A DNA stretch of 64,000 nt from an uncultured Chloroflexia bacterium (GTDB lineage: Bacteria; Chloroflexota; Limnocylindria; Limnocylindrales; CSP1-4). The first letter of the stretch is position 1, and each line of letters begins with the position of its first letter. Position numbers and translations under genes: made by a program. Of the stretch, positions 1 through 64,000 are shown in pieces. The notes beneath the pieces are model-generated. The model was not told where the DNA came from. It saw nothing but the letters and a program-made list of their open reading frames with translations, and made no database searches. The stretch is taken from assembly GCA_963734535.1 (NCBI GenBank), contig CAVTHS010000010.1, forward strand, positions 1 to 64,000, read 5' to 3'.

Positions 1-933
1 CTACCTTCCCTGCGTGTACCAGTCGAGCACCCGAAGCGCACGGAGCGTGTTCCAGCGGCTGGGCGTGCCCTCGCCATCCTCCATCGGGAAGTGGTCTTCG
101 CCCGCGTGGACGTTCTGGAGCGGCCACCGGCCGTCGGGATCCCGATTGCCCTCGACGACCCCGATCGCCTCGGCGATGCGCCCGTCGGGCTCGGCCTCGG
201 CGGCGCGAAGGTACTCGAGTGCGCGCAGCACGTCGTAGTGATACCAGTGCGGGAACGAGAAGCGGAGCCAGCTGGGCTCGATCACCTCGCCGGTCGACTT
301 GCGGCGGAAGAGGCGGCGTTCCAGCATGTATTCGTCGCCACGGCGGCGTGCCGTCGCAACCTCGGCCGAGCCGCCGGTCGCCCGCTCGTGCTCGAGCAGG
401 CCCTCGAGGACGTTGATCGTGGTCCCGAACAACGACACCGTGGCGCCGTTCTCGACCTCGCAGTTCCAGCCGCCGTCGGGGAGCTGCTCGCCAAGGAGCC
501 GGTCGACGAGCGGCGCCATGTCCACGCCGAAGTACGAGCCGGTCGCCACGACGTTCCCGTTGATGCACGGCTCGACCTCGCCCTCGAAGAACCGGTTGCC
601 GGCCCAGGGGCTCTCCCACGGGGAGCCGTCCCCCCACCTGACGTGCTCCCGGACGAGGCCGACGGCCCGCCGGGCGTGCTCGCTCCGGGGGTCGAGCCCG
701 AACCGGCGCAGGAGCTCCAGGACGTGGAACGTGTCCGTCCACTCGTGCGACCAGGCCATGCCGCCCCACAGGCCGTCCGGTGCCTGGAGCGCCAGCAGCC
801 GGGCGCCCCAGCCCTCGGTCGCGATCCTCGACCGCTCGGCGGCGATGACGTCCGCCGCCTCGTGCACCAGGTCGCGCATCACCTGCCAGCGGATCGACGG
901 ATCGGCGTCTAGCAGCCAGTCGACGACGGTCAT
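1..933 (-). CDS. Squalene cyclase/prenyltransferase-like alpha-barrel hypothetical protein
   Basis: MTVVDWLLDADPSIRWQV start preceded by a GGGAGGGG RBS. QxxDGxW-type repeats (QAPDGLW, QLPDGGWNC, DPDGRW) and an FPHWYHYDVLRAL motif. Stop codon at 1-3. Confidence 0.7.
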   Translation of the reverse strand: MTVVDWLLDADPSIRWQVMRDLVHEAADVIAAERSRIATEGWGARLLALQAPDGLWGGMAWSHEWTDTFHVLELLRRFGLDPRSEHARRAVGLVREHVRWGDGSPWESPWAGNRFFEGEVEPCINGNVVATGSYFGVDMAPLVDRLLGEQLPDGGWNCEVENGATVSLFGTTINVLEGLLEHERATGGSAEVATARRRGDEYMLERRLFRRKSTGEVIEPSWLRFSFPHWYHYDVLRALEYLRAAEAEPDGRIAEAIGVVEGNRDPDGRWPLQNVHAGEDHFPMEDGEGTPSRWNTLRALRVLDWYTQGR

Positions 934-1009
934 GTCCCCCTCCCTTGTGCCTGCCGTCTGGGCAACCGCCACAGACTATCTGCCACTTGCGTGGTTGCGC
1001 AAGGCTGCA

Positions 1010-1738
1010 TCACCGCGAGGCATCCGCGCCCGGCCGTCCGGCCGGCGCGTGACGGCAGCGTCCAGCCGACCTGTCGGCGACTGGTCGCGGCCTACTGGTG
1101 CAGGGTGTCGAGGAGTGGGTCCCGCTCTCTGCATGGAGGAGCCGGTTCAACGCGAGCTGGACCGGCAGGATCAGGAGCCAGGACTGCTCGACCCCAACTG
1201 GACCCAGGATCGGGAGGAGCAGGAGGGAGACGAGCATCACCAGCGGTACCGAGAAGCCGCGGAGCGCGGCGAACCGCGCATAGCGGGCGGTCACGTCTGG
1301 CCGCACGAGGCCCGCCCGCCAGGCATACAGCCAGGTCAGCGGCCCAACGAGCCCCGCGGCAGAGAGTGTCATCGCGTAGAAGATGACGGCGACCGCAAGA
1401 CCGCCGTGCTCGCCGATGACCGCGGTGGGAAACGGGATGAACGCGACGAGACCGAGCAGGACGAGGTTCAGCGCGACAAGCCGCTCGTTGACCTTGGTCA
1501 CGTACCGGTAGCGGCGCCAGTGCCCGAGCCAGTAGAGCCCAATCGTCGCGAAACTGAGCCCGTACGCGAAGATGGACGGGAGGATCTCGCGGATGGCCTC
1601 GAGCACGTGCCCGTCGGTTGTGGGTTCCGGCAGCGGCGGCAGCCGGATCTCGATGATCAGCAACGTGATTGCGATCGCGAACACGGCATCGGAGAAGAAC
1701 AGCAGGCGCTCGAAGTCGAGCCCGTGCTCATCGGACAT
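1010..1738 (-). CDS. TMEM175 (DUF1211) family membrane protein, putative K+ channel
   Basis: RLLFFSDAVFAIAITLL signature, FxxIGxYWxxH and PFPT motifs, about 6 TM segments. Start chosen at MSDEHG. Confidence 0.85.
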   Translation of the reverse strand: MSDEHGLDFERLLFFSDAVFAIAITLLIIEIRLPPLPEPTTDGHVLEAIREILPSIFAYGLSFATIGLYWLGHWRRYRYVTKVNERLVALNLVLLGLVAFIPFPTAVIGEHGGLAVAVIFYAMTLSAAGLVGPLTWLYAWRAGLVRPDVTARYARFAALRGFSVPLVMLVSLLLLPILGPVGVEQSWLLILPVQLALNRLLHAESGTHSSTPCTSRPRPVADRSAGRCRHAPAGRPGADASR

Positions 1739-2190
1739 CGCTCGCTCACTCACGTCCGGGGCGTTCTCGCCGTGCACAAGCGGGGGTCGCCGCCGCATTC
1801 GATGGGTCATGCAGGGAGCACGATCATGAGCGAGGTGTTCACGACGTTAACGGGCTGTCAGCCTGGGCGCGATGAGAACGGCCCAGACGACGACGAGCGC
1901 GCCCAATGGCCAACAGGAGAGGACGTCGGGGAGGAGCGGCAGTCCCGGTGAGGCTCGGGGAGCGCATTTCGGCAACCTCATGGTGCGTGTCGACGTGGGC
2001 GCTGCGGCCGATCGGTGACGTGGCCGGCGGGAATGGTAGCGACTGACCCGATGCGTTTCCAGACGCAAGTGCGTGGATCGCGCCTACCTTTTCGCGCTCG
2101 TCCGGTCAACTTCCCTGCGCGAACCAGTCGACCCCGGCCGTCCGGATCCCGATTGCACTCGGTCGCGATCCTCGCCCCCTCCTCGCGCCT

Positions 2191-3867
<1,677 letters not shown>

Positions 3868-4042
3868 GGCGGCGCAAGCGTACCGGCCCTGCAGCAGGTT
3901 GATCTCGTCGCTTGTCACGAACGGCTGCGCGAACCACGATATGCGCGATCTGCGCGCGGGCTCGGCGCGTAGACTCCGCCAACCGCAAGGATCGCCAGGC
4001 AGGTCGGGCGGTACAGGACGCTGGTGGCATGAGGACCGCCCG

Positions 4043-4978
4043 ATGAAGTTCGGCGTTCATCTCCCGCAGATCAGCTGGGACGAGGAGCCGCTCTCACTGG
4101 AACGCCTGCTCGCCGTCGCGCGGGCAGCGGACCGCCTCGGCTTCGGGACCATCTCGGCCAACGACCACCTCGTGTACGGGCGGCCCTGGCTCGACGGGCC
4201 GACCGCGCTTGCGGCGGTCCTTGGGGCGGCTCCCGGGGTGCGCCTGATGACGAGCGTCGCGCTGCCGGTCGTGCGCGGACCGTTCGCCCTGGCCAAGGCA
4301 TTGAGCGCGATCGACGTCCTGTCGGGCGGTCGGGTCGAGGCCGGCCTCGGGCCCGGCTCCTCCGCATCCGACTATGCGCTGGTCGGAATCCCATTCGACG
4401 AGCGCTGGCAGCGCTTCGACGAAGCCGTCGCTGTCATGCGCTCACTCTGGGATCGTGAAGCCCAACCGTTCGTCGGCCGCTACTACGACACGACCGATAT
4501 CACCCTGGCCCCTGCCCCGATACGTCCGAAGGGGCCGCCGGTCTGGATCGGGAGCTGGGGGTCGACGGCGGGCCTGCGCCGCGTGGCACGGCTTGCCGAT
4601 GGCTGGCTGGCTTCTGGCTACAACACGACCCCGGAGGCGTTCACGAGAAGCTGGAGCACGCTCCGCGGCATGTTGGAAACGGAGCGTCGGGATCCATCCA
4701 CCTTCCTCTCCACGATGGCGACGGCCTGGCTCTACGTCACGGACGACGAAGCCGAAGCACGGGCCGTCAACGAGCGTCTCAGTCAGATGGTGCGACGGCC
4801 CCTGGATGAAGTGCAGGGCCGCCTCCCGGTGGGCTCACCCGCCGCCTGCGTGGACCTCCTGGGGCGGTACCAGGCGGCCGGCCTGCAGCGCGTCCTGCTC
4901 TGGCCGGTGAGGGACGAGGTGCAGCAGCTCGAGCGCGTGGCTGCGGAGATCATCCCCCAGCTCGGACGTGCGTCCTGA
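4043..4978 (+). CDS. LLM class flavin/F420-dependent oxidoreductase
   Basis: MKFGVHLPQ start; GFxxxxxxDH, DVLSGGR, PPVWIG and RRVARLADGW motifs. Confidence 0.88.
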   Translation: MKFGVHLPQISWDEEPLSLERLLAVARAADRLGFGTISANDHLVYGRPWLDGPTALAAVLGAAPGVRLMTSVALPVVRGPFALAKALSAIDVLSGGRVEAGLGPGSSASDYALVGIPFDERWQRFDEAVAVMRSLWDREAQPFVGRYYDTTDITLAPAPIRPKGPPVWIGSWGSTAGLRRVARLADGWLASGYNTTPEAFTRSWSTLRGMLETERRDPSTFLSTMATAWLYVTDDEAEARAVNERLSQMVRRPLDEVQGRLPVGSPAACVDLLGRYQAAGLQRVLLWPVRDEVQQLERVAAEIIPQLGRAS

Positions 4979-5018
4979 CCGGAGTGCAGGGCAGGTCCAG
5001 CCGAACAGGTGTCCGGAC

Positions 5019-5052
5019 TTGACGTCGTCGTCATACAACCGTATGGTTGTAT
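5019..5052 (+). promoter_or_regulatory. Sigma70-type promoter overlapped by a palindromic ArsR operator
   Basis: TTGACG (5019-5024), 17 nt spacer, TATGGT (5042-5047). A perfect 8-bp inverted repeat ATACAACC-GTAT-GGTTGTAT (5033-5052) covers the -10 box. Confidence 0.75.
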
Positions 5053-5054
5053 AC

Positions 5055-5390
5055 GTGAGAGCCGACTTCGACGCCGACCACGTCTTCGCTGCCCTGGCGG
5101 ATGCCACCCGGCGCGACATCGTCCTGCGGGCGCTCGACGGTCGCGAGGGCGTCGTCGAGCTCGCCGGGCACTACCCGATGAGCTTTGCGGCGGTGCAGAA
5201 GCACGTCGCCGTGCTCGAGCGTGCCGGCCTCATCACCAAGGAACGCACGGGCCGCCGCAAGGTCGTGCGGACCAACGTCGAGGGGCTCCAGCTGGCTCGG
5301 AGCCTGCTGGACCAGTACGAGGCGCTGTGGCGCGGACGCGTCGAGCGCATGGCCAATCTCATCACCGACACCGAGGGGGACGACTCATGA
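5055..5390 (+). CDS. ArsR/SmtB family transcriptional regulator
   Basis: FAALADATRRDIV and SFAAVQKHVAVLERAGLI wHTH. Start is either GTG 5055 (leaderless) or ATG 5043. Confidence 0.9.
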   Translation: MRADFDADHVFAALADATRRDIVLRALDGREGVVELAGHYPMSFAAVQKHVAVLERAGLITKERTGRRKVVRTNVEGLQLARSLLDQYEALWRGRVERMANLITDTEGDDS

Positions 5391-5887
5391 CTGTCACCGC
5401 TGTCCGCAAAGATCCCGAAGCCCTGACACTGACCCTGACCGCCGAGTTCGACGCATCGCCGACCAGGGTCTGGGAGCTGTGGTCCGATCCGCGCCAGCTC
5501 GAGCGCTGGTGGGGTCCACCGACGTATCCCGCCACCTTCACGGCCCATGACCTCACTCCGGGCGGGCGCGCCCAGTACCACATGACGGGGCCCGGCGGCG
5601 ACCAGCCGCACGGCTACTGGGATGTCCTGGAGGCAGATCCGCCGCACCTTCTCGTCTTCCACGATGGGTTCGCGAACGACGACGGCACGCCGAACCCGGA
5701 CATGCCGGGCTCGGGCGCTCGCGTGACGATCGAGGCGATCGATGGCGGTCGCACGCGGATGTCGATCGAGAGCCGCTTCCCGAGCACCAGTGCCATGGAG
5801 CAGATCCTGGCCATGGGCATGGAGGAGGGCCTCACGCTGGCGGTCGGCCAGATTGACGCCATCCTGGCGGAAGGAGTCGCAGCATGA
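5387..5887 (+). CDS. SRPBCC (AHSA1/START-like) domain protein
   Basis: VWELWSDPRQLERWWGP and DLTPGG motifs. ATGA overlap with the ArsR stop codon. Confidence 0.9.
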   Translation: MTVTAVRKDPEALTLTLTAEFDASPTRVWELWSDPRQLERWWGPPTYPATFTAHDLTPGGRAQYHMTGPGGDQPHGYWDVLEADPPHLLVFHDGFANDDGTPNPDMPGSGARVTIEAIDGGRTRMSIESRFPSTSAMEQILAMGMEEGLTLAVGQIDAILAEGVAA

Positions 5888-6759
5888 TCACGAAGACCGA
5901 GGCGAGCACGCATACCCTTGCCGCGCAGGATGCCGTCCTGACGTATGACGTCCGGCGGGCCGACTCCCCTGCCCCGGTGCTGCTGCTCATCGGATCGCCG
6001 ATGGGCGCCGGCGGGTTCGCCACGCTTGCCGGGCACTTCACCGATCGCACGGTGGTGACCTACGACCCGCGCGGCGTCGAGCGCAGCACGAAGGCCGACC
6101 CCACCAGCCCGTCCACGCCCGAAGAGCATGCGGACGACCTGCATCGGCTCATCGCCGAGCTCGGCGCCGGCCCGGTGGACCTGTTCGCCAGCAGCGGTGG
6201 CGCGGTGAACGCGCTCGCCCTGGTCGCGAGGCACCCGGAGCAGGTTCGGACGCTCGTCGCGCACGAGCCGCCCCTCGCGGCGATCCTCCCCGATCGCGAG
6301 GCGGCGCTCGCCGCCTGCCGTGCAGTCCACGAGGCGTACCTGCGCAGCGGGTTCGGCGCCGGCATGGCGCAGTTCATCGTCGCCGTGAGCCACCAGGGGC
6401 CGTTCGGTCCCGACTACGCCGGCCAGCCAGCGCCCGATCCGGCGATGTTCGGGCAGCCCACCGAGGACGACGGCACCCGGAGCGACCCACTCCTGGCTCA
6501 GAACATGATCTCCTGCACGCACTTCGAGCCGGACTTCGAAGCGCTGCGGGCGGCCTCCACCCGGATCGTGATGGCGGCCGGCGTGGAGTCGGAGGGCACG
6601 ATGGCGTCGCGGGGCGCGTTCGCCGTCGCGGACCGGCTGGGCATGACGCCCGTGAGCTTCCCGAGCGGCCACGGCGGCTTCCTCGGTGACGAGTACGGGC
6701 AGCCCGGCGATCCCGATGGCTTCGCCGCGAAGCTACGCGAGGTCCTGGCCGAGGCGTGA
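5884..6759 (+). CDS. Alpha/beta hydrolase
   Basis: YDPRG, FASSGGA nucleophile elbow, LVAHEPP and GHGG motifs. ATGA overlap with the SRPBCC gene. Confidence 0.88.
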   Translation: MITKTEASTHTLAAQDAVLTYDVRRADSPAPVLLLIGSPMGAGGFATLAGHFTDRTVVTYDPRGVERSTKADPTSPSTPEEHADDLHRLIAELGAGPVDLFASSGGAVNALALVARHPEQVRTLVAHEPPLAAILPDREAALAACRAVHEAYLRSGFGAGMAQFIVAVSHQGPFGPDYAGQPAPDPAMFGQPTEDDGTRSDPLLAQNMISCTHFEPDFEALRAASTRIVMAAGVESEGTMASRGAFAVADRLGMTPVSFPSGHGGFLGDEYGQPGDPDGFAAKLREVLAEA

Positions 6760-6802
6760 AGTTCGCGACGAGCAGCCGCCGACCGTGCGGTGTCCTCGTC
6801 GC

Positions 6803-7624
6803 CTAGGAGGTGGCGAGCGCCGCTCGCATCACGACGCGGTCCGGCTCGATCCCCGTCCAGAGTCGGAAGCCTCGGGCGCCCTGGTTGACGAGCATTCCCT
6901 GGCCATCCAGCGTTCGGAGTCCGGCCGCGCCGGCCTCGCGCAGGAGCCGGGTCAGCGGCGGATGAACCACGACGTCGGCGACGAGCGGGCCTGCGGCGCG
7001 AGAGAAGTCGAGCTCCGGGCCGGCATCGGGGTCGTTGAGGCCGAGCGAGGTCGCGTTGACCACCAGGTCGACCGCCGCTCCGATGGCGATCGGCGCCGAC
7101 CAGGCCCGAACGCTGCTGCGGGCCGACGTTCGGCTGGCGATCAGGTCGGCCAGCCCGCGGGCCCGGGTCGAGTCGCGGTTGACGATCTCGATCGAGCGGG
7201 CGCCGGCGAGGGCCAGCTCCACGGCGACCGCACGCGCCGCTCCGCCCGCGCCGAGCAGGCAGACCCGGAGTCCCTTCGGGTCCACGACGGCCTCGAGCGA
7301 CTCGAGGAACCCCTTGCCGTCGGTGTTCTCGCCGAGCCACCCGTCGCCCTCGGCGATCACGCAGTTGACGGCGCCGATCAGCGCGGCCGCCTCGGTCAGG
7401 CGATCCATGTGCCCGACGACCGCCACCTTGTGCGGCACGGTGACGTGGAAGCCTCGGAACCCGAGCGCTGCAAGGCCGGCGACAGCCGGCGCCAGCCGTT
7501 CGGGCAGCACGTCCATGGAGACATAGCGCCAGTCCAGACCGTGGTGCGCGAAGGTCGCCTCCAGCATCGGGCCGGTCGGGTTCCCGGCCACCGGGTGGCC
7601 GATCAACCCGACGAGGGAAGGCAT
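6803..7624 (-). CDS. aroE: Shikimate dehydrogenase family protein
   Basis: TVPHK, GAVNC, NTDGKGF, GAGGAARA, VNATSLG and DGQGMLVNQG motifs. Confidence 0.85.
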   Translation of the reverse strand: MPSLVGLIGHPVAGNPTGPMLEATFAHHGLDWRYVSMDVLPERLAPAVAGLAALGFRGFHVTVPHKVAVVGHMDRLTEAAALIGAVNCVIAEGDGWLGENTDGKGFLESLEAVVDPKGLRVCLLGAGGAARAVAVELALAGARSIEIVNRDSTRARGLADLIASRTSARSSVRAWSAPIAIGAAVDLVVNATSLGLNDPDAGPELDFSRAAGPLVADVVVHPPLTRLLREAGAAGLRTLDGQGMLVNQGARGFRLWTGIEPDRVVMRAALATS

Positions 7625-7781
7625 CTCGCCGGTCGACGCGGGTACGGACACGGTGGTCTTTGCCTCCAGGCGGAGCTGTCGGGCAGGGTGATGGGGTCCA
7701 AGGGGTTCTGGCACGCGGAGTTCGGAGCTTCTCCCACTGTAAGCCACGGTGCAGCAGTCGCGACGATGATGGCGACCCGCC

Positions 7782-7919
7782 GAGAGTTCGACGATCTTCT
7801 GGCTTCGCCCGGTCAGTCTTCGCGACTACCGGGGGTACACTCCCGGAGAGGCCGAACGACTCCGGCGCATCGTCACCGCCAACCGTGAGAGCCTCGTGAG
7901 GCAATGGGATGAGGCATGA
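7782..7919 (+). pseudogene. DUF4160-like fragment (C-terminal half), not in the ORF track
   Basis: Frame reads ESSTIFWLRPVSLRDYRGYTPGEAERLRRIVTANRESLVRQWDEA*. In-frame stop at 7767-7769 upstream. The TGA overlaps the next ATG. Confidence 0.45.
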
Positions 7920-8509
7920 CGACGAGGCGCGTGGCCTGGAGGCGTTCCGACGACGTGCAGGCCGACGAGCACTGCGCCCTCACGGTCCGCACCGGCGGGC
8001 TCTCGCTGGTGGGCACCATCCTGGGCGCCGAGGGCGGCATTCCCGTCCGGGTCGAGTACCGGGTCATGGCCAACGACGCGGGCCTGACGACCGCTGTCCA
8101 CGTTCGTGAGCTGCGAGGATTCGAGGCGCGGACGATCGCCCTGGCTCGCGACGCCAAGGGTGGTTGGACCATCGACGGCAAGGCCGCGCCGGCGCTCCGG
8201 CGATGTACCGACGTCGACCTCGGCTGCAGCCCGTCCACCAACACGCTGCCGATCCGCCGGCTCCGGCTTGGCATCGGCGCTTCGAACACGGTCCAGGCGG
8301 CGTGGGTCCGGTTCCCCGAGCTCACGGTGGTCAAGGCGGCGCAGACGTATACCCGCCTCGACGAGCTCACGTACCGGTATGCGAGCGGCGCCTTCGAGGC
8401 CGAGCTGAGCGTGGACGATGACGGCCTGGTGACGGACTACGCGGTCTGGCAGCGCACCGGGATCGCCATGGGTCCCGACGACACGGAGCCGCTCGACACG
8501 CACTCGTAG
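7916..8509 (+). CDS. Putative glycolipid-binding domain protein
   Basis: DVDLGCSPSTNTLPIRRL, QTYTRL and VDDDGLVTDY motifs. Confidence 0.85.
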   Translation: MTTRRVAWRRSDDVQADEHCALTVRTGGLSLVGTILGAEGGIPVRVEYRVMANDAGLTTAVHVRELRGFEARTIALARDAKGGWTIDGKAAPALRRCTDVDLGCSPSTNTLPIRRLRLGIGASNTVQAAWVRFPELTVVKAAQTYTRLDELTYRYASGAFEAELSVDDDGLVTDYAVWQRTGIAMGPDDTEPLDTHS

Positions 8510-8639
8510 CCCGCGGGAGCGACCGCCAGGCCGAGCGCACGGCCGCATCCAGGGCAGCCCCGCGGCCGATCCGCTCCCGGTGCGCTAGGGTACGGCCGCG
8601 GCCCGTCCGGGGGACCCAGGTGCGAGATCGGGAGTCGAG

Positions 8640-9794
8640 ATGCAGTTCGGGATCTTCAGTGTCGGCGATGTCACCCCCGATCCCACCACCGGTCGCGCGC
8701 CGAGCGAGGCCGAGCGGATCGCCGCGATGGTCGCCATCGCCCTGCGGACCGAGGCGGCCGGCCTGGACGTGTTCGCCACCGGCGAGCACCACAACCCGCC
8801 ATTCGTCCCCTCCTCGCCCACCACGATGCTGGGCTATATCGCCGCCCGGACCGAGCGGCTGATCCTCTCGACGGCGACGACCCTGATCACGACCAACGAT
8901 CCGGTGAAGATCGCCGAGGACTACGCGATGCTCCAGCATCTCGCCGGCGGCCGGGTGGACCTCATGCTGGGCCGGGGCAACATGGGCCCGGTCTACCCGT
9001 GGTTCGGACAGGACATCCGCAACGGAATTCCCCTGGCGTACGAGAACTACGCCCTGCTCCGCCGGCTGTGGCGCGAGGACGTCGTGGACTGGGAGGGCAA
9101 GTTCCGGACCCCGCTGGTCGGCTTCACCTCGACGCCCCGTCCGCTGGACGGCGTGCCGCCCTTCGTCTGGCAGGGCTCCATCCGCAGCCCCGAGATCGCG
9201 GAGCAGGCCGCCTACTACGGCGACGGCTTCTTCCACAACAACATCTTCTGGCCGGCAGAGCACGTGAAGCGGATCGTGGCGCTCTACCGCCGCCGCTTCG
9301 AGCACTACGGGCACGGCCCGGCCGACCAGGCGATCGTGGGCCTCGGCGGCCAGACCTTCATGCGCCCGAACAGCCAGGACGCGGTGCGCGAGTTCCGGCC
9401 GTACTTCGACCATGCGCCGGTCTACGGCGGCGGCCCGTCGCTCGAGGAGTACATGGAACAGACGCCCCTGACGGTCGGCAGCCCGCAACAGGTCATCGAC
9501 CGGACGCTCGCCTTTCGGGAGATCGTCGGCGACTACCAGCGCCAGCTGTTCCTCGTCGACCATGCGGGGCTTCCGCTCGACATCGTGCTCGAGCAGGTGG
9601 ACATGCTGGGCGAGCTGGTCGTGCCGGTCCTGCGCCGGGAGTTCGCGATCAATCGGCCGCCGAACGTGCCCGATGCGCCACTTCATCCGCGGGTCCTGGC
9701 GGCGCAGGCAGCGCTCGCGGCCCAGGCCGCCCAGGCTCCCCGGCCGGCGGCGACGGCCGTTGCAGCCCCGCCTGCGGCGGGGCGGGACGCATGA
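8640..9794 (+). CDS. LLM class flavin-dependent oxidoreductase (CE1758-like)
   Basis: MQFGIFSVGDVTPDP, GEHHNPPF and TTNDPVKIAEDYAMLQH motifs; paired with an FMN reductase. Confidence 0.92.
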   Translation: MQFGIFSVGDVTPDPTTGRAPSEAERIAAMVAIALRTEAAGLDVFATGEHHNPPFVPSSPTTMLGYIAARTERLILSTATTLITTNDPVKIAEDYAMLQHLAGGRVDLMLGRGNMGPVYPWFGQDIRNGIPLAYENYALLRRLWREDVVDWEGKFRTPLVGFTSTPRPLDGVPPFVWQGSIRSPEIAEQAAYYGDGFFHNNIFWPAEHVKRIVALYRRRFEHYGHGPADQAIVGLGGQTFMRPNSQDAVREFRPYFDHAPVYGGGPSLEEYMEQTPLTVGSPQQVIDRTLAFREIVGDYQRQLFLVDHAGLPLDIVLEQVDMLGELVVPVLRREFAINRPPNVPDAPLHPRVLAAQAALAAQAAQAPRPAATAVAAPPAAGRDA

Positions 9795-10417
9795 GCGCGG
9801 CAGCCATGCGCTCGCTCGTGGTCGTCAGCGCCGGGCTGAGCCAGCCCTCGTCGACCCGCCTGCTGGCGGACCGCCTGTCCGCCGCGGTCGATCGGCACCT
9901 GCGCGAGGCCGGAATCGAGCCACGGATCCAGGTCATCGAGCTGCGCGACCAGGCGAAGGACCTCGTGAACAACCTCCTCGCCGGCTTCCCGAGCCCGGGT
10001 CTCCAGGCGGCGCTCGACGCCGTCCTGGGGGCCGACGGCCTGATCGCCGTGACCCCCATCTTCAGCGCCTCGTACAGCGGCCTCTTCAAGCTGTTCTTCG
10101 ACCTCGTCGAGCGGGACGGCTTCGCGGGCAAGCCCGTCCTCATCGCGGCCACCGGGGGGACGGCCCGCCATTCGCTCGCGCTCGAGCACGCGATGCGACC
10201 GCTCTTTGCCTATCTGAACGCGGCGGTCGTGGCGACTGCCGTGTACGCCGCGACCGAGGACTGGGGAGGCGGCGGCGCTGCGGCCGACGGAAGCCTGGTC
10301 GGGAGGATCGATCGGGCGGCCCTGGAGCTCTCCGCTGCGATGTCAGCCCGGGGGCCCGCCGCCCCGAAGGATCCCTTCGGCGACCCGGTCCGGTTCGACC
10401 GGCTCCTGGGGTCGTAG
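9791..10417 (+). CDS. NAD(P)H-dependent FMN reductase (CE1759-like)
   Basis: SAGLSQPSSTRLLA, TPIFSASYSGLFK and ATGGTARHSL motifs. ATGA overlap with the LLM gene. Confidence 0.92.
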   Translation: MSAAAMRSLVVVSAGLSQPSSTRLLADRLSAAVDRHLREAGIEPRIQVIELRDQAKDLVNNLLAGFPSPGLQAALDAVLGADGLIAVTPIFSASYSGLFKLFFDLVERDGFAGKPVLIAATGGTARHSLALEHAMRPLFAYLNAAVVATAVYAATEDWGGGGAAADGSLVGRIDRAALELSAAMSARGPAAPKDPFGDPVRFDRLLGS

Positions 10418-10474
10418 GCGGTTTCCAACGGGTCTGTTCAGCCTCCCCGCCACACGGTGCCGGAACCGGTGACC

Positions 10475-11768
10475 TCAGCGCGGGTGCCCGTCACCGTCTG
10501 GCGCTGATGCCGGCTCGCGGGCCGGGACGAGCACCGCGGCAAGGATCCCGGAAGCCACGCAGGCGCCGATCCCCAGCATCACGGCGCCGCCGAGCGAGCT
10601 CGCCGCGATGACGCCCGAAAGAGCCGCTCCGATCGGGAAGCCGACGAAGTTGAAGCCCATCGAGATGGCGAATGCGCGCCCGAGCCAGGCTGGATCCGTG
10701 CGTCGCTGGCGAACCGTGAACAGGGCGATGTCGAGCGGGCCGTTGACCAGGCCCACCAGGAACTGGCCGGCGCCGATGAGAGCCAGGCCGAGGATCGGGT
10801 CGATGGCGCCAGGAGACCCGGCAGGCCCGGCGAGCGCGACCGGAACGACGAAGGCGATCGCCGCCGCATAGCCGAACGGCGGCAGCACGAGCATGACCCA
10901 CTCGCGGCCCCGGGTGTCGATCCGGCCGAACACGAGAGCGGAGACCATCCCGGACACACCCGAGATGGCGAACATCAGACCGACAAGCGCCTCGTTCGCA
11001 CCCAGCTGGCGCAGCACGAGGAGCGGCACCACGATCGTCGTCATGCCACCGGCCAGGTTGAGAACCGAGATCGACACGCCCAGCCCGCGCAGCGTCCGGT
11101 TCTGCCAGACGTAGACGATCCCGTCCCGGGCATCGCCCAGGAGCGATCCGGTCGCGGTCACCTCGGTCTGTGGATCGCGGACGCCGACCATGCTCAGTGC
11201 CGTCAGGCCGTAGGCGAGGCCGATCACGGACAGCGCCACCGGGCCGCCGCCGAAAGCCACGAGCGACGCCGCGATGGGCGGACCGAGGATGGTCGCCACC
11301 ACGTATCCATTCGAGTCGATCGCGTTGACCCGCTCCCACAGGTGGTGCGGGAACGATCAACGGGAAGAGCGTGCGCAGCCCGACGGCGCTGAAGATCGAG
11401 GTCAGCGACATGACGGTGGCGATCAGCACCAGCAACCAGGAGGGGAGGGAATGGATGCTCGACAGGCCGGCGACGACGACCAGGGCGGACGCCGCGACCA
11501 CGTAGTCGAGGATCATGAGGCGGATTCGACCGTGCCGATCGAGCAGCACGCCGGCGATCGGGCTGATCGCGATCCCGGGAAAGATGCTCGCGAACGTGAC
11601 CAGGCCTGCCAGCTCCGGTGAGTGGTACTCGGCCAGGGTGAACAGCACGAGCGCGATGGCGACCATCGCCTGCGCGATCCGCGCGAGCGCCATTCCCAGC
11701 AGGATCCGCCCCAGCGTCGGCACGCCGAGGAGCGCGCGATACGATCGATCGGCCGGACGCTGGGTCAT
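10475..11768 (-). CDS. MFS transporter (apparent +1 frameshift near 11350)
   Basis: N-half MTQRPADRSYRALLG...LLDRHGR and C-half HLWERVNAIDS...TDPAWLGRAFA are in different frames and join after removing one base in GTTCCCGCAC. Confidence 0.8.
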
Positions 11769-11942
11769 GGGCGAGACATCGTACCGGGGCGGTGACAGGT
11801 GAGCCGGCGTGCCCTGCACTGCCTGCTGGCGAATGTGTCGCCCCGACGCGGAGGCGGACATGGACATCATGGAGGGCTGTTCGGACGCGTCGCTCTGCGC
11901 GGACGGGTTGCGGGCTCCCCGGACAGGGCGCATCCTCCTGGC

Positions 11943-13076
11943 ATGGTCAGCGACGTCATCGATCTCACGCGGCGCCTCGTCTCCATCGAGTCCGTCAACC
12001 CGACGCTCGCGCCGGGAGGTGCCGGGGAGGGCGAGATCGCGCGGTTCGTCACCGCATGGGCCCAGGACGCCGGCCTGACGGCCGAGACGATCCCTTCCCC
12101 CGACGGGCGGCCGAGCGTCATCGTGCGCGGCCCGCGCACGGGCGCCGGTCCGACCCTGATGCTGTGCGGGCACCTCGACACCGTCGGCCTCGGCGCGATG
12201 GAACACCCGCTGGATCCCCGTCTCGACGGCGACCGGCTGCTCGGGCGCGGCGCCTACGACATGAAGGGCGGCCTGGCCGCCGCGCTCGTCGCGTGCCGCG
12301 ACGCGAGCCGCGCCGGCGTCAACGGGCAGGTGATCGTCGCGGCCGTCGCCGACGAGGAGCACGCCAGCCTCGGCATCCAGGCCGTCCTCGAGCAGGTCAC
12401 GGCCGACGCCGCCATCATCACCGAACCCACCGAGCTCGCGGTCGGGATCGCCCACCGGGGGTTCGCCTGGATCGAGATCGAGGTCCTCGGCAAGGCGGCC
12501 CATGGCTCCCGGCCGCACCTCGGCGTCGACGCCATCTTCCGGACGGGCCCGGTGATCGCCGCGCTCGAGGCGTACAACGCAGGGCTCCAGGGTTCGGCGC
12601 ACCCGCTCCTCGGTCCGCCGCTGTTGCACGCGTCCCTCATCGCGGGCGGGTCGGAGATCGCCACGCTTCCCGATCGCGTCCTGCTCAGCGTGGAACGCCG
12701 CACGATCCCCGGTGAGACGCCGGCACAGGTCCTGGCCGAGATCGACATGGTGCTGGACGCCTGCCGCGCCGCCGACCCGGCCCTGCGCGCCTCGGCACGC
12801 GTGACGCTCGCCCGGGACCCCTTCGAGATCGACGCTGCCGATCCGTTCGTGGAGCTGGTTCGCGCCGCCGCGGCAGGGGTGCTGGGCGCCCAGCCGGCGA
12901 TCGAAGGACTCTCCTTCTGGGCAGACTCGGCGTTCACCGCGGCAGCCGGAATCCCGACGCTGCTCTTCGGACCCGTCGGCGCCGGCGCCCACGCTGACGA
13001 CGAATGGGTCAGCGCCGAGAGCGTGATCGCCTGCGCGGCTGCGCTCACCGCCACGGCCCGCGCCTTCTGCCGCTGA
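11943..13076 (+). CDS. M20 family peptidase/deacylase (ArgE/DapE-like)
   Basis: GHLDTV, GRGAYDMKGG, DEEH, TEPT, GKAAHGS and AHADDEWV motifs. Confidence 0.92.
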   Translation: MVSDVIDLTRRLVSIESVNPTLAPGGAGEGEIARFVTAWAQDAGLTAETIPSPDGRPSVIVRGPRTGAGPTLMLCGHLDTVGLGAMEHPLDPRLDGDRLLGRGAYDMKGGLAAALVACRDASRAGVNGQVIVAAVADEEHASLGIQAVLEQVTADAAIITEPTELAVGIAHRGFAWIEIEVLGKAAHGSRPHLGVDAIFRTGPVIAALEAYNAGLQGSAHPLLGPPLLHASLIAGGSEIATLPDRVLLSVERRTIPGETPAQVLAEIDMVLDACRAADPALRASARVTLARDPFEIDAADPFVELVRAAAAGVLGAQPAIEGLSFWADSAFTAAAGIPTLLFGPVGAGAHADDEWVSAESVIACAAALTATARAFCR

Positions 13077-13109
13077 CAGGCCGGCTTCCGGGTCGGATCG
13101 ATCGCCGGG

Positions 13110-14348
13110 TCAGTCCGCGCCCGCGTGGACGATGAGCTCGAACTGGCGCCACAGGATCGCCACGAGCAGCGCCGAGCCCACGAACCCGAACCAGAACGGG
13201 GCGGTGATCCCGTAGGACCGTGCGAGCAGGCCGCCGAGTGGCGTCCCGACCACCAGCCCGCCGACGATCGCCACCCGGTAGACGCCCGTCACGCGCCCCA
13301 GCAGCTCGTCGGGCACCGCGCGCTGACGGACGACGGTCGACGTCGTGCCCCAGACGAACGCGTGCGCCCCGAACACCACGAGCGTGACGAACGCGATCGA
13401 AGGTGACGTGGTCAGGGCGAGCACCAGGTGGGTGCAGGTCTCGATGACCAGCCCGACGCGCATGATGTCGGCCAGCGAGAAGCGCCGCTCCAGCCGCCCG
13501 TAGAGCGAGATCCCGAGGACCCCACCGATCGCCACCGCGGTGGTCAGGAGCCCGAACCCCACCTCGTCCATCCGGAGTCGCTCGCCTGCGTACAGGACCA
13601 GCACCGACCATGCCGCCCCGTACGTGATGTTGAACGTGAAGATGGTGACTGCGAGCGTTCGCATCGGGGGATGGGCCATGAGCCACCGGATGCCTTCGAC
13701 CATCTCTGCGCGCAGGCCGCTCCCCTCCCCTGGCCGGCTGCGCGGGCCGGTCACGACGCGCGAGACGAGCACGGCTCCCAGGGCGAAACAGGCCGCATTG
13801 GTCGCGAACGGCAGGGCCATGCCAACGGCGAACAGGAAGGCGCCGATCGGCGGCGTCAGCAGCTGGTTCGTCAGCAGGAACGCACCCTGCATTCGCGCGT
13901 TCGCGATGCCGAGGTCCTGGCGGGCCACGAGGCCCGGGATCAGCGTGCTGCTGGCGGAGTCGGCGAAGGTCTCCGCGGTCCCCAGGACGAACAGCACCGC
14001 CAGCACGATGGCGATGTTGACCGCACCGGTCGCGATCACCGCGACCAACGCGCCGAGCACGATGGCGCGACCCACGTTCACCACGACGACCATCCGGCGC
14101 CGGTTGAACCGGTCCGCCGCCGCCCCGCCGAGGACCCCGAACAGCAGGACCGGGAGGTACTCGCTCATGAGCGCCATCGAGACGAGGAACGGATCGTGCG
14201 TCTGTGACGCGACGAGCAGCGGGCCGGCCGAGATGACCACGCCGTCGCCCGCGTTGTTGATGATGGTCGCTGCCAGGAGCCAGCGGAAGCTCCGTCCGAG
14301 CCTGCTCGGGGCGACGGTCTCGGCGATGCGGGCAGGGAGGGGGCGCAT
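13110..14348 (-). CDS. MFS transporter
   Basis: GAAADRFNRRR motif A, about 12 TM segments, RQRAVPDELLGRV. Confidence 0.9.
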   Translation of the reverse strand: MRPLPARIAETVAPSRLGRSFRWLLAATIINNAGDGVVISAGPLLVASQTHDPFLVSMALMSEYLPVLLFGVLGGAAADRFNRRRMVVVVNVGRAIVLGALVAVIATGAVNIAIVLAVLFVLGTAETFADSASSTLIPGLVARQDLGIANARMQGAFLLTNQLLTPPIGAFLFAVGMALPFATNAACFALGAVLVSRVVTGPRSRPGEGSGLRAEMVEGIRWLMAHPPMRTLAVTIFTFNITYGAAWSVLVLYAGERLRMDEVGFGLLTTAVAIGGVLGISLYGRLERRFSLADIMRVGLVIETCTHLVLALTTSPSIAFVTLVVFGAHAFVWGTTSTVVRQRAVPDELLGRVTGVYRVAIVGGLVVGTPLGGLLARSYGITAPFWFGFVGSALLVAILWRQFELIVHAGAD

Positions 14349-14590
14349 GGGACAGAGGGTACCAACGCGCCTGGCGCCTCAGCGGGCGAGTCGGGGCGAA
14401 CGATCAGGCGCCACAGGTGCGGGCGCGGGGTCCGTGGGCGCTGCCGACGTGTGCTGTCCTGGTCGCCAAGGCGGTCGAAAGCTCGCTCGCGGCCGAAGGG
14501 CTACCATCCGCACCTACCTCGGCCCGGGCCGATCGCTCGAGCCAGTCGAGTCGCCCGCCGCACCACCGATTGCCGTGAGGAACAGGATCA

Positions 14591-16276
14591 ATGGAAGCGT
14601 CCCCCTTTGACCCGACCGTCGATGTCGCGACCCCGGACAACGATCCGGCGCTCGGCCTGGAGCGGCGAGCCAAGTTCGAGATCCTCGGCGCGATCCTGCT
14701 GGGCATGTTCCTGGCGGCCCTGGACCAGACGATCGTCGGCCCGGTCCTCCCCCGGATCGTGACCGAGCTCAAGGGCGCCGACTACTACACGTGGGTCGTC
14801 ACGATCTTCCTCGTGACGAGCACGATCACCGTCCCGGTCTACGGCAAGCTGTCCGACCTCTACGGTCGCCGGCCAATGCTCCTCTTCGGAATCACGCTCT
14901 TCCTGGTCGGCTCGGCCCTGTCGGGCCTGAGCCAGACGATGTGGCAGCTGATCCTCTTCCGGGGCATCCAGGGGCTGGGAGCGGGCGCCATCTTCCCGAT
15001 CGCCCTCGCGGTCATCGGCGACCTGTTCACGCCGGCCGAGCGCGGCAAGTACCAGGGCCTCTTCGGGGCCGTCTTCGGGATCGCCTTCCTGATCGGGCCC
15101 GGGCTCGGAGGGTTCCTCACCGACAGCTTCAGCTGGCACTGGGTCTTCTTCGTCAACCTGCCCATCGGCCTCGTCGCGCTGGCGGTCATCGGCCGGCTGC
15201 TTCCGAACATCAAGGGGCGACGGCGTGACATCCGGATCGACTATCTCGGGGTGATCACCCTGACCCTCGGGCTCATGCCGATCCTTGTCGGGTTGACCGT
15301 CGCCGAGACGTCGCAATGGAGCGATCCGGCAGTGTGGGGCAGCATCGCGGCCGGGGTCGTCTTCCTCGTCCTGTTCGTGCTGGTCGAGGCGCGGGCCGCG
15401 GAGCCGATCATCCCGCTCCACCTGTTCCGCATCCGCACGTTCAGCGCCTCGATGGGCGCGATCTTCCTGGCGACCTTCGGGTTCGGGGCCGCGATCATCT
15501 TCCTGCCCCTCTACTTCCAGATCGTCGAGGGCGCGAGCGCCACCGCCTCGGGCTACAAGCTGCTGCCGTTCCTGGGTGGCCTGATCATCAGCTCGATCGC
15601 CTCGGGCATCATCGTGAGCCGGACCGGCCGCTACAAGGCGGTCGTCCTCGCAGGGCTCGTGATCCTGGCGATCGGCCTGGCCCTGATGTCCAATCTCCGC
15701 GCCGACACGCCCGACCTCCTCCTGTCGGGCTGGATGTTCGTGGCCGGGTTCGGCGTCGGCCCGACGTTCGCCGTCTTCACGATCATCGTCCAGAATGCGG
15801 TCCCGTTCAGCGAGCTGGGCGCCGCCACCGCCGATCTCACCCTGTTCCGCCAGATCGGCACGACGATGGGCCTGACGCTCGCCTTCACGTTCTTCCGCGA
15901 CAACCTGACGTGGGGCCTGCTCCACGACCAGATCGTGGCCGCCGGGGCGCCCGCCGCCCTCGTGCCGACGAGCCCGCCGCCGGGCTTCGACCTCGGCTCG
16001 CTGACATCGGTGACGAGCAACGGCGATCCGCTGGCATTCCTGACCCAGCTGCCGGCCCAGCTCCAGGGGGTGTTCATCCAGGGGTTCCACCAGGCGTTCA
16101 CGATCGCGCTCGCGAACTCCATGCTGCTCGGCGTGGGAGCAGCGGTGCTGGCGGTCGTCGTCTCGCTCCTTCTCAGGGAGGTCCCGCTGCGCGGGCGCTT
16201 CGGGGCGGAATCCGGGACCGATGGCCGTCGCGCCCCTGATCCGGTGCGTTCGACCCGCGTGCCGGTGCTCGACTGA
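14591..16276 (+). CDS. DHA2 family (EmrB/QacA) MFS drug efflux transporter
   Basis: LAALDQTIV, GKLSDLYGRR and WHWVFFVNLPIG motifs; about 14 TM segments. Confidence 0.93.
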   Translation: MEASPFDPTVDVATPDNDPALGLERRAKFEILGAILLGMFLAALDQTIVGPVLPRIVTELKGADYYTWVVTIFLVTSTITVPVYGKLSDLYGRRPMLLFGITLFLVGSALSGLSQTMWQLILFRGIQGLGAGAIFPIALAVIGDLFTPAERGKYQGLFGAVFGIAFLIGPGLGGFLTDSFSWHWVFFVNLPIGLVALAVIGRLLPNIKGRRRDIRIDYLGVITLTLGLMPILVGLTVAETSQWSDPAVWGSIAAGVVFLVLFVLVEARAAEPIIPLHLFRIRTFSASMGAIFLATFGFGAAIIFLPLYFQIVEGASATASGYKLLPFLGGLIISSIASGIIVSRTGRYKAVVLAGLVILAIGLALMSNLRADTPDLLLSGWMFVAGFGVGPTFAVFTIIVQNAVPFSELGAATADLTLFRQIGTTMGLTLAFTFFRDNLTWGLLHDQIVAAGAPAALVPTSPPPGFDLGSLTSVTSNGDPLAFLTQLPAQLQGVFIQGFHQAFTIALANSMLLGVGAAVLAVVVSLLLREVPLRGRFGAESGTDGRRAPDPVRSTRVPVLD

Positions 16277-16289
16277 CCAGCACCCCGGG

Positions 16290-17219
16290 ATGACGCAGCG
16301 GGGCCTGCTCCTGTTCGGCCTGTTGTCCGTCATCTGGGGCATCCCGTACTTCTTCATCCGGATCGCGGTGGCCGAAGTCACGCCGGCCACCCTCGTGTTC
16401 GCGCGCACGGCGATCGCGGCGCTCGTCCTGCTGCCGATCGCCATCACCCGGGTCGACCTTCGTGCCGTGCTCCGGCGCTGGCGCTGGGTCGTCGCGTTCG
16501 CGGTGGTGGAGATCGCCGTGCCATGGGTGCTCCTCGGATCCGCGGAGCAGCACATCTCGAGCTCGCTCGCCGGGCTCCTCGTCGCGGGCGTCCCGCTCGT
16601 CGGCGGCGCGATCGCGCTGACCACGGGAGGCGCAGATCGCCTCGGCCAAACGGCAGTGCTCGGGCTGCTCGTCGGCCTCGCCGGCGTGGTCGCGATCGTC
16701 GGCGGCGACTTCGAGGCGTCGGACGCGACGGCGCTGCTCCAGGTGGGGGTCGTCGTCGTCGGCTACGCCGTCGGACCCGCGATCCTCTCGCGACGCCTGG
16801 GAGGCCTGCCCTCCGTCGGCGTGATGGCACTCTCGCTCGCGTTGTGCGCGGTGGTGTACGCGCCGATCGCCGTCTTGCAGCGCCCGCGGCGATGCCCTCG
16901 GCCAACGCGCTCGCCTCGGTTGCGATCCTGGCGATCGTCTGTACCGCGGCTGCGTTCCTCCTGTTCGCCGCCCTGATCGCGGAGATCGGGCCGGTCCGCG
17001 CGACGGTCATCACGTACGTGAACCCGGCGGTCGCGGCCGTGCTGGGCGTGCTCGTCCTCCACGAGACCTTCACGGCCGGCATGGGCCGTCGGATTCGGCC
17101 TCGTGATCCTCGGCTCGACCCTCGCGACCCGACCGTCGCGACCGGCCGAGCGACCGGGCGGCGCCCCGCTGAACGCCGTCCGGTTCGCGGCGCCGCCATC
17201 GGACGGGCCGGTCGCGTGA
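16290..17219 (+). CDS. EamA/DMT family transporter (apparent frameshifts near 16884 and 17084)
   Basis: WGIPYFFIRIAV and EQHISSSLAG; the second frame gives LIAEIGPVRATVITYVNPAVA; the third gives VGFGLVILGS...PVA*. Confidence 0.8.
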
Positions 17220-17452
17220 CCGACGGGGCATTCCGGGCCACGGGGCAGACGCACGGAGTGCCGACGATCCGGGTCGGGAGCACGGCTCGGTGGGCCTCAC
17301 GGCGGCCGACATCGACGTCGACCGCGCGAGTCGTCTGCCTCGCGCTGCGCTGGGCGCCCGAGCGCAACGTCAGGGTCGCGGATGTGGAGGGCGACATCCT
17401 GGCCGCCGATCGAGCGGGCGGGGCGGCCTGAGCTCGACCGTGCGGTGCCGGA

Positions 17453-18127
17453 TCAGGTCCGGAGGACGACCGGCCGCACCCCGTACACCCTGCCCTGCCT
17501 GAGCGCCAGGTCCTCGAGCTCGGTCGTCGTCCGGACGTCGTAGGTCGCGAGCTCGACCAGCGCAGCAGCGGGCAGGTAGCGGCGACCTGGGTCGCCGACC
17601 AGGATGTCCATGCCGGAATCGCGGGCACGCTGCAGCCACGGCAGGACGCGCGAGGCCAGGCCCGCCTCATACCAGCAGTCGCCGGCGAGGATGACGTCCG
17701 CGTCGGGTGGCTCCTCGTCGAGCACGTCGCGGCAGAGCGCGGTCACGCGACGGCCGTTGGCGCGCGCGTTGAGCTTGATCGCTGCGACGGCGAAGGCGTC
17801 GATGTCGGCGCCCGTCGCCTGCGCCGCTCCGGCGCCCATCGACGCGATCGCGCACAGCCCGGAGCCGGATGCGAGGTCGAACACCCGGCGACCCGCCACT
17901 GCCTCCGGATGCTCTCGCAGGTAGCGGCTGATCGCGAGCCCGCCGGCCCAGGCGAACGCCCAGTACGGCAGGGGCGCGTCCGGGTCACCCGTCTCGACCT
18001 GGACGGCGTGCATCAGCGGCATCACCTCGTCCGCCAGGTGGAGGCGGACCTCCTCGAGACCCGGCACGGGTCGGAGGAGCGTGTGGCGGAGGACGAAGGC
18101 GCGGGCCGAGGCAGCCATCGGAGGCAT
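17453..18127 (-). CDS. Class I SAM-dependent methyltransferase (COG3897/PrmA-like)
   Basis: YWAFAWAGG, DLASGSG, LAGDCWYE and GDPGRRYLP motifs. Confidence 0.85.
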   Translation of the reverse strand: MPPMAASARAFVLRHTLLRPVPGLEEVRLHLADEVMPLMHAVQVETGDPDAPLPYWAFAWAGGLAISRYLREHPEAVAGRRVFDLASGSGLCAIASMGAGAAQATGADIDAFAVAAIKLNARANGRRVTALCRDVLDEEPPDADVILAGDCWYEAGLASRVLPWLQRARDSGMDILVGDPGRRYLPAAALVELATYDVRTTTELEDLALRQGRVYGVRPVVLRT

Positions 18128-18130
18128 CGC

Positions 18131-18844
18131 CTACCGGAGCGTTGCCAGGAAGCGGAAGACCGGAAGTGCCGTCGCGTAGCCATCGGCAAGCAGGTCGGGC
18201 AGTCCGGGCGAGCAGACCTCGGCGTCCGACAGCCGGCGTCCGAAGACGACGTCCTTCCAGCGGAACATCTCCGCCATCGGATGATCCGGCGGGTAGCCCG
18301 CCGGGATACGCTTGAGCGAGTCGTGCGTCCGGACGCCGCCGAACCAGGCGACGAAGGCAGGCTCCTCGATCGCCTCCCGCACCCGATCCGGCGTCTCGAC
18401 GATCGCTCGCCGCAGGGCATCCAGCCGTGGCTTCTCGGCCCTCCACATCCCGCCGCCGGCGTACATCTCGCCCGGCTGGAAGTTGAAGTAGCCGCCGTTC
18501 CCATGGGCGCCGGCGTCGACCCCTTCCCCTGCTGCATCGGGGGCATCGATCCACGGGAAGCTGGCCCCGAGGTGGACCTTGTACGGCGACTTGTCCCGGC
18601 TGAACCTGACGTCGCGGTAGATCCGGAACGGTGAGCGATTCGGGTCAGCGTCGAGCGGGATGCTGCGGGCCGCCAGCCGATCGGCCAGCGCCACGCAGAG
18701 CGCCTCGAGCGGCTCCTTGAGCAGGCGCTCGTAGTCGGCTTTGCGGGGCTGGAACCAGGCGCGATCGTTGTTCTGCGCCAGGTCGGTCAGGAACTGGATC
18801 GCGCTGGGCGTGAATCCGGCGAAGGGTTGTGCGGCGACAGCCAT
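18131..18844 (-). CDS. DUF2461 family protein
   Basis: NNDRAWF and FRIYRDVRFSRDKSPYK signature. Confidence 0.92.
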   Translation of the reverse strand: MAVAAQPFAGFTPSAIQFLTDLAQNNDRAWFQPRKADYERLLKEPLEALCVALADRLAARSIPLDADPNRSPFRIYRDVRFSRDKSPYKVHLGASFPWIDAPDAAGEGVDAGAHGNGGYFNFQPGEMYAGGGMWRAEKPRLDALRRAIVETPDRVREAIEEPAFVAWFGGVRTHDSLKRIPAGYPPDHPMAEMFRWKDVVFGRRLSDAEVCSPGLPDLLADGYATALPVFRFLATLR

Positions 18845-18964
18845 CGGCGACCTCCTCGGCGACGATGGTCGGTCCTGGGACCCGCGAGATCAAGGGGGAT
18901 CCGCGTGACGCGGCCGGGTCGACCGAGTGAGTTGCCGCGAGCGTGCGTACGGCGCCGCCGCGAC

Positions 18965-18992
18965 GCCACCCATATATGGTATCGTGGGTGGC
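18965..18992 (+). promoter_or_regulatory. vapBC promoter/operator: extended -10 inside an inverted repeat
   Basis: GCCACCCA...TGGGTGGC inverted repeat, internal palindrome CCATATATGG (18970-18979), and TGgTATCGT (18977-18985) 7 nt before the ATG at 18993. Confidence 0.6.
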
Positions 18993-19322
18993 ATGGAGAA
19001 GACGACCGTCTACCTCACGACCCAGCAGAAGCAGGCGCTGGCAGATGCGGCGAGGGTCGAGGGTCGGAGCGAGGCCCGCCTGATTCGCGACGGGATCGAA
19101 TCCGTGACGGCCAGGCACCGGGTTGCCGGGCTCGCGATCCCGCTCGCCGAGGGCCTGCCGACCGGCCTGGACGGCCGCCCGGCGGATGACGTTCGCCGCC
19201 CGCGGTGGATGCCGCGTGACGAGTTCGTGTCGCGGTTCGTCGCCCAACCCGCGGATCGTGGCCTGCTGGACGAGATCCGCCGAATGGAGCCGGACACCAC
19301 CGACGACATTCGCATCCCGTGA
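18993..19322 (+). CDS. vapB: Antitoxin, RHH/CopG N-terminal domain
   Basis: MEKTTVYL...GRSEARLIRDGI RHH. Stop overlaps the PIN toxin start (GTGA). Confidence 0.8.
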   Translation: MEKTTVYLTTQQKQALADAARVEGRSEARLIRDGIESVTARHRVAGLAIPLAEGLPTGLDGRPADDVRRPRWMPRDEFVSRFVAQPADRGLLDEIRRMEPDTTDDIRIP

Positions 19323-19705
19323 GCGACGGGCTCGCCGACACCACGCTCTTCGTCGCACACGAGTCCGGGCGGCCGCTGCGAACCGACGCGCTGCCAGACC
19401 GTCTCGCCGTCTCGATCATCACGATCGGCGAGCTGCGAGCAGGCGTCCTGGCCGCAGGTGATCTCGCGTCGCGGGCTCGCCGGCTGGCGACGCTGACATC
19501 CGCGCTCGCTCTCGACCCGGTGCCCGTCGACGCCGGCGTCGCCGACGCGTGGGCGTGGCTTCGCGTTGCGCTCCGCGACATGCGGCTCCGGATGCCCGTG
19601 AACAACTCCTGGATCGCGGCGACGGCGATCTCGCTCGGCGTCCCGATCGTGACGCAGGACGACGACTACCTCGACGTTCCGGGCCTGGCCGTCATCCACG
19701 TCTGA
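19319..19705 (+). CDS. vapC: PIN-domain toxin
   Basis: DT motif near the N-terminus, ITIGEL, WIAATA and TQDDDY. Confidence 0.9.
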   Translation: MSDGLADTTLFVAHESGRPLRTDALPDRLAVSIITIGELRAGVLAAGDLASRARRLATLTSALALDPVPVDAGVADAWAWLRVALRDMRLRMPVNNSWIAATAISLGVPIVTQDDDYLDVPGLAVIHV

Positions 19706-19783
19706 ACGGGGCGTTCACCGCGTCGCTCGCCGCGACGTCGGCGCCCGGCTGCCGGCTCGCGCGTGGCGCGATACCGTACCGCC

Positions 19784-20509
19784 ATGACCCCTGACCTGGC
19801 GGACGGCCGGCACCTTCGCCTGCCCGGCACCCGAAATCTCCGCGACATCGGCGGCTACGCGGCGCATGGCGGCCGCCAGACGCGGTGGCGAACGCTGTAC
19901 CGAACGGATGCGCTCGATGTCATCCCGCCCGCGTCGCAGGACGCCCTGCGCGACCTCGGCCTGCGGACCGTGGTCGACCTTCGCTGGCCCCATGAGCTGA
20001 TCGAAGCGCCAAGCGTGTTTGCCACGGGAACCCGCGTTCGGTACCGGAGCATTCCGCTGATGGAGGACGACCCGACCCCGGCGATCGGCCTCGCGGCGAC
20101 CTACCGGAGGATCCTGGACGAGCGAGCGCCCCAGCTCGCCGACGTGGTCCGCACCCTGCTGGAGCCCGGTGGGCTGCCGGCCGTGATCGGCTGTGCCGCG
20201 GGCAAGGATCGGACCGGGGTGACCATCGCGCTCCTGCTCTCCGCCGTGGGGGTCGCGCCCGACGTGATCGTCGCGGACTACGTCCTCACCGCCCGCGCCT
20301 TCAGCCACCCGGACCCCGACGATCCTCACTTCCTCGACTGGCGGGCAGGGCCCGTCGAGCTGGAGTGCCCGCCGGAGTACATGGAGGCGATGCTCGGTCA
20401 CCTGGAAGCTCGCCACGGCGGCGCCGGCGACCTGCTGCGCCGAAACGGCCTTTCCCGGGCCGACCTGGAGCTTCTCGTCGAGCGCCTGACCGAAGCTGCG
20501 CACGGGTGA
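19784..20509 (+). CDS. Tyrosine-protein phosphatase (Y_phosphatase3/PtpB-like)
   Basis: NLRDIGG, VVDLR, CAAGKDRTG P-loop and DY motif. Confidence 0.9.
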   Translation: MTPDLADGRHLRLPGTRNLRDIGGYAAHGGRQTRWRTLYRTDALDVIPPASQDALRDLGLRTVVDLRWPHELIEAPSVFATGTRVRYRSIPLMEDDPTPAIGLAATYRRILDERAPQLADVVRTLLEPGGLPAVIGCAAGKDRTGVTIALLLSAVGVAPDVIVADYVLTARAFSHPDPDDPHFLDWRAGPVELECPPEYMEAMLGHLEARHGGAGDLLRRNGLSRADLELLVERLTEAAHG

Positions 20510-20600
20510 CCTCCCCGCGAGCGGCGCCAGTCGCGACGATCACGAGCGCCCGGGCCAGGCCGGCGGGCGCCACGGGCCGAGGGGCGCCCGGCTCGGGGGC

Positions 20601-20649
20601 GACGGGCCCCTGGCGGCCGACGGGCGCCTGGCGGCCACGGTGCTACCCT
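20601..20649 (+). promoter_or_regulatory. 18-bp tandem repeat followed by an extended -10 element
   Basis: GACGGGCCCCTGGCGGCC and GACGGGCGCCTGGCGGCC (20601-20636), then TGcTACCCT (20641-20649). Confidence 0.4.
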
Positions 20650-20709
20650 GAGGACGCCCGAGTCGCCATTCCGCGGTTCGAGGCGCGCCCAGGATCGGAC
20701 ACAACCCCC

Positions 20710-21000
20710 ATGGCTCGAACGAAGTTCACCACGCCCGAAGCACTGATCGTCATCTCGACAGACGGCTACTTCGACGTCTACCCGTCGGGACGGCTGCTCG
20801 CCAACGTCAAGCCGGCATATCGCGGGACGATCGACCTGCTCGACCGCGACGTGCGGATGGGCAACAAGCTCACCGTCCGACCCGATTCGATCGCCCTTCG
20901 CGTGGCGGTGGCGTCGTGGTCGTCCGAGCACGGGTCGGCTGCGGTCCGTGGCGATCTCGGTCGTGGCCGTGACGGCAAGCAGGTGGTTCCGGCCGCCTGA
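20710..21000 (+). CDS. Hypothetical protein (96 aa)
   Basis: MARTKFTTPEALIV...; GC3-rich codons and a protein-like composition, unlike the shadow frames. Confidence 0.7.
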   Translation: MARTKFTTPEALIVISTDGYFDVYPSGRLLANVKPAYRGTIDLLDRDVRMGNKLTVRPDSIALRVAVASWSSEHGSAAVRGDLGRGRDGKQVVPAA

Positions 21001-21038
21001 CCGGACCGGGGCGCCAGACCGCTCGCGACGCGGCACCC

Positions 21039-21536
21039 GTGGACGTCGACGCCGATCGCGTGCGCCTCGAGCAGGCGCTCGCCGCGTGCGGGGTCCCGTA
21101 CGAGCTGTTCCCGTGTGATCCCGCCCTCGCGGACACTGCGTCGTTCTGCGCGGCCTACGGCTTCGACCCGGCCGACTCGGCGAACACGATCATCATCGTC
21201 GGCAAGGCGGAGCCTCGCCGGTACGCGGCGTGCGTCGTCCTTGCGCCCCATCGGCTCGACGTGAATCGCGCGGTCCGGGCGCGGCTCGGCACGCGCCGGA
21301 CGTCGTTCGCGGCAGCCGACGAGACGCGGGATCTGACGGGCATGGAGATCGGCGGCGTCACGCCCTTCGGCCTGCCGCCCGGGCTCCCGCTGTGGGTCGA
21401 CGCCGCGGTCATGACCCGAGGGCGGATCGTCCTCGGCGGGGGAAGTCGAAGGTGGAAGGTGATCGCGCCGCCACGGATCCTGCTCTCGCTCCCGGAAGTC
21501 GAGATCGTCGAGGGCCTGGCGTCGGATCCGAGCTGA
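21039..21536 (+). CDS. YbaK/aminoacyl-tRNA deacylase superfamily protein (PA2301-like)
   Basis: TGMEIGGVTPFG motif, LGGGSR and ADTASFCAAY. Confidence 0.85.
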   Translation: MDVDADRVRLEQALAACGVPYELFPCDPALADTASFCAAYGFDPADSANTIIIVGKAEPRRYAACVVLAPHRLDVNRAVRARLGTRRTSFAAADETRDLTGMEIGGVTPFGLPPGLPLWVDAAVMTRGRIVLGGGSRRWKVIAPPRILLSLPEVEIVEGLASDPS

Positions 21537-21624
21537 GGGTCGGGAGGCTGGCCAGGTTGGGCGGCTCGCTCGTGCGGCGCCGGCCCGCGACGGGACTTCG
21601 AGCGTCGGGTAGGCTGCCCCCGAC

Positions 21625-22026
21625 ATGACAGCCCGCCAGTTCCCAATCCGCGTCGGCGCGCGATGGCGCCCGTTCCTCCGCCTCTTCGGAGTGCGGGCCG
21701 GCAACGCGTTCGTCGAGCTGAGCGACGACTTCGACGCGCATTTCGGTCGCTTCCGTCTCCGCACGCCGCTGGCGAACATCGTGTCGTGGCGGATCGAGGG
21801 CCCGTGGCTCTGGATCACGGCGATCGGCGTGCGCCTGAGCATCCGGCACCGGGACCTGACGTTCGGTGGGTCGCCACGGGGCGGCGTGCGTGTCGACTTC
21901 CGGGATCCGCTCCGCATGGGGCCGATCCGGGTTCCCGCCCTCTACGTCACCGTCGAGGATCTCGAGGGGCTGGCGGCGGCGCTCGAGGCGCGCGGGATCC
22001 CGGGCAAGGACGCGCGCCGGCACTGA
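21625..22026 (+). CDS. Hypothetical protein (possible PH-like fold)
   Basis: FGRFRLRTPLANI...LYVTVEDLEGL; codon bias is coding-like. Confidence 0.7.
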   Translation: MTARQFPIRVGARWRPFLRLFGVRAGNAFVELSDDFDAHFGRFRLRTPLANIVSWRIEGPWLWITAIGVRLSIRHRDLTFGGSPRGGVRVDFRDPLRMGPIRVPALYVTVEDLEGLAAALEARGIPGKDARRH

Positions 22027-22129
22027 CCTCGGCCTGGCGCGGAGCTGAGTCCGGCGACGGATACGGCCTGCCCTGGAGCGCGGCGCGGCTTCCGGGCGCT
22101 CCGAGCCCACCCAGACCCGAGCCGACTGC

Positions 22130-22543
22130 CTACCCCTCGGCCGTTCCGCCCTCCCGCCGGGCTGATCGTGCCTCCAGCCAGGGTGCGGCCAGTCTCGCCC
22201 GCCGTTCCGGGGACAGGAGGTCGGCTGCGTGGAGGGCCATCACGGCCCCCTCGATGACCTCCAGGGCGGCCTCGCCACCCGCCCGGTCGTGCGGCGGGAG
22301 GTCCTCAGCCTCCTCGACCACCGCCGCGAGCAGCGGGATCCGGTCGAGCAATGGGCCGACCACATGCGTCAGGTCGCCCCGTTCGTGCTCGGACAGGACG
22401 AGGTCGGCGAGGTGCAGCTCGTCGCGCAGCTCCGGGGTCCAGGCGGCCGCCAGGCGCGGCAGGTCGCCGAGCGTCAGTGCATCGAGCGCCGTCGCCAGTC
22501 GCTCGCGGGGATCGTCATCCGGGGGACCTGCCGAGTCCGTCAT
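22130..22543 (-). CDS. Hypothetical helical protein
   Basis: Follows murC on the same strand; Leu/Ala/Glu-rich, with coding-like GC3. Confidence 0.65.
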   Translation of the reverse strand: MTDSAGPPDDDPRERLATALDALTLGDLPRLAAAWTPELRDELHLADLVLSEHERGDLTHVVGPLLDRIPLLAAVVEEAEDLPPHDRAGGEAALEVIEGAVMALHAADLLSPERRARLAAPWLEARSARREGGTAEG

Positions 22544-22567
22544 CGATCGAGCCTACGCGCCTGGGAC

Positions 22568-24151
22568 TCAGCGCGCCGGCCTGGCCCGGAGGTGGGCGAG
22601 GAGCCGTTCGGCGATGACGTACGACCGGCCGCCGCCCATGACCAGGACGACGTCGCCGTGCTCGACGCGCGGGGCGAGCCAGTCCGCCGTCGACTCGACC
22701 GAGCCGGGCGCCCAGGCCGGCGCCCCGCCACGGGCGCTCACGGCGTCCGCAAGCGCCCCCGCGGAGGTGATCGTCGTGTCAGGGTCGCGACCCGCGTGGA
22801 TCGCCGCGATCACGACACGGTCCGCCCCGGCGAGGACCTCGGCGAACTCCCCGAGCATGGCGGCCGTGCGGTGGAACGTGAGTGGCTCGTAGACGGCCCA
22901 CAGGCGCCGGCCGGGGTAGCGGTCGGCCACGGCGGCGAAGGTCGCCGCCATCGCGGTGGGGTGGTGCCCGTAGTCGTCGAGGACCACGATCCCGTCGACC
23001 TCCCCCTTCAGCTCGAGGCGGCGCGCGACCCCGGCGTACGTCCCGAGGCCGTCGACGATCGCGGCGACCCCGGCTCCTGCGGCGCGCGCCGCCCCGGCTG
23101 CGACGAGCCCATTCTCGGCGTTGTGCCGGCCCGGCGGGCCGATCCGGGCAGTGACGGTGCCCCGGGCCGACAGGCCCGCGATCTCGAGCCTCCCCTCCCC
23201 CGCCGCGCCGACGTTCCAGCGCCCGGCCAGCCCGCTGGCCGCACCGCGAGCGGTCGCGAACGTCGCGGCGAGCACGGCTGCGGCAGCCGTCGGGTCCTCG
23301 TCCGCGCCGATCACGCGCACCGCCACCAGCCGGCCGGTCCAGTCGCGCAGGCCCGCGAGCACGTCACGAACACCGGGATCGCCCGCATTCGCGACGAGCA
23401 CAGGATCGTCCCCTCCCCCGTCGAAGCAGCGGATCCAGGCGCCGAACGCCGCGACGACTGCGGCCCGGTCGGGAAACACGTCCGGGTGGTCCCAATCGGC
23501 GTTCGTGAGCGCCCCGATCGCCGGGCGGTACGCGTCGAAGTTGCCCGCATACTCGTCGGCCTCGACCACGAAATGGCGTCCGCCGCCCAGGCGAACGGTC
23601 GACGGCCCCGGCCCTCCGACGAGCGCCTGGGGCAGCAGCGCCCCCACGAAGCCCGAGGGGTCGAGCCCCGCCTGCGTGAGCAGGTGGAGGAGCCAGCCCG
23701 TCGTGGTCGATTTGCCGTGCGTGCCGGCCACCCCGATCAGGGCCGCCCCACGGGTCGCCGCAGCGTCCGCCACCAGCTGCTGGACGCTCGTCGCCGGGAT
23801 CTCGGCCGCCCGGGCGGCGACGAGCTCGGGATGGTCGGGCTGAACCGCCGTGAGGGCCTTGGTCACGGCGATGCGGTCGACGAGGGGCAATCCCGCGTGC
23901 GAGACGTGCTCCGGGTCGTGGGTCCAGCTGAGATGGATCCCGGCATCCTCGAGCGGCGGTGTGTACGGCGAGGGGCCGCCCGCATCGCAACCTGACGCCC
24001 GCGCTCCCACCTGCTGCGCGAGGAGGCACGCGGCCGCGGCGGCCGCTCCGCCGGCGCCGATGACGTGGATCCGCTGCCCGGCGGGAATGGGCCGGGCGGG
24101 CCGGGCGGGCTCCAGGCCGGCGCCGATCTCCGCGGCGTCGCGGTGGATCAC
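22568..24151 (-). CDS. murC: Mur ligase, MurC/Mpl-like
   Basis: IHVIGAGG, GTHGKSTTT, VVEADEY, DWDHPD, GRHNAEN, RRLE, DDYGHHPT and GDVVLVMGGG motifs. GTG start overlaps the upstream TGA. Confidence 0.8.
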   Translation of the reverse strand: MIHRDAAEIGAGLEPARPARPIPAGQRIHVIGAGGAAAAAACLLAQQVGARASGCDAGGPSPYTPPLEDAGIHLSWTHDPEHVSHAGLPLVDRIAVTKALTAVQPDHPELVAARAAEIPATSVQQLVADAAATRGAALIGVAGTHGKSTTTGWLLHLLTQAGLDPSGFVGALLPQALVGGPGPSTVRLGGGRHFVVEADEYAGNFDAYRPAIGALTNADWDHPDVFPDRAAVVAAFGAWIRCFDGGGDDPVLVANAGDPGVRDVLAGLRDWTGRLVAVRVIGADEDPTAAAAVLAATFATARGAASGLAGRWNVGAAGEGRLEIAGLSARGTVTARIGPPGRHNAENGLVAAGAARAAGAGVAAIVDGLGTYAGVARRLELKGEVDGIVVLDDYGHHPTAMAATFAAVADRYPGRRLWAVYEPLTFHRTAAMLGEFAEVLAGADRVVIAAIHAGRDPDTTITSAGALADAVSARGGAPAWAPGSVESTADWLAPRVEHGDVVLVMGGGRSYVIAERLLAHLRARPAR

Positions 24152-26195
24152 GGCTCCGGTGGTGCTCCGGAGTCCCCTGCCGGGCCCGGCTCGGGTTCGG
24201 GCTCCGGCACGGGATCCGGCTCGGGCTCGGCCTCCGGCGCGGGTTCCGGCTCGGGCTCGGGCGCAAGCTCTGGCTCGGCCTCCGGCGCGGGTTCCGGCGT
24301 CGACCCGGCGTCCGGGATCCGGCTCGGGCTCGGCCTCCGGCGCGGGTTCCGGCTCAGGCTCGGGCGCGAGCTCGGGCTCGGGCGCGGGTCCTGGCTCGAT
24401 CACGGGCTCGGCAGCCGATTCCGCCCCGTCCGGGCTGGCCTCGGGCGTGGCCTCCTGATCCACCTGCGCCTCGGTCCCTGGCTCGGGCTCGGTAGCGGGC
24501 GGGAGGGCCACGGGCTCGACATCCCCGAACCGGTCGACCGACGCCCAGCGACGGTCGAGGAACAGGTGCAGCACGGTCGGAAGGGACGCGGAGAATGCGG
24601 CTCGAAGCGCCGGCTCGAGCTCCTCGTCCCGTTCGATCCGGGCGCCCAGGGCGCCAAAGCCCTCTGCGACCCGGACCCAGTCGACCGGGCCGAGGTCTGT
24701 CGCGACCGGCGGGAAGCCGCGCCGCACCTGGTGGTCGTGGATCGTGCCGTACTGCTGGTTGTCGAACACGAGCACCACGGGGTGGACGCCCTCGCGGATC
24801 GCCGTCTCCAGCTCGGCGATCGTCATCCCGGCGCCACCGTCTCCGGCAAGGGCCACGACCGGCCGCCCCGGTCCCGCGAGCGCCGCCGCGACCGCCGCGG
24901 GGATTGCGAAGCCCATCGCGCCGGCCGTGGTGCCGAGGAACGTGCCCGGCCGTCGCAGGACCAGTCCCCGGGCCGCCCACCCGCCGAAGTTGCCGGCATC
25001 GGTCGTCACGATCGTGTCGGGCGACAGGACGCGGTTCAGGGTCGCGACGACGCGGCCAGGATGGACCCCGGGCCCATCCCAGGGGCTCTCGTCGACCCGA
25101 CGCGCGTCCTCGAACGCGGCGCGGTCCGCGGCCATCGCGGCACGCCGTCGCTCGAGGCCCGCGGAGTCCAGGACGCCGGCGCCAAGCACGCGGCGCGCCT
25201 CGCGCAGGAAGGTGCGTGCGTCGGCCGCGAGCGCGATCGTGGGCGCGGCCACGCCGGGTCGCGACACCAGGGGCTCCACGTCGACGTGCGCCCAGCGCGT
25301 CCCACGAGCCGGGATCGCGTACTCGTAGGCGGCGACCTCGTTGAGGCGGCAGCCGAGCACGAGGATCGCGTCCGCCTCCTCCAGCCGGCGTCGGACGGTC
25401 GCCGGGGCGAAGTAGCCGCTCATCCCGAGGTAGCGCGGGTTGTCGTTCGGGAAGACGTCGGGCCGGCGCCACGCCGCGACGACCGGCACGTCCACGAACT
25501 CGGCAAGGCGAACGAGGTCCGCCGTCGCGCGCGACCGCAGGACGCCACCTCCCGCGAGGATCACGGGCCGCTCGGCATCGAGCAGGAGGTGCAGGATCCG
25601 GCGAACGTGGACCGGGTCCGGCGACGGCATGCGGGACGGCCCCAGCGCCGTCGCGGAGACCGTGCGCACCGGCGCGTCGGCGACCACCTCGCTCGAGGAG
25701 GTCCTCCGGGAGCGACAGCAGCACCGGGCCCGGCCGCCCGGTCGTGGCGCGACGGAGCGCCTCGTCGAGGATGCCCGGCAGCGCGGCAGCGTCGCGAACC
25801 TCGCGCGCCCAGCGGCAGTACCCGCCGATCGTGGCCGCGAGGTCAACCTCCTGGAACGCCTCGCGACCGCGGACGGACCGCTCGACCTGGCCAACCAGCG
25901 CGATGACGGGGAGCGAATCCGCGTGGGCGACGTGGAGGCCGATCGCCAGGTTCGCCGCGCCGACCGCCCGCGTCGCAAGCACCACCGTCGGGTGGCCGCT
26001 CAACGCCGCGGAGGCCGCGGCCATGAACGCGGCGCCGCCTTCGTGACGCGTGGCGACGACCCGGATCCCTGCGCCAACGAGGCCGTCGAGGAGCGGGAGG
26101 AAGCTCTCTCCAGGGACGGTGTACGCGACCCTGACCCCGGCCGCGGCAAGGGCGTCGGCGATGAGGCGGCCCGCCGTCCGCGGTGTCCCGGTCAC
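24148..26195 (-). CDS. Thiamine diphosphate-binding enzyme (acetolactate synthase-like) with Pro/Glu-rich tail; apparent frameshifts near 25692 and 24315
   Basis: VPGESF, RHEGGAAFMA, REAFQE, TTDAGNF, GAMGF and GDGG...DNQQYGTI ThDP motif. Confidence 0.82.
24155..24495 (-). repeat. Low-complexity (PE)n/PEPAPEAE-coding repeat
   Basis: Repeated GAGCCCGAGCCG and GAACCCGCGCCGGAGGCCGAG units on the minus strand. Confidence 0.8.
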
Positions 26196-26208
26196 GGATG
26201 TCCCTTTC

Positions 26209-26700
26209 CTAGCGGTAGTTGGAGAACTGGAGCGGAACGGTCTCGTCGAGCTCGCGCAGGCGGGTGATCACCTTCTGGAGGTCATCCTTGCTCTTGGCGC
26301 TCACCCGGACCGCGTCCCCCTGGATCTGGCCCTTGGCCTTCGGGAACTCGTCGCGAAGGATCTTGGTGACCTTCCGGGCGAGGTCGTCCGGGAGTCCGCT
26401 CCGGAGGCCGACGTGCTGGCGAACCTTCATCCCGCCTGCCGGCTCGATGGGCCCCCAGTCGAAGATCTTGAGCGAGAGGCTTCGTCGAACCGCCTTGGTC
26501 TCGATCAGCTCGCGGATCGACTTCGCCCGGAGCTCCGAGTCGGCGAGGATCGCGAGGGCATCCTTCTCCTGGGTGATCTCCGCCGTCGCGCCCTTGAAGT
26601 CGAAGCGCGTGGCGATCTCGCGCCGGACCTGGTCCAGCGCGTTTCGCAGCTCCTGGGCATCGAACTCGGAGACCACGTCGAAGGAGAACTCGCCAGCCAT
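26209..26700 (-). CDS. yajQ: YajQ family cyclic di-GMP-binding protein
   Basis: SFDVVSE, RFDFKG, QIQGDAVRVSAKSKDDLQ and LQFSNYR motifs. Confidence 0.95.
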   Translation of the reverse strand: MAGEFSFDVVSEFDAQELRNALDQVRREIATRFDFKGATAEITQEKDALAILADSELRAKSIRELIETKAVRRSLSLKIFDWGPIEPAGGMKVRQHVGLRSGLPDDLARKVTKILRDEFPKAKGQIQGDAVRVSAKSKDDLQKVITRLRELDETVPLQFSNYR

Positions 26701-26782
26701 CGGTTCCTCCGTGTCACCCGGCGCGCACGCCGGGGTCCTGCAGTCGTTGCGCAAGTATGCCGATCGCGGAGGCGCCTGTCCC

Positions 26783-27388
26783 TCAGCCGGCGCTGCGGGC
26801 CGCGGCGCGGCCAGCGGGATCCTCCGCGCGGACCCCACCCTTCGCCGCGGCCGTGTCCGCCGGATCCGCCTGCGGTGCCCCACCCGCCGCCCCCGCCGCG
26901 ATCGCGGTCGCCCGCTCCACGAGGAGCTCGAGGGCGGCGCTGGCGCTCGCAGCCTTGTTCGCCTCGCGGTCGCCCGACCAGGTGAATCGACGGATCTCGA
27001 TCCCGGCCGGATCGGCAACGGCCACGTAGACGAGGCCGATCGGCTTCCCCGGCGTTGCCCCCGCCGGCCCGGCGATGCCCGTGACGGCCACCGCAAGATC
27101 GACGCCGAGCCGCGCTCGAGCTCCGGCCGCCATCGCCCGGGCCGCCTGTGCGCTCACCGCGCCGTGCTGCTCGATCACCGGCGCCGGCACCCCAAGGAGC
27201 TCCCGCTTGATGGCATCCGCGTACGCGACGACCCCGCCCCGGAGGTAGCCCGACGAGCCGGCCACGTCCGTGAGCGCGTCCGCGATGCGGCCGCCCGTGC
27301 AGGATTCCGCGGTCGCGACGGTGAGGCCCGCCGCCAGGCAGATCTCCTGGAGACGCTCCGCGAGCGGGCGCAGCCCCGGATCCGCCAT
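26783..27388 (-). CDS. cinA: CinA C-terminal family NMN deamidase (PncC-like)
   Basis: AESCTGG, GSSGY, GAVS and TGIAGP motifs. Confidence 0.9.
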   Translation of the reverse strand: MADPGLRPLAERLQEICLAAGLTVATAESCTGGRIADALTDVAGSSGYLRGGVVAYADAIKRELLGVPAPVIEQHGAVSAQAARAMAAGARARLGVDLAVAVTGIAGPAGATPGKPIGLVYVAVADPAGIEIRRFTWSGDREANKAASASAALELLVERATAIAAGAAGGAPQADPADTAAAKGGVRAEDPAGRAAARSAG

Positions 27389-27396
27389 CCGCGACC

Positions 27397-28797
27397 TCAG
27401 GTCCGGTTCGTCTGCTTGGGCGGATCGGGCGGCTTGAAGAGCCACGTCTCCGGCGAGCCGCCCGTTCCCAGGACCCCCAGGCTGGTGCCGTTGAGGGTGT
27501 ACGACGTCGCGCCGGAGTTGCCGGTCCGGACCTCGATCGAGGTGGTGCCGCTGAAGGTCAGCGTCTGCCCGTCGTTGGCGACGAGGCCTCCGCTGCCGGT
27601 CGTCTTCGACACCGCGCCGTCGACCCACACCTTGAGCCAGGCACGGCCGCCGGAGACGGCGACGACGAGGTTCACGCCGCGATAGACCACCGTCACGTTG
27701 CGCGTGAGACTGGTGGTCTTGCCCTGGCCGCTCGTCGCCACGATCGTGAGCGCCCAGCGGCCGGCAGTCAGGTCGAGGTTGGCGGAGAAGGACCCATCGT
27801 CGGCCGGCGTGACCACCACGGGCGCAGGCGTCACGGGCGTGGGGGCCGCGGAGGCGGCGCCCGGCGACGCACGTGTCGGGGCAGCGGAAGCCGCGGGCGC
27901 GGCGCCCGGCGGCGGACCGAGGTAGGCCACGGCGACGTTGACCGTCGTCGCGTCCGTGGCGTGACCGGCCACGGGGATCGCCCCGTTCTGGAACGTCGCG
28001 CCATCGGCGGGTGAATCGACCGTCAGCGTCGGAGCGACGACCGGGCTGAATGGGACCGTGATGAGGAGCCGGATCGGCTGCACCGCCGCCTTGCCGGTCT
28101 TCGGATCCACCGCGCTCACGTCGAACTGGTTCTTGCCGCGGCGGAGATCGACGGTCGCCAGCCACGTGCCGTCACCGCCGGCGGTCAGGTTGAGGGGGTC
28201 GCGGCCGGGCGCCTCGATGGTCACCAGCCCGCCAGCGACGGTCAGGCCGCGGAGCGTGTAGGTCGTGGCGTTCTCCGCCACCTCGGTCACCGCCGTCGGC
28301 GGCTGCGTGACGTTCAGCAGCGGCGGCTCCGAGAACCGGATCAGCTGGAAGCCGATGTAGGCGAGGATGGCGAGCACGACCAGCGTGACCACCGCCGCGA
28401 CAATGATGCCGGAGCTGAGCACGAGACCCTTGCGCGGCGCGGCCAGCGCCTGCGGCATGACGATCGCCGGCTCGGGCACGCCCGCCGGGGCGTCCCGGTG
28501 CCATTGCGCGATCGCCTCCTCCGGGTCGAGCCCCAGGTACTGGGCGTAGTTGCGAAGGAAGCCGCGGACGTAGACCGCACCCGGCAGCGCTGCGAAGTCT
28601 CCCCGTTCGAGCGCGGCCAGGTATGCCCGCCGGATCTTCGTCTCGCGCTCGGCGCGGAGCAGGTCGATCCCGCGCGCCTCCCGGGCCGCGACCAGGCGCT
28701 CCCCGAGCGGATCCGCACCCGCGCCCGGACGCCGGTCCGCGGCCGGCTCGCGATCCGGCTCCGTTCCCAGGGGGCGAGCGTGGTTGCGCGTGGTCAT
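27397..28797 (-). CDS. rodZ: RodZ-like protein (HTH-TM-Ig-like-DUF4115)
   Basis: LGERLVAARE, YVRGFLRNYAQYLGL, one TM segment, and C-terminal WLKVWVDG and RTGNSGA; located downstream of ftsK. Confidence 0.8.
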   Translation of the reverse strand: MTTRNHARPLGTEPDREPAADRRPGAGADPLGERLVAAREARGIDLLRAERETKIRRAYLAALERGDFAALPGAVYVRGFLRNYAQYLGLDPEEAIAQWHRDAPAGVPEPAIVMPQALAAPRKGLVLSSGIIVAAVVTLVVLAILAYIGFQLIRFSEPPLLNVTQPPTAVTEVAENATTYTLRGLTVAGGLVTIEAPGRDPLNLTAGGDGTWLATVDLRRGKNQFDVSAVDPKTGKAAVQPIRLLITVPFSPVVAPTLTVDSPADGATFQNGAIPVAGHATDATTVNVAVAYLGPPPGAAPAASAAPTRASPGAASAAPTPVTPAPVVVTPADDGSFSANLDLTAGRWALTIVATSGQGKTTSLTRNVTVVYRGVNLVVAVSGGRAWLKVWVDGAVSKTTGSGGLVANDGQTLTFSGTTSIEVRTGNSGATSYTLNGTSLGVLGTGGSPETWLFKPPDPPKQTNRT

Positions 28798-31151
28798 CTC
28801 TCGTCACCGTCGTCGACGTCGGCGGGTGCCACCCCGGCGTTCGCCTCGCGCCGAAGCACCTGGCGGGCGTTCGAGCCGTCGAACGGCCCGATGTAGCCGC
28901 GCGCCTCGAGCTGGTCGATGATGCGCGCCGCCCGGGCGTACCCGATCTTGAGACGGCGCTGCAGCAGCGACGCCGAGGCGCGATCGTACTCCTGGACCAC
29001 GCCGACGGCCTCGCGCAGGAGCCGGTCCGCGTCGTCGTCGGCGAGGTCGTCGACCGATCCGGTGGACTCCTCGTCGTCCTCGATGATCCCCAGGTCGTAG
29101 TGCGGCTCGGCCTCCGCGCGCCAGTGGGCGGTGACGGCCCGGATCTCCCGGTCCGCCACGAAGACGCCCTGCAGGCGGATCGGGCGCGGCAGGTCCGACG
29201 GTTGGAAGAGCATGTCGCCGCGGCCGATGAGGTCCTCCGCGCCGGGCGCGTCGAGGATCGTGCGGGAGTCGATCTGGGACGCCATCGCGAACGCGATCCT
29301 GCTCGGGAAGTTGGCCTTGATGAGCCCTGTCACCACGTTGACCGACGGCCGCTGGGTGGCGAGGACCAGGTGGATCCCGGTGGCTCGCGCCTTCTGGGCG
29401 AGCCGGACGATCGGGTCCTCCACGGTCCGGCCGTCGCGCATCATCAGGTCCGCCAGCTCGTCCACGATGATCACGATGTACGGCAGCCGGTCGGCCGGGT
29501 CGACCCGGGTCTCGTTGTACGAGGTGATGTTGCGGGCCGTGGCTCCCGCGAACTTGCGGTAGCGCATCTCCATCTCGCCCACGGCCCACTTGAGGGCGGC
29601 CTTCGCGCGGTCCGCCTCCGTGATCACCGGGACGAGGAGGTGCGGCATCCCGTTGTAGTCGGCGAGCTCCACGCGCTTCGGGTCCACCAGGATGAGCCGG
29701 ACGTCGTCGGGTGTCGCCCGCATGAGCAGGCTCGTGATGAGCGCGTTGACCATGACGCTCTTGCCCGAGCCCGTGGCGCCCGCGATCAGGAGGTGCGGCA
29801 TCCGGGCGAGGTCGGCAGCACGCGCGTGGCCCGCGACGTCGCGGCCCAGCGCGAACGCGATCTTCGAAGGGATGGCGACCACCTCGGGATCCTCGAGGAT
29901 CCGCCGGATCGCGACCACGTTGAAGTCCATGTTCGGGATCTCGAGGCCGACGACCGTCTTGCCGGGGATCGGCGCCTCGATCCGGATCGTCCGCGCGGCC
30001 AGCGCCATCGCGAGATCGTCCGAGAGGGCTTCGATCCGGCTCACCTTGATCGACGGGTCCGGCTCGACCTCGTACTGCGTGACGACCGGCCCCGCGCTCC
30101 AGCGCGTCACCCGGCTGGGGATGTTGAAGCTGGCGAGCTTGCCCACGATGATCGCGGCGTTGCGGGCGTGGTCCATGCCCACGTTCGACGCCCGCGGCAC
30201 GACGTCCTCGAGGAGCGTCATCGGCGGGAGACGGTACTCGCGGCGCACGGGCGGTGCGGCAACGCCCATGCCGCCTCCCGCGGGTCCGCCCGCCCCGGGG
30301 CTGCCCTCGGCGACCGCGACGCGCCCCGGCGCCGTCCCGGCACCATCGGGGAAGAGCGTCATCCGCTCCCCCGTGATCGGGGCCGGCGGCGGCCCGGAGA
30401 AGACCGAGGAGACCTGCGCGGGCTGTTCGAACGGCGACGGGATCTCGGGTCGTGCCGCGTCGCGCGCGCTCCGCCCGTCCCGCACGGTGGCACCGCCGCC
30501 GGGCGACGGTGCCGCTTCGGCCCGAGAGCGGCGGACCTGCCCGATGGCCGCCGATCCGGCCGATGCCGCGGGCGCCGCGAGCGCGTTGCCGAGGCCCCGT
30601 GCGCCGCGACCGAATGGCGCGAGGAGCTCGCGGACCGGCCGGTCGAGCGCGATCACGAGCCCGGCGAGGAGGACGCCGACGAAGACGATGGACGCGCCGA
30701 GGGGGCTGACCAGGCGGCCCACGACAGAGGCGAGCCACGCGCCGATCCGGCCGCCCGAGCGCCCGTCGAGCATGCCGCCGTCCGCGAGGAGGGCGATGAG
30801 GGCGAGGACCGCGGCATAGGCGATCGCCGACCCCGCGAGCGTCCGGAGCCATCCTGCCCGGACGCCCCCGGCCCGCTCGAGCCAGACCCCCAGGCCGATG
30901 AGGACCAGCGGCAGGAGCCAGCGGCCGGAGCCGAACCATGGCGCGATCACGTTGAGGATCCAGTCCGTGAGCGCGCCGCGCCCCTGGAATACGAGCCCGA
31001 TCAGGATCACGGCACCCAGCACGAGCAGGATCACCGCCACGAGCGATCGTGTCACGTCCGGCGAGAGTCGCGGGAGTCCCGGGCCCGGCGATCGGCGGCG
31101 AGGCGCCCGGGTCCGGGGACGCGCGGCGGGAGGGCGGCGGCGCGTCGCCAC
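28794..31151 (-). CDS. ftsK: DNA translocase FtsK/SpoIIIE
   Basis: N-terminal TM segments, HLLIAGATGSGKS, VDELADLMM, ATQRPS and gamma domain LQRRLKIGYARAARI. Confidence 0.96.
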   Translation of the reverse strand: MATRRRPPAARPRTRAPRRRSPGPGLPRLSPDVTRSLVAVILLVLGAVILIGLVFQGRGALTDWILNVIAPWFGSGRWLLPLVLIGLGVWLERAGGVRAGWLRTLAGSAIAYAAVLALIALLADGGMLDGRSGGRIGAWLASVVGRLVSPLGASIVFVGVLLAGLVIALDRPVRELLAPFGRGARGLGNALAAPAASAGSAAIGQVRRSRAEAAPSPGGGATVRDGRSARDAARPEIPSPFEQPAQVSSVFSGPPPAPITGERMTLFPDGAGTAPGRVAVAEGSPGAGGPAGGGMGVAAPPVRREYRLPPMTLLEDVVPRASNVGMDHARNAAIIVGKLASFNIPSRVTRWSAGPVVTQYEVEPDPSIKVSRIEALSDDLAMALAARTIRIEAPIPGKTVVGLEIPNMDFNVVAIRRILEDPEVVAIPSKIAFALGRDVAGHARAADLARMPHLLIAGATGSGKSVMVNALITSLLMRATPDDVRLILVDPKRVELADYNGMPHLLVPVITEADRAKAALKWAVGEMEMRYRKFAGATARNITSYNETRVDPADRLPYIVIIVDELADLMMRDGRTVEDPIVRLAQKARATGIHLVLATQRPSVNVVTGLIKANFPSRIAFAMASQIDSRTILDAPGAEDLIGRGDMLFQPSDLPRPIRLQGVFVADREIRAVTAHWRAEAEPHYDLGIIEDDEESTGSVDDLADDDADRLLREAVGVVQEYDRASASLLQRRLKIGYARAARIIDQLEARGYIGPFDGSNARQVLRREANAGVAPADVDDGDER

Positions 31152-32834
31152 CTAGACCTCGACGACGACCGGGAAGACCATCGGCCGTCGCTTCGTCTGC
31201 TCGTACAGGAACCGCGAGACGCCGTCCTTGATCTGGCTCTTGAGCAGCGCGACCTCGCTGATGTGGCTGCCCGGGTTCTCGATCGACGCCACCACGCGGC
31301 GGACCGCCTCGGTCATGATCGGGTCCTTCTCGTTGAGGTGGACGAAGCCGCGCGTGATGATCTCCGGCTGACCGACCACCGCGCCGGTCTGCTTGTCGAC
31401 CGTGACGACGACCATGAACATGCCGTCGTTGGCGAGCGCGCGACGATCGCGCAGGACGATCTCCCCGACCTCCCCCACCGACAGGCCGTCGACATAGACA
31501 TAGCCTGCGGTCACGGGCGCCCCGCGACGGGCGCTTCCGTCGGCGAGGATCTCGATCGGCATCCCGTTCTCGATGATGAAGACGTTCTCGGGCGCGACCC
31601 CGGTCTCGATCGCCAGCCGCCCGTGCTGGACCTGCATCCGGAACTCGCCGTGCATCGGGATGACGTAGCGCGGCTTCGTGAGGCCGAGCATCAGCTTCAG
31701 CTCCTCCTGGCTGGCATGCCCGGAGACGTGCGCCCGCTTGATGGCGTGGTAGTAGACGTTGGCACCGGCCTTGAAGAGGTTGTCGATCGTCCTCGAGACG
31801 TACTCCTCGTTGCCCGGGATCGGGCTGGCGGAGACGATCACCGTGTCGCCCGGCTGGATCTCGACGAACCGGTGGTCACGGTTCGCCATCCGGGCCAGCC
31901 CGGCCATCGGCTCGCCCTGCGCGCCCGTCGTGCAGATGACGAGCTTGTCGGGCGCGATGTCGCCGATCCGGTCCTTGCCCACCATCCGGTCCGCGTCGTA
32001 GGTCAGGTAGCCAAGCTCGCTCGCGATGCGGAAGTTCTGCTCCATCGAGCGGCCGATGACGGCGACCTTCCGGTTGAAGCTGGCCGCGGCGTCGAGGACC
32101 TGCTGGACGCGGGCGATGTTGCTGGCGAAGGTCGCGACGATCACCCGGCCGTCGAGCGGCTCCATGATCTCGCGGAACGCCTCGCCGACCGTCCGCTCCG
32201 ACGGCGTGTAGCCGGGGTTCTCGGCTCGCGTCGAGTCCGAAAGCAGGCAGATCACGCCCTCCTCGCCCAGCTTGGCGAGGATATGGAAGTCCGAGAGCCT
32301 GCCGTCCACCGGCGTGTGGTCGAACTTGAAGTCGCCCGTGTGGACGATCGTGCCCACCGGCGTCCGCAGCGCGATCCCCATCGCATCCGGGATCGAGTGC
32401 CCGATCCGGAACGGGACGACCGTGAACGGCCCGATGGGGACGACGTCGCCCGGCTCGAGCCCGATCAGCGGGTTGTTGTGGAGCTTGTGCTCCTTGATCT
32501 TGTTGCCGAGCAGGCCGCGGGCCAGGGTCGATGCGTAGACCGGGACGCCGGGGAACTCCGGGAGGACGTATGGCAGGGCGCCGACGTGATCCTCGTGGGC
32601 GTGGGTGATGAGGAACGCACGGACGTTGGCCCGGTGCTCCTTGAGGTAGGTGATGTCGGGGATGACGAGGTCGATGCCGAACATCTCCTCGTCGGGGAAC
32701 ATCAGGCCGCAGTCGATGACGACGATGTCGTCCCCGTACTCGAAGACGTACATGTTCTTGCCGATCTCCCCCACCCCGCCGAGCGGGATGATGCGGAGCG
32801 GCGTGTCGTTGGTGGCGGGATTCTGGCTGGTCAT
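31152..32834 (-). CDS. rnj: Ribonuclease J
   Basis: PLGGVGEIGKN, THAHEDH, HTGDFK and HVSGHA motifs. Confidence 0.97.
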   Translation of the reverse strand: MTSQNPATNDTPLRIIPLGGVGEIGKNMYVFEYGDDIVVIDCGLMFPDEEMFGIDLVIPDITYLKEHRANVRAFLITHAHEDHVGALPYVLPEFPGVPVYASTLARGLLGNKIKEHKLHNNPLIGLEPGDVVPIGPFTVVPFRIGHSIPDAMGIALRTPVGTIVHTGDFKFDHTPVDGRLSDFHILAKLGEEGVICLLSDSTRAENPGYTPSERTVGEAFREIMEPLDGRVIVATFASNIARVQQVLDAAASFNRKVAVIGRSMEQNFRIASELGYLTYDADRMVGKDRIGDIAPDKLVICTTGAQGEPMAGLARMANRDHRFVEIQPGDTVIVSASPIPGNEEYVSRTIDNLFKAGANVYYHAIKRAHVSGHASQEELKLMLGLTKPRYVIPMHGEFRMQVQHGRLAIETGVAPENVFIIENGMPIEILADGSARRGAPVTAGYVYVDGLSVGEVGEIVLRDRRALANDGMFMVVVTVDKQTGAVVGQPEIITRGFVHLNEKDPIMTEAVRRVVASIENPGSHISEVALLKSQIKDGVSRFLYEQTKRRPMVFPVVVEV

Positions 32835-32838
32835 GGCC

Positions 32839-33546
32839 TCACGTGAAGAGCGTCAGTTGATCGGTCTCGGATGGATGGGGTGTCGCGTCGGGCGGCTCCT
32901 CGGCGACGACTTCAGGTGGCGGTGGGGTTGCCCGAGCGCCGGCCCGGCGCTCGCGGAGCTGGCGCGCCTCGACCAGCGCGGCGGGGATCCGGGCCATGTC
33001 CGCGAAGCTGGTCGCCTCGACGGCCGCCGCCCGCAGCGCGGCCGCCGGATGGTACATGGCGAAGACGCGGGCATTGGCCGCGCCGGTCCCTGGATCGACG
33101 TCGCCGACGCTCCCGTGCGCCCGGCTGATCGTTGTTCCCGGCATGAACCGGCCCATCGAGTGCCGGCCGAGCGTCACCACGAGGGCGGGATCGAGCACCG
33201 CGAGCTGGCGCCGAAGGTACGGCGCGCAGGCCGCGACCTCGTCGGGCTCCGGATCCCGGTTGTCGGGCGGCCGGCACTTCACGACGTTCGTGATGAAGAC
33301 GTCGTCGCGCTGCCAGCCGATCGACCCGAGCAGGCGGACGAGCAGGTCACCCGCCCGCCCGACGAACGGCCGGCCCAGGCGATCCTCGTTCACGCCGGGG
33401 CCCTCGCCGACGAGCACCACCTCGGTCATCGGGTCTCCCTCGCCGGGCACGGCGTTCGTGCGGCCGGCATGGAGCCGGCAGGCAGTGCAGGCCCGAACCT
33501 CCGCCGCGATCGCATCGAGCGCCGCGCGGCGTTCGGGGTCCGTCAC
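32839..33546 (-). CDS. udg: Uracil-DNA glycosylase family 4
   Basis: CTACRL, GEGPG, PFVGRAG, KCRPP and YHPAA motifs; GTG start. Confidence 0.93.
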   Translation of the reverse strand: MTDPERRAALDAIAAEVRACTACRLHAGRTNAVPGEGDPMTEVVLVGEGPGVNEDRLGRPFVGRAGDLLVRLLGSIGWQRDDVFITNVVKCRPPDNRDPEPDEVAACAPYLRRQLAVLDPALVVTLGRHSMGRFMPGTTISRAHGSVGDVDPGTGAANARVFAMYHPAAALRAAAVEATSFADMARIPAALVEARQLRERRAGARATPPPPEVVAEEPPDATPHPSETDQLTLFT

Positions 33547-34625
33547 GCGGGCGTCTCCGCCTCCGCAGGCCGCGCGCGGCGCGATGCGGGCGCCACCCAA
33601 CCGCGCGCAACCAGCAGCTCGGCCAGCTCCACTGCGTTCGTCGCTGCGCCCTTGCGCACGTTGTCGGAGACGCACCAGAAGGCAAGGCCGCGCCCGTCGG
33701 GGATCGACGGGTCCTGCCGGACGCGACCGACGAAGACCTCGTCCCGGCCGGCCGCCTGGGTGGCGAGCGGGTAGATATGGGAGGCCGGCTCGTCGCGGAC
33801 GACCACGCCCGGCACGTCCGCGAAGAGCGCCCGGGCGGCCGCCGGTGTCACTCGCGCGCGCGTCTCGACGTGGACCGCCTCCGAATGCCCGACGAACACG
33901 GGGATGCGGACCGCCGTGCAGGAGAGGCGAAGGTCCGGCAGGTGGAGGATCTTGCGGCTCTCCGAGACGACCTTCCACTCCTCCTTCGTGTAGCCGTTGT
34001 CGAGGAACGTGTCGATCTCCGGCAGCGCGTTGAACGCGATCGGGTGCGGGTACACAGAGGCTTCCTTGGGAGCGCCCGCCGCGTGCGCGCGGATCTGGGT
34101 CTCCAGCTCCGCGATCGCGTCGGCGCCGGTGCCCGAGACGGCCTGGTAGGTGTCGACCACGACGCGCTCGAGGCCGGGACCGTCGCGCAGCGCCATCAGG
34201 AGGGGGACGAGCTGCATCGTGCTGCAGTTCGGGTTGGCGATGATCCCCTCGTGGGTCGCGAGGTCATCCGGGTTGACCTGGCTCACGACGAGCGGGATCC
34301 CCGCCTCCATCCGCCACGCGCTGGAGTTGTCGATCACCGCGCAGCCGCGTGCGACGGCCTGGGGCGCGAGCTCGCGGGAGACGTCCGCCCCGGCCGAGAA
34401 GAGCGCGATGTCGACGCCCTCGAACGCCTCCGGCGTCGCTTCCATCACCGCGACCGGGCGCCCGGCGACGGGGACCGTCATGCCGGCCGAGCGCCCGGAG
34501 GCGAGGAGCCGGAGCTCCGCCATCGGGAAGGCCCGCTCCAGCAGGACCGAGATCATCGTGCGGCCGACGACGCCGGTGGCGCCGACGACCGCGACCGTGA
34601 GGGGCCGGGGGGTCGTGAGGGACAT
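33543..34625 (-). CDS. asd: Aspartate-semialdehyde dehydrogenase
   Basis: GATGVVG, DNSSAWR, ANPNCST, YQAVSGTG and DNVRKGAA motifs. Confidence 0.97.
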   Translation of the reverse strand: MSLTTPRPLTVAVVGATGVVGRTMISVLLERAFPMAELRLLASGRSAGMTVPVAGRPVAVMEATPEAFEGVDIALFSAGADVSRELAPQAVARGCAVIDNSSAWRMEAGIPLVVSQVNPDDLATHEGIIANPNCSTMQLVPLLMALRDGPGLERVVVDTYQAVSGTGADAIAELETQIRAHAAGAPKEASVYPHPIAFNALPEIDTFLDNGYTKEEWKVVSESRKILHLPDLRLSCTAVRIPVFVGHSEAVHVETRARVTPAAARALFADVPGVVVRDEPASHIYPLATQAAGRDEVFVGRVRQDPSIPDGRGLAFWCVSDNVRKGAATNAVELAELLVARGWVAPASRRARPAEAETPA

Positions 34626-34664
34626 GGCTCCGCTGCTCGTGAATGGACTGGCGGGCACGGCGCG

Positions 34665-34673
34665 AGTATACCA
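34665..34673 (-). promoter_or_regulatory. Extended -10 promoter upstream of asd
   Basis: TGgTATACT on the minus strand about 40 nt upstream of the asd ATG. Confidence 0.55.
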
Positions 34674-34742
34674 GCGTGCCCCCGGTCTCCCGGGGGCACG
34701 CGATCGGCGATGCGGGCCGTCCGTGGACGAGCCCGTCGCTGG

Positions 34743-37322
34743 TCAGCTCTTGGCGAGATGCCGCTGCATGGCGGCCTTGCGGGACAGGTTGACCCGGCCC
34801 TGGCGATCGACCTCGGTCACCACGACCATCACCTCGTCACCGACCGAGACCACGTCCTCGACGGAGGGAACGTGATAGTCGGCCAGCTCGCCGATGCGGA
34901 CGAGGCCCTCCTTGCCGGGCAGGATCTCCACGAAAGCGCCGAAGGTCATGAGGCGGGTCACGGTGCCCAGGTACAGGGCGCCGATCTCGACCTCGCGGGT
35001 GAGGGACTCGATCCAGTTGATCGCCTTGCGGGCGTTCTCGCCGGAGACGGCGGCGATCTCGACGGTGCCGTCGTCCTCGACGTTGATCTCCGTGCCCGTC
35101 TCCTCCTGGATCTTCCGGATCATGGAGCCGCCCTTGCCGATGATCTCGCGGATCTTCTCCGGGTTGATCTTGATCTTCGTGATGCGCGGCGCGAAGTCGC
35201 TCATCGTGTCGCGGGCGGTCGGCAGGACTTCGAGCATCTTGTCGAGGATGCTCATCCGCGCGGCGTGGGCCTTCTCGAGCCCCTGCCGGATGATCGCCTC
35301 GCTGATGCCGGTCACCTTGATGTCCATCTGGAGGGCGGTGATCCCATCCCGGGTGCCGGTGACCTTGAAGTCCATGTCCCCGAACGCATCCTCCTTGCCG
35401 AGGATGTCGGTCAGGACCGTGAACGTCCCGTCCGCTTCCGACATGAGGCCCATCGCCGCGCCGGCGACCGGCGCCGTGATCGGGACGCCGGCGTCCATGA
35501 GCGCGAGCGTGGAGCCGCACGTGGACGCCATCGAGGTTGAGCCGTTGGACGTCACGCACTCGGAGACGAGGCGGATGACGTAGGGGAAGTCGTCCGAGCT
35601 GGGGAGCACCGGCAGGAGCGCCCGCTCCGCGAGGTGGCCGTGGCCGATCTCGCGCCGGCCGGGGCCCCGCATCATCTTGTTCTCGCCGGTGCTGTACGGC
35701 GGCATGTTGTAGTGGTGGATGTAGCGCTTCTCGGTCTCCGGGCTGATCGTGTCGATCCGCTGCACGTCGGAGGACGGCCCGAGGGTCGCGATCGTGAGGG
35801 CCTGCGTCTCGCCGCGCGTGAACAGGCCGGAGCCGTGCGCACGCGGGAGGACGCCAACCTCGACCGTGATCGTCCGGAGCTCGTCGACGCCGCGCCCGTC
35901 CATGCGGATCCCCTCGGAGAGGGTCAGCTTCCGGGCAGTCTTCTTGTGGACCAGGCCGAAGAGCGACTTCGAGACGCGGGCCGCTCGGCGGGCCGCCTCG
36001 AGCTTCGCCTTCGCGTCGTCCTTCGACGTGCGGCTGGCACGGATGGAGTCCGCGATCCCATCGGCCAGCGTCGTGAGGCGCCCCGGCAGCTCCGCGGCGA
36101 TCGCGAGGACGAGCGCTGCGGTGGCCTCCGCGTCGGGAAGCGCGCGGTGCGCCTGCTTCAGCTCGATGCCGAAGAAGCGCGAGAGCTCGCCCAGCGTGTA
36201 GCTGGGAAGGTCCGGGTAGCCGTCCCGGGCGAGCGTGAGCGTATCGAGATACGTGCCCGGGCGAACGCGCGTCCCGTCGGCGAGCGCAGCCTCGAGGAAC
36301 GCGATGTCGAACCCGACGGAGTGGCCGACCAGGGTCGCCTCGCCGACGAACGCGAGCGCCTGCCTGGCGGCGTCCGCGGGGCTGGGTGCACCGGCGACGT
36401 CCTTGTCCGTGATCCCGTGCATCTGGTTGCCGAAGATCGATCGGCCCGGGTTGACGAACGTGGACCAGCGGTCGGCGACCTTGCCCTTCTTGATCCGGAC
36501 CGCGGCGATCTCGACCAGGTCGGCCATCTCGGCGTTCGTGCCCGTCGTCTCGACATCAAGCACGACGAGCTCGGCGCCGGCCTTGACCTTCGCGGCGAAG
36601 TCCAGCACGGAGCCGGTGCCGGCCTCGAGGAACGGGATCCGCTTCGTCTTGCCGACGGCCTCCTGGAGCTGGAGCTGGATGTCGACGAGCGGCTGGAGGG
36701 CGCGGTGACCGAACAGGATGGCCTCGGCCATCACCGACTCGGACAGGATCTTGGCGCCCGCCTCGACCATCATGATCGCGTCGCGAGTGCCCGAGACGAT
36801 GAGGTCGAGGTCCGACTCGGCCAGCTCGGACATCGTGGGATTGATCACGAACTCGCCGTCGATCCGGCCGATGCGCACGGCTCCGATCGGGCCGAGGAAC
36901 GGGATCTCGCTGATGGTCAGCGCGGCGGACGCGGCGATGGTGCCGAGGACGTCCGGGTTGTTCTCCTGGTCGGTGGAGAGGACGGTGAGGACGACCTGGA
37001 CGTCGTCCTTGTAGCCCTCGGGGAAGAGCGGCCGGATGGGCCGGTCGGTCAGCCGCGCCGCCAGGATGGCGGCCTCCGAGGGCCGCGATTCGCGCTTGAT
37101 GAAGCCGCCGGGGATCTTGCCGGCCGCATACATCCGCTCCTCGAAGTCCACCGTGAGCGGGAAGAAGTCCAGGCCCGGGCGGGGCTCGGACCGGTTGGCG
37201 GTGCCGAGCAGGACCGTGTCGCCGTACGTGACGGTGACGGAACCACCGGCCAGGCGGGCGAGCTTGCCCGTCTCGATGGTGAGGGGGCGTCCGCCGAACT
37301 CGACGGAAAAGGTGAGGGACAC
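34743..37322 (-). CDS. pnp: Polyribonucleotide nucleotidyltransferase with an inserted DEDDh 3'-5' exonuclease domain (about 859 aa)
   Basis: PH1 (FFPLTVD, GKIPGGFIKRE, DRPIRPLF), DEDDh insert (DVETTG, HGIT, HSVGFD, HRALPD), PH2 (HYNMPPYSTGE, RREIGHG, SNGSTSMAS, GDMDFK), KH (IIGKGG) and S1 (FGAFVE). Downstream of rpsO. Confidence 0.96.
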   Translation of the reverse strand: MSLTFSVEFGGRPLTIETGKLARLAGGSVTVTYGDTVLLGTANRSEPRPGLDFFPLTVDFEERMYAAGKIPGGFIKRESRPSEAAILAARLTDRPIRPLFPEGYKDDVQVVLTVLSTDQENNPDVLGTIAASAALTISEIPFLGPIGAVRIGRIDGEFVINPTMSELAESDLDLIVSGTRDAIMMVEAGAKILSESVMAEAILFGHRALQPLVDIQLQLQEAVGKTKRIPFLEAGTGSVLDFAAKVKAGAELVVLDVETTGTNAEMADLVEIAAVRIKKGKVADRWSTFVNPGRSIFGNQMHGITDKDVAGAPSPADAARQALAFVGEATLVGHSVGFDIAFLEAALADGTRVRPGTYLDTLTLARDGYPDLPSYTLGELSRFFGIELKQAHRALPDAEATAALVLAIAAELPGRLTTLADGIADSIRASRTSKDDAKAKLEAARRAARVSKSLFGLVHKKTARKLTLSEGIRMDGRGVDELRTITVEVGVLPRAHGSGLFTRGETQALTIATLGPSSDVQRIDTISPETEKRYIHHYNMPPYSTGENKMMRGPGRREIGHGHLAERALLPVLPSSDDFPYVIRLVSECVTSNGSTSMASTCGSTLALMDAGVPITAPVAGAAMGLMSEADGTFTVLTDILGKEDAFGDMDFKVTGTRDGITALQMDIKVTGISEAIIRQGLEKAHAARMSILDKMLEVLPTARDTMSDFAPRITKIKINPEKIREIIGKGGSMIRKIQEETGTEINVEDDGTVEIAAVSGENARKAINWIESLTREVEIGALYLGTVTRLMTFGAFVEILPGKEGLVRIGELADYHVPSVEDVVSVGDEVMVVVTEVDRQGRVNLSRKAAMQRHLAKS

Positions 37323-37425
37323 GAGCGTTCCTTTCTCGCTCGCGTCGGGGATGGACCGCTGCCGGCGTTTCGCGCCGACCTCCGGATGCATGAGGCCGGG
37401 GCGTTACCCCGGTCTCAGCGGGTGC

Positions 37426-37695
37426 TCAGCGGCGCAGGCCGAGCCGTGCGATGACGGCGCGGTAGCGCGGCGCATCCTTCTTCACGAGGTACGCGAGAAG
37501 GCGCCGGCGCTGGCCGACCAGCTTGAGGAGGCCGCGGCGGGAGTGGTTGTCCTTGGGATACTGCCTGAGATGCCCCGTCAGATCCTTGACCCGCTCCGTG
37601 AGGAGCGCAATCTGGACCTCGGGGGATCCGGTATCGCCTTCCCTTGTCGCAAAGTCAGCGACGATCCGGTCCTTGGTTTCCCGCACGAGCGGCAC
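37426..37695 (-). CDS. rpsO: 30S ribosomal protein S15
   Basis: [13 protein letters not shown] and [20 protein letters not shown] motifs; GTG start after GGAGG. Confidence 0.97.
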
Positions 37696-37801
37696 TCGGT
37701 CCTCCGACACGAAAACTTGTACTAACCGTTCTTGCAAACGTGCGTACCGTAGCAGGGGCGGGCGGTTCCTGCAAACGCGGTCGGCCCCGACCCGCCCACC
37801 T

Positions 37802-38671
37802 TCAGGCCCATCGGACGAACGATACCCGCAGCCGACCGCCCGTCGGGGTCCCGTTCCTGGCGTCGACCCGGAGCGTTCCATCCGTGGACACGCGCACGAC
37901 CGCCCGGCTCGGGCGCGCCCGAGCGCTGCCGGGCGCGATCGCCGCCTCGAGCGTGGCCGCGTACGGCCCCGGCGGTGGGAGCGCGACCGGGACCTCGAAC
38001 GCCAGCGTCGCGCCCCGGCCGTCCATCGACCGATCGGCGATCTGGCCGGTGACCGCGACCCGCCGTCCAAGAAGCTCGCGGGCCGTCGCGAGGTCGCCCG
38101 TGGCGATCGCGGAACGGATCTCCGTGCTGCGCACCTGCCGCCCCCGGAGCTCGAATGGCGGGACGACCACGACCGAGAACCCGTCGCGATCGCCGAGCGC
38201 GGCGAGCGCCTGGGGCGTCCCGCGCCGTTCGTGGCCGAACGCCGCGTCCGGCGTCATCAGGAAGCCCGCCAGGCCGGTCCGCGACTCGATCGACGCGACG
38301 AAGGCGTCGTAGGGCGTCCGGCGGAGGGCTTCGTCGAAATGCTGAACGATTGTCACCTCGACGCCCGCCCGCGCCAGCCGGACCAGGCGCTCGACCGGAT
38401 CGCACAGGAGCGGCGGCGCGGCGCCCGCCATGATCTCGTCGGGGTGGTGATCGAACGTCAGCACGGCCGGGACGGCGCCCATGCGACCGGCGGCCCGGCG
38501 GAGCTCTCGCAGCAGGTAGGCATGCCCGCGGTGCAGCCCGTCGAAGACGCCCACGACGACCAGCAGCGGTCCGTGGCCCGGAAGGAGCGTGCTGACGCCG
38601 TGCAGCACCGACGATGGCCCGGTCGCGCGTCGGGCGACGGCCACCGGCAGCGAGGGAGCCTGCTCAGCCAC
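37802..38671 (-). CDS. ribF: FAD synthetase (RibF) with a degenerate riboflavin kinase domain
   Basis: [18 protein letters not shown] and RSTEIR adenylyltransferase motifs. Located between truB and rpsO. Start uncertain. Confidence 0.8.
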
Positions 38672-39794
38672 GAGGCGCGGCGGCGGCGCGCGGCACGAGC
38701 ACCTTGTCGGGCACGAGGCGGCCGCCGGCCCGCCGGGCGATCGCCGCCAGCGACCCGTCCTCGAGCACGAGCCGAACCCGGTCCGCACCCGCCGACGAGC
38801 CCGCAGCGGCCGAGGACATCGCGCCTGCCACCGGGCCGCCCGCCGGGATCCCGGACGGCGCCGGGAGCCGGCCGCCCTCCCCGATCCAGCCGCCGTGCGC
38901 GACCACGACGACCTCGTCCGGGCGGAGCGTGACGGCGGGAAGGTCGTCGAGGCCGGTGCCGACCGGGATGAGCAGGTCCGCGAAGCGCCCGCTTGCCGCG
39001 GCCTCGCGGGCCACGTCGAGGCTGATCGCGTCGTCGAGCGTGAACGGCCCCGCCGCGGTGCGGCGGAGCGCCCCGAGATACGCCGCGCTGCCGACCGCAG
39101 TCCCGAGATCGCGCGCGAGCGCCCGGACATAGGTGCCCGCGGAGCAGGCCACGTCGATGACCGCGAGCGGACGGTCCGGATCCGTCCCGTCCCACCGCTC
39201 CAGGGAGAGGGCGTGGAAGGTCGTCGCGCGAGCCGGCAGCTCCGGTGAGTGACCGGCCCTGGCAAGGGCGTACGCACGCCGCCCGCCGATCTTGCGCGCC
39301 GAGAACGCCGGCGGAAGCTGCAGGTGCGTCCCGAGGAAGCCTGCCAGGGCGGCCTCGACGACCTCCTGCGACGGGGCCGGCCCCTCGCTCGGCGTCAGCT
39401 CTCCCTCGAGGTCGTCGGTCGTCGACGACGCGCCGAAGCAGACGGTCGCCCGGTACGCCTTCCTGGCGCCGAGATGGAACTCCACGACCCGGGTCCCAAG
39501 GCCCAGGTAGAGCGGGAGGACTCCGGACGCGAACGGATCGAGGGTCCCGCCGTGGCCGATTCGCTTCGTCCCGGCGAGACGCCGCACGAGCGCGACGACG
39601 TCATGCGACGTCGGGCCGACCGGCTTGTCGACCACGAGGATGCCGTCGAGCCCGGCGTCGATCCGGCGCGGCCGCCGCTCACGCACAGGGTCGGCCGTCT
39701 GCGCCGGGTTCCCAGCGGCGGCGGGCAGCTCGTCCGTCATGGGCTCCTCGTCCGCGACTGGCTCCTCGTCCGTCCTGGACCCCCCGTCGCTCAT
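38664..39794 (-). CDS. truB: tRNA pseudouridine(55) synthase
   Basis: DKPVGPTSHD, GHGGTLDPFASG and CSAGTYVRAL motifs. Confidence 0.96.
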   Translation of the reverse strand: MSDGGSRTDEEPVADEEPMTDELPAAAGNPAQTADPVRERRPRRIDAGLDGILVVDKPVGPTSHDVVALVRRLAGTKRIGHGGTLDPFASGVLPLYLGLGTRVVEFHLGARKAYRATVCFGASSTTDDLEGELTPSEGPAPSQEVVEAALAGFLGTHLQLPPAFSARKIGGRRAYALARAGHSPELPARATTFHALSLERWDGTDPDRPLAVIDVACSAGTYVRALARDLGTAVGSAAYLGALRRTAAGPFTLDDAISLDVAREAAASGRFADLLIPVGTGLDDLPAVTLRPDEVVVVAHGGWIGEGGRLPAPSGIPAGGPVAGAMSSAAAGSSAGADRVRLVLEDGSLAAIARRAGGRLVPDKVLVPRAAAAPRG

Positions 39795-40810
39795 CTCGCC
39801 ACGGCCCGGGCGAAGCGGATTGCCACCGGGAGGACGACGGCCGCGGCGTCGGCGAGCGGGAGGTCGACCGACGCGCCCGCGGCCCGGGCATGCCCGCCGC
39901 CCCCCCACGTTCCACACAGCGCAGTGGCGTCCACGCCGCCGGGCTTCGTCCGCACGGAGACCCGCGTCGCGTTGTCCTTCTCCTTGAGCAGCAACGCCAC
40001 CTCGGCCGTCTCCGACTGGGCGAGCAGGTCGATGATCCCCTCGGAGTGCTCCGAGCCCGCCCCGGTCGCGACCAGGTCGGCCAGCTCCATCGTCGACGCG
40101 ATCACGAGCCCGTCGGCGTGGGACTGGAGCCGCCCCAGGACGCGTCCGAAGAGCGCGAGCTGGGCATCCGGCTTCGTGCGGTAGAGACGCCGGCTGATCT
40201 CGGAGAGTGGCGCCCCCGCCTCCACGAGCGCGGCCGAGACCTGGAGGGTGCGGGGCGTCGCGTTCGGGTGGGCGAAGGTGGCCGTGTCCATCACGATCCC
40301 GGCCATCAGCGCCGCGGCGAGCCGTCCCTTCCCCAGCGTCAGGGGCACGCCGAGCCGGGTGGCGAGCAGCGCGACCATCTCGCAGGTTGCCGCAGCGCTC
40401 GCGTCGATCCAGACGAGGTCACCGGACGCGGCGTTGCTGGCGTGATGGTCGATCGTGAGGACCGGCGTGGCGGCAAACAGCGCGGCGTTCCGGTCGCGGA
40501 TCGCGCCCACACGCGACAGGTCGCCGCAGTCGCACAGGACCACCAGGTCATAGGCGGCGTCCGGCTCCGGGTCCGTCCGGACCGCGTCGGTGCCCTCGAG
40601 GAACCGGTACAGCTCCGGCACCGCATCCGACGCGGCGACGGTCGCCCGCCCGCCGCGGGCGTCGACGATGAGGCCGATGGCGATGGCGGCGCCCAGCGCG
40701 TCCGCGTCCGGGCTCTCGTGGCCGATGGCGAGCACGCGGCGTGCCCCGCGCAGGCGCTCTACCACTGCGTCTGGAACCGCCGTCGCGAGCGGTCGCAGGT
40801 CGATGCGCAT
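39791..40810 (-). CDS. nrnA: DHH/DHHA1 phosphoesterase (NrnA-like nanoRNase/pAp phosphatase)
   Basis: HESPDADALG, IDHH, DTATF and GGGH motifs. Located between rbfA and truB. Confidence 0.88.
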   Translation of the reverse strand: MRIDLRPLATAVPDAVVERLRGARRVLAIGHESPDADALGAAIAIGLIVDARGGRATVAASDAVPELYRFLEGTDAVRTDPEPDAAYDLVVLCDCGDLSRVGAIRDRNAALFAATPVLTIDHHASNAASGDLVWIDASAAATCEMVALLATRLGVPLTLGKGRLAAALMAGIVMDTATFAHPNATPRTLQVSAALVEAGAPLSEISRRLYRTKPDAQLALFGRVLGRLQSHADGLVIASTMELADLVATGAGSEHSEGIIDLLAQSETAEVALLLKEKDNATRVSVRTKPGGVDATALCGTWGGGGHARAAGASVDLPLADAAAVVLPVAIRFARAVAR

Positions 40811-41349
40811 CAGGGCTTCCGGCGCGGTCGCCGGGCGCGCGGAATCGGCCGACCGCCCGGCGAGGCGTGGGCGCGGGGGCGGGGGCGGCCGTCGGTTTCG
40901 GGCAGGGCGTCGGGCTCGGGCGTGTCGCCCTCGCGGGGCAGGCGCGCGACCGGTGTCGGCAGGGATTCCCTCACCGGCGCGTCCGCGATCGAGGCCGCCC
41001 GGGGTGCGTCGCCGCGCTCCAGCTCATCGAGGATCTGGAGGACGCGCGTGCCATGCTCCATGGACGCATCGAGCTCGACGTGGAGCGCCGGGATCCTCCG
41101 CAGGTGAAGCCGGACGCCCAGCTCCCGCCGGACGAACCCCATCGCCCGTTCCAGGGCCGCCAGCGTCTCGCGCCGTTCGGCGGTATCGCCGATCACGCTG
41201 ACCCAGACCTTGGCGTGCGAAAGGTCCCGCGTCGTCTCGACGTCGGTCACCGTGGCGAACCCGATGCGCGGGTCCGCGACCTCCCGGGCCAGGATCGCGC
41301 CGATCTCCTGGCGAAGGAGCTCGTCGACGCGATCCGTGCGCTGGCTCAT
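40810..41349 (-). CDS. rbfA: Ribosome-binding factor A
   Basis: RTDRV, DPRIG, DLSHAKVW and LRRIPAL motifs. Confidence 0.95.
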   Translation of the reverse strand: MSQRTDRVDELLRQEIGAILAREVADPRIGFATVTDVETTRDLSHAKVWVSVIGDTAERRETLAALERAMGFVRRELGVRLHLRRIPALHVELDASMEHGTRVLQILDELERGDAPRAASIADAPVRESLPTPVARLPREGDTPEPDALPETDGRPRPRAHASPGGRPIPRARRPRRKP

Positions 41350-41358
41350 CGGCGGCCC

Positions 41359-43257
41359 CTACCGGAGGTTCGAGCGGCTGACCGACTGCTGGGTGAACGC
41401 CTCGATGATGTCGCCCTCGGCGAGATCGTGGAACCCGGCGAGGCCGATTCCGCACTCGTACCCCTGGGCCACGTCGCGCACGTCGTCGCGGAAGCGCCGC
41501 AGGGAGTCCAGCTTGTCCGTGGCGATCAGCTTGCCGTTGCGGTAGACCCGGACCCCTGCGGTCCGCGGGATGTGGCCGTCGGTCACGAACGACCCGGCGA
41601 TGACCGTGCTCTTGCCCACCCGGAAGATCTGGCGGACCTCGGCGCGACCCTCGACCTGCTCCACGATCTCCGGCTCGAGCATGCCCTTGAGGGCAGCCTC
41701 GATGTCGTCGGTGAGCTTGTAGATGATGTCGTAGAGGCGGACGTCGACCTTCTCCGCCTCCGCCGTCCGGCGGGCCTGCGGGTCGAGCTTCGTGTTGAAG
41801 CCGACGACGATCGCGTTGGACGCCGAGGCGAGCAGGATGTCGTTGTCGGTGATGTCGCCGGTGCCCTCGTGGAGGACGCTGATGCGCACCTCGTCCGAGA
41901 TGATCTGCCCCAGCGCGTGCGTGATGGCCCCCAGCGAGCCGGACACGTCCGACTTCAGGATGATCCGGAGCTCCTTGGACTGGCCCTCCTGGAACTGGTT
42001 GAAGAGATCCTCGAGGGTCGCCTTCTGGCTGGTGCCCGCCTGCGCGGTTGCCGCGATGCGGGTCTGCTCGACCATGGACCGGGCGGTCTTCTCGTCCGCC
42101 ACGACGCGCAGGATGTCGCCCGCCTCCGGGACCTCGTCGAGCCCGAGCACGAGCGCCGCGGACGAAGGGCCGGCCTTCTGGATCCGCTTGCCGGCCGCGT
42201 TCTCGAGCGCCTTGACCTTGCCGTAGGTCTTGCCCACGACGACGATGTCGCCGATCCGGAGCGTGCCGGTCTGGACGACGACCGTCGCCACCGGGCCCCG
42301 CCCCTTGTCCAGCTCCGCCTCGATGATCGTCCCGACCGCCGGGCGCTTGGGATCGGCCTTGAGCTCCTGGAGATCGGCGACGAGGTTCACCATGTCGAAG
42401 AGGTCGTCGAGGCCCTGGCGCGTCTTCGCCGAGACCTGCACGAGCGGGACGTCGCCGCCGTATTCCTCGATGACGACGTTGGCTTCGGTGAGCTCGGTCT
42501 TGACCCGGTCCGGGTTGGCGTCCGGCTTGTCGATCTTGTTGAGGGCGATGATGATCGGCACCTTCGCCGCTCGGGCGTGGCTGATCGCCTCGAGGGTCTG
42601 GGGCATCACGCCGTCGTCCGCCGCCACCACGATGATCGCGATGTCGGTGACCTTGGCGCCCCGGGCGCGCATCGCCGTGAACGCCTCGTGACCGGGCGTG
42701 TCGAGGAAGACGACCCGCTTGTCGTCCTTGACGACCACCGAGGCGCCGATGTGCTGGGTGATCCCGCCGCGCTCCCCGGCCGCCACGGCGGTGCTCCGGA
42801 TCGCGTCGAGCAGGCTGGTCTTGCCGTGGTCGACGTGGCCCATCACCGTCACGATGGGTGCGCGGGGCACCAGCAACGACGGGTCGCCGTCGACGAAGAG
42901 CGTCTCCTTCGTGGCGGGCGCGGGCGCCTCCGTGCGCTCGTCCTCGGCCGTGACCACCGGCGCTTCCGCCTCGTCGGTCTCGAATCCCAGCTCCGTCGCG
43001 ACGAGGGACGCGGTGTCCCGGTCGATCAGCTGGTTGATCGTGGCGAAGATCCCGCTCTTGATGAGCTCCCGGATGACGTCCGCCGGGTTGACCGCCAGGA
43101 CCTCCGCGAGCTCCTTGACGGTGATCGTGGACGGCAGCACGACGGCTGCGCGCTCGCGCGGCTCGGCAACCGAGACCGGCGTGAACGCGCCGCCCTCGCG
43201 TCGCTGTGGTTTGCGGGGCCCGCGGCGCCCGCGGGTCCCGCTCCTGCTCCTGGCCAT
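41359..43257 (-). CDS. infB: Translation initiation factor IF-2
   Basis: [29 protein letters not shown] and GYECGI motifs. Confidence 0.97.
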
Positions 43258-43571
43258 CAGGCCCCTCCTTCTTGGTCAACGTGGTTCGGCATCGGGGGTG
43301 TCGGGGCTCCGGCCCTGAACGGGTCGAAGAGCCCGGGCGGAATCGGGACGGCGAGCGCACGCCGCAGCGTGCCCTTCGCCATCGCGAGGTCGTGGCACGC
43401 GGGATCGACGCACACGTAGGCGCCGCGACCAGGCGCTCGTCCGGTCGCATCGAGCGCGATCGTGCCGCCCGGCGTCCGCACCACCCGCAGCAGCTCGCGC
43501 TTCGGACGAGCCGTCCGGCAGGCGACGCAGGTCCGGGTCGGGTGCTGTCGCGGAGGCGGGCCGCCGCCCAC
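43257..43571 (-). CDS. ylxR: YlxR/RnpM family RNA-binding protein
   Basis: [15 protein letters not shown] and GRGAYVC motifs; located between nusA and infB. Start approximate. Confidence 0.88.
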
Positions 43572-43579
43572 GCGCCCCG

Positions 43580-44761
43580 CTACGGTGTCACCTCCGCGGT
43601 CGGAAGGGCCGCCGGAACGTCCGCGTTCGCGGGGGCGCCCTCGTCCGCGACGTCGGCGGCGGGTGACGGCTCGGCGGCGGGAGCGGCCGGCACGGGCGCA
43701 GCAGCCCCAGGGACCGGCGCGACTGCCTCCGGCGCCTGCACGTCGCTGCGGATGTCGATCCGCCAGCCGGTCATCTTCGCGGCGAGTCGCGCGTTCTGCC
43801 CTTCGCGCCCGATGGCGAGCGAGAGCATCTTCTCGGGGACGATGACGCTCGCGATCCGGTGCTCCTCGTCGATGTGGACGGCCACGACCTGCGCCGGGCT
43901 GAGCGCCTTCGCGACGAAGACGGCCGGGTCCTCGTGCCATTCGATCACGTCGATCTTCTCGCCGGCGAGCTCGGCCACGACGGCCTGGACGCGGGCGCCA
44001 CGCTGTCCCACCGTCGCGCCGACGGGGTCGAGGCCCTCCTGGCGCGAGGCCACCGCGACCTTCGAGCGGCTGCCCGGCTCGCGGGCGATCGCCTTGATCT
44101 CGACGGTCCCGGCGTGGATCTCGGGGACCTCGAGCTCGAAGAGCCGGCGAAGGAACCCCTTGTGCGTGCGGCTGACGAGCACCTGCGGGCCCTTCGGGCC
44201 GCGGCGCACCTCCAGCACGAACGCCTTGACGTTCTGGCCGATCCGGTAGTGCTCCACCGGCGACTGCTCGGTGGTCGCGAGGATCGCCTCCGCCTTCCCG
44301 AGGTCGAGGATGATCGCCCGCGGCTCGACCCGGTTGACGGTCCCGGTGATGAGGTCGCCCTCGCGGCTCGCGAACTGGTCGTAGACGACGTCGCGCTCGG
44401 CCTCGCGCAGGCGCTGCAGGACGACCTGCTTCGCCGTCTGCGCACCGATCCGCCCGAATGCATCCTGGCCCAGCTGCTCGGTGACGACCTCCTCGCCGAT
44501 CTCGGCATCGGGCTTGATCGCCCGGGCCTCGTCGAGGGTCAGCTCGGTGAGTGGATCCTCCACGTCCGCGACGACGAGGCGTTCGCGGGTCACGAGCATC
44601 TCGCCGCGCTCCGGGTCGATCCGGACGCGGACGTCCTCGTTGCCGGGGATCCGGCGGTAGGCCGACTCGATGGCGTCGGAGATCGTCAGGACGAGGTGCT
44701 CCCGGGGAACGCCCTTCTCGGCGTTGAGCTGGAGGAGGGCGCCCACGAAGTCGCGGCTCAT
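43580..44761 (-). CDS. nusA: Transcription termination/antitermination factor NusA
   Basis: FGRIGAQTAKQV, ELEVPEI, AREPGSRSK and LSLAIGREGQNARLA motifs. Confidence 0.97.
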   Translation of the reverse strand: MSRDFVGALLQLNAEKGVPREHLVLTISDAIESAYRRIPGNEDVRVRIDPERGEMLVTRERLVVADVEDPLTELTLDEARAIKPDAEIGEEVVTEQLGQDAFGRIGAQTAKQVVLQRLREAERDVVYDQFASREGDLITGTVNRVEPRAIILDLGKAEAILATTEQSPVEHYRIGQNVKAFVLEVRRGPKGPQVLVSRTHKGFLRRLFELEVPEIHAGTVEIKAIAREPGSRSKVAVASRQEGLDPVGATVGQRGARVQAVVAELAGEKIDVIEWHEDPAVFVAKALSPAQVVAVHIDEEHRIASVIVPEKMLSLAIGREGQNARLAAKMTGWRIDIRSDVQAPEAVAPVPGAAAPVPAAPAAEPSPAADVADEGAPANADVPAALPTAEVTP

Positions 44762-44815
44762 GCGGTCCACCTCTCACACTCGTGTTCGACCGACGGCGGC
44801 CGTCCCGGCCGACCG

Positions 44816-44878
44816 AAAGAAAAACGTGGGGGTCACCCACGTCATGGAGCGGCGCGGTCGAAGTTGCACCGGAGTATA
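44816..44878 (-). promoter_or_regulatory. nusA operon leader: -10 box plus intrinsic terminator/attenuator (rimP-leader-like)
   Basis: TATACT (44873-44878), then ACGTGGG-TGACC-CCCACGT hairpin followed by TTTTCTTT on the minus strand. Confidence 0.7.
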
Positions 44879-44995
44879 CCCCACGCGCGCCGTGCCTCCC
44901 CGCCGCGCCGCGTGACCCCTGCCGGTGCGTCGATGCAACGGCGTGGCGCGCGGACGCACCGCCTGCCGGCGGGCGGGCGATCGTACGGCGTCCGG

Positions 44996-46270
44996 CTACG
45001 CGATTGGCGAGGTCGCCCCGACCCCTGTCGGGACGCTGCCCGGGGTCGGGTAGCGCCGCTCCACGTACTCCTCGAGCAGCCCGATGAAGCGGGCCACGAT
45101 GTCGTCGCCGCGGTACGTGGCGTAGAGCTTGCCGTCGACGAAGACCGGCGCCACGGGCTCCTCGAAGGTGCCGGGGAGGCTGATCCCGATGTCGGCATGC
45201 TTGCTCTCGCCCGGCCCGTTGACCACGCAGCCCATGACGGCGACCCGCAGCTCCTCGACACCGGGGTGGAGCTCCCGCCAGGCGGGCATGCGTTCCTTGA
45301 GGTGGGCGGTGATGTCGCGGGCCATCTCCTGGAAGAAGACCGACGTCGTGCGCCCGCAGCCCGGGCAGGCGCTCACCTGGGGCATGAAGCTGCGCAGGCC
45401 GAGTGATTGCAGGACCTGCTGGGCGACCTCCACCTCGAGCTCGCGGCCTGCGCCGGGCTCGGGCGTCAGGGAGACGCGGATCGTGTCGCCGATCCCCTCG
45501 GACAGGAGGACGCTCAGGCCAGCCGTCGAAGCGACGATCCCCTTCATGCCCATGCCGGCCTCCGTGAGGCCGAGGTGGAGCGGGTAGTCGCACTGCGCCG
45601 CGAGCCGCCGGTAGACGTCCACGAGGTCGCGCACGCCCGACACCTTCGCGCTCACGATGATCCGGTCGTGGCCCAGCCCGGTCTCCTCGGCCAGCTCGGC
45701 GGAGCGGAGCGCCGAGGCCAGCATGGCGTCGATCATCACGTCCCGGCTGTCACGCGGCGCGGCGAGGGCCGCGTTCGCCTCCATCATCGACGTCAGGAGA
45801 GCCGGGTCCAGCGAGCCCCAGTTGACGCCGATCCGGACAGGCCGGTCGTGCTCGATGGCGACTCGCACGATCGTCTGAAAGTTGTCGTCGTGACGCTTCG
45901 CGCCGACGTTGCCCGGGTTGATGCGGTACTTCGCCAGCGCTCGGGCGGCCTCCGGATGGTCCACGAGGAGCTGGTGCCCGTTGTAGTGGAAGTCGCCGAC
46001 GATGGGGGTCTCGAAGCCGAGGTCGCGGACCTTGCGCACCATCTCGGGCACCGCGGCCGCGGCCGCCTCGGTGTTGACGGTCACCCGGACGAGCTGCGAC
46101 CCGGCCGCCGCAAGCCGGACGACCTGGAGCGCGGTCGCATCGGCGTCCGCCGTGTCCGTGTTCGTCATGGACTGGACGACCACTGGGTGGGCGCTCCCCA
46201 CGAGCACGCCGCCCACGTCCACCGACGGCGTGGCTCGCCGGGGCGGGCGCAGGGCGTCCGCGCCGGTCAC
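44996..46270 (-). CDS. ispG: (E)-4-hydroxy-3-methylbut-2-enyl-diphosphate synthase
   Basis: [33 protein letters not shown] and [10 protein letters not shown] motifs. Confidence 0.96.
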
Positions 46271-47424
46271 GGCGTCCCGCCGCCGCCGACCTGCCGGGCG
46301 ATGTCGAAGTACGTGATCCAGATCAGGAATCCGAACAGGAAGACGAAGCCGACCAGGTACGTCAGGCGCTCCACGGAGATCGCCGTCTGCGTCGAGGGGC
46401 CCCGGCCGCGCACCCCGGCCCGTCGCATGACCGCGGAGCCGCGTCCCAGGAGTGCCTTGAGCAGGAGCACGAGGATGCGGCCGCCGTCGAGCGGCGGGAA
46501 GGGCAGGATGTTGACCAGGGCCAGGTTCGCCGAGAGCAGCCCGGCCAGGTAGAGGGTGAAGATGGGCCCCAGCTGCCAGAAGACGTCGCCGACCTGGACC
46601 GCGATCCCGACCGGGCCGGTGACCGGCGGCGCCTGCGTCGGATTCGACGCGACGGACGAGACGAGCGAGGCGAGGCCGTCGATGATCAGGCGGAATGCGC
46701 TGACCGTCCAGGTCGCGCCGGCACCGATCGCGGTCACCGGGTCGCGGCCGGCATAGGTGCCGGAGAAGCTCAGGCCCGCTCCGCGGATCCCCAGCGCGCC
46801 CTTGTCGACGGCCTCGTCGGGGGGCCGGAGCGTGACCGCCACGTCGCGGACCGCGCCGTCCGCGGCGCGCACCCGGAGCGTGACCGCCTGGCCCGCCCGG
46901 TCGCGGAGGGCAGCGATCGCCGCCTGCCCGGCCTGCGGGCTCGGAAGGAGGTCGAAGGTCGTCCCGTCGATGGCCAGGATCGTCTCGCCCGACCGCAGGC
47001 CCGCAAGGTCGGCCGGGGAGCCGGCCACGACCTCGTTGAACGTGAGGCCGCCCTGCGGCGTGGCAAGCCAGGCGATCCCGGTGAAGATCACGAACGCGAG
47101 CAGGAGGTTCATTCCCACCCCGGCGAGCAGGACCAGCAGCTTCTTCGGGAGGCTCGCGACGACGAACGATCGGGGGTCGTCCGATTCGCCGTCCTCGCCC
47201 TCGAGCCGCACGAAGCCGCCGATCGGCAGCCAGTTCAGCGTATAGAGCGTCTCGCCACGGTCGCGGAGGACCTTCGCCCGGGGCGGGAACCCGATCCCGA
47301 ACTCGTGGACGCGGATCCCGAAGAGGCGCGCCAGCACGAAGTGGCCGAGCTCGTGGATCACGACCAGCGAGCACAGGATGAAGACGAAGAGGAGGATCGT
47401 GATCGCCCCCTGGATGATCGCCAT
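46267..47424 (-). CDS. rseP: RIP metalloprotease RseP (M50, PDZ)
   Basis: HELGH, PIGGFV and [11 protein letters not shown] motifs. Confidence 0.94.
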
Positions 47425-47432
47425 GGCTCCTC

Positions 47433-48659
47433 CTACGCGGGTCGCCCGCCGGCGGTTCCCGGCGAGCTGAACGCGGCGCGGACCTCGCGGTCGAGCGCCA
47501 CGAGATCATCGTACCCCGGCGCCTGCCCGGGACCCGTCCCGAAGCGATCGACGGCCGCCTCGAGGAGGCGCGGAACCCCCGGAAAGTCGAGCGTCCCCTC
47601 GAGGAACCGGGCGACGGCCACCTCGTCGGCGGCGATCAGGGCCGCCGTGGCCCGGGACCCGAGCAGCCCCGCCTGGCGGGCGATCCGCAGGGCGGGGAAC
47701 CGTGCCTCGTCGGGGGCGCGGAAGTCCAGTCGGCCCGCGGCGACGAGGTCGGTGCCGGCGGCCGGCGAGGGTCGACGAGACGGGTACGTGATCGCGTACT
47801 GGATGGGCAGCCGCATGTCCGGGGTTCCGAGCTGCGCCTTCATCGACCCATCGACGAAGCGGACGGCCGAGTGGACCACCGACTGCGGATGGATGACCAC
47901 CTCGATGTCCGGGTAGGCCATGCCGTAGAGCCAGTGTGCCTCGATGACCTCGAGGCCCTTGTTGGCGAGCGTCGCGGAGTCGATCGTGATCTTGGCCCCC
48001 ATGTGCCACGTCGGATGGCGGAGCGCTCTTGCCGGCGTGATCCCGGGAAAGGCCTCGATCGGCGTGTCGAGGAACGGGCCGCCGGACGCCGTCAGGACGA
48101 GCGCGGCGACGCCCGACAGCGCCTCGCCGGCCAGGCACTGCCAGATCGCGGAGTGCTCGGAATCGATCGGACGGAGCCAGCCGAGCGCGCTCGCGAGCGG
48201 GTCCCGCGGGTCGGCCGCGGCGCGCTCCGCGGCACGAGCGTGCGCCTCCGCCATGACCAGGTGACCCCCCGCGACGAGCGTCTCCTTGTTCGCGGTCGCG
48301 ACCACCTTGCCGGCGCGCAGCGCGGCGAGGACCGGCCGGAGGCTCACCATGCCGCCCGTTGCCACCAGGACCAGGTCGACGTCATCGCGGGTCGCGAGCT
48401 CGACGAGCGCGTCCGGGCCACGGACACGGAGCGTCCCGGCCGGAAGGTCGAGCGGCGTGACGTCCGCGAGCGCGACCGCGGCGGGCCGATGCTCGCGGAC
48501 CTGCGATTCGAGGAGCGCAGCCTGCGAGCCGGTCGCGAGCGCGACCACGTGCCAGTCCGCGGCGAGCCCGGCAAGGACGTCGAGCGCCTGCTTGCCGATC
48601 GATCCGCCGGATCCGAGCAGGGCGACCCCGCGCGGCCGGTCAGGCGACGAGGACGACAT
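47433..48659 (-). CDS. dxr: 1-deoxy-D-xylulose-5-phosphate reductoisomerase
   Basis: ANKETLV, DSEH, TASGGPF and [15 protein letters not shown] motifs. Confidence 0.96.
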
Positions 48660-49515
48660 ACGCCACCAGGACCGGCGCGGCGAACAGGAACGAATCGACC
48701 CGGTCCAGGACGCCCCCGTGGCCGGGGATCGCGCTCCCGGAGTCCTTCGCGCCCGCAGCTCGCTTGAGCAGGCTCTCGGCGAGATCCCCCGCCTGGGCCG
48801 CGGCGCCGAGAAGCGGCCCGAGGACCAGGGCCTCGAGCGGAGACCGGCCGCTGATCGCGAGCACGCAGCCCACGCCGACCGTCGCGACGACGAGACCGCC
48901 GAGCACGCCCTCGAGGGTCTTCTTCGGCGAGATCCAGGCCATGAACGGGCGGCGTCCGATCGCCCGGCCCACGAGATATGCGCCGGTGTCGAAGCTCCAC
49001 ACGCCCGCGAGCAGGACCAGCACCCAGCGCCGCTCCGGCCAGAAGACCCGGTCGAAGGATGCGGGGTCCGTCCATTGGGTGGTGAGGGTCGCAAGCGCGC
49101 CGAGGAGGCCGACGTAGAGGGCGCCGAAGAGCGTGGCCGACCACGCGGTGAAGGCAGCGGTCGCGTCGCGGCGGGCGAACGCGGCAACGGCCAGGCCGAT
49201 GGCGACCACGCCGACGAGGGTGACGCCGTCCAGGCCGGCAACGCGTCCCGCCAGGTCGACGGCTGCAGCGGGACGGCCAAGCAGGTTGCTGCCGAGGCTC
49301 GCCGGGACGGCCGCCGCGGCCACCAGCACGGCCGCTCCCACGACGACGCCCCGGTCGATGACCTGCTGCCCCGCGAGGCGCAGCAGGCGCTCGGCCTCGC
49401 GCCCGGCCGCGATCGCGAGAAGCACGGCCAGGATCCCGATCCCGATCCCGCCGGCGGCGAGCGCCACGATGACGACGGGGACGATGATGAGCGCGCTGGT
49501 GGTCCGCTCGCGCAC
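48640..49515 (-). CDS. cdsA: Phosphatidate cytidylyltransferase
   Basis: [13 protein letters not shown] and [19 protein letters not shown] motifs. Confidence 0.95.
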
Positions 49516-49526
49516 GGCGTGCCCGG

Positions 49527-50303
49527 TCAGCGCCCGAACCGGCGCCCGCGCCGCGCGAACTCCTCGAGCGCCGTGTCGAACGCCTCGGCGTCGAAGTCCG
49601 GCCAGAGCGCCGGGCAGGAATGGAACTCGGCGTAGGCCGACTGCCAGATCAGGAAGTTGGACAGGCGCTGCTCGCCGCCCGTCCGGATGACGAGGTCGGG
49701 ATCGGGCAGCCCGGCCGTGTAGAGGTGCGCCTCCACGGCGGCCTCGTCGATCTGGTCGGCCGGCGTGCCGGCGGCGACGATGGCCCGGACCGCGTCCACG
49801 ATCTCGGTCCGGCCGGCGTAGTTGAAGGCGATGTTGAGGGTCAGGCGCGTGCCGTCCTCGGTCGCCGCGAGCGCCTCCGTGATCGAGCCGCGGATGTCGG
49901 CGGGCACCTCGGCGAGGCGCCCCGAGACGCGCACGCGGACCCCCTGGCGCACGAGCTCCGGCGTCTCCGCGCGGATCGCCTGGTCGAGCAGCGAGAAGAG
50001 GCCGGCCACCTCGTCGTCGGAGCGCGCCCAGTTCTCGCGGCTGAACGCGTAGAGCGACAGCACCGCGATGCCGCGCCGGATCGCGTGCTCCACGAGCCAG
50101 CGGATCTTGTCGACCCCGGCGGCGTGTCCCTCGAGCTCGGCCACGCCGTGGGCGCGGGCCCAGCGGCGATTGCCGTCCATGATGATCGCCACGTGGACGG
50201 GCCGCGGACCGGCCTCGGGCGAGCTGTCCTCCCCGCCGGACAGCGGCTCCACGTGAGCGGCGCGCCGCGCGTCCGTGGGACGGGCGACCTGGGCGCGGCT
50301 CAC
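49527..50303 (-). CDS. uppS: Isoprenyl (undecaprenyl) diphosphate synthase
   Basis: [16 protein letters not shown] and [12 protein letters not shown] motifs. Confidence 0.96.
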
Positions 50304-50861
50304 CTAGACCTCGAGGACCTCGCGTTCCTTGGCCCCGCCCACCTTGTCGACCTCGGCGATCTGGCGATCGGTCACCTTCTGGAGCACTTCCAGCTCCCGG
50401 TGCGCCTCGTCCGTGCCCAGGTCTCCGTCGCGCTCTTCCTTCTTGATCGCGTCGGCCGCCTCGCGGCGCAGGTTCCGGATCTCGACCCGGGCCTCCTCCA
50501 TCCGGCGATGGACGACCTTGACGATGTCCTTTCGGCGCTCCTCGGTGAGCTGCGGGATGTTGAGCCGGACCGCCGTCCCGTCGACGTTCGGGGTCAGGCC
50601 GACGTCGCTCTTGAGGATCGCCTTCTCGATCGCCCCCAGGACGCTCCGGTCCCACGGCTGGATCACGATCTGGTGCGGCTCCGGCACGCTGATCCCGGCG
50701 AGCTGGTTGAGGGGAGTCGCCGCGCCGTAGTACTCGACGAGGATCCGCTCCACGAGCGCGGTCGAAGCCCGGCCGGTGCGGATCCCCTGCAGGTCCCGCT
50801 CCAGGATCTCGACGGCCCGCGTCATCTTCGGCTCGATGGTCCCGATGACCTGGCTGCTCAT
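50304..50861 (-). CDS. frr: Ribosome recycling factor
   Basis: IRTGRAS and PQLTEERRK motifs. Confidence 0.97.
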
Positions 50862-51667
50862 GCGGGGGTACCTCCGGCGATGCGGGTCCCGACCTGCTCC
50901 CCCATCGCGGCCCGGCGCACGTTGTCGGGCCGATTCAGGTCGAAGACGATGATCGGAAGATCATTCTCCATGCACAGCGAGACGGCAGTCGCGTCGAGGA
51001 CACCGAGCCGATCGGTCAGGACGTCCCCGAACGTGAGCTCCGTGTAGCGGCGGGCGTCGGGGTGGGTCAGCGGGTCGGCCTCGTAGACGCCGTCGACGCG
51101 CGTCGCCTTGAGCAGGACGGAGGCGCCGATCTCCACGGCGCGCAGGGCGGCGGCGGTGTCCGTCGTGAAGTACGGGTTGCCGGTGCCCGCCACGAAGATC
51201 ACGACGCGGCCCTTCTCGAGGTGGCGAATGGCGCGGCGCCGGATGTAGGGCTCGGCCACCTCGTTCATGGCGATCGCGGTCATCACCCGGGTGGGGACCC
51301 CCACACGCTCGAGCGCGTCCTGCAGGGCCAGGCCGTTCATGACCGTGGCCAGCATGCCGATGTAGTCCCCGGTGGCCCGGTCCATCCCGCGTGCGGCGGC
51401 CGCCATGCCGCGGAAGATGTTGCCGCCCCCGACCACGATGCCGACCTGGACGCCGGCCGTCCGGGCGGCCCCGATCTGGCCGGCAATGAACGCGCAGAAG
51501 GCCGGGTCGACGCCGTACTGGCGCTCGCCGAGCAGCGCCTCGCCGGAGATCTTGAGCAGGATCCGGCCGTGGCGAGGCGCCGACGCGGCGCCGGCCGTCG
51601 CCGACGCGGCGCCGGATGTCGCCGACGCGGCGCTGGATGTCGCCGTCCCGGCTGCGGCCTCGCTCAC
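50858..51667 (-). CDS. pyrH: UMP kinase
   Basis: [17 protein letters not shown] and PYFTTD motifs. Confidence 0.97.
51579..51641. repeat. 21-bp tandem repeat x3 in the pyrH 5' region
   Basis: GCCGACGCGGCGCCGGCCGTC / GCCGACGCGGCGCCGGATGTC / GCCGACGCGGCGCTGGATGTC. Confidence 0.8.
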
Positions 51668-52263
51668 AGCTCCTCGCCGAGCGCGTAGCGGGAGAAGCGA
51701 CGGACCCTGATGTTCTCGCCGATGTTGGCGATCGCCCCCGTCACGAGATCGCGGACGGTCAGGTCGGTGTCACGGAAGGGCTGGTCCATGAGGCAGACCT
51801 CGGCGTACCACTTCTTGAGCTGGCCCTCGACGATCTGCGGCCGGATGTGCTCGGGCTTCTTCTGGGTCGCCTCGTCCGCGAGCAGGGCGGCCTTCCGCGC
51901 CTCCAGCTCCGCGGCCGGGATCCGGTCGACGTCCACCCACGTCGGGGCGAGGCCCGCGACCTGGACGGCCAGGTCGTGGACCAGCTTCTGAAACTCGTCG
52001 GTCCGCGCGACGAAATCCGTCTCGCAGTTGACCTCGATGATGACGCCCACGCGACCGCCGGGATGGATGTAGCTCGAGACGAGGCCTTCGCGCGCATCGC
52101 GCCCGGCCCGCTTCGCGGCGGCGGCGAGCCCCCGGTCGCGGAGCAGGGCGATGGCCTTGTCGAGGTCGCCGTCCGACTCCTCGAGGGCACGCTTGCAGTC
52201 CATGAAACCGGCGCCGGTGCGCTCGCGCAGCTCCTTGACGTCGCTCGCGGAGAAGTTCGCCAT
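51664..52263 (-). CDS. tsf: Elongation factor Ts (short form)
   Basis: [19 protein letters not shown] and [10 protein letters not shown] motifs. Confidence 0.97.
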
Positions 52264-52333
52264 GGGTGAGTGTGTCTCCTGTCAGGTTCGGTCGGCCGGG
52301 CGCGCGCCTGGCCGGGATGGGAAGTCGGTGTGT

Positions 52334-53239
52334 CTACTCGGCCGGGATGGCGAGGTCGGTCGCGGGCGAGGCGTCTGCCGGCGCGGCGCTCACCGCTCCG
52401 GGCAGCAGCGCTTCGTCCTCGACATCGGGCTCGAAGGTGAGGGCGCCGCCGGCCGCGAGCTGCGCGACGAGGTCGTCGGCGGATGCCATCTCGTCGGTCT
52501 CGAAGGCGGCGGCCATCTCGGGCTCCGGCTCCGGCTCGCGATCGCTCCGGGCGGCCCGTTCGCGGCTCCCCTCGATGGCCGCGTCGGCGATCAGCGAACA
52601 GAGCAGGCGGATGGCACGGATCGCATCGTCGTTGCCCGGGATGATGTAGTCCAGCTCATCCGGGTCGACGTTCGTGTCGCCGGTCCCGATGATCGGGATC
52701 TCGAGCTTGATGCACTCGGCGACCGCGATCCGCTCGCGCGCCGGGTCGATGATGAAGACCGCCCCGGGCAGGCGCCGCATCTTCCGGATCCCGCCCAGCG
52801 AGAGCTTCAGCTTGCGCAGCTCCTCGGAGAGGACCGCGGCCTCCTTCTTCGAGAGCCGGTCGAAGTCGCCATTGAGCTGGCGGGCCTCGAGCTGCTCGAG
52901 GAGACCAAGGCGCTTCTTGATCGTCACGAAGTTCGTGAGCATGCCGCCGAGCCACCGGCTGGTGACGTACGGCTGGCCCGCCCGCTCGGACTCCTGGATG
53001 ATCGGCTCCTGGGCCTGCTTCTTCGTGCCGACGAAGAGGACCTGCTCGCCGCGGGCCGTCGTCTCGCGGATCGCGTCGAGGGCGAGGTCGAGGCGCTTGA
53101 CCGTCTGGGCCAGGTCGATGATGTGAATCCCGTTGCGCTCCGCGAAGATGAACGGGCGCATCTTGGGATTCCAGCGGCGAGTCTGGTGGCCGAAGTGAAC
53201 GCCGGCCTCGAGAAGCTGCCGCATGGAGACGGTGGGCAC
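52334..53239 (-). CDS. rpsB: 30S ribosomal protein S2
   Basis: [19 protein letters not shown] and PGNDDA motifs; GTG start after AGGAGG. Confidence 0.97.
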
Positions 53240-53256
53240 GGGGTGGACCTCCTGTT

Positions 53257-53348
53257 TCGGTTGTACCTCCGCGGGCCCTGCCCCGGGACCGGGCGACGCT
53301 TTCGCGGCCCGGCACCGACCCGAAGCGTGGTCTGGCGCCGCGTGTGAT
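53257..53348 (-). ncRNA. rpsB 5' leader (t44/S2 autoregulatory RNA-like)
   Basis: Minus strand reads CACACGCGG...GGTGCC...CCGCGGAGGTACAACC, resembling t44 motifs. Extended -10 TGgTAGACT at 53408-53416. Confidence 0.65.
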
Positions 53349-53445
53349 CTCGCCGGCCTGGTTCTCGGCACGGCGGCAGGCAACCGGACGGTCCGGCGGC
53401 CGGGCGGAGTCTACCACAGGCCCCGGGCCGGTCAGCCGATCCCGG

Positions 53446-53864
53446 TCAGCCGATGCCCCGGTGGTGGCGGATCCGCGCCGGCCCGCCCGGCCGCGCCGGT
53501 GGCTCGACCACCACGAGATCCAGGCGAATCGGGAGGTCCGGCAGGTCGATCCCGTCGCGAAGCCGGCCCGACTTCGAGGAGCCGCCCGACGCCAACCCGG
53601 AGATGAAGCAGCTTGCGCCGGTCGACCGTCTCCTCGGGCAGCCCGAAGTCACGCGAGCGACGCCAGCGCACCTCGAGCGACGACGAGGGCCCGCGGCGGG
53701 CCGGGATCGGTGGCCACGAGGTCCAGCTCCGATCGACCGGCGCGCACCCGCCGACCGAGGAGCGTCCAGCCCTGGGCCAGCAGCCGCCGGGCAACCTCGT
53801 CCTCGGCGGCGTCGCCGGCCCGCTGGGAGGGAGTGCGGGTCTCCGTCGGGACGTGCGCGGCCAT
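53446..53864 (-). CDS. yraN: YraN family endonuclease-like protein (apparent frameshifts near 53678 and 53568)
   Basis: GDAAE, ELDLVA, LEVRWRRS..FGLPEETV and RLDLVVV, spread over three frames. Downstream of rnhB. Confidence 0.8.
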
Positions 53865-53872
53865 GCCCCACC

Positions 53873-54625
53873 CTACCCCGCGGGCATCACCGCGGCCTTA
53901 CCAGGCCAGGGCAGCCACGGGCTCCAGGTCGGGATCGGCCGCGGGCGCGGCCTCGAACGACGGTCCTGCGTCTCGAAGCTGAGCTCCAGCTGCTCGACGC
54001 CGGCGAGCGCCTCGCGGATCGGCGCGAACGAGCGCCGGTGGAACGGGGTCACGCCGAGTGCACGGAGGGCGGCCCGATGCTCCGCGGTCGCGTAGCCCGC
54101 GTTGTGCTCCCAGCCATAGCCGGGGTAGCGCACCGAGAGCCGCGTCATGAGCCGGTCACGCACGACCTTCGCCACGACCGAGGCGCAGGCGATCGAGTAG
54201 ACGAATGCGTCGCCGTCGACGATCGCGTCGTACGGGCCGACGTCGGCCTCGAAGCCCGCGATCGGGAGCCCGTCGACGAGGACGTGGTCGTGTCCGCCGA
54301 GCCGGGCGATCGCGCGCCGCATGGCGAGATGGGTGGCGTGGTAGATGTTGAGCCGATCGATCTCCGCCACGGATGCGGCCCCGACGCCGATCGCCACCGC
54401 CCGCCGCCGGATCTCCGGGGCGAGAGCCTCGCGCTGCGACGCCGAGAGCGTCTTCGAGTCCCGCACGCCGCGGACCTGCCGGCAGTTCGGGCGGACGATC
54501 ACGGCCGCGGCAACGACCGGTCCGCACGTCGGTGCGACCCCCACCTCGTCGACCCCGGCGACACGGCTGACGCCGGCCCTCCAGAGCAGGCGCTCGCGGC
54601 GCAGGGTGGGCACGGGTGGGGCCAT
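53873..54625 (-). CDS. rnhB: Ribonuclease HII
   Basis: GVDEVG, RDSKTLS, LVDG, ASVVAKV and HRRSF motifs. Confidence 0.95.
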   Translation of the reverse strand: MAPPVPTLRRERLLWRAGVSRVAGVDEVGVAPTCGPVVAAAVIVRPNCRQVRGVRDSKTLSASQREALAPEIRRRAVAIGVGAASVAEIDRLNIYHATHLAMRRAIARLGGHDHVLVDGLPIAGFEADVGPYDAIVDGDAFVYSIACASVVAKVVRDRLMTRLSVRYPGYGWEHNAGYATAEHRAALRALGVTPFHRRSFAPIREALAGVEQLELSFETQDRRSRPRPRPIPTWSPWLPWPGKAAVMPAG

Positions 54626-54728
54626 CGCGGGACAGCGTAGGCCATTCACACGCCCGCCGCCGGAATCGATACGGCCCCGCCGGGGCGGGGCCGCGTGCGA
54701 CTGGAGGGCGCCGATCCGGCGCCGCGGC

Positions 54729-55076
54729 TCAGTTCGAGCGCCGCTCGCGAAGGGTGGCCGCCTTGCCGACCCGACGGCGCAGGAAGTAGAGCTTGGCGCG
54801 GCGCGCGACGCCGTGCCGGACGACCTCGATCTTCTCGATCCGCGGGCTGTTCACCTTGAAGGTCCGCTCGACGCCGACGCCGGAAGCGATCCGCCGAACG
54901 GTGAGCGATCGCGTGATCCCGCCGCCGGTCAGGCGGAGGATGGTGCCTTCGAAGACCTGGACCCGCTCCCGGTTTCCCTCGACGACCTTGGCGCTGACCT
55001 TGACGGTGTCGCCGGGCGCGAGGGTCGGGATGTCGGTTCGAATCTGGTCCTTGACGATCTCGTCGAGTACGTTCAC
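54729..55076 (-). CDS. rplS: 50S ribosomal protein L19
   Basis: [24 protein letters not shown] and RRAKLYFLR motifs. Extended -10 TGcTATACT at 55172-55180. Confidence 0.97.
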
Positions 55077-55194
55077 CGGGTCGACCCCTGCTGCACTGGG
55101 CGGCCGGGATGGTCCCGCGAGCCGCGATTCTGGGCACGATGGATCGGTCGCGGGAGGGCGACCGACGGCGGAGTATAGCACGCGACGACCGCGC

Positions 55195-55980
55195 TCACGG
55201 GTGCGTGGCCTGGTCCCGCGGGGGGCCGCCGATCGCCTCGTGCACCGCCTCGGCAGCGCGCTCCTCGATCACCTCGTCGAGCAGGCGCGCCTCCTCCGGG
55301 CTGTGCGGCCGTCCCTCGAGGAGGTCCGGCCGACGTTCGAGGGTCCGCCGGAGCGACTCGCGCAGTCGCCAGCGGCGGACGGCGCCGTGATCGCCCGAGG
55401 TCAGGATCTCCGGGACGCCGGTCCCCTCGAAGACCGCCGGGCGCGTGTACTGGGGGTACTCCAGGAGCCCGCTCGTGAACAACTCGTCGATGAGCGAGCC
55501 CGGCTCGATGGCGCCGGGGAGCAGGCGCAGGATCGCGTCGCACACGACCAGCGCCGGCAGCTCGCCGCCGGTCAGCACGAAGTCGCCGATCGAGAGCTCC
55601 AGGTCCACCATCCCGCGGATCCGCTCGTCGACACCCTCGTAGCGCGGGCACACGAGGACGAGGTGCGGTCGTGCGGCCAGGTCCTCGGCGCGTCGCTGGC
55701 GGAATGGCTCGCCGGCGGCATCGAACAGGATGACCGTGCTGTCCGGGCGCCGAAGCGCGGCCAGCGCCGCGGCCACGGGCTCCGGCCGGAGCACCATCCC
55801 GGCCCCGCCGCCGTACGGGGCATCGTCGACGCTCCGGTGGCGGCCCAGGCCCCACTCCCGCAGGTCGTGGACCCGGACCGTGGCGAGGCCCTCGTCCTGG
55901 ATGCGCGCGGGGATGCTCGCGGCGAGCGGCCCGGCGAGCATCTCCGGGAAGAGGGTCAGGATCTCGATCTCGAGCGGCAC
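55195..55980 (-). CDS. trmD: tRNA (guanine37-N1)-methyltransferase
   Basis: [36 protein letters not shown] and YPQYTRP motifs. Confidence 0.95.
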
Positions 55981-55991
55981 CCGACCGGCGC

Positions 55992-56646
55992 TCAGCCCGG
56001 GGCGATCCCGGAGTCGGACTCCGGCGCAGGTTGCGACATTCGCGTCCACGACGGGAGCGAGATCCGGGTCGGCGGCCACGGCGCGCGGCTGGCTCACCTC
56101 GCCCTTGCGGGGTCGGGGTGCGCGGGGCGGCCGGGGCGGCCGGATCTGGTCCGGGCGGGGGAGGTCCAGGGCCTCCGGGTCCGCCACGATCTCGCCCCGC
56201 CGGGGCGCGAGGATCCGGACGAACGGGCGCGCCACCGGCAGGTCGAAGGGACCCCGCGGGCCGCCCTCGACCACCAGCATCTCCGCGCCGCCCGAGCGGT
56301 AGACGTCGCGCACCGTGCCGAGCGCCTCGCCATCGGGATCGACGACGGGACAGCCCATCAGCTCGTGCCAGTAGTAGCTGCCACGTGGCAGCACCGGGAC
56401 GAGGCCGGCGTCCGCCTCGAGGTACACCGACAGGTAGGCGGCGGCCGCGTTCCGGGTCGGGATCTCGTGGAACCGGATGATCCATCCCGGCGCCGCGGCC
56501 CAGGCCTCGGCGACCGTCAGTGGCTCGGCGGCGCCCTCGGGGTAGAGGCGGGCACCCGGGGCAAACCGGGCGCCCGGGTCGTCGGTCAGCACCTCGACCC
56601 GGAGCCCGCCGTTGACGCCGTGAAAGCCGCGGACGAGCGCGACCAC
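55992..56646 (-). CDS. rimM: 16S rRNA processing protein RimM (in frame with trmD as sequenced)
   Basis: [17 protein letters not shown] and PRC-barrel features; located between khpA and trmD. Both ends uncertain. Confidence 0.85.
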
Positions 56647-56681
56647 CAGTCGCTCCGCGCCCGCGCCCGGCTGGCTGGAGA

Positions 56682-56915
56682 TCAGACGATCTCCAGCTGG
56701 AACTGCTCGCCGTCGCGGGCCCCGACGACCTTGAGGAGCGTGCGGAGCGCCTTGGCGACGCTCCCGTTCCTGCCGATCACCTTGCCCATGTCGTCCTCGG
56801 CGACGCGGAGCTCGATGACGGTCGCGCCCGCCTCCTGGGTGACCACGACCTGGACCTGGTCCGGATGATCGACGAGCGCCTTCGCGACGAACTCGACGAG
56901 CTGGGGAGCGGCCAT
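56682..56915 (-). CDS. khpA: KH domain RNA-binding protein
   Basis: LVDHPDQV and [10 protein letters not shown] motifs. Confidence 0.92.
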
Positions 56916-56928
56916 CGCGGACCCTCCC

Positions 56929-57183
56929 CTACTTCGCGGCCGGCAGGACGCCGGCGTTGCGGAGGAGGCGCTGGACCGTCTCGGTCGGGAGGGCGCCCTT
57001 GGCGATCCACGCCTTCGTCTTCTCGACGTCGACGGCGAAGTCGACCGGCTCGGTCCGAGGGTTGTAGTGACCGAGGATCTCGATGGTGCGGCCGTCGCGC
57101 GGGCTGCGGCTGTCGGCCACGACGACGCGGTAGGCGGGCTGTTTCGTCGCGCCGACGCGCGTGAGGCGAATGCGAGCTGCCAT
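56929..57183 (-). CDS. rpsP: 30S ribosomal protein S16
   Basis: IRLTRVG and [14 protein letters not shown] motifs. Confidence 0.97.
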
Positions 57184-57251
57184 GTCCTGGTTCTTCTCCT
57201 CCTGCTTGGTCGTGGGGTGGCCCGACCGGACCGTGACCCCGCCCTTGGCTG

Positions 57252-58997
57252 CTACTTGAACACGAGCACCTGGCGAATGGTGCGCGTGGCGCCCGGCGCC
57301 TTCGTGACGGACGCGAACGCGTCGAACGGCTCGAGGAACGGCTTCACGTCGGTCTCGTACCGGGTCTTCTGGGCTGCCGGCAACATGGCCTCGACCGCGC
57401 CGCGCATCCCGGAGATGTCGACGAAGACATCGCTCACGCCGTCGCCGCCGGCCGCCGAGATCGCGGTCGTGTACGCATGCGACGTCGAGAGCGACGATCC
57501 TGCCGACGTGTCGACGACGTGCTTGACGAAGTCGAGCGTCCCGAGGGCGAAGACGCCCTTCTGGACCGTTGCGGCGATCTCGGGGACCGCCATCCCGGAC
57601 GCCTGCCCGGAGATCGTGAGGACGAGCAGGCTGCCGCCGCCATAGGCTTCGGTGCGGGTCGTGATCCCCGTGCCCGCCCCGCCCAGGGCCAGGGCCGCCT
57701 GGACCTGCGTGAGCGTCCGGGTCGCGGCCGCCTCGTCAGTGGCGATGGCCGCCACGCCCCCGCCGAACGTGCCGCCGTTGTACTCCACGGCGATCGCCGA
57801 GTCGCCCGCCCATCCGAAGAGCGACTCGAGCCCGCCGATCGCGGCGAGCGCCGTGTCGACCTGGTCCAGCGTGCCCTTGATGGATGGATCGCAGGCGATC
57901 CCCGCCTTGACGCCGGACCAGAGCGCGACGAGCGCGGGGCCGGCCCCGCGGCCTTCGAAGGCCACCAGCGTTGTCGCCGGAAGGTGCGCCGCGATCGCGC
58001 TTGGCGTGTCCTTCTGGGTCGCGCCAGGGGCGGCAGCGGCGGATGCCGCCGGGGCGACCAGGTCCATCACCAGGGCAGCGTCGGCCGCGTGGGCGAACCC
58101 GGCCGCCCAGTCCGGGACGGCCGAGGTCGCGCTGTCCATGCACGCCTGCGGGATGCTCGCGCTCGCGCCGCCCATCGCGACGACGGCATCGACGAGCGAT
58201 CGCGTGTCGAGGTAGCCGAAGCCGAGGTAGGCGTTCGGAGCGGCCTTCCGGGCAGCCACGAACGCGCTGGATGCCGCCACGGGGCTGGCGCCCTTCGTGT
58301 CGAGCGCGGCCTTGACGGACGCCTCGGGGCCGAGGAGGAGGACCGTTCCGCGGGTCGCCCACGCGAGGCTGGCGCCGCCCTTGTCGACGGTCGTGATCTG
58401 CCCGTCGCCGTACGGCGTCGTCGTCGGCGTCCCGCCCGCCTGCTTCGCGACCCAGGCCGTGGCCGCGGCCGCGTCCTTGACGCTCGCGAGCACGACCGCT
58501 CCGCGATCGGGCGTCTTCACCGCTGACGGATCCTTCTGGGCCGACGCGGCGAGGTCCAGCAGGTCGCGCGTCACGGCGACGCCGACCTCGCCGGCGACCC
58601 ACGGCTTGAGGTCGGTGGTCCAGCTGATGCCCGACTTCTGGAGGACCTGGTCGAGCGCCTGGTCGATCTTGGTGTCGAGCGAGGCCTGGTCCTTGAAGCC
58701 GGGGAACCTGGCGACGATGTTCCCCACGTTCTGGCGCTGGTCGCCCGGGAGGTCGGCGCGCCCCTCCAGGTAGATCACCGTGCCGGCCGGGATCCAGCCC
58801 TCGACCGTGGATGTCGCGCTGCCCGACGTGAGCATGATCGTGCCGACCGACACGGCCCCCACGACCAGCGCGACCACGACGAGCGCGACGCCCCAGCGGA
58901 GGAGCCCGGCCGGGCGCGCTGGTCGGGTCGGACCCGTCGGGGAACCGTCCTGTTGGGGCATCCCGGTCTCGACCGGGGCGGGCGTGAACTCGGCCAT
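57252..58997 (-). CDS. Membrane-anchored extracytoplasmic protein, DUF3352-like
   Basis: Single N-terminal TM segment; [16 protein letters not shown] and a terminal KPFLEPF resemble DUF3352. Confidence 0.65.
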
Positions 58998-59014
58998 TGC
59001 TGTCTCCCTTGGCC

Positions 59015-60334
59015 TCAGCGGCCGAACAACCCGGGGAGCCGACGGCCCCCGCGGAGCTGCTTCATGAGCTTCTGCATCTCGCCGAACTGCTTGACGAGCC
59101 GATTGACCTCGACGATCGAGGTGCCGGAGCCGGTCGCAATTCTGCGCCGCCGGCTCCCGTTGAGAACGGTCGGATCGCGTCGCTCGACCGGAGTCATGGA
59201 GCGGATGATCGCCTCGGTCCGCCGGAGGTCGCCCCGGTCCACCGAATCCTGCGCCTCGCGCGCCATGCCCCCGAGTCCCGGGATCATCTCCATCACCTGG
59301 CCGAGCGGTCCCATCTTCTTGACCTGCTGGAGCTGCTCCAGCATATCCTCGAGCGTGAAGCTGCCCGACTGCATCTTTGCCGCGGCCTTCTCGGCGGTGG
59401 TGGCGTCGAACGCGTCCTGCGCCCGCTCGATGAGGGTCAGGACGTCGCCCATCCCGAGGATCCGGCCGGCGAGGCGGTCCGGGTGGAACGGCTCCAGGGC
59501 GTCGGTCTTCTCGCCGGTGCCGAGGAACTTCACGGGCAGCCCGGTGACCGCGCTGATGGACAGGGCGGCACCGCCGCGCGCGTCGCCGTCGATCTTCGTC
59601 AGGACGAGGCCCGTGAGCGGGACGGCCGCGGCGAAGGCCTGCGCAACGGCGACGGCCTCCTGGCCGACCATCGCGTCGATCACCAGGAGCGTCTCGACGG
59701 GACGGACCGTCCGCATCAGGTCCGTCACCTCGGCCATCAGGACCTCGTCCACGGTCAGCCGCCCTGCGGTGTCGAGGATCAGCGTGTCGCGGACCTCGTG
59801 GCGGGCATGCTCGATCCCGAGCCGGCCGATCTCCGGCACCGGCGTCCCGGCGGGCGCCGAGAAGACCGGCAGGTCCAGGCTCGCGCCGAGCGTCATCAGC
59901 TGCTCGATCGCGGCCGGGCGGTACGGGTCCGCCGCGACGAGCAGGGGCCGCCGGCCCATCTTCACGATGTGGCGAGCGAGCTTCGCGGCGGTCGTCGTCT
60001 TGCCGGATCCCTGGAGCCCGACGAGGGCGATGACGGCCGGGTTGCCGGACAGGTGGAGCGCCCGGTCGCCGGCCGAGAGGAGCGCGGTCAGCTCCTCGTT
60101 GACGATCTTGACGACCTGCTGGCCGGCGTTGAGGGATGCCAGGACGTCCGCGCCGATCGCGCGCTCGCGGACCCGGGCCGTGAAGTCCTTGACGACCTTG
60201 AAGTTGACGTCGGCCTCGAGGAGCGCGAGCCGCACCTCGCGCATCGCCGTCTCGACGTCGGCCTCGCTGACCCGGCCCCGGCCGGTGAGCGAGCCGAGCG
60301 TCCGACGGAGGCGCTCGGAGAGGGCGTCGAACAT
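59015..60334 (-). CDS. ffh: Signal recognition particle protein
   Basis: [31 protein letters not shown] and SMTPVER motifs. Confidence 0.97.
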
Positions 60335-60491
60335 GGCCGGATGGAGCTCCTGTGGACCGGGGCGGTGACGGCGCGAGGCTGCGACGTCGCGTGGTGCGCG
60401 GGTTCTGGCGACACCGAGGCAAGCGGGAGTGTACCCCACGGGTGGCCGGGACCTCCCGTCCCGCGACGGGAGCAGGGAGGCGGGACGCCCG

Positions 60492-61654
60492 TCAGCCGAA
60501 GAGCGCGCCCACGAACGCCGCCGGATCGAAGGGCAGCAGGTCCGAGACCTGCTCCCCCACCCCGACGAAGCGGACCGGGACGCCGAGCGCCTGCTCGATC
60601 GCGAAGACGATCCCGCCCTTGGCCGTCGAGTCGAGCTTGGTCAGGATGATCCCCGTCAGGCCGGTCGATTCGTGAAACGCCTTCGCCTGGGCGAGGCCGT
60701 TCTGGCCGGTCGTCGCGTCCAGCACGAAGAGGACCTCCGGGACCGCGCCCGGAAGCCGGCGATCGATCACGCGACGCATCTTGGCCAGCTCGTCCATCAG
60801 GTTCGACTTGGTGTGGAGGCGGCCCGCCGTGTCGGCGATCAGCACGTCGACGTGCCGTGCCACGGCTGCGTCCACCGCGTCGTAGACGACCGCCGAGGGA
60901 TCGGCGCCCGGCGCATGGGCCACGACCGCCGCGCCCGCGCGATCTCCCCAGGCCCGGAGCTGCTCGATCGCGGCGGCCCGGAACGTGTCGCCGGCGGCCA
61001 GCAGGACCGACTGGCCCTCCGCCCGGTAGCGGAAGGCCAGCTTTCCGATCGTCGTGGTCTTGCCGGTGCCGTTGACGCCGACGACGAGGATGATCGCCGG
61101 TGAGTCCGGTCCCGCGCGGTGGGGCACCCAGCCGGTCTCGCGCTCGACCAGCAGGGCGCCGAGCTCGGACCGGACGGCGGCGACGGGCCCGCCGCCTTCC
61201 CGTCGCCGGCGAGCTCGATCCACCACCTCGAGCGCCAGTGCCGCGCCGACGTCGCCCGCGATCAGGGTCTCCTCGACCTCCTCCCACGTCGCGGCGTCGG
61301 GGTCGCCCCGGCCGAGGATCCCCTTGAGGCGCGCCATGAAGCCGCCCCGGCTGCGCTCGACGCCGGCCACAAGCGGGGCATCCGGGAGCCCAGGCGGGCT
61401 CGGGAAGACAGGGGGCTCGCCCGCCCGGGCCTCGGCGTCCGCGGCGACCTGGGCGCTGCTCGCTGGTGGCTCCATGCGGGCGCCCCCGGGCTCGGTGGGG
61501 CCGCCCCGGGCTCGGTGGGTGCGACTTCGGCCGTCGGCTCCGCGGCATCCGGCTCGGCGAGCTCGGCCTCGAGCTGCGCCTCGATCTCGGCGTCCGTGAT
61601 CGGGCCGTCGTCCATGGGCAGGTCCGGCTGGGTGGGTCGCCTCCGCCAGAACAT
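60492..61654 (-). CDS. ftsY: SRP receptor FtsY (apparent frameshift near 61505 in the acidic N-terminal region)
   Basis: [22 protein letters not shown] and [10 protein letters not shown] motifs. The MFWRRR start is in a different frame. Confidence 0.93.
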
Positions 61655-61669
61655 CGGTCGCCTCGCTTG

Positions 61670-64000
61670 TCAGCCGGCCGGCGCGGCGTCCGCGGCGGCG
61701 CGCTCGCGCCGCGTGCCGGCGCGCGCGACGCGGTCCGCGATCGCCGTCGCCTCGTCGAGCCGGAGGCTGATCACCCGGCTCACCGCGTCGTCGCCGACCG
61801 TGACCCCGAAGAGGGCGTCCGCGGCCTCGATCGTCCCGCGATTGTGCGTGATCACCACGAACTGCGTGGAGGCGGCGAGACCGCGGAGCGCGTCCACGAA
61901 CCGGCCGACGTTCGCCTCGTCGAGCGCGGCATCCACCTCGTCCAGGACGCAGAACGGGACCGGCCGCACCTCGAGCATGGCGAAGAGGAGCGCGACCGCG
62001 GTCAGGGCACGCTCGCCCCCGGAGAGCATCGAGAGTGCCTGCGCCTTCTTGCCGGGCGGCCGGGCGACGATCTCCACGCCCGTCGCCGCGAGGTCGGTCG
62101 GGTCGGTCAGGCTGAGGTGGGCGAAGCCGCCCCCGAACAGCTGCTGGAAGCGCCGGTCGAACGCGGCCTCGAGGGCCAGGAAGGTGGCCCGGAACTGGGC
62201 GGAGATCAGCGTGTCGAGCTCCGCGATCAGCGCCCGGGTCCGATCGATCGCGCGGTCGAGGTCCCGGCGCTGGCCTTCCAGCTCGTCGAGACGCGCCCGG
62301 ACCGCCGCATGCTCCTCGACCGCGAACGGGTTCGCCGCGCCCATCTCGTGGAAGCGTCGCCGGAGCCCGGCGAGCCGGCCGGCCGGCGGCCCCTCGGCGA
62401 CCGGCGCGGCCGCCGCCCAGCGCTCACCCGCCCGCGCGAGCGCAGCCGCGAGCTGCGCTCCGTCGTCGTCACCAGGGTCCGGGTCCGGTCCCGGGTCCGG
62501 GCGCGCGTCCCGCGCTACCTCTGCCGGGGCGTCGCCGTCCTCGGCCAGCGCCCGCACGCCGAGATCGCCGAGGCCCGCGAGCTCGACGAGCGCCTGCTCG
62601 CGGACGGCGTCGAGGCCCAGGCGCGCCTCGAGCTCATGCACGGTCGCGGCCCGGGCGAGCTCCTCCGCGCGGCGCAGCGCGTCGCGCGCCCCGGCGACGG
62701 CCGTCTCGGCGCGCCGGAGCCGATCGCGGTCGGCGGCGTCGTCGGCAAGGCAGAGGTCGAGCGCGGCGCGGGCCGCTTCCTCGCGCGCGGACGCGGCGGC
62801 CAGGTCGACCTCGCGCGCCGCGCGGCGGGCCTCGAGCGCCTCCTCGCGGACCGCGAGCGCCGTCGCCTCTGCGTCCGCTCGCGAGATCCGCTCCTCTGCG
62901 AGCGTGGCAGCGGCATCCGCGCGCGCGCGCCGATCGTCCGCCGCGCGGCGCTCGAGCTCGCGCCTCGCGCGGTCCGCGGAGAGCCGATCGTGGCGGCCGC
63001 TGAGGTCGGCTACCCGCGCCTCCCAGGCGGCCAGCGCCCCGTCGACGTCACGAGACGGCGCCCCGGCGTCGGGGGCGTCGGCCGCGTTGGAGGCCGCGGG
63101 GCCGGCGGCCGCGGCCGCCGCGCCGGTCGTCGTGGCATCGGCGCCCGGGCCCGGCGCGTCGAGGACTGCGAGGCGCTCGGCGAGGGCCGTGCGCTCGGCG
63201 CCCAGTGCCGCAGCGCGGGATTCGTGCCAGCCCGCCTCGCGGGTCGCCTGCTCCACGTCTCGCGAGGCGCGGCGCTCGGCTTCCTCGGCCGCCCGTCGCC
63301 GCGCGGCAGCCTCGGCCTCCGCGCGTCGCGCGGCATCATGGCCGGCACGCGCCGTCGTGGCGGCTTCCTCGGCTGCCGCGAGCCGCGCGATGGTCGCGGC
63401 GCGTTCCACCTCGGCGGCCCCGACGTCGCGGCCCAGCGACTCGGCCTCGGCGCGACGCTCGAGCTGGGCGTCGGCGATCCCGAGGCCGACGGTCCCCGAG
63501 GCGGTCACGACCGCACCGGTTCGAGCCGCGACGCGCCAGCCGGCGGGAAGCGTCGAGGCGACCTCGAGGGCGTCTGTCAGGGTGGGGACCCAGGCGCATC
63601 GGGCCAGGATCCGCGAAGCGGCCCCGGCGGCGTCGACCCGCACTGCGTCGACGAGCAGGCCGCCCCCGATGCGCTCCACACCGGCGCGCACCGCGGCGAC
63701 CTCCGCGGCCGGCGGCCTCGCGGCACCGGGCCCTGCGGCGTCGCCCAGGACCACGAGGCCCCGCTCCCCGCTCAGGGCGTCGAGGCCGTCGCGTCCAACC
63801 ACGTACGATCGCGCGAGCTCGCCGAGCGCGGCGGAGACCGCCACCCGGAGTGCCGGGTCCACGTCGAGGCCGGCGGCCATCGCGCGGCCGCCCAAGCGCC
63901 GCGCGGCGCGGCCGATGCCCCTGGTCTCGTCCTCCGCCAGGGAGGCCTCGACGGCCGCGAGGCGCCCTCGGAGGGTCGCGGCGAGCGCGCCTGCGGTCGC
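61670..64000 (-). CDS. smc: Chromosome segregation protein SMC (C-terminal part; runs off the window)
   Basis: Long coiled coil, hinge-like region, PPGKK..LSMLSGGE, VLDEVDAALD and ITHN motifs. Upstream of ftsY. Confidence 0.93.
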   Translation of the reverse strand, partial: ATAGALAATLRGRLAAVEASLAEDETRGIGRAARRLGGRAMAAGLDVDPALRVAVSAALGELARSYVVGRDGLDALSGERGLVVLGDAAGPGAARPPAAEVAAVRAGVERIGGGLLVDAVRVDAAGAASRILARCAWVPTLTDALEVASTLPAGWRVAARTGAVVTASGTVGLGIADAQLERRAEAESLGRDVGAAEVERAATIARLAAAEEAATTARAGHDAARRAEAEAAARRRAAEEAERRASRDVEQATREAGWHESRAAALGAERTALAERLAVLDAPGPGADATTTGAAAAAAGPAASNAADAPDAGAPSRDVDGALAAWEARVADLSGRHDRLSADRARRELERRAADDRRARADAAATLAEERISRADAEATALAVREEALEARRAAREVDLAAASAREEAARAALDLCLADDAADRDRLRRAETAVAGARDALRRAEELARAATVHELEARLGLDAVREQALVELAGLGDLGVRALAEDGDAPAEVARDARPDPGPDPDPGDDDGAQLAAALARAGERWAAAAPVAEGPPAGRLAGLRRRFHEMGAANPFAVEEHAAVRARLDELEGQRRDLDRAIDRTRALIAELDTLISAQFRATFLALEAAFDRRFQQLFGGGFAHLSLTDPTDLAATGVEIVARPPGKKAQALSMLSGGERALTAVALLFAMLEVRPVPFCVLDEVDAALDEANVGRFVDALRGLAASTQFVVITHNRGTIEAADALFGVTVGDDAVSRVISLRLDEATAIADRVARAGTRRERAAADAAPAG

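Follow-up and report, generated by a model that had tools for sequence, protein, structure and literature searches.

A pnp gene with an in-frame exonuclease domain

The window (i.e., the whole 64,000-nt stretch of Chloroflexota DNA that was analysed) carries pnp, the gene for PNPase, in a translation and ribosome-biogenesis string (infB-rbfA-truB-rpsO-pnp), and a family-4 UDG lies two genes downstream of it. The open reading frame (34743..37391, minus strand) was confirmed and is free of stops over 859 aa when translated from the GTG at 37322. An AAGGA/GGAGG Shine-Dalgarno sequence situated 6–9 nt upstream of this GTG is kept in 6/6 aligned relatives, whereas the upstream ATG at 37391 shows no conservation in them, so that GTG 37322 is the likely start codon. 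Base composition is uniform along the gene, and no promoters or terminators were found in a scan of 34300–38200.

On the 859-aa protein, Pfam recognized two RNase_PH domains (4.7e-54), two RNase_PH_C domains, KH_1 (residues 715–772) and S1 (residues 778–849), while the NCBIfam equivalog model for PNPase (TIGR03591) scored 937.9 bits against a cut-off of 525, in two stretches split by an insert. The insert, located inside the alpha-helical linker between PH1 and PH2, matches RNase_T (PF00929) at residues 253–404 (nt 36111–36566; profile positions 1–163 of 164, E 1.1e-26, 94.7 bits vs. a cut-off of 24). PH1 contains the FFRR-type aperture loop (G72–E78). An alignment of 43 sequences shows no variation in the catalytic motifs of PH2 (R556, R557, G560–G562, N593–S600, D645, D649, D651 and K653). 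Residues 406–470 form the rest of the PNPase helical domain, according to structure models and alignment to unfused PNPases; in the model (whole-protein pLDDT 81.9), the Exo III helix of the insert continues as helix 394–429 and is followed by helices 434–448 and 452–470. Although the DEDDh domain spans ~155 aa, the net gain over the unfused sister PNPases (736–737 aa) is ~122 aa, because the stretch between the conserved anchors has been remodelled.

These results bear out the gene model of an earlier note on this DNA, i.e., an in-frame pnp of ~859 aa after rpsO, with an insert of ~160 aa at 36090–36580, the end of the helical domain behind it, and intact PH2 motifs, KH and S1. The PF00929 match falls within that span, between the RNase_PH domains where the note expected it, and the exonuclease motifs and residues that it named were all confirmed, at D256, E258, H302–G303, D339, H392 and D397.

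Table 1. Coordinates of pnp, its domains and catalytic codons, and two neighbouring genes.
Feature	Position	Strand	Basis or remark
DHH/DHHA1 gene, NrnA-like candidate nanoRNase	39794..40810	-	between rbfA and truB, four genes upstream of pnp
rpsO (ribosomal protein S15)	37429..37710	-	PF00312, 3.3e-34; immediately upstream of pnp
pnp (PNPase-DEDDh fusion, 859 aa)	34743..37322	-	GTG start 37322; stop codon 34743-34745
PH1 (RNase PH + RNase_PH_C, residues 1-230)	36633..37322	-	Pfam; invariant alignment columns
N-terminal linker and first helix of helical domain (residues 231-249)	36576..36632	-	model helix 237-247
DEDDh 3'-5' exonuclease domain, predicted (residues 250-405)	36108..36575	-	PF00929, conservation, model, dN/dS
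D256 codon (catalytic, DEDDh)	36555-36557	-	
E258 codon (catalytic, DEDDh)	36549-36551	-	
D339 codon (catalytic, DEDDh)	36306-36308	-	
H392 codon (catalytic, DEDDh)	36147-36149	-	
D397 codon (catalytic, DEDDh)	36132-36134	-	
Post-insert helical bundle (residues 406-470)	35913..36107	-	models; alignment to unfused PNPases
PH2, RNase PH domain with invariant phosphate-/metal-binding motifs (residues 471-700)	35223..35912	-	Pfam, NCBIfam, alignment
KH domain (residues 715-772)	35007..35180	-	PF00013, 2.4e-12
S1 domain (residues 778-849)	34776..34991	-	PF00575, 6.8e-18

The insert keeps a complete DEDDh site under purifying selection

The residues of Exo I (DxE), Exo II (D) and Exo III (Hx4D) are all present in the insert. 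Across a panel of 26 insert sequences, in which pairwise identity falls as low as 31%, D256, E258, D339 and H392 were kept in 26/26 and D397 in 25/26, the one exception (G147) having His at position 397. The median dN/dS over 12 pairs was 0.13 for the DEDDh domain, compared with 0.14 for PH1 and 0.11 for PH2, and the insert is thus under purifying selection level with the PH domains; the N-terminal linker (residues 231–249) was under relaxed constraint (dN/dS 0.31). When modelled alone (pLDDT 95.3, pTM 0.90), the insert matched the RNase H-like alpha/beta fold of the DEDDh family. Several fused representatives that looked "divergent or decayed" (P0149, P0158, P0177, P0201, P0213 and P0252, among others) were read as frameshifted gene calls, since motif stretches alternate in them with Arg/Pro-rich, out-of-frame-looking text.

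The fusion is genuine and marks three families of one class

The fusion is hosted by one group of soil and freshwater Chloroflexota. In a "relatives" sample of 41 genomes it was found at full length (87–99% identity within the genus, 68–71% in a second family), a few copies being broken up or truncated through frameshifts or at contig ends, and PF00929 occurred together with PF01138 in 120/120 of the database clusters listed. When the insert was used as query against a class sample of 301 genomes, strong matches were obtained in families f1 (91/91), f2 (12/12) and f4 (99/103); among the matches listed (154 more lie beyond the list), those of f1, f2 and f4 all sit in frames of ~710–1270 aa except that of G185 (429 aa). 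Matches spanning the junctions were present in f1 (23/23), f2 (4/4) and f4 (16/16) of a phylum sample of 401 genomes, and in none of the other families of that sample. Unfused PNPases of 736–737 aa were found in three f3 genomes and one f5 genome, whereas in one f3-labelled genome (G283, 6% contamination) an insert of the fused type, which may be a contaminant, sits in a short frame. A representative search of 1.84 billion proteins returned no fused form outside the clade among the best 150 of 27,815 matches, and the ESM Atlas holds three clusters with PF01138 and PF00929, each mainly from Chloroflexota. The PNPase-DEDDh fusion therefore marks f1, f2 and f4 of one Chloroflexota class.

Both junctions are bridged by contigs of independent runs, from DNA in two studies and from RNA libraries, although each bridging piece covers less than the full 1301-nt stretch and presence in contigs from RNA libraries does not prove transcription. 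Moreover, the same architecture recurs in >200 genomes of the three families, on contigs of up to megabase length. The fusion is genuine, and not an assembly artefact. The literature search revealed no earlier description of it.

The insert most resembles the exonuclease domains of PolC and DinG

The best sequence match to the insert in the PDB was the PolC exonuclease domain (E 2.5e-24), which also matched the insert model by fold (Z 22.4, rmsd 1.9 over 176 residues), closely followed by S. aureus DinG with ssDNA (Foldseek 2.1e-12, Z 22.0) and Pol III epsilon (Z 20.8). RNase T (E 1.1e-5 by sequence, Z 17.8 by fold) and REXO2 (Z 13.4) scored lower, and the solved structures closest to the insert are DNA enzymes. 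Closer to home, the DinG exonuclease of the class itself shares 47% identity with the insert. These comparisons place the insert, as a predicted enzyme, with the DinG-/PolC-type exonucleases and not with the RNase T/Orn type, since PolC and DinG are closer both by sequence and by fold. Nor does the insert reach equivalog-level similarity to Pol III epsilon (DnaQ), as its score with the epsilon equivalog TIGR01406 (77.4 bits) is far under the cut-off of 222.7; the broad subfamily-domain model TIGR00573 was just over its own cut-off (72.4 vs. 71.5 bits). PF01612 (Rrp6/RNase D, DEDDy) was not among the Pfam matches, Exo III having His392 and not Tyr, and Pfam found no helicase domain (DEAD + Helicase_C_2) in the fused protein.

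Trees and the distribution of DinG point to a single gain, probably from DinG

In a 139-row domain tree, all inserts formed one clade (SH-aLRT 97), divided into f4 vs. f1+f2, and the PNPase-core tree, rooted with 25 outgroups, placed (f3+f5) (99) as sister to (f4,(f1+f2)) (99). The insert and core trees are congruent, and both speak for a single ancient acquisition that was then inherited vertically. The group enclosing the inserts in the free 139-row tree had an SH-aLRT of 82 and was a polytomy. An AU test was run on 55 rows (i.e., all 13 near neighbours, 12/35 inserts, 4 DinG domains and every third remaining row) with the inserts and the class's DinG exonucleases constrained to one clade, a grouping chosen after the free tree had been seen. 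The constrained tree was 4.9 lnL better (p 0.61), so that the test does not reject the DinG exonucleases of the class as sister to the inserts.

Exactly one PF00929 match was present in most genomes of f1 (38/45), f4 (44/49) and f3 (16/21). In f3 and f5 this lone DEDDh domain forms the N-terminal part of an exonuclease-helicase of the DinG type, the helicase part of which was found in 21/21 f3 genomes and 1/1 f5 genome. The fused families yielded only weak, unrelated-looking matches to this helicase part (f1 1/44, f2 0/5, f4 1/49), and the window's genome gave no match to it and none to PF13307. Since the fused families are without DinG and their unfused sisters have it, the exonuclease domain probably moved from the lineage's DinG into pnp. 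The insert is also the sole PF00929 domain in the window's genome, which consequently has no separate dnaQ.

The earlier note had asked whether the architecture marks a clade, which it does, and its remark that it knew of no description of the architecture agrees with the literature search. Its view of a real in-frame fusion stands, but the DinG/PolC type of the insert and the pattern of DinG loss were missing from it.

A putative 3'-end nuclease with two chemistries

Given that the fusion is real and that purifying selection has kept its catalytic residues intact, the natural reading of the sequence is that the fused PNPase would be a dual phosphorolytic/hydrolytic nuclease, i.e., a single ring enzyme that might attack the ends of nucleic acids in two chemically distinct ways. 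We infer the following course from sequence. A DinG/PolC-type DEDDh domain entered the alpha-helical linker that joins PH1 to PH2, behind the first helix of that linker, in a single event on the stem of f1, f2 and f4. Its most probable source is the N-terminal exonuclease domain of the DinG of this same lineage, the DinG helicase being lost afterwards. Each protomer thereby has the usual phosphorolytic site in PH2 and, in addition, a predicted hydrolytic site of the two-metal kind with its full set of residues (D256, E258, D339, H392, D397). The helical domain of PNPase is described as lying opposite S1/KH and lining a side pore to the active site (PMC2723993), and by analogy the three DEDDh sites of the trimer would be located on the face opposite KH/S1, beside the side pore of the PH2 site.

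In this position, the DEDDh sites could work as 3'-5' exo(ribo)nucleases that need neither ATP nor phosphate and that take on 3' ends unable to thread the channel (short overhangs beside structure, e.g., unprocessed rRNA trailers), with the RNA in RNA-DNA hybrids and ssDNA tails as probable further substrates, while PH2 would be in charge of the processive decay of long single-stranded RNA. Listeria DinG is reported to be a 3'-5' nuclease of both RNA and DNA, with unprocessed rRNA as its target in vivo and a preference for DNA in vitro, to have an exonuclease activity for which the ATPase motif is dispensable, and to begin a decay that RNase R and PNPase are proposed to complete (PMC12774634). 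The fusion would then unite the "initiator" role of the Firmicute DinG exonuclease with the "finisher" role that PNPase plays, and this in a class that yielded no RNase II/R. Specifically, the window's genome gave no match to RNB (RNase II/R), and RNase II/R was equally missing from 5/5 genomes tested, fused and unfused. A complementarity between the fusion and RNase II/R was therefore rejected, and a lack of RNase II/R by itself does not explain the fusion. To the account as a whole (i.e., an inherited insertion of a DinG/PolC-type domain in PNPase, its relocation from DinG, and a 3'-end nuclease with two chemistries) we assign a probability of roughly 55%.

A further-reaching version, which we put forward tentatively and would not bet on, sees the exosome principle realized in a single polypeptide. 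Here, an active PH ring would pass the same RNA between the phosphorolytic sites in the channel and the hydrolytic sites at the exit face, by way of the channel, the side pore or direct access, and one enzyme would serve both rRNA quality control and the decay of structured RNA, replacing DinG and RNase R. Because the fusion holds the genome's only DEDDh domain, DNA 3'-end and R-loop processing might be included as well.

It is also possible, if rather unlikely, that the DEDDh domain retains a function on DNA (ssDNA 3' tails, R-loops and replication stress, or proofreading-like editing) and that PNPase mainly provides the scaffold. This would suit the kinship with the PolC, DinG and epsilon exonucleases and the lack of any other PF00929 domain in the window's genome and in most f1 and f4 genomes. 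B. subtilis DinG is reported to degrade ssDNA and remove R-loops, in a source that also names PNPase as a 3'-5' exonuclease processing DNA 3' tails, citing Cardenas et al. 2009 (PMC12525004), and E. coli PNPase has been implicated in recombination and repair (PMC5379764); the nearby UDG gene is a weak hint in the same direction. Nevertheless, the host protein is an RNA machine with KH, S1 and PH2 intact and strongly constrained, pnp remains in its ribosome-biogenesis string, and rRNA precursors are given as the in-vivo targets of the Listeria DinG exonuclease (PMC12774634). The earlier argument that epsilon-like motifs favour DNA is likewise not safe, since the DinG exonucleases of both Listeria and B. 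subtilis are described as degrading RNA as well as DNA and as acting on RNA in vivo (PMC12774634, PMC12525004). Moreover, a function on DNA would overlap with the favoured account if the enzyme were dual-specific.

That the DEDDh site degrades the 2–5-nt limit products of PH2, like Orn or NrnA, seems improbable to us, although the DEDDh enzymes Orn and REXO2 are structural matches at lower Z (REXO2 13.4), no Orn-type second DEDDh gene was found in the window's genome, and the pore lined by the helical domain is thought to pass small molecules to and from PH2 (PMC2723993). The NrnA-like DHH/DHHA1 gene, present in the same gene string as pnp, weakens this proposal, which the earlier note had made. 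Besides being of DinG/PolC and not Orn type, the insert is dispensed with by the unfused sister families, whose sole DEDDh domain resides in DinG, and a need for a nanoRNase leaves the reciprocal DinG pattern unexplained.

Less probable still is an insert without catalysis, be it a module for nucleic-acid binding, regulation or docking, or one that the protein simply tolerates. DEDD folds have in many cases turned into binding modules, the structural matches include folds of the Maelstrom and Exuperantia type, and one panel sequence has H for D397, but the near-complete retention of the five catalytic residues across such divergent inserts, a dN/dS equal to that of the catalytic PH domains, and the reading of apparently decayed representatives as frameshifted gene calls all argue against it. 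Finally, an assembly or binning chimera or a gene-calling artefact, conceivable for a metagenome-assembled genome with 7.1% contamination, is refuted by the spread over genomes and long contigs, the bridging contigs, the uniform composition and the congruent trees.

Significance

Few RNA-decay enzymes have been studied as well as PNPase, and the plan of its domains is generally taken to be universal. The fusion is a clade-wide, selected exception to this plan that adds a predicted second nuclease chemistry to the PNPase ring. The sister families, which carry the same exonuclease domain on a DinG helicase, provide a natural experiment. The contrast between fused and unfused families opens a test of what a DinG-type exonuclease is for (RNA quality control vs. 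DNA repair), and bears on whether the DinG helicase is dispensable and on whether a coupling of hydrolysis and phosphorolysis aids the decay of structured or short-tailed RNA where RNase II/R is missing. It also matters for annotation, as public pipelines label the fusion plain PNPase or 'DNA polymerase III epsilon subunit family exonuclease'.

Comparison with known systems

Canonical PNPase (E. coli, C. crescentus, S. antibioticus; ~700 aa) has the same order of PH1, helical linker, PH2, KH and S1, and shares with the fusion the equivalog-level HMM score, the invariant PH2 motifs and the place after rpsO; it also provided the top Foldseek matches to the fused protein (E down to 6.8e-67). It lacks, however, the DEDDh domain (~155 aa, net ~122 aa) and with it the predicted second, hydrolytic site per protomer.

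Firmicute-type DinG (S. aureus 8zef/9ii8, L. monocytogenes, B. subtilis) combines an N-terminal DEDDh exonuclease, among the closest to the insert by sequence, fold and tree, with an XPD-like helicase. In contrast, no DinG helicase domain was found in the fusion protein or in the window's genome, and the exonuclease domain of the fusion is internal and carried by PNPase. The PolC proofreading domain matches the insert by sequence and fold, and Pol III epsilon by fold, but the fusion lacks their polymerase context; PolC likewise carries its DEDDh domain inserted inside another domain.

The eukaryotic exosome with Rrp6/Rrp44 follows the same logic of a PH ring paired with a hydrolytic exonuclease, but there as separate polypeptides. 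Its PH ring is catalytically inert, whereas PH2 in the fusion looks active judging from its motifs, and both Rrp6 and RNase D are DEDDy enzymes. The analogy with Rrp6 drawn by the earlier note consequently holds for function and not for homology, given the missing PF01612 match, His392 and the position on the opposite ring face, the insert being placed opposite the S1/KH cap by the described location of the helical domain (PMC2723993). A bacterial counterpart is the Caulobacter degradosome, in which RNase D is reported to be recruited beside PNPase, again as separate polypeptides (PMC4245959).

A DEDDh exonuclease domain in frame within PNPase

The pnp open reading frame was recovered in the ORF scan of the window, with rpsO directly upstream as the earlier note had described, and its translation from GTG 37322 gives 859 residues without a stop. 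This GTG is the likely start codon, since a Shine-Dalgarno sequence (AAGGA/GGAGG) is kept 6–9 nt 5′ of it in all six aligned relatives and the upstream ATG 37391 is unconserved in the same alignment. The GC content is uniform along pnp. Pfam places an RNase_T (PF00929) domain between the RNase_PH domains, inside the span (36090..36580) where the earlier note had read a DnaQ-like domain and expected such an HMM match; the domain is complete (profile positions 1–163 of 164; 94.7 bits vs. a cut-off of 24), and the note's motifs and residue numbers all proved correct upon translation and alignment. With NCBIfam, the PNPase equivalog TIGR03591 scores 937.9 bits (cut-off of 525) in two stretches with the insert in between, and the insert itself matches DEDD-exonuclease, DinG and PolC models.

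Features of the pnp region and contigs matching it (domain residues refer to the fused PNPase)
Feature	Position (nt)	Strand	Residues	Remark
Family-4-type UDG	about 32842-33600			
asd	33546-34658			
pnp ORF	34743..37391	minus		
RNase_PH x2				Pfam, 4.7e-54
RNase_PH_C x2				Pfam
RNase_T/PF00929	36111-36566	minus	253-404	Pfam, E 1.1e-26; between PH domains
KH_1			715-772	Pfam
S1			778-849	Pfam
GC-rich hairpin (CCGGGG, loop, CCCCGG)	37396-37412	minus		14 nt past rpsO stop
truB	38667-39917			
DHH/DHHA1 protein	39794-40810	minus		339 aa; NrnA-like candidate nanoRNase; between rbfA and truB
rbfA	40813-41349			
Open frame with YlxR domain only	43260-45593	minus		778 aa; domain at C-terminal end (687-757)
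X1, 999-nt DNA contig	35733-36731			5 differences; both junctions covered
X3, 593-nt DNA contig, another study	36267-36859			PH1-side junction covered
X17, RNA-library contig	35743-36438 and 36526-36726			
X15, RNA-library contig	36418-36644			

From the GKxK anchor (around residue 228) to IRxDGR (473), the fused protein spans 245 residues vs. ~120 in unfused sisters, and its net length gain is ~122 aa. The full-length model (pLDDT 81.9, pTM 0.74) and a model of residues 232–474 only (pLDDT 95.3, pTM 0.90) agree in layout, i.e., a helix at 237–247 followed by an alpha/beta DEDDh core, of which the Exo III helix runs on as a 36-residue helix (394–429) before helices 434–448 and 452–470. In these models, the last three helices look like the leftover PNPase helical domain. 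Foldseek pairs the whole model with solved PNPases (E down to 6.8e-67), and the insert aligns best with the PolC exonuclease (Z 22.4, rmsd 1.9, 176 aligned residues) and Staphylococcus aureus DinG with ssDNA (Z 22.0; Foldseek 2.1e-12), followed by epsilon (Z 20.8), RNase T (Z 17.8) and REXO2 (Z 13.4). The PDB sequence ranking is similar: PolC (2.5e-24), DinG (2.3e-15), epsilon (4e-9) and RNase T (1e-5). The helical domain is described as lying on the torus face opposite S1/KH, where it lines a side pore to the active site for which the authors favour NDP/phosphate exchange over RNA entry (Nurmohamed et al. 2009, PMC2723993), so the DEDDh sites probably decorate the 'exit' face of the ring.

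The fusion is genuine and marks a clade

Full-length, stop-free matches occur within a sample of 41 relatives' genomes, at 87–99% identity in the window's own genus and 68–71% in another family of its order, whose genomes measure 1.0–1.4 Mb; in a few relatives, contig ends or frameshifts split or truncate the gene. When 5.8 billion proteins were searched, PF00929 and PF01138 stood together in all 120 clusters listed; among these the fusion is mostly 859–864 aa long, and its contigs reach 2.6 Mb. Coverage of the junctions, on which the earlier note had seen a risk of chimeric assembly, is provided by both DNA and RNA-library contigs, with X1 possibly stemming from the same sample as the window's assembly, and a contig in an RNA library not amounting to proof of transcription. 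With the full-length fusion recurring across the genus and a second family, and its junctions bridged, we give virtually no credence to an artefact.

Across 301 genomes of the class (211-aa insert as query, E ≤ 1e-10), the insert was matched in three families (f1, 91/91; f2, 12/12; f4, 99/103), in frames of ~710–1270 aa with G185 (429 aa) as sole exception among the matches listed (154 more exist). The sister families f3 (85/92) and f5 (2/2) gave weak matches only (1e-15 to 1e-31), G283 excepted, and the four genomes examined in full, three of f3 and one of f5, have ordinary PNPases (736–737 aa). G283 is assigned to f3 (completeness 79%, contamination 6%), yet a short contig in it (G283:C380:263-892) carries an insert of the fused type (3.7e-84, identity 65%) within a frame of 501 aa. 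Either the contig was binned there in error, or f3 may truly include an exception. When 401 genomes of the phylum were searched with a 281-aa junction-spanning stretch, end-to-end matches were confined to f1 (23/23), f2 (4/4) and f4 (16/16), and the architecture thus marks a clade, a possibility the earlier note had raised; other families matched over the DEDDh core only (~50–215 of the query), mostly in ~930-aa frames. Genomes flagged as unpublished entered the class tally (G122, G274, G131, G191, G157, G319, G140, G126, G146, G102), the 121-genome HMM scan described below (G122, G319, G157) and the phylum tally (G630), with G359 also in one tally; their sequences were left out of alignments, trees and folds.

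Of 1.84 billion representatives scanned exhaustively, 54 proteins had E ≤ 1e-30. The best-scoring ones are mostly full-length forms or fragments of the fusion, next to some other DEDDh proteins (P0147, P0151, P0165, P0166, P0169, P0174), and are followed by DnaQ-BRCT, DinG-type, PolC and PHP-linked exonucleases. Decayed-looking representatives in the 50% library (P0149, P0158, P0177, P0201, P0213, P0252, P0161, P0171, P0154) were rejected as degenerate domains: they are frameshifted gene calls of the fusion, in which Arg/Pro-rich stretches alternate with in-frame motifs, and they inflate apparent diversity. PF01138 and PF00929 also occur together in three ESM Atlas clusters, all mainly Chloroflexota. 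'Candidatus Limnocylindrus sp.' is a member of the cluster represented by P0125 (864 aa), and NCBI taxonomy places the order Limnocylindrales within the class Candidatus Limnocylindria.

The earlier note knew of no description of this architecture, and searches of openly accessible full text returned no paper on a PNPase that carries a domain of DEDD or DnaQ-like type. In public annotation the protein is labelled 'polyribonucleotide nucleotidyltransferase' (NCBI) or 'DNA polymerase III epsilon subunit family exonuclease' (JGI), and the architecture has therefore gone unremarked in databases. Both domains are textbook families; their combination is not.

One gain, vertical descent and purifying selection

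In a tree of 139 DEDDh domains, all PNPase inserts form one clade (SH-aLRT 97; 35 rows, i.e., 31 with PH flanks and four flankless fragments) that splits into f4 (100) and f1+f2 (99). A PNPase core tree built from the C-terminal half without the insert, and rooted on 25 PNPases from other phylum families, recovers the class (89) with unfused f3+f5 (99) as sister to fused (f4,(f1+f2)) (99). These separate trees, which the earlier note had proposed, are congruent and thus place one insertion event on the branch leading to the fused families: the DEDDh insert was gained once and then descended vertically.

The full catalytic set is conserved, with D256, E258, T259, T260, H302, G303, H334, D339 and H392 invariant among the 26 fused sequences compared and D397 present in 25 (His in G147). 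The locus carrying this His, L034 (G147:C71, 1023-3611, plus strand), keeps the other four catalytic residues. The insert is under purifying selection: median dN/dS (NG86, 12 pairs) is 0.13 for the DEDDh domain, 0.14 for PH1, 0.11 for PH2 and 0.08 for KH-S1, vs. 0.31 for the N-terminal linker and 0.29 for the helices after the insert.

Reciprocity with DinG

A family-HMM scan covered 121 class genomes (120 at ≥ 90% completeness plus the window's genome at 89.94%). Genomes of the class as a rule carry a single DEDDh domain, exactly one PF00929 match being found in 38/45 f1, 44/49 f4, 16/21 f3 and 1/1 f5 genomes. In f2, a further DEDDh gene that stands alone (open frame of 206–246 aa) occurs in four of five genomes. 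This gene of the small-genome family f2, additional to the fused PNPase (L050, G025:C2, 436-978, plus strand, 181 aa from the first start; also in G027, G028 and G029), lies apart from the inserts in the 139-domain tree, its branch being very long (2.16). In the window's genome (3.2 Mb, 90% complete), no PF00929 was found besides the pnp insert, hence no separate dnaQ-type gene, and replicative proofreading would therefore rest on another domain such as PHP.

The single DEDDh domain of f3 and f5 forms the N-terminus of an 892–1038-aa DinG-type protein (PF00929, DEAD, Helicase_C_2). Its helicase part is present in f3 (21/21) and f5 (1/1), vs. 1/44 in f1 (35% identity, inside a 2041-aa frame), 0/5 in f2 and 1/49 in f4 (a 107-aa frame at a contig end); profile and helicase-part searches of the window's genome gave neither PF13307 nor a match to the helicase part. 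DinG exonuclease-helicase and fused PNPase thus follow a reciprocal pattern across families, and such a clean evolutionary swap raises the value of the fusion. The insert is 47% identical to the exonuclease domain of the DinG of G041. The AU test, run on 55 rows thinned from the full set, did not reject a grouping of the inserts with the DinG exonucleases of the class (p-AU 0.61), a grouping chosen after inspection of the full 139-domain tree. The tree so constrained outscored the free quick search by 4.9 lnL units, whereas the full tree leaves this relation as a polytomy inside a group of support 82. We read the pattern as a relocation of the DinG exonuclease domain into pnp with later loss of the helicase, at about even odds.

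Gene neighbourhood and other 3′ exonucleases

The gene string reads ylxR-infB-rbfA-DHH-truB-ribF-rpsO-pnp, then asd and a UDG. The long N-terminal part of the YlxR frame is probably an over-extension in GC-rich DNA. The rpsO-pnp hairpin, missed by the terminator scan since it has no T-run, has a 5′ arm that is invariant in six of six relatives and a 3′ arm recognisable in four (not at loci L026 and L030); it could serve as a terminator/attenuator of rpsO, or pnp might be controlled through processing there.

No RNB (RNase II/R) was found in the six class genomes searched, fused or unfused (the window's own, G000, and G025, G041, G043, G044, G052; 87–97% complete), and control genomes do give matches. 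PNPase may be the main processive 3′-5′ exoribonuclease of the whole class. Missing RNase II/R was rejected as the reason for the fusion, because the unfused genomes gave no RNB match either.

A possible ring with two chemistries

The predicted DEDDh site is very probably an active exonuclease. The ring would then carry three phosphorolytic sites in its channel and three hydrolytic ones on the opposite face, the latter independent of phosphate and ATP. The DEDDh sites would act on 3′ ends too short or structured for the channel, such as unprocessed rRNA trailers, and possibly on hybrid RNA and ssDNA, while PH2 would take away long single-stranded RNA. To this picture as a whole, in which putative activity, substrates, geometry and site-to-site hand-off are all inferred, we assign a probability of roughly 0.55.

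A mainly DNA-side role of the domain is unlikely, though the foremost alternative; the affinity of the insert to PolC and DinG is compatible with it, and published DinG activities extend to both nucleic acids. That the DEDDh site finishes nanoRNA, as Orn-type enzymes of the same fold would suggest, is improbable, given the DHH/DHHA1 gene four genes upstream of pnp and the DinG-type, not Orn-type, affinity of the insert. A non-catalytic module is more doubtful still, next to a conserved catalytic set and a DEDDh-domain dN/dS as low as that of the PH domains.

The proposed two-chemistry ring can be set beside known systems. Listeria monocytogenes DinG is reported as a dual 3′-5′ RNase/DNase that prefers DNA in vitro and selectively degrades unprocessed rRNA in vivo, its exonuclease surviving mutation of the DEAH motif (PMC12774634). 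Bacillus subtilis DinG degrades ssDNA 3′-5′, removes R-loops and cuts ssRNA only with Mn, in a report that names PNPase as a further exonuclease fit to process DNA 3′ tails (PMC12525004). PNPase itself has been linked to recombination and repair in Escherichia coli (PMC5379764) and to R-loop homeostasis in humans (PMC12430004), and in the Caulobacter degradosome RNase D is recruited beside PNPase (PMC4245959).
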